DNA of 28,778 nt from Candidatus Bipolaricaulota bacterium. GTDB lineage: Bacteria; Bipolaricaulota; Bipolaricaulia; UBA7950; UBA9294. The stretch is taken from contig JAGGXO010000124.1 of the NCBI GenBank assembly GCA_021163015.1, positions 1-28,778 on the forward strand. The letters are read 5' to 3'. The first letter of the stretch is position 1; each line of letters begins with the position of its first letter. A program made the translations under genes and the position numbers. Shown here one piece after another: positions 1 through 28,778 of the stretch. Under the pieces are notes generated by a model, which saw only the letters and a program-made list of their open reading frames with translations, was not told the DNA's origin and did no database searches.

Positions 1-1877
1 TCCTCCAGCACTTCTCCCAGGTATTCACCAGGAGTAATGACCTCCCCTTCCATAACCGGCTCCAGAAGGTCAAAACGCCCCACACTATAAGCCTTATGGA
101 TCGCAGCGGAAGCCGCCGCTCGAAAGGCAATCTCAGATGAATCCACAGGATGATAGGATCCCCCAATTAAGGTGGCTCCGATATCCACCAAAGGATAACC
201 GGCAAGGGGGCCATTTGTCAACGTCTCTCGCACTCCACTCTCAATCGCAGAGCGATACTGCCGCGGAATGTCCATCTCGTCCGCCTTGTCCGTGAAGCGG
301 AAGCCGCCTCCACGCGCAAGCGGCGCCAGTTCAACGATCACGTGCGCATACTGTCCCCGCCCGCCGATCTGTTGATCGAACGTCTCCTCAACCGTCACTG
401 AATCGCTGAGAGTTTCATGGTAGGCTACCTGTGGTTCACCTACATGTGCAATGACACCCAGCTCCTCGCGCATCCTGCGCATGAGAACCTCCAGATGAAG
501 TTCCCCCATGCCAGAGATGACCGTCTGATTGGTCGTATCATCGAAGCGCACACGAAAGGTCGGATCCTCCAGTGACAGTTTCTGGAGCGCATCATTCAGA
601 ATTCCTTGCTCAGCTTCCGTGCGCGGTTCGATGGCGATGAACACCACGGGCTCAGGAAACTCGATCTTCTCCAGGAGGATCGGATGTTCCTTGTTACACA
701 ATGTGTCTCCAGTGAAGATCGGCGTCGAACCGACCACTGCTACAATATCTCCGGCCTGCATCTGCTCAACTGGCGTTCGTTGATTAGCGTGCATGCGGAA
801 GATCTTCGTTATGCGCATTCCTCTTCCGGTGGAGCGATTGAACGCGTGTCCACCTACTTTCACTCGCCCTGAATAGACACGGACAAAGACCAACCGACCA
901 GCATACTGATCTGTAACCACCTTGAACGCCAGCGCAGAGAATGGTTCATCTGGTGATGCATTGCGCAACTCATCGCTCTCTACATCATGGACCGGTGGGA
1001 CATCAAGCGGAGAAGGGAGATACCGTACAACAGCGTCCAAGAGAGGTTGAACTCCCTGGTTGCGGAATGCCGATCCACCAAGCACGGGGACATGCCCTCC
1101 GGCAATGCAGGCCCGCCGGAGCGCCGCGTGAAAAGACGCTGCCGCCACATCCCCTTTCGACAGATACTCCTCCATCACGTCGTCATCGGTTTCGGCGACC
1201 CGTTCGAGCATCCGTTCCCGGTACTGTTCAACATCACCTAACATTCCTTCCGGAACGGGACGCAATTCATAGTGCTCGCCCTTGCTCTCCTCGTTCCATA
1301 CGATCATCTGGCGAGAGAGGAGGTCGATCATTCCCTGTAGGTGACGCTCCTCGTCGCGATGGGGAAGCTGCAGCGGAACAACCGCAACGCCGAGGCGTTC
1401 TTCGATCATGTCCAAGGTTTCTGCGTAGCTTGATTCAACGCGGTCGAGTTTGTTGACGAATGCAATGCGGGGAATATGGTAGCGATCGGCTTGTCGCCAA
1501 ACAGTCTCCGATTGTGATTCCACCATCTCCACGCCGGAGAAAATGACTATTCCTCCGTCCAGAACGCGCAGGGCACGTTCGACCTCTGCTGTAAAGTCAA
1601 CGTGCCCCGGTGTATCGATAATATCTATCCTGTGTTCCCGCCAGAAACACGTCGTAGCCGCCGAGGTGATGGTGATCCCCCGTTCGCGTTCCTGCGCCAT
1701 CCAGTCCATTTCGGTGTCACCCTCATGGACCTCACCCATCTTGTGCGTGCGGCCAGTGTAGTAGAGAATCCGCTCGGTGGTGGTTGTCTTTCCGGCATCT
1801 ATGTGAGCCATGATGCCGATGTTCCGCACTCGTTCCATGGGCACGGAACCATTATCGACACTAGCATCACTGGGCAT
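1..1877 (-). CDS. fusA: Elongation factor G, 5' part (runs off the left edge)
   Basis: Manual translation from ATG 1877 (GGAGAGG upstream): MPSDASVDNGSVPMERVRNIGIMAHIDAGKTTTTERILYYTG...ERGITITSAATT...DTPGHVDF...FVNKLDR...FRMHANQR...EFPEPV. Absent from the ORF track, consistent with no stop in the window. Confidence 0.98.
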   Translation of the reverse strand, partial: MPSDASVDNGSVPMERVRNIGIMAHIDAGKTTTTERILYYTGRTHKMGEVHEGDTEMDWMAQERERGITITSAATTCFWREHRIDIIDTPGHVDFTAEVERALRVLDGGIVIFSGVEMVESQSETVWRQADRYHIPRIAFVNKLDRVESSYAETLDMIEERLGVAVVPLQLPHRDEERHLQGMIDLLSRQMIVWNEESKGEHYELRPVPEGMLGDVEQYRERMLERVAETDDDVMEEYLSKGDVAAASFHAALRRACIAGGHVPVLGGSAFRNQGVQPLLDAVVRYLPSPLDVPPVHDVESDELRNASPDEPFSALAFKVVTDQYAGRLVFVRVYSGRVKVGGHAFNRSTGRGMRITKIFRMHANQRTPVEQMQAGDIVAVVGSTPIFTGDTLCNKEHPILLEKIEFPEPVVFIAIEPRTEAEQGILNDALQKLSLEDPTFRVRFDDTTNQTVISGMGELHLEVLMRRMREELGVIAHVGEPQVAYHETLSDSVTVEETFDQQIGGRGQYAHVIVELAPLARGGGFRFTDKADEMDIPRQYRSAIESGVRETLTNGPLAGYPLVDIGATLIGGSYHPVDSSEIAFRAAASAAIHKAYSVGRFDLLEPVMEGEVITPGEYLGEVLE

Positions 1878-1929
1878 AGAGACCCTCTCCGTTAGAAAAC
1901 GTTAATTTGGACAGAGATTCGTGGATCAG

Positions 1930-2388
1930 CTACCAGCGATAGTGAGCGAATGCGCGGTTTGCCTCAGCCATGCGGTGAACGTCCAGCCTCTTGTTGTATG
2001 CCTTCCCTTCCTTACGCGCAGCGTCCATGATCTCCGCTGCAAGGCGGCCTCCCATCGTGTTACCGTTGCGATCGCGCGCTGCGGCCACAATCCATCGCAG
2101 AGCCAGGGCAATCTGTCGATCCTGCGGCACCTCGTAAGGGACCTGGTAATTTGCTCCACCAACGCGCCTGGTTCGAACCTCTAGGCGTGGTGAGCAGTTC
2201 GCAAGCGCGGTGTTGAACACCTCAAGAGGCGTCTCATCCGCGCGTTGGCTAATCCTATCCAACGCATCATACACAACCTTCTCCGCGACTGACTTCTTGC
2301 CATCCTGCATGACGTAGTTAATCAGCTTTGCGAGGAGCTGGCTATTATACTTGATGTCTGGTTTGACATCGCGACCAGGTAATTCCAT
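1930..2388 (-). CDS. rpsG: 30S ribosomal protein S7 (152 aa)
   Basis: DGKKSVAEK, LEVRTRRVGGANYQVP, HRMAEANRAFAHYRW. Start ATG 2388 follows an AGGAGG SD; the longer ORF from 2670 is a spurious extension over rpsL. Confidence 0.98.
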   Translation of the reverse strand: MELPGRDVKPDIKYNSQLLAKLINYVMQDGKKSVAEKVVYDALDRISQRADETPLEVFNTALANCSPRLEVRTRRVGGANYQVPYEVPQDRQIALALRWIVAAARDRNGNTMGGRLAAEIMDAARKEGKAYNKRLDVHRMAEANRAFAHYRW

Positions 2389-2396
2389 ATTTCCTC

Positions 2397-2767
2397 CTAG
2401 CTCCCCTTCTTGGCTCCGTACTTCGATCGGCCCTGCTTGCGGCCTTCCACGCCCTCGGCGTCCAGACTTCCACGAACGATGTGATAGCGCACCCCAGGCA
2501 GGTCCTTGACACGACCGCCACGAACCATGACTATCGAGTGTTCCTGCAAGTTGTGCCCTTCTCCGCCGATGTAAGCCGTAACCTCTTTGCCGTTGCTTAA
2601 GCGGACACGTGCCACTTTTCGCAGTGCTGAGTTTGGCTTCTTCGGCGTACGTGTATAGACACGCGTACACACGCCACGCTTCAGTGGGCTCGCTCCAAGT
2701 GCTGGAGCCTTGCTCTTCTTCGTCTTCGGCTTTCGCCCAACCTGATAAGCTGATTAATTGTCGGCAT
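2397..2767 (-). CDS. rpsL: 30S ribosomal protein S12, reading frame broken by one missing base near 2735-2742
   Basis: ATG 2767 gives MPTINQLIR; the other frame gives [14 protein letters not shown]...[22 protein letters not shown]...[12 protein letters not shown]. Span is 371 nt, not a multiple of 3. Confidence 0.95.
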
Positions 2768-2790
2768 ATTCACTTTCCAAATCGTTGTGG

Positions 2791-2819
2791 ATTATAGATT
2801 CCCTCACAAAACCTGTCAA
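2791..2819 (-). promoter_or_regulatory. Perfect-consensus sigma70 promoter for rpsL-rpsG-fusA
   Basis: TTGACA (2819-2814), 17 bp, TATAAT (2796-2791); the -35 box contains the rpoC TGA stop. Confidence 0.9.
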
Positions 2820-5800
2820 GCAGATTCCTCGATCTGCCTCTCTTGCTCTGCTGCGGCTATTCCATCTTTGGTATATTTGAAGCCCGTTCCCGACTGGATT
2901 CTCTTTCCAACGATAACGCTTGGCTTTAGGCCATCAAGATTGTCGACCTCTCCACGGAGCGCTGCCTCGGAAAGGACCTTTGTGGTTCGTTGGAACGATG
3001 CTGCTGAAAGCCACCCTTTCGTTTGCAGCGCTGCTTTGGAGATCCGCAATAGCTCGCGCTCGCCACTTGGCAAACGCTTCTCGACAAGCGGGATTTCAAT
3101 GGGCTCTCCCCCCTGTACGATCGTTATCGACTGCACGCCATTTCGCTGCGCTCTTTTCAGTATCTCAGCGGTCAGGATCTCGCCACTCGATGCAATCAGC
3201 TTCCCTTCCTGCACAACGTCTTCTGCAAGAGCCTCTCCTACTGCGGACGAACGCATTCGCTCTGCCGATTGGTTCCACTCCACGAGGTCGCGCACCTCCT
3301 TCTGGAATTCTTCTAGGAGAACGAGGTCGTTTATATGGAAATGTGAGTCGCCCGTATCGGTGACACGAACGTTGTTAAGAATCTGTCGGATGATCACTTC
3401 GAGATGCTTGTCGTTGATGTCAACGCCCTGCACCTTGTACACCTTGTGTATCTCTGTCAGGAAATACTCGCGTGCTTTGTTCACCCCAGCAAGATCGAGA
3501 AGCGTGTGGGGAGCAACAACACCCTTGGTGAGCAAATCACCCTTCCTAACTTTGTCACCAGCACGAACTGTCGCCATCTGATCGATTTCCACCTGGCTCT
3601 TAGCACGTACCGTGAGCCTTGTTATCCCGCCGTCGTTCTCTACCTTCTCGACCTGCAGGAGATTGTCGTCACCAACCTCCACGTTCACCAGTTTGCCGTC
3701 AACACGTACCTTCTCTCCGTGCCCAACGGCAGGTGATACATTCGCCGTCAGCGGGAATCGGATAGATCGGCCTTCTGGATTGTAGACGACAATTCGATCG
3801 TCGAGGATGATGGCCGTGCCTGCGGATTCCGACGCGATGAAGATTGGTTTGGATCGCGACGTGAGCTGATCACCCACTTTTACAGTGGCCCCGGGTTCAA
3901 CCATCATCCGGGCACCGTAGGCGATTTCATAGTCGGATTTCTCTCCATCTTCTCCGACAACACTGAATGATCGATCGTTCTCCTCCGACATCTCGACCCT
4001 TCCGGCTCGATCGGCGAAGACCGGTTCGATGTTGAATCTCTCAGTAAGCGGGTCTCCCTCTGACACAACGTCTCCGTCCTTCACAGAGGGGGCCGCCCCA
4101 TGCGGGAGGACATACGAACGATCTCCGGCATCGGCATCGATGACAAACATCTCCTTGTGTCCATTTGCCTCAAGGATGAATACTTCTCCTGGGCACGGGC
4201 TCCCGCCAGTGATGAGCTTTGCCGGGCTAACCTCGGCACCCTCAGAAGCAGGCTTCAGCGCCGAAGGGACCAGTATCACTCGCTGATCGCCGATTACCTC
4301 AACGCGATCCTTACCAGTTTCAAGAGGCGTGATAGATTCAATGTAGCCATCTAACGGAGAGATCCCAGCCTGCGCGCTCTTCATCGTATTGCGCGCCTCA
4401 AATAGCTCTTCTGCTCGGGGGAGTCCCTGCGTTATGTCCTCTCCAGCAACACCACCGGTGTGGAAGGTACGCATCGTTAGCTGCGTCCCCGGCTCGCCAA
4501 CGGATTGCGCTGCGATCACTCCGATCGCCGTGCCCAGTTCGACCGGCCTGTGAATGCTCATATCGTAGCCGTAGCAGCGTTGACAGACCCCGTTGATCGA
4601 TTCGCAGACCATGGGAGAGCGGATAACGATCTGGGGTCGTACGTTGATCTTGGTGACCTTCGCATTCTTCAGCGCTTGCACGAGGCGAGGTGTTATCAAT
4701 TCATCCGCCTGAACGATGACCCTCCCCGTCTTCTTATCATGCACATCATCTACGCTCTTCGCTCCCACTAGATGCTCAGAGCCCTTGCCCGTCACTGGCA
4801 CAACCGCCTCCAATCGCCCGACAAGCTCAGCCATCTCGCGAGTGATCCACTGCTCGGCCTCGACAAGGACCTCGCCATTGCGCGGATCAACTATCGGTCT
4901 GCTCGTCACACGACCATAGATCCGCGCCTCGATCGGTTCCATGATATCGTGTTTGCTAAACCGCAACGGATCGATATCCACGCCCTGTGTGGTCCCACAG
5001 TCATGCTCACGCACGATCATGTCCGACGTGGCATCGACCAGACGTCGCGTCAAGTATCCTGAATCAGCTGTCTTGAGAGCCGTGTCGGCGGCCCCTTTTC
5101 GTCCGCCGTGTGTGGAGATGAAGTACTCCATCATATCCAACCCCTCGCGGAAGTTGGAGACAACCGGTCGCTCGATGATCTCACCCGACGGACCGGCCAT
5201 CGGACCGCGCATCCCACACAATTGCTTCACCTGGTCCGGGCCACCCCGTGCGCCTGAGTTAACGATCCCGTAGACGGCGTTGTACTTGTGCTTGCGCAGA
5301 TTCTCCATCGTCGCATCTTCCACAGCATCAACGGTTCGACGCCACACTCGGATGACAGCACGCCTGCGCTCATCCTCGGTCGCCAGCCCCACCTGGAACA
5401 TCTTCTGAATACGCTTCACTACGGCGTATGACTCCTTGATGATCGCCTCTTTTTCGGAAGGGATCAGGCAGTCCTTGATGGAGATCGTCAACCCAGAAAG
5501 CATGGCGTACTTGAACCCGAGGTTCTTCAGCTCATCAAGCACCTCCGAGGTCTTCTCCCAACCGAAGCGATCGTGGCACTCCTTAATGGTAGCCTTGATC
5601 GCACGGCGATCCATGATCCGCTCGTAGTTGCGAATCTCCTTCGGGAAAATCTCGTTCATCTGCGCTCTCCCAAGCGTCGTATCAATGACCTTACCGTCGA
5701 TGCGAATCTTCACCGGGGCGTGCAGGTCGAGAATCCCCTCTTCCTGCGCCCGCCACGCTTCGTCGAGGTCACGGAAGTACTTCCCCGCTCCAGAAGCATC

Positions 5801-7771
5801 GTTGTCGAGCAGAGTTAGGTAGTAGTAGGCATAGATCGGATCCTGTGTGGGCAGGCTCAGCGGCTCACCGTGCGCCGGAGAGAGGATATTGCGCGGTGCC
5901 GCCATAAGCTCTCTGGCTTCGGCAATCGCTTCTGGCGATAGAGGAAGATGCACTGCCATCTGATCGCCATCGAAGTCCGCGTTGTATGGCGTGCACATCA
6001 ACGGATGAAGGTGAATGGCATCGCCATCGACGAGGACAGGCTCGAAGGACTGCATCGAGAGCCGATGCAGCGTTGGAGCGCGGTTGAGGAGGACTGGGTG
6101 ATCCTTAATCAACTTCTCTAAGATATCCCACACCTCTGGCATTCCACCGAGCAGCGCCTTGTTCTTGATCTCATCAAAATCGGAGAACGTTGTCGTCTCC
6201 AGGTAGTGAAGGATGAACGGCTTGAACAGTTCGAGTGCCATCTTCTTTGGCAGGCCACACTGCGACATCTTCAGCTTCGGATCGACAACGATCACCGCTC
6301 GTCCCGAATAATCGACACGACGTCCAAGCAGGTTTCGTCGCAAGCGCCCATGCTTTCCATGAATCCTCTCAGAGAGCGACTTGAGCGGACGGTTATCGCG
6401 ACCACGAATCGGGCTCTCCTTCTTCTCGTTGTGGATCAGGGCGTCGACCGCCTCTTGCAGCATCCTCCGTTCGTTGCGCAGGATGACCTCGGGTGCTCCC
6501 ATGTCGATCAGCTTCTTCAAGCGGTTGTTCCTGTTGATGATGCGGCGATAAAGATCGTTCAGATCGGTCGTAGCGAACTTGCCGCCTTCTAGCTGAATCA
6601 TCGGCCTTAGATCGGGAGGAAGCACAGGAATGATCTCGAGGATCATGTCCTGGGGATTGTTCTCCGAGTCACGTATTTGATCGACGACTTCCAAGCGCTT
6701 CACTAGTCGGCGCTTGTTCCCCATCGCACGTTCATGTTCTAGTTCCGTGCTCAACTGCGTGTGAAGCTTGTCGAAGTCCAGTTCTTCAAGGAGTCCCTTT
6801 ATCCCTGCTGCTCCGGTAGCAGCGACAAAACCATCAGGATAGACCCGTTCGTACGCGCGTTTCTCAAGGAACGTAATGCGTTCCCCTACCTGCCGCGGGA
6901 ACGCCGGATTTCTCACCTTCGTGATCAGGAAGACAAGGCTATCCAAGACCTCACGGTCGATCGGTTCGCCTGTCACTTCCGGGCCGTAGCGATCCACAAG
7001 CATATCGAACGCCGTCTTGGAGCAGAGTTCACCCACAGGCCTCTCGGCAATGAGTGCGGCAACTTCAACCTCGTCTCCGTCTTCGACCGCGAGGCTCTCC
7101 TCGCCCACGATCGGATACTCCTGTGAGCCGATCACCACCGCTTGGGACCTTTCACCATTAGTGAGGGTTCTTTCCTCCAGGATAACTCGTCCAGCCTCCT
7201 CAGCCACAACCCGAGGAGCTGTATCAACGAAGTACGCTTCCTCCACAGTGAAATCATAGGCGCTGCTTAAGATATCCACTTCCGAGGAATAGAGCGTCTC
7301 TCCGGGGTGCACTTCGCGTGACTGCGAAGCCGTTACCAGATACAGGATTTGTTCGACAGGCTCGGTCTCATAATAGGCGATGCGCTGGAGTTCCTTCTTC
7401 TTCATCCCCAATAGGCGAGCAAGAAGGCTGGAGACTCCCTTTAGGAACCAGAAATGAACCACAGGGCTTGCAAGCGCGATGTGGCCCATATTGACACGCC
7501 GCACGGAAGAGTCCGTCACAAGAACATGACACTTCTCGCAGGTTATCCCTTCATACTTCTTCCCTTTGTACTTACCACAAGCGCATTCGTAGCTATTCTC
7601 TGGGCCGAAGATCTCCTCTGCATAGAGCCCCCCCCGCTCTGGCCGATGCGTACGATAGTTGATCGTTTCCGATTCTGTGACCTCGCCATGAGACCACTGC
7701 AGCATATCCGCCGGGGATGCCAGTTGTAGCTTAATCCGCTTGATGTCATCGCCAGAAATCAATAGGCTCAC
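2816..7771 (-). CDS. rpoC: DNA-directed RNA polymerase beta' subunit (1651 aa, lineage-specific inserts)
   Basis: Zn finger CACG...CEKC; NADFDGD at aa 597-603 (5963-5983); bridge helix [16 protein letters not shown]; trigger loop [13 protein letters not shown]; SAASFQ. GTG start 7771, or a TTG three codons downstream behind GAGGTG. Confidence 0.99.
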
Positions 7772-7820
7772 CTCGCGCTTGGGTGCACATTTACTCTCTC
7801 TAAATGCACTGCACCATTAC

Positions 7821-7846
7821 AAAAAGGCCCCGTCAGCAACAGGACC
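7821..7846 (-). terminator. Intrinsic terminator or attenuator between the FmdB-like gene and rpoC
   Basis: Minus strand GGTCCTGT-TGCTG-ACGGGGCC-TTTTT: 8-bp stem (two G.U pairs), 5-nt loop, U5 tract. Confidence 0.7.
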
Positions 7847-7894
7847 GCCGCCATACTTAACTACCTTCTCTTCTGATTGGGAGACACCACTGAC

Positions 7895-8122
7895 TCATCC
7901 TTTAGCCTTTGCCGATGTAGATGCTCCGCTCTCTCTGCCTTTGACTGCATAATCTGTCGTGTAGTACCCGCTCCCTTTGTAAACTACACCTATGCGTGGC
8001 ATGAGACGCTCGAGTTCCTCGCTTCCACACGCCGGGCACCTAAGCGTGATATCCTCCCCATTCTGCTGCAAAACCTTGAAAACCGTCTGGCAGCAGCTAC
8101 ACTCATAACGATAAAAAGGCAT
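7895..8122 (-). CDS. FmdB-family zinc-ribbon protein (75 aa)
   Basis: MPFYRYECSCC...CPACGS...KGSGYYTTDY plus a low-complexity tail; ATG 8122 follows GAAGGGGG. Confidence 0.9.
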   Translation of the reverse strand: MPFYRYECSCCQTVFKVLQQNGEDITLRCPACGSEELERLMPRIGVVYKGSGYYTTDYAVKGRESGASTSAKAKG

Positions 8123-8207
8123 ACGCCCCCCTTCTTCCCTCTTTGGGGGTTTTCGTCGGTTTCCTCTTCTAGTGTACGTCATACGAACGAATCGACGTTG
8201 TTCGGAT

Positions 8208-8235
8208 AGTATACCTCATGTAGCGCGCTTTTCAA
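8208..8235 (-). promoter_or_regulatory. Putative sigma70 promoter for the FmdB-like gene (and possibly rpoC)
   Basis: TTGAAA (8235-8230), 16 bp, TATACT (8213-8208). Confidence 0.55.
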
Positions 8236-9295
8236 CCACGGGAGTAATCCCGTTCCCCGTAGGTGAAGAAAGGCGGCAAGAGAAGCACCTCTTACCTATC
8301 TCCTTTGATGAATGGAATGGCAGAACATTCAGTTGCTGTGTCTCATCATCATTTTCGAACCGATAGCTAACGGGAACAGCCGCCAAGTGAGAAGCATTGC
8401 TGTGGGTGGCGGTGATGCGGCCTGCAAGTTTTATTATCTCCTTAATCTCTTTCTGCGATTTGCTGTTCCAATCAGTGCGCACTAGAGCCATCGCTCCTGG
8501 ATGGGTGGGCAGATATACGCGCAGATCCTGCGGCAAGAAGTAAGTCTGCAGCGTTCTCTTTTCATCCTCGTCTAGCGCCAAGACCATCTTGACATCCGGA
8601 GATCGTTTGTAGTACAAATCAAACTCTAGCAGCTTAAGCGTGTTGAGAGTAAACACCTCCTCGGCGAATAGATTCTCCAACCTCTTGCCAAATCCCGGGA
8701 TGGTCAACTTGCATCGCGAGTAGAAACCAATCTCGTTCTCGACGTCAAGATCGAGGTGTCTTCCCAACTCAATTAGCGAATTCTTTTCTCCATCACGTAG
8801 ATCGCTGAGGAGATCACGGTCCACCCACCCCTTGATCTCCGGAATCGTCGGGGGCAGGCTCCGAGCGGAGAGTGGACGAAGCACAAGGCCAATGATGCCA
8901 AGATCTTCGACTATGCGTTCCAATTCCTGCTCAGTTAGTCCATTGTGATCGACAATCTCGCCAGTGACGATGAAATCGGCCTTGAGACGCTGCATGAACC
9001 GGATCCCACGGGAGAGCATCAGCATCCGACAGCTCAGACAACTGCGCAGGAGTGAAAAGGACTGCCCAGGAATGATATTTGCCAATCTGCGATAGTCTTT
9101 CTTCAGCGATTGTGTACGAAACACTGTCCCTGGCCACTCTTCCTTGACTAGGTCACGCAGGCCATCGTGTTCATCAAAGAAAGGGGAGCGGAAGTGCAAG
9201 AGAAAGATCTCGTCGACCGCGGGGGAACGTTGCACCAGCCGCGCCGCGACACGGCTAGCAAGACTACCAGAGAACAGAACGAGTGCCGTTACCAC
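8216..9295 (-). CDS. ThiI/MnmA-like PP-loop (tRNA thiolase-like) family protein with degenerate ATP-binding loop
   Basis: LFSGSLAS in the PP-loop position, HFRSPFF, CLSC, DFIVTGE, LRPLSARSLPPTIPEIKGWVDR, RCKLT. Confidence 0.75.
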   Translation of the reverse strand: MVTALVLFSGSLASRVAARLVQRSPAVDEIFLLHFRSPFFDEHDGLRDLVKEEWPGTVFRTQSLKKDYRRLANIIPGQSFSLLRSCLSCRMLMLSRGIRFMQRLKADFIVTGEIVDHNGLTEQELERIVEDLGIIGLVLRPLSARSLPPTIPEIKGWVDRDLLSDLRDGEKNSLIELGRHLDLDVENEIGFYSRCKLTIPGFGKRLENLFAEEVFTLNTLKLLEFDLYYKRSPDVKMVLALDEDEKRTLQTYFLPQDLRVYLPTHPGAMALVRTDWNSKSQKEIKEIIKLAGRITATHSNASHLAAVPVSYRFENDDETQQLNVLPFHSSKEIGKRCFSCRLSSPTGNGITPVVEKRAT

Positions 9296-9321
9296 GCGGC
9301 TAACCTAACCATTATCCTCCC

Positions 9322-9843
9322 CTATCGCCTTGGCTCGATCAACCCATAGTCCCCATCCTGTCTGTGGTATATGACGCTCACCTCATCTGTCTCGGCGTCG
9401 ATGAATACCAAGAAGCTCTTCTCAAGGGCATCGAGCTGCAGGGCAGCCTCCTCCGGCGTCATCGGCTTTTGGAAGTAGGTATGCGTCCGGATGATCTCCC
9501 GATGCAGCGGCGGTCTTTCAGTATCGCTCTCTTCATGCAAAGGCACGCCAACGCCGTGATCGTTCAGATGGTCCTTGTACTTCACTAGTTGCCGCTTGAG
9601 CTTGTCCAGCGCTTTGTCGACCGAGGCGTACATGTCCGATGACTCTTCCTGCGCCTTGATCAACTTCCGGTTCGTCAGGTGGGCGTGAAAATCGGCGATC
9701 TGTCGCTCTTTTTCCACAGATAGGACGACATCGATGCTGACTATCCTATCGAAGTAGCGACTAAGCCCCTGTGTCTTGCTCAACACATACTCGCGCAGCG
9801 TGTCACTGGATCCGATGTGCCGCTCAACGATTTTTACCTTCAT
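9322..9843 (-). CDS. hpf: Long-form ribosome hibernation promoting factor (173 aa)
   Basis: MKVKIVERH...DMYASVDKALDKLKRQLVKYK and C-terminal KPMTPEEAALQL...YHRQDGDYGLIEP; ATG 9843 follows AGGAGG. Confidence 0.93.
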   Translation of the reverse strand: MKVKIVERHIGSSDTLREYVLSKTQGLSRYFDRIVSIDVVLSVEKERQIADFHAHLTNRKLIKAQEESSDMYASVDKALDKLKRQLVKYKDHLNDHGVGVPLHEESDTERPPLHREIIRTHTYFQKPMTPEEAALQLDALEKSFLVFIDAETDEVSVIYHRQDGDYGLIEPRR

Positions 9844-9865
9844 GCCCCCTCCTTTGCGTGATCTC

Positions 9866-9894
9866 ATTGTAGCCAGAATGAGGGAGCTAGTCAA
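9866..9894 (-). promoter_or_regulatory. sigma70 promoter for hpf
   Basis: TTGACT (9894-9889), 17 bp, TACAAT (9871-9866). Confidence 0.75.
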
Positions 9895-9931
9895 CGCTTG
9901 TGCGGTTGAAATACGGTAATGAAGACCCTTC

Positions 9932-11491
9932 CTACTGCTGTGCGAGTTCAACGAGTCGAGCGCGCAACAGATCCATGATCCGGTGAAGATCGCTGTGAGC
10001 GATGTCCGGTTGGTAGAGGCCAAACTCACGACTCACGAAGTCCTTGAGAGAGCTGTGGTAGTGCATCTTTCCGCTTCGTCTTTCTCGTACCATAAGGCCC
10101 ATATCGAGGAAGTCACGTGGAGGGTCGTTATCAATTACGCCTCGTGCGCAGTTGGTCCAAGCAGCTATCTGGTCGGCGGAATATGATATGGGGGCGTGTC
10201 CAAGTACGAAGCCAAGGATACGCCGGTGAAGTATACTCTTTCTGGCAGCACGTCCCACTATTCGCTCGATATGGCGCATGACGGCGTCTGGAAGAGAGGC
10301 CGATTCGTCGGCCGAAGCAACGGGCGCCGGCACAGCCAGGGGGTTAATGTCAATCACTCCAAGTGATGTCGATGGAGAGGAGTCTCTCCCTCGCCTCGCA
10401 ACACGGCGAATAGAGTAGCTGGGAGACGTGTTCTTGGCTGCCCCAGGATGCTCAACTGAGTGCACGATCGCTTTGCTGATGTTCTGCACGTCTGGGTACG
10501 ATGGCTTAGGTACTTCCACCTTTATGTAGCCGAGAGTGCGCGCTATCCCCTCCAGACGCGCGATCGTCTCATCCTTCTTCATCGCTTCCGATTCCAGGTG
10601 AGCAAGCTGCTCCTCCAACTGATCGATGCGGGTCTTCTTCCCCTTTCCAACCTTTGCATGCTCTATCGCCTCGATGATCGCCTGGCTCACCTGCTTCAGC
10701 TCCGGGGTAACGACAACCTCAAGCGAGGGTGTGAATCCTGCGTGGAACGTCTCGCGCTCGCGCACGTAAATCGGGATTACGTTGTCGCCATTCAGGTACA
10801 CACACTCACCGGTGGATAGAGCCGTGACTATCTCTTTTGTCTCAGCTTTGCGCCAAGGCAAGAGCTCCGAATAGACGCGCATGTCCACTTCGTGCACCAC
10901 GCGGTGGAGGAAGAGCATCCCCGCCTGGCTCAGAACGTCTTTGTCGACCTTGGCGCTGCGCTGGGAGATGACTATTGCACCCAACCCTCGTTTTCTTCCT
11001 CGGAGGGCAACACGCGCAATCAGCTCCTTGAGCTCGGTCTTCACCCCTTGCGGGATGAATTCGTGCGCCTCCTCGATTCCAATGATGTAGGGGTGTCGCA
11101 GCTTCCCCGCCAGATTCCACAGCGCCGTTAGGTATTCCTGAAGGAACGCTGTCCGCTCATCGGAGAGGAATCCGGAGAGATCAACAACGACAGGTACATT
11201 CTTCTCCATGCTGATCTGCGCTATCTCTTGCGCGCAATTCTCATCGACCTCGATCTCGACGCCCTCGCCCCTTCCCACGACAAGCACCTCGTACTTTTCC
11301 TTCAGCCCGAAGTACTCACCATCGATATCTATTATGGAGAGCGGGTAATTGTTGCGCAGCAACTCTTCGAAGATGACCCCGGCTGTGTTCGATTTTCCGG
11401 ACCCGCGAATGCCGAGGATTGCGATGCACTGCCCGATGATATCCTCCAGGTCAAGTTCGAGGTCACTGCTAATTGAGAGTGGAATTCCCAT
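9932..11491 (-). CDS. HerA/FtsK-superfamily (DUF87-like) P-loop ATPase with coiled coil and putative C-terminal winged helix
   Basis: Walker A GIRGSGKS, IIDIDGEY, Walker B IGIEEAHEF, arginine finger RGRKRG, ISQR motif; heptad run RIDQLEEQLAHLESE...LEGIARTL. Confidence 0.85.
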   Translation of the reverse strand: MGIPLSISSDLELDLEDIIGQCIAILGIRGSGKSNTAGVIFEELLRNNYPLSIIDIDGEYFGLKEKYEVLVVGRGEGVEIEVDENCAQEIAQISMEKNVPVVVDLSGFLSDERTAFLQEYLTALWNLAGKLRHPYIIGIEEAHEFIPQGVKTELKELIARVALRGRKRGLGAIVISQRSAKVDKDVLSQAGMLFLHRVVHEVDMRVYSELLPWRKAETKEIVTALSTGECVYLNGDNVIPIYVRERETFHAGFTPSLEVVVTPELKQVSQAIIEAIEHAKVGKGKKTRIDQLEEQLAHLESEAMKKDETIARLEGIARTLGYIKVEVPKPSYPDVQNISKAIVHSVEHPGAAKNTSPSYSIRRVARRGRDSSPSTSLGVIDINPLAVPAPVASADESASLPDAVMRHIERIVGRAARKSILHRRILGFVLGHAPISYSADQIAAWTNCARGVIDNDPPRDFLDMGLMVRERRSGKMHYHSSLKDFVSREFGLYQPDIAHSDLHRIMDLLRARLVELAQQ

Positions 11492-11590
11492 GGTGCGTGG
11501 CGAGATGTTCCCTCACCTGTTTCTCCCCTTTCATTGCTTGATTTAGGGAGAGACTAGCACCGTGCGCCCAACCGTCACAGGGCGCATGTC

Positions 11591-13078
11591 CTATCTCGGG
11601 CGGTCCTCGTTCCCTTTCGCCCCATCTGCAAGAAGGTCCATTGCCGCTGAAATTGCGTCCTGTCGCGTGTCTATCTCACCCGCAAGGATTCGATCATGGA
11701 TTACTTCCAACACCTTTCCCAAGCGCGGTCCAGGCGAGGCCCCTTTCTCGATCAGCATGTGCCCGTCGACAAGCTCACGCGCTCGCTTCAGGTCGCAGAC
11801 GCGCTCCATGTGATCGATGACGCGCAACGTCTCCCGAAGGATCGGTGCCCAGCCCGAGGATTTGTGCGCGCACGCCTCACAGTCAGCAACGAGAACTTGG
11901 AGCAGATCGAAGAAGAGCGGATAGCGATCGCGCAGGGATGCTTGTTGCAATTCCGGAGTGTCAGAATTGCCTTTGGAACCTATTCCCTCGCTCACGAAGC
12001 GCACCTGCTTCCCGCGCCCCATCTTTGGGAAGTCGGCGATACGCATGTGATTCTTCACCAGGAATACTAAGCGCGCGATATCGTGTCTGCTCATGCGCAG
12101 GCGCGTTCCGATCTTTCGCGTCATGCGTGCCCCGATCGCATCATGTCCACCCATGTTCACACCATCATTTCGGGCAAGCGCCTTCGGTTTTCCGATATCG
12201 TGCAAGAGGATCGCCATCTTCACGATCGGATCGAACACGAACCGATCAGCGATACGCATCGCCAAGAGCGTGTGCACGTACACATCCCCCTCCGGGTGGT
12301 ACTCTTCAGGCTGCGGTACTCCCTTCATTGCCGTTACCTCAGGAAGGATGTGAGGGAGCAGGCCAAGCTGATCTAGAAGCTCAATCCCTCGCGCGGAGGC
12401 AGGGGTGGCAAGCGTTCGCAGAATTTCATCGCAGATCCGCTCCCAAGAGATAGACTCTATCTTGGCAGCGTTTACAGCGATCGCCTCAGCAGTCGCTGGG
12501 TCGATCCTCCCACCAATCCGGCAGGCAAAGCGGATTGTACGCAACATTCTCAGGTAATCCTCTGCAAAGCGCACTTGAGGATCACCTATTGCTCGGATCA
12601 ATCCGGCCTTCAGATCCTCGATCCCCCCAACCAGGTCGATTACCTTGCCATCGCCGGTGGCCGCGAGACCATTTATGGTCAAATCGCGCCGATTGACGTC
12701 ACCAGATAGGTCACGCACAAGATCGATCTTCCCTGGCCATCGCCCATCGTACTCCCCTTCGGTGCGAAAGGTGGCAACCTCATACTGCTGAGAGTCCGGC
12801 GCAGCGATAACCAGCACCCCGAATTCCTCTCCCACCCCGACGATTGGACGGTCGCGAAAGAGACGCCGAACTTCTTGTGGAAGCGCCGATGTGGCGATAT
12901 CGACCTCGTGCGGTGAGAACCCGATCGACGGATCGAGTAGCGCGCACACACCGTCACGCACGACACCTCCGATCAAGACCGCCTCGTAACCGGCGGCGTT
13001 CAGCCGATCGAGGATCTCGCGCGCGAACGGATGCTGCTCGAAAATCTTCTCCGTATCGATGCGGTAATCGCTACTCAT
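11591..13078 (-). CDS. cca: Class II tRNA nucleotidyltransferase (CCA-adding) with HD domain
   Basis: GGVVRD, EVDIAT, RRDLTIN, EDYLRMLR, HPEGDVYVHT...LLHDIGKP. ATG 13078 preferred because the upstream in-frame start lies inside the promoter. Confidence 0.88.
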   Translation of the reverse strand: MSSDYRIDTEKIFEQHPFAREILDRLNAAGYEAVLIGGVVRDGVCALLDPSIGFSPHEVDIATSALPQEVRRLFRDRPIVGVGEEFGVLVIAAPDSQQYEVATFRTEGEYDGRWPGKIDLVRDLSGDVNRRDLTINGLAATGDGKVIDLVGGIEDLKAGLIRAIGDPQVRFAEDYLRMLRTIRFACRIGGRIDPATAEAIAVNAAKIESISWERICDEILRTLATPASARGIELLDQLGLLPHILPEVTAMKGVPQPEEYHPEGDVYVHTLLAMRIADRFVFDPIVKMAILLHDIGKPKALARNDGVNMGGHDAIGARMTRKIGTRLRMSRHDIARLVFLVKNHMRIADFPKMGRGKQVRFVSEGIGSKGNSDTPELQQASLRDRYPLFFDLLQVLVADCEACAHKSSGWAPILRETLRVIDHMERVCDLKRARELVDGHMLIEKGASPGPRLGKVLEVIHDRILAGEIDTRQDAISAAMDLLADGAKGNEDRPR

Positions 13079-13088
13079 GGCAAGCCTG

Positions 13089-13118
13089 ACTATACCGAGC
13101 ACAGAAGAGGGTGCGCAA
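13089..13118 (-). promoter_or_regulatory. Putative sigma70 promoter for cca (very short leader)
   Basis: TTGCGC, 18 bp, TATAGT (13094-13089); only 10 nt from the -10 box to the ATG. Confidence 0.5.
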
Positions 13119-13267
13119 GCCTGGATGGCGCATCAGCCACCTCATGCTGATATCCTGGGCAGTGTTGTCTTTGCTTCAGCACATCCATAATCCATCAGGC
13201 AAACTGCTTACAGGTATATCGAATCTTCATGTTCGATCGAGGATAATCTTCCTATGGAGGGGAGAAG

Positions 13268-13939
13268 ATGTGTCGCATGATCGCAGCGCCGGTTGGTATT
13301 TCGGGAGAGAGAATTATCGAACCATTCTTGCGCATGGCCCGCGGGGAGAACGCACTGCACGAGCACAATTCAACACTTGGTGAATTCGACCACCCCGATG
13401 GTTGGGGTGTTGTGTACAAGGAGGAAGATTCATGCGAGCACTACCGCAGTGCACGCGCATGCTGGGACGACAGAGAAATCGAAGCCTTGAAGGATCGCAC
13501 GATCCTCCTCATGCACGCGCGGCGCGCATCGCGAGGAACGGTAAACGTAGGAAACGTTCACCCATTTAACATCAAGCGCAATGGCAGATCCTGGTACTTC
13601 TGTCACAACGGAACGATCGACGATCCGGCGATCGCCAAGTACCGCGGAGAAACCGATTCGGAGCGCTACTTCCGTTTCCTCCTCGATCATCTTGACATGA
13701 ATGATCGGCTTGCCAGCATCGAAACAGCGGTCAATCAGCTTCGCAACCACACTTCACTCAACGCCTTTCTCACGGATGGTGACCACTTCTACGTTATCAA
13801 TCGATTCTCCACCTCCCCGCGCTACTACACCCTCTATCTCCAGAATGGGGATGATGGCCCGATCATCTCCTCCGAGCCACTTGCGGATCTGGGGAAGGAT
13901 TGGCAACCGCTGGAGCACGGAAGCATCATCTCCTATTGA
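13268..13939 (+). CDS. Class II (Ntn) glutamine amidotransferase, YafJ/EgtC-like
   Basis: N-terminal MCRM, HPDGWG, HARRAS, NVHPF, FCHNGTI, GETDSE; GGAGGGG SD. Confidence 0.9.
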   Translation: MCRMIAAPVGISGERIIEPFLRMARGENALHEHNSTLGEFDHPDGWGVVYKEEDSCEHYRSARACWDDREIEALKDRTILLMHARRASRGTVNVGNVHPFNIKRNGRSWYFCHNGTIDDPAIAKYRGETDSERYFRFLLDHLDMNDRLASIETAVNQLRNHTSLNAFLTDGDHFYVINRFSTSPRYYTLYLQNGDDGPIISSEPLADLGKDWQPLEHGSIISY

Positions 13940-14069
13940 TACACGCTAAGAACGGAACCCTGATCGACTAGTCCGACCCTCTCATACACCTTGCTAGCAG
14001 CCTTGCGCAAGCCCGAGTGATCGTCGTACACTTTCTATGATGCTCAAACACTCGGGAGGTGATCGCATC

Positions 14070-14981
14070 ATGATCAGGAGCGTGAGCTACTTCACACTTC
14101 TGTTTGCATCCATCCTCTTCGTTTCACTCCTTGTCTGCGGTGAGCAACGCAACCTACTGTCAGCTCAGGGGGTGCGGGCCGAGGATGGTGACACGATAGT
14201 GGTGCAGCTTCCAGACGGAACGAGGATGGACGTGCGCTACGCATCGATCAACGCCCCGGGAAGCGATCAATGCATGGGCAAAGAAGCAACAGCATTCAAC
14301 GATGATCTAATCAAAGGCAAAGGGATCTGGCTGGATGTGCACCCAGTCAAGGGCGGGTACGAGATGGCGCAGGGGAGAGTGCTGGCGCACGTCTTCCTCT
14401 CACCCACAGTTTCGCAGACGAGTAGCGTCTCGGCGCTGTTGGTGGCGGAGGGTCTGGCGCGACTCGATGTGTTCAATCCGAGTGACACGGCAATCAGAAA
14501 CGGGGACGACTTCTCCGTGCGCTACACCGACCTCATCATTTCGACCCAGATCGAAGCGGTGAAGGGAAGACGCGGATGGTGGGGAGAATGCGACGGTTAT
14601 CTGGGGACTTATCTGAAGACCGCCGCGGTTAAACAGTGGAGCGATGATGAGATCGTCTACATAGTGAATCGCGGGAAGGAATCTATCGACCTCGCCGCGG
14701 GTTGGACACTCACCGACTCATCTGCTAGCGACCGAAACTCGCTCGATCTGAGCGAGCACATCGTGGGAACCTGCCTCCTTCCTCCCGGGGGGATCATGCG
14801 GGTGCATTCAGGATCGATCGCCACAGGAAGATCGGAAGAGCACACGCCTTGCGGCCAGCAGACGATCGACTTCTACTGGACAGGGCATCGTATTTGGGAT
14901 CAAAATAAGGACAAGGCACGCCTCTACTCAGCACACGGCGATCTAATCGATACTTATATCTACCGGCGCAACTGGAAGTAG
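14070..14981 (+). CDS. Exported thermonuclease (SNase)-like domain plus lamin-tail domain protein
   Basis: Hydrophobic N-terminal signal; DGDT, GRVLAHV, LVAEGLAR, RGWWG; LTD features VNRGKESIDLAAGWTLTD, PGGIMRVHSG, IWDQNKDKARLY. ATG 14070 follows GGAGGTG. Confidence 0.8.
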   Translation: MIRSVSYFTLLFASILFVSLLVCGEQRNLLSAQGVRAEDGDTIVVQLPDGTRMDVRYASINAPGSDQCMGKEATAFNDDLIKGKGIWLDVHPVKGGYEMAQGRVLAHVFLSPTVSQTSSVSALLVAEGLARLDVFNPSDTAIRNGDDFSVRYTDLIISTQIEAVKGRRGWWGECDGYLGTYLKTAAVKQWSDDEIVYIVNRGKESIDLAAGWTLTDSSASDRNSLDLSEHIVGTCLLPPGGIMRVHSGSIATGRSEEHTPCGQQTIDFYWTGHRIWDQNKDKARLYSAHGDLIDTYIYRRNWK

Positions 14982-14993
14982 CAAAAGAGGACA

Positions 14994-16727
14994 TCAGAAC
15001 AGGCCAATGATCTCTCCGTTCTCGTCGAGGTCGATGTGCATGAACGCCGGCTGTGAGGGCAGCCCCGGCATGGTGCGCATCTCACCGCACAGGGGGTAGA
15101 TGAACCCCGCCCCCACGCTTGCCCTCACCTCACGCACTGGCAGCGTGTACCCATTTGGAACGCCTTTCTTGTTTGGATCGTGCGAGATAGACAGGTGTGT
15201 CTTGGCCATGCAAATCGGGAGGCCGGCAAACCCAGACTCTGTATAGCGCTTGATCTGAGCGCGTGCCGTTTCAGAGAAAGCAACCCCATCGGCGTTGTAC
15301 ACCTCACGGGCTATCGTCTCTACTTTCTTCTCGATTGACCAATCTAGCGGATAGAGGAGATGGAAATCCTTCTCCTGCTCACACGCCTCGCTCACTGCAC
15401 GTGCCAGATCGACTGCCCCCTCGCCTCCACGTGCCCAGTGATCGGCAACGACGGCTGCGTACGCCCCAGCGACTTCCGCTTCTCTGCATGTTAACTTGAG
15501 CTCCGCATCGCTGTCCTCGGGGAAGCGATTTACGGCAACCACGACCGGGATGCCGAACTTGCGTGCAATCTTAATATGGTGGACCAAATTAGCCATTCCC
15601 CGCTCCAGGAGGTCGATATTCTCCCGGGTATACTCGGGATCGAGCGGTCTTCCAGCGACGACCTTTGGACCACCACCGTGCATCTTCAGTGCTCTCACCG
15701 TGGCCACGAGTACAACCACATCTGGAACTAGACCGCTCGTGCGGCACTTAATGTCAAAGAACTTCTCCATACCGATGTCCGCGCCGAACCCAGACTCGGT
15801 GACCACGTAGTCTGCAAGGAGGAGACCCATCCGATCGGCGATAATCGACGAGTTGCCGTGCGCGATGTTGGCGAAGGGTCCGGCATGAACGAAGACCGGT
15901 TGCCCTTCAAGCGTCTGCATCAAAGTGGGCTTCACTGTTTCCTTCATCAACACCGCCGCCGCTCCAGCAACACCGAGGTCCTCAGTTGTGACCGGCTTGT
16001 GGGTTCTGTTGTAACCGATCACGATCCGACCAATCCGCTCCCTTAGATCCTTTAGGTTACCTGCAAGAGCCAAGATCGCCATTAGCTCCGAGGAGACGGT
16101 GATATCGAACGCGCTCTCCCTAGGGACGCCATCCACTCGCTTGCCCAACCCAACAATTACGTGGCGTAGGGCACGGTCGTTCACGTCGAGAACCCTGTTC
16201 CAGGTGATAGAATAGGGATCGATGTCCAGCCTCTTGAGCCCCCTCTTCTCCCATGATGCCGGCGATTGATTCCGCTCATGCAGCATGCGTGCATCGATCG
16301 CCGCGGCGATCAGGTTGTGGGCAGAGCCTATGGCGTGGATGTCGCCGGTAAGATGAAGGTTGAACTCCTCCATTGGGATCACCTGCGCGTGCCCACCGCC
16401 GGCCGCCCCACCCTTGATCCCGAACGTCGGCCCCTGCGACGGCTGGCGAATGCAAGCAAGAGATCTCTTTCCAAGCCGTCCCAGCCCCTGCACGAGGCCG
16501 ATTGTCGTTGTGGTCTTCCCTTCGCCTAGAGGAGTAGGGGTGATCGCGGTAACATCTATGTACTTCCCTCGCGCAGTGCCAGCAACGCGATCCAGCACCG
16601 AGAGTTTGACCTTGGCCTTTGTCGTACCGTATGGGTCGATTTCATCCGCTTGGAGTCCTAGCCTATCCGCAATCTCGGTTATCGGCCGCACTACTGCTGC
16701 CTGCGCAATTCTCAGATCCTCGTTCAA
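14994..16727 (-). CDS. fhs: Formate--tetrahydrofolate ligase
   Basis: [68 protein letters not shown]; TTG start follows GGAGGT. Confidence 0.97.
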
Positions 16728-17392
16728 TCGATACCTCCCTCATGTGAAGAAGAGCCCTGTTCAGAACTCCCCTTGGACTCCAGATACAGTTTTGTAAGCA
16801 GGATGTTCGTCCAGGCAAAGGTAAGAGCCGATGCAACAAGAGCATACAGGTCCCACAATGCGCTCACCGGGACGAAGAAGACAGCAACAGCGGGCAGATA
16901 GAAGAGCGAGAGGGAAGCAAACAGCGGCAGGAGCCCTCGCCACTTTCTCGTGCGAGCAAGGCTCATCTTCAATGGCGAGATTCCACGTGCTCCGCCAATG
17001 AGTATCTCCTGCTTGTAGAAGATCAATCGCAGACCGAAGTAGATTCCCGGAATGACAAACAGAGTTCCACCAGCAACAACGATAGCGTTCACCAGAAACT
17101 CGCCGAGGATGAGCGACCCATAGCTGGGGAGTACACGTGCCAGTGCTCGCACAATCGAAAGCTTTGCTCCATTCCTCTGCGCCTGCAATAGAAGGATGAA
17201 TCCACCATTGAAAAACGGGGAGAGCAAAATGAGGCTAGCCATCGTGATCACCCAGCGGGGGTTAGCAATGTCATACAGGTTGGCTTGCATGTTCACAAGG
17301 TAGAAGACACCAGTGAAAGCAAGCGCCCACACGAGGAGCAATGAATGCCGAAATGGCTGCAGAAGAGTCTCCTTAATCTGCAGGTAACTCAT
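16724..17392 (-). CDS. Multi-pass membrane protein, unknown function
   Basis: About 5-6 hydrophobic segments, including [16 protein letters not shown]; ATG 17392 overlaps the rbfA end; its TGA overlaps the fhs TTG. Confidence 0.7.
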
Positions 17393-17738
17393 CGTCCTCG
17401 TCTTCCAATAGCTTCTCAAGTCGCATTGCCCATTCCACTGTCTCGTCCAGGACGAATTCCAGCTGGGGTGTGTAACGGGTTGTCAACCTTCTGGCAAGTT
17501 GCGTACGAAAGAAGCCACGATCACGAGCAAATGCTTCGACGATCTCCTCCTTGCTCGCTGTAGTGGCACCAACAGCGATGTACACCTTGGCATAGCGAGC
17601 ATCGACGGAGAGCCTCACGTCCATTACTGTGGGAAATGCTTCTCTGATTATCGGGTCGCGTGCTTCGAATTCGACTATTGTCGATAGCTCACGCTTGATC
17701 TCTTCGCGCGTTCTTGCCCTTCCGCGTCCGTCAGTCAT
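17373..17738 (-). CDS. rbfA: Ribosome-binding factor A
   Basis: EEIKRELSTI...RDP, DVRLSVDARYAKVY, RYTPQLEFVLDETVE; directly downstream of infB. Confidence 0.92.
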   Translation of the reverse strand: MTDGRGRARTREEIKRELSTIVEFEARDPIIREAFPTVMDVRLSVDARYAKVYIAVGATTASKEEIVEAFARDRGFFRTQLARRLTTRYTPQLEFVLDETVEWAMRLEKLLEDEDDELPAD

Positions 17739-17798
17739 CGTTTTCCCTTCTCCCTTCTGTACAAGGGAAGAGATCTTCTTGGAAGATCCCGATGATCT

Positions 17799-19550
17799 CT
17801 ATCTTTCAATCTCCTTGAGAGCGAAGACCGACAGACGATCGCCCGGCTGAACATCGTCAAAATCCTTGATGCGGATACCACACTCCCGGCCGTTTTGCAC
17901 CTCACGGACGTTCTCAGTGAAGCGATGCAGAGAGAGTATCTCACCCACAAATTGCTCCTCGTCATCTCGTAGCACGCGCACCTTAGCCTTGCGCTCAACC
18001 TTGCCATCGGTGACATAACATCCAGCAACAACACCATCTGGGATCTTGAACACCTCGCGTACCTCTGCTTCTCCAATGTGCTCTTCTTCGTACTCGGGAG
18101 CGAGCATACTCTTCAGCGCACGTTCGATCTCGTTCAGCAGGTCATAGATGATGTCATACGTAAGAATAATGACTCCGCTGTGCTCGGCAAGCCTAGCTGC
18201 CTTGCTATCAGCACTTACCCCGAATCCAACAACTATGCAGTCCTCGGCGATACTCGAAGCAAGGAGCACATCTCCCTCGGAGATGGGGCCGACTCCGGTG
18301 TGAAGAAACTCCACCTTGATCCCCTCTACCCCGATCCCTCCTATCTCTCGCTTTGCAGCCTCCAATGCCCCTGTCGAGGAGGCCTTGAGGACAAGGCGCA
18401 GCTTCTCGGCCTCCATTGCCTCTCGGAAGAGATCTTCCACACTCATCTTCGCTCGCGAGCGGCGCGGGGCAGCCTCTTGCTGCTTCTGCTTGGCAGCGGC
18501 TATCTTGGCTTCGTTTTGGGATTTCACGACCTCGATCATTGTCCCGACATGTGGAATATCCTGCAGTCCAAGGATCTCAACCGCTTTGCCCGGCCCAGCT
18601 TCACTAACCCGCGCACCAGTATCGTCGGTCATCGCCCGCACACGTCCCCAGGTGGAGCCAGCCACCATGATATCCTTTTCGCGCAGCGTTCCATTCTTCA
18701 CAACAGCAGTGGCCACGGGCCCTCGGCCCTTGGCAAGGTGACTCTCGATGATGACGGCTCCCAGGGGGCCGGCCGGATCAGCACGCAGGTTCTCCATCTC
18801 CGCAACGAGGAGGATCATCTCCAGTAAATCGTTGATGTTCTCTCCCTTCAACGCGGAGATGGGTACAGTGATCGTTTCCCCTCCCCATGTCTCTGGGGTA
18901 AGCCCATGTTTCGTTAGATCCTGCATCACCCGGTCAATATCCGCATTTGGCTTGTCAATCTTATTTATCGCGACGATCATCGGGATGCCAGCCGTCTTTA
19001 TGTGATCGATCGCCTCCACCGTCTGTTCCATGATCCCATCATCTGCGGCAACCACCAAGACAGCAATGTCAGTGGCCTTCGCTCCACGTGCGCGCATCCC
19101 CGTGAACGCCTTGTGCCCGGGCGTATCGATGAATGTGATGGTCTGTCCGCCCAGATTGGCTTGATAGGCAGCCACGCCTTGCGTGATTCCACCAACTTCC
19201 TTGGAGGTGACATGCGAATGTCTTATCGTATCAAGGAGCGTGGTCTTTCCATGATCAATGTGCCCGAGAACAGAGACAATCGGCGGACGCGGTGAACCGT
19301 GATCCGCCTTCTGTTTCTTTTCTCCCTTCTTGTCCGCAGTTTCGGATACCCTCTCGATCTCTTCCGCAACGGCCTCTGACTCAACCACGGTCTCTTCCTG
19401 ATACAGGTTGACGATCAGGCCATATTCTTCTTCATCAACAGAGTTCGCAGCCTTGAGACCGGGCATCCCCATCTCGTCAAGCTTACTGATCAGCTCTTTA
19501 CTGGTAACCCCAAACTCTCTTGCAATCTCGTATATTCTCTTCCTTGTCAC
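17799..19550 (-). CDS. infB: Translation initiation factor IF-2 (short form, 583 aa)
   Basis: IF2_[11 protein letters not shown]; G motifs [18 protein letters not shown]; C2 domain GRECGI. Confidence 0.98.
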
Positions 19551-19594
19551 GCTGATCCCTCGCTTAGTTTTCGCAGATACGAATGGCTTTGAAC

Positions 19595-19623
19595 ACTATA
19601 CTCGATCGTCTAGAGAGCGTCAA
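19595..19623 (-). promoter_or_regulatory. sigma70 promoter for infB-rbfA-orf-fhs
   Basis: TTGACG (19623-19618), 17 bp, TATAGT (19600-19595). Confidence 0.75.
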
Positions 19624-19661
19624 ACATCATGAAGTACAGAAACAGGATCTGGAAGCTTCCC

Positions 19662-20147
19662 TCAGCGCCAGGCGAAGAACATGACCAATGCAATCAATCC
19701 TCCAAGAGCTAGCATCCCGGTCATTATCTTGACACTGAGACGACGGAGATGTCTCTTCTGATTCGTGTCGAGTTGAGTCTTGCGTGGATAGCGGATCTCC
19801 ATCCGCTGTGCCTTCTTGTAGGTCTTCACGAAGAGAGAGACCTTCTTCTGCCGCTTGTAGACGATCGCCAGATTGTGCATGGCATTCACGTGGTGGGGAT
19901 CGACATCGAGCGCCCGCTTGTAGGCATACTCGGCACGATTGAAGTCATCCCCATCGATGTAGATATTCCCTAAACGGTAGTAGATCTGAGCCTTGTCAAT
20001 CCCGTAGCGCAACGCCTCCACCAACAGAGAGATCCCTTGCCTGTACTCCTTCTTCTTGCGGTGTTTTTCAGCTTGGACAAGCGCCTGTTCGACGAAATCG
20101 CGTTGTTCCTCAAACGTCGTCAGAATTTGTTTTTCTTCCGTGGTCAT
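19662..20147 (-). CDS. Tetratricopeptide-repeat protein with C-terminal hydrophobic anchor
   Basis: TPR pattern YYRLGNIY...AEYAYKRALDVDPHHVNAMHNLAIVY; ends MLALGGLIALVMFFAWR. Confidence 0.85.
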   Translation of the reverse strand: MTTEEKQILTTFEEQRDFVEQALVQAEKHRKKKEYRQGISLLVEALRYGIDKAQIYYRLGNIYIDGDDFNRAEYAYKRALDVDPHHVNAMHNLAIVYKRQKKVSLFVKTYKKAQRMEIRYPRKTQLDTNQKRHLRRLSVKIMTGMLALGGLIALVMFFAWR

Positions 20148-20730
20148 CGAGCCATTCCCTCACTTTCTTGATGTCCATCCATGTGAGATACTTCGGGCTA
20201 CCTTTGCTCCTCGATGGATTGCGCAAGAGATAGCTGGGGTGAAACATGGGGACAATTTCGATCCCTCCACGCCAGGGGATGAACGTCCCATGAATGTGCG
20301 TAATACCGCCCGCTCCAGGGACAAGCCACTGTGTGGGCGTATTTCCCAGTGTGATTATCAGTTTTGGGTTCACAAGCGCGATCTGTGCTTCCAAATACGG
20401 ATCGCAGGCCTCCATCTCCTTCTTCGCTGGCACGCGGTTCCCCGGCGGTCGGCACTTGACCACATTTGTGATGTATATCTCATCACGCGATATGCCGACG
20501 GATGCAAGAACATCATCCAACTTATGCCCAGCAGGCCCAACAAACGGGTGTCCAGTATTGTCCTCGACTTCTCCAGGCCCTTCACCAACAAGCATCAACT
20601 CCGCGTGTGCGTTTCCCTCACCGAACACAACGTGCTTACGCGTCTCGCTGAGCGGACACTTCACGCACTTCTTCACCCTTTCTTCCAACACTTCCAGCGT
20701 CAGGGCGTAGGGATCATCGGTGTGATTCAT
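20110..20730 (-). CDS. Family 4 uracil-DNA glycosylase (4Fe-4S type)
   Basis: CVKCPL, VFGEG, GEGPGEVED, FVGPAG, NVVKCRPPGNR, MFHPSYLLR; ATG 20730 follows AGGAGG. Confidence 0.93.
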   Translation of the reverse strand: MNHTDDPYALTLEVLEERVKKCVKCPLSETRKHVVFGEGNAHAELMLVGEGPGEVEDNTGHPFVGPAGHKLDDVLASVGISRDEIYITNVVKCRPPGNRVPAKKEMEACDPYLEAQIALVNPKLIITLGNTPTQWLVPGAGGITHIHGTFIPWRGGIEIVPMFHPSYLLRNPSRSKGSPKYLTWMDIKKVREWLDDHGRKTNSDDV

Positions 20731-20790
20731 CGTCCTCCTTGGCCAAACTATTCCGTGAGGAGGAAAGGACTGGGCCAACTTCTTGTCAAC

Positions 20791-20862
20791 AGCGGGCAAC
20801 GGGATTCGAACCCGCGACCCCCAGCTTGGGAAGCTGATGCTCTACCACTGAGCTATGCCCGC
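20791..20862 (-). tRNA. tRNA-Gly (anticodon CCC), 3' CCA not encoded
   Basis: GCGGGCA TA GCTC AGTGGTA GAGC A TCAGC TTCCCAA GCTGG GGGTC GCGGG TTCGAAT CCCGT TGCCCGC T, followed by GTT rather than CCA. Confidence 0.97.
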
Positions 20863-20871
20863 AACAAATGC

Positions 20872-20900
20872 ATTGTAGCATGGATCAACAACGCCGACAA
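20872..20900 (-). promoter_or_regulatory. sigma70 promoter for tRNA-Gly (and probably the UDG and TPR genes)
   Basis: TTGTCG, 17 bp, extended -10 TGcTACAAT, 9 nt upstream of the tRNA 5' end. Confidence 0.7.
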
Positions 20901-20901
20901 C

Positions 20902-22095
20902 CTACTCCCGCAGTGCCTCCAAGGCAGGGAGCGCCTTTCCACGCAACAGGGCGAGGCACGCTCCGCCGCCGGTGGAGATGAGCGACATCTTCTCAGCAAG
21001 GCCCAGCTTCTTCACTGCTTCGCCGGTTTCGCCCCCACCCACAACGGTAAAGGCGTCGCTTTCCGCAAGGGCCTGTCCAATCTCTTTGGTTCCCGCTGAG
21101 AAAGGAGCAAACTCAAAAGCACCCATCGGGCCTGCCCACATGATCGTCTTTGCAGTGGCAATCTTCTCACCGAAGAGTGCTATTGTCTCTGGCCCAATGT
21201 CGAGGCCCATCGCGTCGGAGGGAATGCCATTGATAGGCACAACCAACGATTCCGCCGTATCACTCAGTTCGGCGGCGATCACAGCATCACGCGGAAGGAC
21301 AATCGGCACGCCCTTCTCTTCTGCCTTCTGACTGACGAGCAGGATTTCATCAAAGAGCGACTCATCTACGATGGAACCACCAACATTCTGTCCCAAAGAG
21401 CGGAGGAAGGTGAACGCAACTCCCCCTCCAATAAGGATCGCGTCTACCTGATCGACCAAATCGCGCAGCGTGCCAAGCTTGCTGCGAGCCTTCTTTCCTC
21501 CGATGATCGCCACATAGGGGTGCTCAGGACTGTCCGTCAAGCGGGCCAGGGCTTCTATCTCCTTCTGAACAAGCAGACCGGCATACGCAGGGAGGTAATC
21601 CGCAATTCCCAAGGTTGAAGCGTGCGCACGATGCAGTGTCGCAAAGGCATCGTTAACAAACATGTCACCAAGGGCGGCGAGCTTGCGAGCGAATCCAGCC
21701 TCATCGGCCGTCTCTTCGGGAAAGAATCGTACGTTCTCAAGCAGGATGACCGAGCCTGGTTCCCACTCTTCGATCGCCTGTGTTACCTCATCGCCAACAC
21801 ATGTATTGAGCTTGCGAACAGTCTTTCCAAGCAACTCTTCCAGTCGCTTTGCAACCGGGTCCAACCGCAGTGCTGGGACCACCTTGCCTTCTGGCCTGCC
21901 AAGATGAGTGAGCAATATCGGCGCGCCTCCCCGTTCGAGGATGTTCTCAAGGGTGGGGAGAGAGGCGCGAATCCGCGAGTCATCTGCCACCTTTCCATCC
22001 GCCAGAGGCACGTTGTAGTCCACACGCACCACTACGCGCTTTCCCTCAACCGCAGCGTCTTGGACGCGTCGTAGCCGATCGAGCAGGTTTCCCAT
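20902..22095 (-). CDS. pgk: Phosphoglycerate kinase
   Basis: RVDYNVP, HLGRP, LENVRF, NDAFATLHRAH, LDIGP, GGGET, STGGGA. Confidence 0.97.
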   Translation of the reverse strand: MGNLLDRLRRVQDAAVEGKRVVVRVDYNVPLADGKVADDSRIRASLPTLENILERGGAPILLTHLGRPEGKVVPALRLDPVAKRLEELLGKTVRKLNTCVGDEVTQAIEEWEPGSVILLENVRFFPEETADEAGFARKLAALGDMFVNDAFATLHRAHASTLGIADYLPAYAGLLVQKEIEALARLTDSPEHPYVAIIGGKKARSKLGTLRDLVDQVDAILIGGGVAFTFLRSLGQNVGGSIVDESLFDEILLVSQKAEEKGVPIVLPRDAVIAAELSDTAESLVVPINGIPSDAMGLDIGPETIALFGEKIATAKTIMWAGPMGAFEFAPFSAGTKEIGQALAESDAFTVVGGGETGEAVKKLGLAEKMSLISTGGGACLALLRGKALPALEALRE

Positions 22096-22124
22096 TGCCT
22101 TCCTCCTTCCTCGTTTTGACCGAA

Positions 22125-22173
22125 TTGAACACCATTATCAATGCGATTATAATCGGTGATGATGAACAGTCAA
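22125..22173. promoter_or_regulatory. Overlapping divergent sigma70 promoters sharing a palindromic ATTATAAT
   Basis: Plus: TTGAAC (22125-30), 17 bp, TATAAT (22148-53). Minus: TTGACT (22173-68), 16 bp, TATAAT (22151-46). Confidence 0.65.
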
Positions 22174-23013
22174 AACCTGATCCTTTTGGGGATCGGCATC
22201 TTCGTCAGCCTAATCGTTGCTGCCGTGGCAATCGATCAAGCATTCCTCGCGAGAAACGATCCAATGGAGCCCGGGGGGTTGCTTGCCCGAACCAAGGTCG
22301 CGTTCGATCGTGTACAGGATCTGGAGATCGTTCTAAATGTGGTTTCCACCGGAGAGGAAAGCCATCCTCTCCAAATGCGAGTATGGTACATCAATGGGCC
22401 AGATCCGGCAGCGAGGGTCCTCTACCTTGCTCCATCAGAACTGAAGGGGCAGGTATACACCGTGGATCGCGACCTGTTATCACACTACATCCCGCAACAG
22501 AACATGACGATCATCAAGCGATGGGCCGGATTTCCCCTGACCGACCTGGGCCTCTCCAGCTTCGACCTACGCGGCATCGAACGACAGTGGAAGGACGGCA
22601 AGGTCACGTTGCGGGTCTCACAGAACATCCCAAGGTTCGATATGAAAGTCTTTCCGTGCGATCTGCTGGTCACTGAAACGATAGCCGGGTGCGTTCAGTG
22701 GAGACCGTTCTCGATTGCATTCGGCGAGACGAAGACGTGCGGGCTGGCTCCTAGCATATCAGGAGTGACGACCGACACTGGGCTGAGCCCTATCCCGGGC
22801 GGCTTCATTCTCCGAGTGTACGACAAGATCACGGGACAGATCACGAAGATGATCTCGATAGACAGGGAAACGTTCCTCGTAAGACAGGTTGTCTTGTTCA
22901 AGGATGAAAAGCGAACGACAACGATCTACGCATCACAAGTCATACTTAACCAAAACTTAAACCGTGATGAACTCCTCGTACTCCCGCGCGGAACGGAAGT
23001 GATTCGCGGCTAG
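22159..23013 (+). CDS. Membrane-anchored LolA-like (lipoprotein-sorting fold) protein
   Basis: N-terminal TM helix; RVLYLAPSELKGQVYTVD...SHYIP and KMISIDRETFLVRQV...VILNQNL...VLPRGTEVI resemble LolA-fold N- and C-terminal halves. Confidence 0.6.
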   Translation: MMNSQNLILLGIGIFVSLIVAAVAIDQAFLARNDPMEPGGLLARTKVAFDRVQDLEIVLNVVSTGEESHPLQMRVWYINGPDPAARVLYLAPSELKGQVYTVDRDLLSHYIPQQNMTIIKRWAGFPLTDLGLSSFDLRGIERQWKDGKVTLRVSQNIPRFDMKVFPCDLLVTETIAGCVQWRPFSIAFGETKTCGLAPSISGVTTDTGLSPIPGGFILRVYDKITGQITKMISIDRETFLVRQVVLFKDEKRTTTIYASQVILNQNLNRDELLVLPRGTEVIRG

Positions 23014-23017
23014 ATAG

Positions 23018-23497
23018 CTATCCTATCAGGCGTTTGAACTGCCCGAGATTCATCTTCGATTCGACGAAGTCTTGGAACTCATCCTCTTCCGCAAACGGCG
23101 ACTCTATCGCTGATGCCTCAAAGACTTCATCGGAAATGAATATCGGGCTTCCCGTACGCAGCGCCAGGGCTAGCGAATCAGAGGGACGCGCATCAATCTC
23201 CGTCGTTTCCCCTTCAGCGTTCGTCAGGAAGATGGATGCATAGTACGTCCCTTCCTCAACCCTGCTGATCACGATACGCTGCACGCTCCCTTCTAGATCT
23301 TCGATGATCGTCTTCATCAGATCGTGCGACAGCGGTCGTGGGAACTGGTTGCTCTGCAGGCTGAACGCTATCGACATCGCTTCAGACTCACCGATCCAAA
23401 TCGGCATCGCCTGGCTGGAATTCCTGTCCTTGAGCAGGATCACCGGGGCATTGTTGAATGGATCCACTAGTAAGGCCTTTATCTCCGCCTCTCGCAT
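23018..23497 (-). CDS. Bifunctional nuclease family protein (DUF151)
   Basis: PVILL...MPIWIGESEA, RPLSHDL, IDARPSDSLALALR. Confidence 0.92.
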   Translation of the reverse strand: MREAEIKALLVDPFNNAPVILLKDRNSSQAMPIWIGESEAMSIAFSLQSNQFPRPLSHDLMKTIIEDLEGSVQRIVISRVEEGTYYASIFLTNAEGETTEIDARPSDSLALALRTGSPIFISDEVFEASAIESPFAEEDEFQDFVESKMNLGQFKRLIG

Positions 23498-23530
23498 CGC
23501 TCTTCTCCTTGTTCATACGTTGGCAATTAC

Positions 23531-23559
23531 ATTATAGCAATGCCCGGGTCGATAGACAA
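23531..23559 (-). promoter_or_regulatory. sigma70 promoter for the DUF151 gene
   Basis: TTGTCT, 17 bp, extended -10 TGcTATAAT. Confidence 0.7.
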
Positions 23560-23613
23560 TCCCTCTACCCAGAGTTGCACTTGGACTCGCACTGGTTGTA
23601 CCATACGAACACT

Positions 23614-24672
23614 ATGGATACAAACGAAAAAACGCTATTCGACAAGCGTTACGACAAGAGCCACATGATCGATACGATAGATTCGTTCAATGTGCAGTGC
23701 CGCGAAGCAATAGGGCTCGGAAAGGGATTTGCCTTCTCTAGTGAGGAGCAAATCGACAAGGTGGTCATCTGCGGAATGGGCGGATCAGCGATGGCTGGAG
23801 ACGTCGCGCGGCGCTTCGCCAAGGTCCCGGTCATGGTCAACCGAAGCTACACGCTGCCCAGCTTCGCCGATAGTCGAACGCTGCTCGTTGCCATAAGCTA
23901 TTCAGGGAATACCGCCGAGACCATTTCGTCGCTCAGGGATGGAATCGAAAAAGGGCTGCAAGCCCTGTGCATCGCCAGCGGAGGGAAAATCGAGCAGATC
24001 GCGCAGGAGAATGATATACCGTTTCTGCAAGTCCCATCAGGGTTCCAACCGCGCGTAGCGACCGGCTACCTTGCGCTCCCACTCATTGTGATACTATCTC
24101 GCCTCGATCTGGTGGCACGGGCGGATCAGTGGGATGACATGTACGCGGCGCTTGGCAAGGTCAAGGCAGAATGCGAAGCGAGCGTTCCTCTGCACGACAA
24201 CCCGGCAAAGGAGCTTGCGCGGGCTCTGCACGGGCACATTCCGATCATCTACGGCACGGCTAACAACACCGATCTCGTCGCGATGCGCTTCAAGACACAG
24301 ATCAACGAGAACGCCAAGCAGCCGGCGTACTGGAACGCATTCTCCGAACTCAACCACAACGAGATCCTCGCCCTCGTACGAAGCGACCTCCTGAAAAACC
24401 AGCACATCGTCCTTCTTAAGAATTCTTACGATCACCCGGAGAACAGAATCCGAATGGAGATCATGACTGAGCTGTTCGATGGACACCATGTGCCGCACAG
24501 CGCTGTTTCCGCGCAAGGGGAGACAGAGCTCGCGCAGATCCTATCGCAGATCTACTTCGGCGACTATGTGAGCTACTACCTCGCCCTTGCAAACAAGCTC
24601 GATCCAACTCCAGTTGAGTTGATCGAGAAGTTCAAGATCGATCTGGCCAAGAAGACAGCTCAGCTCTCCTAA
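23614..24672 (+). CDS. Bifunctional phosphoglucose/phosphomannose isomerase (archaeal-type SIS family)
   Basis: CGMGGSA, SYSGNTAET, ASGG, QPR, KTQINENAK, ELNHNE, DPTPVELIEKFK. Start at 23614 is inferred. Confidence 0.9.
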   Translation: MDTNEKTLFDKRYDKSHMIDTIDSFNVQCREAIGLGKGFAFSSEEQIDKVVICGMGGSAMAGDVARRFAKVPVMVNRSYTLPSFADSRTLLVAISYSGNTAETISSLRDGIEKGLQALCIASGGKIEQIAQENDIPFLQVPSGFQPRVATGYLALPLIVILSRLDLVARADQWDDMYAALGKVKAECEASVPLHDNPAKELARALHGHIPIIYGTANNTDLVAMRFKTQINENAKQPAYWNAFSELNHNEILALVRSDLLKNQHIVLLKNSYDHPENRIRMEIMTELFDGHHVPHSAVSAQGETELAQILSQIYFGDYVSYYLALANKLDPTPVELIEKFKIDLAKKTAQLS

Positions 24673-26012
24673 GAGGGGGCTGTATCACACGCAATAAGGC
24701 ACAGATCGGCCACGTTCGTCCCGGTGGGGCCGGTCATGATGAGATCGTCGGAGCTGGCGAGGGCATGGTAGGAGTCGTTTTCGGCCAGCGTCACGTTGGG
24801 ATCGATACCCAGCTCTCGCATCCTGACGATCGTTCCACCATCGACGATCCCGCCAGCGGCATCGGTCGGACCGTCGCGCCCATCCGTCCCCACAGAGGCG
24901 ATTGCCACGCCGGGAATCCCTTCGATCCCGAGTGCCGCAGATAAGGCAAGCTCCTGATTGCGCCCTCCCTTTCCCGATCCGGTGACAGTGACCGTCGTCT
25001 CGCCAGCGGCGACGATCAACGCCGGCAGTGGAAGCGGGCGCTCGCTTTGCACCTCCTCCCTGGCGATGGAGGCAAGGACCTTACCCACTTCGCATGCCTC
25101 TCCCTCTAGTGTCGTTGTGAAGAGGAGGGTGTGATACCCCATACTTCTCGCTTCGCTAAGCACGGCTTCTGCCGCCACAGATCCGGACCCGATGATAGCG
25201 GTCGTAACCTTTGCGAACACGTGGTCCCCGGGCTTCGGAGTCTCTGGAGCAGAACCGCTCAGTCCCCTCTCAATGTAAGTCCTCACCGAGCGCGGAACTC
25301 TCTCCCATAATCCGTAGTGCCTAAGGATCCGCGCTGCATCGGCATAGGTCGTTGTGTCACCCACGGTCGGCCCAGAGGCGATCGCATCCAGCGGGTCACC
25401 CGGCACGTCGGAGAGGATCAGGGTGAGGGCCGTAGCCGGAAAGGCACGCCTCGCAAGCTTTCCCCCTTTAAGCTGCGAGAGGTGCTTGCGCACGGTGTTG
25501 ATCTCCTGAATCGTCGCCCCCGAAAGGAGTAGAAGCTTGTTTGTTGCCACAAGATCGTCAAGCGTGATCCCAGGAGCAGGAAGTGTGAGTAGGGCCGATC
25601 CCCCGCCCGAGAGGAGGACGATCACCAGATCGTCCTGCTTTGCCCTATCGGCAAATTCCGCAATGCGGCGCGCAGCAGCGACACCGCGCTCATCGGGAAC
25701 AGGGTGCGATGCCTCGACAACCTTCACTCGACTCGTCGGGACCCTGTACCCATCAGCGGTGACGACCAGCCCGTCATGGATTCGCTTACCCAGGATCGCT
25801 TCCAAAGAGGCGGCCATTCTGGATGAAGCCTTCCCCATTCCGATAACGATGATCCGCGAAACGTCAAAGAGATCGACCGATACTTCGTTGACGAAGAGAC
25901 GATCGGAATCTAGGTGCACTGCCCGTTCAAGGCAGGCTTCCGGAGCAACTGCAGTCAAGGCAGCATGGATGAAACGATCGATATCGCCACGAAGGCGTGA
26001 TTCCCTGTTCAT
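24669..26012 (-). CDS. Glycerate kinase, MOFRL/TtuD type (glycerate 2-kinase)
   Basis: GMGKAS, ASHPVPD, SGGGSAL, SDVPGD...IASGPT, GGRNQELAL, GTDGRDG, TGPTGTNVAD. Confidence 0.93.
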   Translation of the reverse strand: MNRESRLRGDIDRFIHAALTAVAPEACLERAVHLDSDRLFVNEVSVDLFDVSRIIVIGMGKASSRMAASLEAILGKRIHDGLVVTADGYRVPTSRVKVVEASHPVPDERGVAAARRIAEFADRAKQDDLVIVLLSGGGSALLTLPAPGITLDDLVATNKLLLLSGATIQEINTVRKHLSQLKGGKLARRAFPATALTLILSDVPGDPLDAIASGPTVGDTTTYADAARILRHYGLWERVPRSVRTYIERGLSGSAPETPKPGDHVFAKVTTAIIGSGSVAAEAVLSEARSMGYHTLLFTTTLEGEACEVGKVLASIAREEVQSERPLPLPALIVAAGETTVTVTGSGKGGRNQELALSAALGIEGIPGVAIASVGTDGRDGPTDAAGGIVDGGTIVRMRELGIDPNVTLAENDSYHALASSDDLIMTGPTGTNVADLCLIACDTAPS

Positions 26013-26021
26013 CTGTGTGCC

Positions 26022-26945
26022 CTAGCGAGCATCGACGGGATCGGCCCGGACGGCATCCAGAATGTCATTGATGTTCCCTGTCGCCAGGCAAATTGAAGAG
26101 TCGGCCGCGCCGTAATAGACCCACAAATCACCGCCGCGAACAAACCCGCCGCACGGAAAGACAACATTAGGTACGTCACCGGTCCTCTCGTACGGCTCCT
26201 CAGGTCCAAACAGCCAGTGACGAGTACGAGCGAGGAGATGATGCGGTTGTTCAAGGTCGAGTAGCGCTGCACCGACGCGATATATCGGGCCACCGGGCAT
26301 GTTCTTAATACCGTGGTAGAGTATGAGCCACCCATATTCGGTCTCGATCGGCGGAATCCCCGTACCCACTCTCGATCCATCCCACCATGGTCCGCGGTGT
26401 AACGGAAGGACAACGTTGTTCTCCCCCCAATGCACAAGGTCGGGTGAATAGGCAATCCAGATATTCCCGTCCTGTGCGAGTGGACGGTGGAGCATCGCGT
26501 AGCGCCCGTTGATCTTACGTGGAAAGATGGCGGCATCCTTGTTGCTTGGAGGGAAGGCAACCCCCAACGGCTCTACCTTCACAAAGTCGTGGGTGGTGGC
26601 GACCGCGACCGCTGGCCCGTACTGCGAGTAAGCCGTGTAGGCAAGAACCCAAGCCCCAAGCTCATCGATCCGAGTAATGCGACAGTCTTCAGCACCGTAC
26701 GCCTCGTAGGGACGATTGTCCCCTGGCGAGAGCGGCTGATTCTCAATCCGCCAATCTGTAATTCCGTCACTGCTGCGAGCTACAGTCAGATGAGAACGGC
26801 CAGAACGGCTCTCTACCCTTAGCAGGAGCAGAACTTGATCACCCAGATCGACGCTTCCTGCATTGAACACCGTATTGACTGGGTAAGGCATATCCTCAGC
26901 GCTGATTAACGGGTTATGCTCACTCCTTACAAGAAGACCCTTCAT
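26022..26945 (-). CDS. GH130-family mannoside phosphorylase/glycosidase
   Basis: NPLI, VFNAG, LRVE, GAEDCRIT, YTAYS, NKDAAIFP, HRP, GWLILYHG, VPNVVFPCG, YYGAADS. Confidence 0.88.
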   Translation of the reverse strand: MKGLLVRSEHNPLISAEDMPYPVNTVFNAGSVDLGDQVLLLLRVESRSGRSHLTVARSSDGITDWRIENQPLSPGDNRPYEAYGAEDCRITRIDELGAWVLAYTAYSQYGPAVAVATTHDFVKVEPLGVAFPPSNKDAAIFPRKINGRYAMLHRPLAQDGNIWIAYSPDLVHWGENNVVLPLHRGPWWDGSRVGTGIPPIETEYGWLILYHGIKNMPGGPIYRVGAALLDLEQPHHLLARTRHWLFGPEEPYERTGDVPNVVFPCGGFVRGGDLWVYYGAADSSICLATGNINDILDAVRADPVDAR

Positions 26946-27003
26946 CCTATTCTCCTTTGGCGATTTAGCAAACGGATGAATGCTTGCGTCTGCTGATAGT
27001 GGT

Positions 27004-27031
27004 AGTATGATCTATTGCACAGGCCTGTCAA
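27004..27031 (-). promoter_or_regulatory. Putative sigma70 promoter for GH130-glycerate kinase with a palindrome over the -35 box and spacer
   Basis: TTGACA (27031-26), 16 bp, CATACT (27009-04); ACAGGCCTGT palindrome. Confidence 0.55.
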
Positions 27032-27211
27032 TCCCCTATTGCCCCTTCGGTCGGTACATTCTTCTCACTCTGTGATCTCATCGAGAGGACGCAAATGATC
27101 CTCAAATCTGTTCTCTCAATCAAGTGCGAATCTGATCAAGTGTAGTGCGCATGACTAGGTACACGACACCCATCCTCAGAGATCTTGATGTGAGCCAAAG
27201 TGGTACTCCCA

Positions 27212-28369
27212 CTAGAAGAGCATGGAGCGTAGTCTCTGGAAGGCTGCAAGTTGCCCCTGAATGTATGCTTCTGCCTCATCATCTGACATCTCTTCCGTCT
27301 CCGAAACGAGGCTCAGGAATCTACCTTGCCACAGGACACGCAGCGCATCGAGGATACTAAGGGCATGACTGCCTGAGAAGGCATCGATCGCCAGGTACAC
27401 TGACTTCACCCAAAGGTCAAGAGGAAATGAGAACTCGGAGAGATCGAGGGAGTAGACAGCTTCAAGATCACCTTGTAACTCATTGAGGAACATCGCCTTC
27501 CCTCGTATGAACTCATCGTACTTAGCGTGAAACTGGAGGTAGATCCCTTCCCTGTCAACTGTCAGCTTGTGTGGCTGCACGGGCGGAATCTCCCCAAGTC
27601 GTTCGACAGCTCTAACCCCATCTACGTTCTCGATGTAGCTACGGTAGTAATCGATCAGATGGAAGAGCGTCCCTACGACCTGGTAGAACATGGGAACAAG
27701 GAGCTCCTCCGGGTCAGCATACTGTTTCGTTGACTCGTGCTCCTTCACTCCAAGGACTGCCTCCACCAGATTCATACCCTCAGCTCCGGATACGAGGGTG
27801 ATGAAGATGTCGATACCGAACTTCGCCGGGAAGAGAGGATGCCGCAGCAGTCGCTCGATAAGCCTCGCGGATAAACCGTACTCTCCGCCGATCGGCTGAC
27901 GCACGCCAAGGCCGAACAACACGTTCGTCAGTGGGTAGGCAATCTGGTTGGTGATAACACCATCATAGCGATAGCGCAGATAGTACGGGACCACAAGGTC
28001 TCTTCCAGCCATGATCGGTGAAACGAGGCGATCTATCCAATCTGGCCTGATGCTCGTAAGATCACCATCGACAAGCGCAACCGCTCTAGCGTCATGCATT
28101 CTTGCGATTTTGAAGATCGTTCTGATCGCGCTCCCTTTCCCCAGTTCTCCCTCCTCAGTGACCACGATCTTCTCGCACTGCGTCTTCGTCTTCGAGGCGA
28201 TGTCCCGTGTCCCATCGGTGGAAAACCCATCCGATACCACGATCAGCCCGGATTCACCCGGGAAGAACTTGGTTAACCCCGCGTCAACAGTCTCAATCAC
28301 GCCACTCACCGTTTCAGCGCAGTTTCGCGTGCTTATTCCAACCACGATATCTGTTGTTCCTACTGCCAT
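27212..28369 (-). CDS. GT-A glycosyltransferase, glucosylglycerate/mannosylglycerate synthase-like
   Basis: DIVVGIS, SDGFSTDGT, GKGSAI, VDGDL, RYDGVITNQIAYPL, VRQPIGGEYG, FGIDIFIT; ATG 28369 follows GGAGG. Confidence 0.8.
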   Translation of the reverse strand: MAVGTTDIVVGISTRNCAETVSGVIETVDAGLTKFFPGESGLIVVSDGFSTDGTRDIASKTKTQCEKIVVTEEGELGKGSAIRTIFKIARMHDARAVALVDGDLTSIRPDWIDRLVSPIMAGRDLVVPYYLRYRYDGVITNQIAYPLTNVLFGLGVRQPIGGEYGLSARLIERLLRHPLFPAKFGIDIFITLVSGAEGMNLVEAVLGVKEHESTKQYADPEELLVPMFYQVVGTLFHLIDYYRSYIENVDGVRAVERLGEIPPVQPHKLTVDREGIYLQFHAKYDEFIRGKAMFLNELQGDLEAVYSLDLSEFSFPLDLWVKSVYLAIDAFSGSHALSILDALRVLWQGRFLSLVSETEEMSDDEAEAYIQGQLAAFQRLRSMLF

Positions 28370-28404
28370 AGCTTCCTCCACTGTATTATCTCTTCTTAAT
28401 CTAT

Positions 28405-28778
28405 CTATCCATTATGCATGATAACGTGTAGATATCTTTCTAAGCTCTCCAGGCTGTAGAGGCGCTTCCCCAGGGCGAAGTTCTTCTTCACCATCGCTTC
28501 GCGAAGCGCGCTATCAGTCAATGCCTGCAGGCTCTCCCTTGCTGCGTGCTCAATGCGGTAATTACTCACTTGCACCAGGCCCAGATCATGCTTCCCCTCA
28601 ACCTCGCTTCCCAGGGAGATGACCGAGAATCCCTTCTCCTTGATATCAGCGCGGTATACGGGGTATTCGAAGACAACGATCGGAACGCGGGCACGCAGCG
28701 CTTCGAGAAACTGGTTCCCCCAACCCTCATAGAGCGACGGGTAGGTGACGAGATCCGAAAAGACATAACAGTCCCACA
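28405..28778 (-). CDS. GT4 glycosyltransferase, 3' end (mannosylglucosylglycerate synthase-like)
   Basis: Manual translation: WDCYVFSDLVTYPSLYEGWGNQFLEALRARVPIVVFEYPVYRADIKEKGFSVISLG...KNFALGKRLYSLESL...HNG*. GT4 E-x7-E motif present (EGWGNQFLE). Confidence 0.8.
   Translation of the reverse strand, partial: WDCYVFSDLVTYPSLYEGWGNQFLEALRARVPIVVFEYPVYRADIKEKGFSVISLGSEVEGKHDLGLVQVSNYRIEHAARESLQALTDSALREAMVKKNFALGKRLYSLESLERYLHVIMHNG

Follow-up and report, generated by a model that had tools for sequence, protein, structure and literature searches.

A glycerate-linked glycosyltransferase cluster in Bipolaricaulota, possibly part of an import-linked operon for glycosyl-glycerate solutes

Genes of the cluster

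The window, by which we mean the whole stretch of DNA analysed here, is one entire contig of 28,778 nt, and four genes lie co-directionally on its minus strand in the order MggS-like GT4 (partial), GpgS/MGS-like GT2, GH130 and MOFRL-type glycerate 2-kinase. A gene for a bifunctional phosphoglucose/phosphomannose isomerase (PGI/PMI) on the plus strand converges on the kinase gene, with a 4-nt overlap at 24669-24672. ORFs and family scans agree with the original prediction on this layout, and the scans show that the gene identities it named are correct. At least 10 related genomes show this order, so the arrangement is not a product of chance. Because the window is a whole contig, it ends within the GT4 gene and lacks that gene's upstream neighbours.

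The GT4 gene (28405-28776, minus strand) runs off the contig end, and the C-terminal 123 residues that are encoded match positions 314-428 of the 431-position model NF041101 (mannosylglucosylglycerate synthase) with 116 bits. The translation carries the motif YEGWGNQFLEALRARVPIVVFEYPVYRADI and the E-x7-E motif EGWGNQFLE. Full-length orthologues in relatives (454-459 aa) align with NF041101 from end to end and score 378-405 bits, which does not reach its cut-off of 640. Judged by family match and motif, the window's GT4 belongs to the MggS family, as had been proposed. An AF2 model of one full-length orthologue (G003; pLDDT 95) has a GT-B fold, and its fold matches are generic retaining GT-B enzymes.

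The GT2 gene (27212-28381, minus strand) probably begins with the ATG at 28369, which would give a product of 385 aa. It encodes a GT-A glycosyltransferase that matches PF00535, PF21969 (MGS_GT) and, weakly, GpgS, and has its DxD motif at D105/D107. Against solved structures the family profile matches only GpgS (1e-11), MGS (7e-11) and MpgS, all of which glycosylate glycerate or 3-phosphoglycerate, and a homologue 61% identical to the GT2 is named 'glucosylglycerate synthase' by JGI. We refer to the protein as Ggs-like, a label taken from these structures and from the gene's neighbours rather than from characterised Ggs sequences. A grouping of the GT2 and GT4 with cell-wall transferases, named beforehand as the outcome that would speak against the prediction, was not seen.

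Downstream, the glycerate 2-kinase-like gene (24669-26012, minus strand; 447 aa, DUF4147 plus MOFRL) begins 9 nt past the GH130 stop, and its product matches PF13660 with 292 bits, PF05161 with 129 bits and NF041176 with 263 bits, under the cut-off of 550 for the last. The predicted co-conservation of the kinase with the glycosyltransferases holds: of 12 related loci, 10 have it after the GT2, and this succession is found in the window, G003, G009, G010, G002, G015, G014, G004, G006 and G016. The PGI/PMI gene (23614-24672, plus strand) starts with ATG at 23614 and encodes 352 aa, a length that matches the call in one relative; it exceeds the cut-offs of both NF006426 (355 bits against 295) and TIGR02128 (269 against 214). 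Its position is the same in G003, G010, G002 and G006, and in G014 it lies about 1 kb further away.

Between the GT2 and GH130 genes are 266 nt (26946-27211, minus strand) in which alignment with the relative G010 and a promoter scan locate what is left of the 3' end of a second, decayed GT4 gene (GT4b) and a promoter-like site. GT4b is intact in G010; compared with that locus, the window has lost about 1 kb internally and carries only a remnant, in which the peptide EKNVPTEG is still readable. G003, G009 and G010 conserve the promoter-like site, TTGACA-16-CATACT, which in the window lies at 27031-27004.

Related loci and the upstream importer

The order MggS-like gene, GT2, kinase is conserved in Bipolaricaulota family f1. 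The full operon in relatives consists of a GntR/SBP-hybrid regulator, a solute-binding protein (SBP), two permeases, the MggS-like GT4, the Ggs-like GT2 and the kinase, and in some genomes GT4b and GH130 stand between the GT2 and the MOFRL glycerate 2-kinase. The SBP and permeases lie directly upstream of the MggS-like gene in six relatives' loci (those where this side is visible), the regulator, a ROK sugar kinase and a PFK are also found upstream, and these two kinases border the operon at one end, PGI/PMI at the other. For the window's MAG, which is 71% complete, the importer is inferred from these relatives rather than assembled. The operon of G010 additionally contains GH38 and GH36-like hydrolase genes; the GH38 scores 545 bits against NF007331 (mannosylglycerate hydrolase), whose cut-off is 1138. 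In L126, L127 and L129, which represent a second Bipolaricaulota clade and one other lineage, an NDP-sugar pyrophosphorylase gene follows the GT2, an arrangement that suits synthesis no less well than turnover. Among five genomes of the genus that were searched, ManC and PMM/PGM are present, a GGaP-like enzyme (GH13_18) and a GpgS equivalog were not found, and the only signal of an MGH1-like hydrolase was a single weak one in G008.

Scanning GTDB species genomes gave 80 loci, 76 of them with a clustered MggS-like ORF. Permeases occur in 44 of these 76, LacI in 26, a GH13_18 sucrose-phosphorylase-like gene, usually adjoining the MggS-like gene, in 36, the glycerate kinase PF02595 in seven and phosphomannomutase in four. 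Such GH13_18 enzymes are glucosylglycerate phosphorylases (GGaP), often accompanied by a glycerate kinase (PMC7178133). In other phyla, then, the MggS-like gene is found in LacI-controlled import operons, with a GGaP-like GH13_18 in the slot of the GT2 and the non-homologous PF02595 in that of the kinase. These GGaP loci, which include E. coli ycj (PMC7178133), resemble the Bipolaricaulota operon in being of import type and in yielding glycerate for a kinase, and in most phyla the MggS-like gene directly adjoins the GGaP-like gene; they differ in that a Leloir-type GT2 takes the GGaP position here, the kinase is of MOFRL rather than GlxK type, and no such GH13_18 turned up in the genomes of the genus that were searched.

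On the MggS-like tree, GT2-coupled and GH13_18-coupled lineages are interleaved, requiring at least seven changes, and the sister group of the window's clade consists of Anaerolineae and Sphaerochaeta coupled mostly to GH13_18. The relatives' permease is 72-76% identical to a Brevefilum permease. Together, the interleaved partners and the permease kinship point to the same substrate being handled with an interchangeable second enzyme.

An accessory GH130 gene

The GH130 gene (26022-26945, minus strand) encodes a putative beta-mannoside phosphorylase of 307 aa, predicted to be cytoplasmic, that matches PF04041 with 203 bits but reaches none of the equivalog cut-offs of NCBIfam (243 against 550, 198 against 450); it belongs to an uncharacterised subfamily. 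Mapping onto Uhgb_MS, Lin0857, UhgbMP and TM1225 identified the catalytic D87, phosphate-site R154, N161 and R192, and the pair E86/K136, all invariant across 121 clade members. Because an E/K pair of this kind has been assigned to beta-1,2/1,3 specificity (PMC12814180), the residues match those of a beta-1,2/1,3-type mannoside phosphorylase.

The expectation that GH130 would be co-conserved with the glycosyltransferases failed. The gene lies between GT2 and kinase in the window, G003, G007, G009 and G010 and after the kinase in G016, and is missing from seven of about 14 related loci (G002, G004, G006, G014, G015, L030 and L128). It came in together with GT4b, and is an accessory, later and dispensable addition to the operon rather than a core member.

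The original prediction had also raised a stereochemical puzzle, in that characterised GH130 enzymes act on beta-mannosides while a retaining GT4 makes alpha-linkages. A published precedent exists in Thermoanaerobacter sp. X-514, where Teth514_1785-1796 comprise an ABC importer, two GH130 beta-1,2-mannoside phosphorylases, ManC and a GDP-mannose-dependent GT4 alpha-mannosyltransferase, and where GH130 is proposed to supply alpha-Man1P to ManC and the GT4, salvaging GDP-mannose (PMC4264767). A second locus in the window's genome (GH130 paralogue, GT4, GT4, ManC, MFS) mirrors this cluster. The operon studied here differs from it in having no ManC, a GH130 of another subfamily (198 bits, cut-off 450), an MggS-like GT4 partner and glycerate enzymes. 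By analogy, the Thermoanaerobacter arrangement may resolve the puzzle: GH130 would be tied to the pathway through the alpha-Man1P/GDP-mannose pool, and not by cleaving the alpha-mannoside of the GT4.

Direction of the pathway

We give about an even chance to the reading that the window holds the distal half of a larger import-linked operon for a solute of the mannosylglucosylglycerate (MGG) or glucosylglycerate (GG) type, with net turnover favoured and GH130 as an accessory. Gene identities, synteny, partner swaps and residue signatures are observed, while the substrates, the direction of flow and the reaction of GH130 are inferred. In this scheme a glycosyl-glycerate solute would be imported, the MggS-like enzyme would interconvert MGG with GG and a mannosyl unit in the form of GDP-mannose, Man1P or mannose, and the GT2 would interconvert GG with D-glycerate plus NDP-glucose; the kinase would then draw glycerate to 2-phosphoglycerate for glycolysis and PGI/PMI would channel hexose phosphates. 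Both transferases are Leloir-type, and a forward run to MGG would also be possible. Such Leloir reactions favour synthesis, which counts against turnover, as does the description of the characterised relatives as synthases. A reversible Leloir GT4 in an importer operon is known in TreT, the trehalose glycosyltransferring synthase of the Thermococcus litoralis trehalose/maltose ABC gene cluster, which is proposed to process an imported glycoside; its substrate and sequence family differ from those here, and it is absent among the best 50 Foldseek matches listed for the MggS-like model. E. coli mngAB combine mannosylglycerate uptake with a GH38 mannosylglycerate hydrolase, and G010 likewise has its GH38 inside the operon, but the window has no GH38 and uptake, as in relatives, is by ABC rather than PTS.

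The main competitor, which we regard as possible but doubtful, is a de novo, non-phosphorylating MGG operon in which Ggs first links NDP-glucose with D-glycerate and MggS then attaches alpha-mannose taken from GDP-mannose, the kinase, PGI/PMI and GH130 recycle, and the ABC system recaptures leakage. Its basis is the pathway of Petrotoga mobilis and Thermotoga maritima (Fernandes et al. 2010), for which PMC3736172 cites ADP-glucose plus glycerate giving GG with Petrotoga Ggs, and GDP-mannose plus GG giving MGG with T. maritima MggS, and which likewise pairs a GT-A of GpgS/MGS kind with an MggS-family GT4. The E-x7-E motif is present here; MggS-like/GT2 adjacency recurs in Bipolaricaulota, in one Anaerolineae locus and in a Petrotogales MAG, whose two GT genes lie close together after an ABC permease; the pyrophosphorylase gene in L126, L127 and L129 and ManC in the genome also fit, and no alternative GG/MGG route was found in the genus. 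In contrast to that pathway, however, the host is a Bipolaricaulota, the MggS-like orthologues reach 378-405 rather than 640 bits, the GT2 is 37% identical to the one adjoining the Petrotogales MggS-like gene, and the operon adds a glycerate kinase, which would use up the substrate of Ggs, and GH130, which by its known mechanism could not cleave an alpha-mannoside and which half of the related loci lack. A ligand-binding regulator and importer head the operon, ROK kinase and PFK flank it, the nearest MggS-like clade sits in catabolic-looking LacI/ABC/GGaP-like operons, and G010 has hydrolase genes within the operon. The chiefly synthetic reading originally put forward therefore does not stand as written: the upstream regulator and importer, with the LacI import operons elsewhere, make the locus at least as uptake- and turnover-like as synthesis-like. 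Net turnover or salvage of an imported solute seems a little more probable than de novo synthesis alone.

Compatible with either direction, though unlikely, is a reading in which GH130 works on a glycosyl-glycerate directly, attaching a beta-mannosyl unit to GG, MGG or glycerate or taking one off, with Man1P or GDP-mannose, implying an undescribed beta-mannosylated solute or intermediate; we know of no beta-mannosyl solute of the glycerate type. The position of GH130 beside the kinase in the window and five relatives is in its favour, as are the protein's scores under all equivalog cut-offs. GH130s from another subfamily (beta-1,2-mannobiose phosphorylase type) also adjoin MggS-like genes in MAGs of Anaerolineae and Caldatribacteriota and in an unclassified MAG. 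In addition, a conserved protein of some 1200 aa (102 cluster representatives) has a Ggs-like domain (hhalign probability 99.8%) fused to GH130, and its gene directly follows an MggS-like gene in G017 and L130. The fusion's Ggs-like domain, however, lacks several family-invariant residues and may be inactive, close (~60%) homologues of the window's GH130 stand alone in unrelated contexts, and half of the related operons dispense with the gene. The E/K pair, moreover, has been given the role of holding mannose at the +1 subsite (PMC12814180).

Least probable by far, and disfavoured, is that both transferases serve in ordinary cell-envelope or exopolysaccharide synthesis and lie beside unrelated housekeeping genes for kinase, GH130 and isomerase. 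Automatic names of homologues ('glycosyltransferase involved in cell wall biosynthesis') and the generic GT-B fold matches would suit it, but membrane, flippase, polymerase and undecaprenyl-linked genes are absent nearby, the GT2 profile matches only (phospho)glycerate glycosyltransferases in the PDB, and the GT4 matches only NF041101. What stands firmly from the glycerate-solute synthesis and recycling scheme is its link to glycerate: the connection is strong, and across phyla the family is paired with two unrelated glycerate kinase families and with GGaP-like enzymes.

Gene content of the cluster

The window spans the whole of a 28.8-kb contig from a metagenome-assembled genome (MAG; 1.15 Mb, 71% complete), and close homologues of its proteins carry the labels Candidatus Bipolaricaulota or Acetothermia. 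The gene order put forward in the original prediction was confirmed by ORF and family scans. On the minus strand lie an MggS-like GT4 gene that runs off the contig end and is represented by its C-terminal 123 residues (28405-28776), a Ggs-like GT2 (27212-28381), a gap of 266 nt (26946-27211) that holds the decayed remains of a second GT4 gene, GT4b, along with a promoter-like site, a member of the GH130 beta-mannoside phosphorylase family (26022-26945) and a glycerate 2-kinase-like DUF4147/MOFRL protein (24669-26012). The plus-strand PGI/PMI gene (23614-24672) converges on these with a 4-nt overlap, as had been described, and the GT4 motif quoted in the same prediction was found in the window translation. 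PGI/PMI scores above both NCBIfam cut-offs (NF006426, 355 bits against 295; TIGR02128, 269 against 214), and its ATG start at 23614 agrees with homologues. The longest ORF for this gene begins at 23458 and would overlap a divergent BFN-domain gene (23018-23497), which has a promoter-like site at 23559-23531. Next to the BFN-domain gene is a 285-aa ORF (22156-23013, plus strand) without a Pfam or NCBIfam match; it is 69-84% identical in relatives, where it is kept between the BFN-domain gene and pgk.

The sole family match of the GT4 fragment and of its full-length orthologues is NF041101, mannosylglucosylglycerate (MGG) synthase, or MggS. The fragment covers 115 model positions at 116 bits and carries the GT4 E-x7-E motif as EGWGNQFLE; the orthologues match end to end at 378-405 bits, under the 640-bit equivalog cut-off, and in one alignment residues 4-450 of an orthologue fall on positions 3-431 of the 431-position model. 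Copies from Thermotogota MAGs fall in the range 367-424 bits, and the cut-off is exceeded by T. maritima only. The N-terminal part of the window's protein is absent from the assembled, 71%-complete genome. An AlphaFold (AF2) model of the orthologue from the related genome G003 (pLDDT 95) has a GT-B fold, and its nearest structures are retaining Leloir GT-B enzymes at 11-16% identity. This fold search returned generic retaining GT-B proteins, with no special closeness to TreT or to phosphorylases, and querying the PDB by sequence, whether with the MggS-like protein or with its profile, gave nothing useful.

The GT2 matches PF00535 and PF21969. We group it with enzymes that glycosylate glycerate or 3-phosphoglycerate, because its family profile retrieves GpgS (1e-11), MGS (7e-11) and MpgS (1e-4) from the PDB at E <= 1e-4, with Dol-P-mannose synthase as one further weak match (0.0018), and because the DxD motif (D105 and D107) is invariant across the family. 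It is 37% identical to a GT2 near an MggS-like gene in a Petrotogales MAG, and a homologue at 61% identity carries the JGI name for Ggs, glucosylglycerate (GG) synthase. A score above the cut-off of the GpgS equivalog NF010496 (262 bits) would point to 3-phosphoglycerate as the acceptor; the GT2 scores 56 bits, and no phosphatase gene was found within the cluster. A cell-wall role for the transferases was considered and rejected, since the PDB matches of the GT2 at E <= 1e-4 are (phospho)glycerate transferases. Atlas look-ups yielded generic GT2/MGS_GT and GH36-like leads only. The kinase, with DUF4147 (292 bits) and MOFRL (129 bits) domains and scores under the equivalog cut-offs (NF041176, 263 against 550; NF040791, 226 against 670), is a putative MOFRL-type glycerate 2-kinase, assigned at the family level and with its function read from gene context.

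A probable import-linked operon and its counterparts in relatives and other phyla

Comparison with related loci, taken from nine related genomes, revealed a conserved core order of MggS-like gene, GT2 and kinase. The kinase directly follows the GT2 in 10 of the 12 loci with a visible downstream side, the exceptions being the loci L030 and L128. Co-conservation with the transferases, the check named originally for kinase and GH130 alike, thus holds for the kinase and fails for GH130: the latter lies between GT2 and kinase only in the window and the genomes G003, G007, G009 and G010, sits downstream of the kinase in G016, and is missing from the cluster in seven loci (G002, G004, G006, G014, G015, L030 and L128). 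In G010 an intact GT4b immediately precedes GH130. About 1 kb of this gene has been lost, relative to G010, from the window (26946-27211), G003 and G009, where its ends remain; in the window these still include the final codons (EKNVPTEG). Alongside the remnant, a promoter-like sequence upstream of GH130 (TTGACA-16-CATACT) is conserved. This distribution of intact gene and deleted remnants suggests that GT4b and GH130 probably entered the operon as a pair and that GT4b decayed later. In G010, moreover, three inserted genes separate the GT2 from the MggS-like gene (contig C19, L003:1565-7571). They encode a mannosylglycerate-hydrolase-like GH38 protein (545 bits), a 734-aa protein with a faint likeness to GH36/raffinose synthase, and a 379-aa GT-A-like protein; homologues of the last are encoded close to MggS-like genes in Sphaerochaetaceae, Hodarchaeota and Bipolaricaulaceae.

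Two permeases and a solute-binding protein precede the MggS-like gene in every relative with enough sequence, and further upstream lie a GntR/solute-binding regulator, a divergent ROK sugar kinase and then PFK. The regulator (L018:3183-4646, L021:15566-17062 and L128:326-1777 in three of the extracted loci) combines a GntR helix-turn-helix with a complete SBP_bac_1 domain in one protein, an unusual one-component sensor design, and is likely to be the operon's regulator. The orthologous permease is absent from the assembled part of the window's 71%-complete MAG, so we infer the importer of this organism from its relatives.

A survey of one genome per GTDB species gave more than 599 MggS-like matches, of which the best 80 loci were analysed by clustering the neighbouring ORFs and annotating representatives of each cluster. 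Among these best 80, matches occur in Vibrio, Halanaerobium, Sphaerochaeta, Anaerolineae, Atribacterota, Victivallales and Hodarchaeota, and the usual order is LacI, solute-binding protein, two permeases, MggS-like gene and a GH13_18 sucrose-phosphorylase-like gene. The GH13_18 gene was present in 36 of 76 of these loci, mostly adjacent to the MggS-like gene; a GlxK-type glycerate kinase and a CdaR-type regulator are often found as well, and some loci have phosphomannomutase (Vibrio), GH38 or GH130 as further partners. A published account assigns the GH13_18 enzymes of this branch to the glucosylglycerate phosphorylases (GGaP), which a glycerate kinase typically accompanies (PMC7178133). In a quick maximum-likelihood tree (IQ-TREE), GT2-paired and GH13_18-paired MggS-like proteins are interleaved, the window's clade being sister to a mostly GH13_18-coupled clade of Anaerolineae and Sphaerochaeta, and the permease of the window's clade is 72-76% identical to a Brevefilum permease. 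The simplest reading is that the loci have a substrate in common, that the Ggs-like GT2 and the GGaP-like phosphorylase are interchangeable as second enzyme, since both types interconvert GG and glycerate, and that the last step is taken by either of two unrelated glycerate kinases. Together these three features strongly support a glycosyl-glycerate as the substrate of the cluster. The cluster departs from the known systems in having a Ggs-like enzyme where GGaP would stand, a MOFRL-type kinase and an inserted GH130.

Turnover or synthesis of the solute

Among stress protectants MGG and GG are rare, and to our knowledge little is understood of how microbes break them down and exchange them. 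The cluster is real and is concerned with a glycosyl-glycerate solute, as was originally proposed. That proposal further held that the genes combine synthesis of the solute with its recycling, which is possible, although net turnover or salvage of an imported solute is the better supported reading and has, in our estimate, about an even chance of being correct. In its favour, the operon is headed in relatives by a regulator and an importer, a kinase is present, ROK, PFK and PGI/PMI genes flank the cluster, hydrolase genes have been inserted in G010, and MggS-like loci elsewhere look catabolic. Pure synthesis with recycling we regard as a lesser but serious possibility. It draws on the published synthase activities of homologues, among them the formation of MGG from GDP-mannose and GG by MggS, as cited in PMC3736172, on the thermodynamics of Leloir enzymes, and on an NDP-sugar pyrophosphorylase gene that follows the GT2 in three loci (L126, L127 and L129); the importer-operon setting of MggS-like genes among the best 80 of more than 599 matches conflicts with a role in biosynthesis alone. 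ManC and PMM/PGM are present in five genomes of the genus. In these five genomes a GGaP-like enzyme and the GpgS equivalog were not found, and an MGH1-like hydrolase gave one weak match only, in G008; the GT2 and the MggS-like GT4 are the only candidates for the pathway chemistry in either direction.

The 'MGG synthase' family thus usually resides in import operons beside a GGaP-like enzyme and a glycerate kinase (about 80 loci in other phyla), and a Leloir-type Ggs-like enzyme can replace the phosphorylase. This setting and this exchange call the assigned role of MggS into question. They also suggest that fermenters with small genomes, Bipolaricaulota among them, scavenge osmolytes that neighbouring organisms release.

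GH130 and its coupling to the pathway

GH130 matches PF04041 with 203 bits (cut-off 26). In the alignment its catalytic D87 corresponds to D137 of Uhgb_MS and D104 of UhgbMP. R154, N161 and R192 align with the phosphate-site residues R202, N211 and R242 of Uhgb_MS, which we take as the sign of a phosphorylase and not of a hydrolase; the hydrolase model NF058598 gives 82 bits only. Linkage in this family has been ascribed to a residue pair, E/K for beta-1,2/1,3 and Y/R for beta-1,4 (Ladeveze et al., PMC12814180). The window's protein has E86 and K136 at the positions of Uhgb_MS E136 and K184, and both are conserved almost throughout its clade (120/121 and 121/121 aligned sequences, respectively), whereas UhgbMP and TM1225 carry Y and R at these positions. 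The protein falls under every equivalog cut-off (for example NF050092, 243 against 550, and NF052550, 198 against 450), and among solved structures TM1225 is its closest relative overall. The beta-1,4-mannan role that this top PDB match suggested was rejected because of the E/K pair and the lack of mannan genes. The closest stand-alone homologues have no common partner in their gene contexts, save for a 761-aa GT4 in one case.

Since the known mechanism of GH130 is inverting, the enzyme cannot cleave an alpha-mannoside made by a retaining GT4, a stereochemical puzzle already raised in the original prediction. A precedent exists in Thermoanaerobacter sp. X-514, where one cluster, proposed to salvage GDP-mannose, encodes an ABC importer, two GH130 beta-1,2-mannoside phosphorylases, ManC and a GT4 alpha-mannosyltransferase (PMC4264767), and by analogy it may account for much of the puzzle. 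ManC is absent from the window and is encoded at a second locus of the same genome, on contig C122 (G000:C122, L122:1238-8091), together with a GH130 paralogue 46% identical to the window's, GT4 proteins of 346 and 761 aa, and an MFS transporter. The spacing from GH130 paralogue to ManC is repeated in G003, G008 and G010, the intervening genes being annotated in the window's genome only, and the 761-aa GT4 is 48% identical to one beside GH130 in a Kiritimatiellae MAG (L108).

In different phyla, MggS-like genes have GH130s of at least three subfamilies as neighbours. There is moreover a fusion protein of about 1200 aa, consisting of a Ggs-like GT-A domain (hhalign probability 99.8%), some 510 residues without a family match, and GH130. 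It was found as P0241 in the related genome G017 (contig C72, L121:1941-5558), with further copies at L130:7001-10618 and L131:7001-10612; it has 102 cluster representatives, mostly Chloroflexota/Dehalococcoidia, and lies directly downstream of an MggS-like gene in two loci (G017 and L130). This coupling is stronger than a shared metabolite pool alone would need, which keeps alive the idea that GH130 acts directly on a glycosyl-glycerate, although we think it improbable. We give a similarly low probability to the proposal that MggS-like GT4, Ggs-like GT-A and GH130 form one undescribed mannosyl-glycerate pathway. In one version GH130 would add or remove a beta-mannosyl unit on a GG-type compound, as a new solute or intermediate. 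In the other, MggS-like enzymes would act reversibly or phosphorolytically on alpha-mannosides and share alpha-Man1P with GH130, so that mannose would be shuttled between beta-mannosides and MGG with no net use of nucleotide sugar. Were such a pathway to exist, the 'second MGG synthesis pathway' of Petrotoga would be a turnover route. The repeated coupling, including the unstudied fusion in Chloroflexota and Bipolaricaulota, offers a handle on a possible new GH130 specificity, and it is these parts, the coupling and the fusion family, that most deserve bench tests. The fused Ggs-like domain lacks several residues that are invariant in the family, so it is possibly inactive as an enzyme and may serve as a binding module instead.
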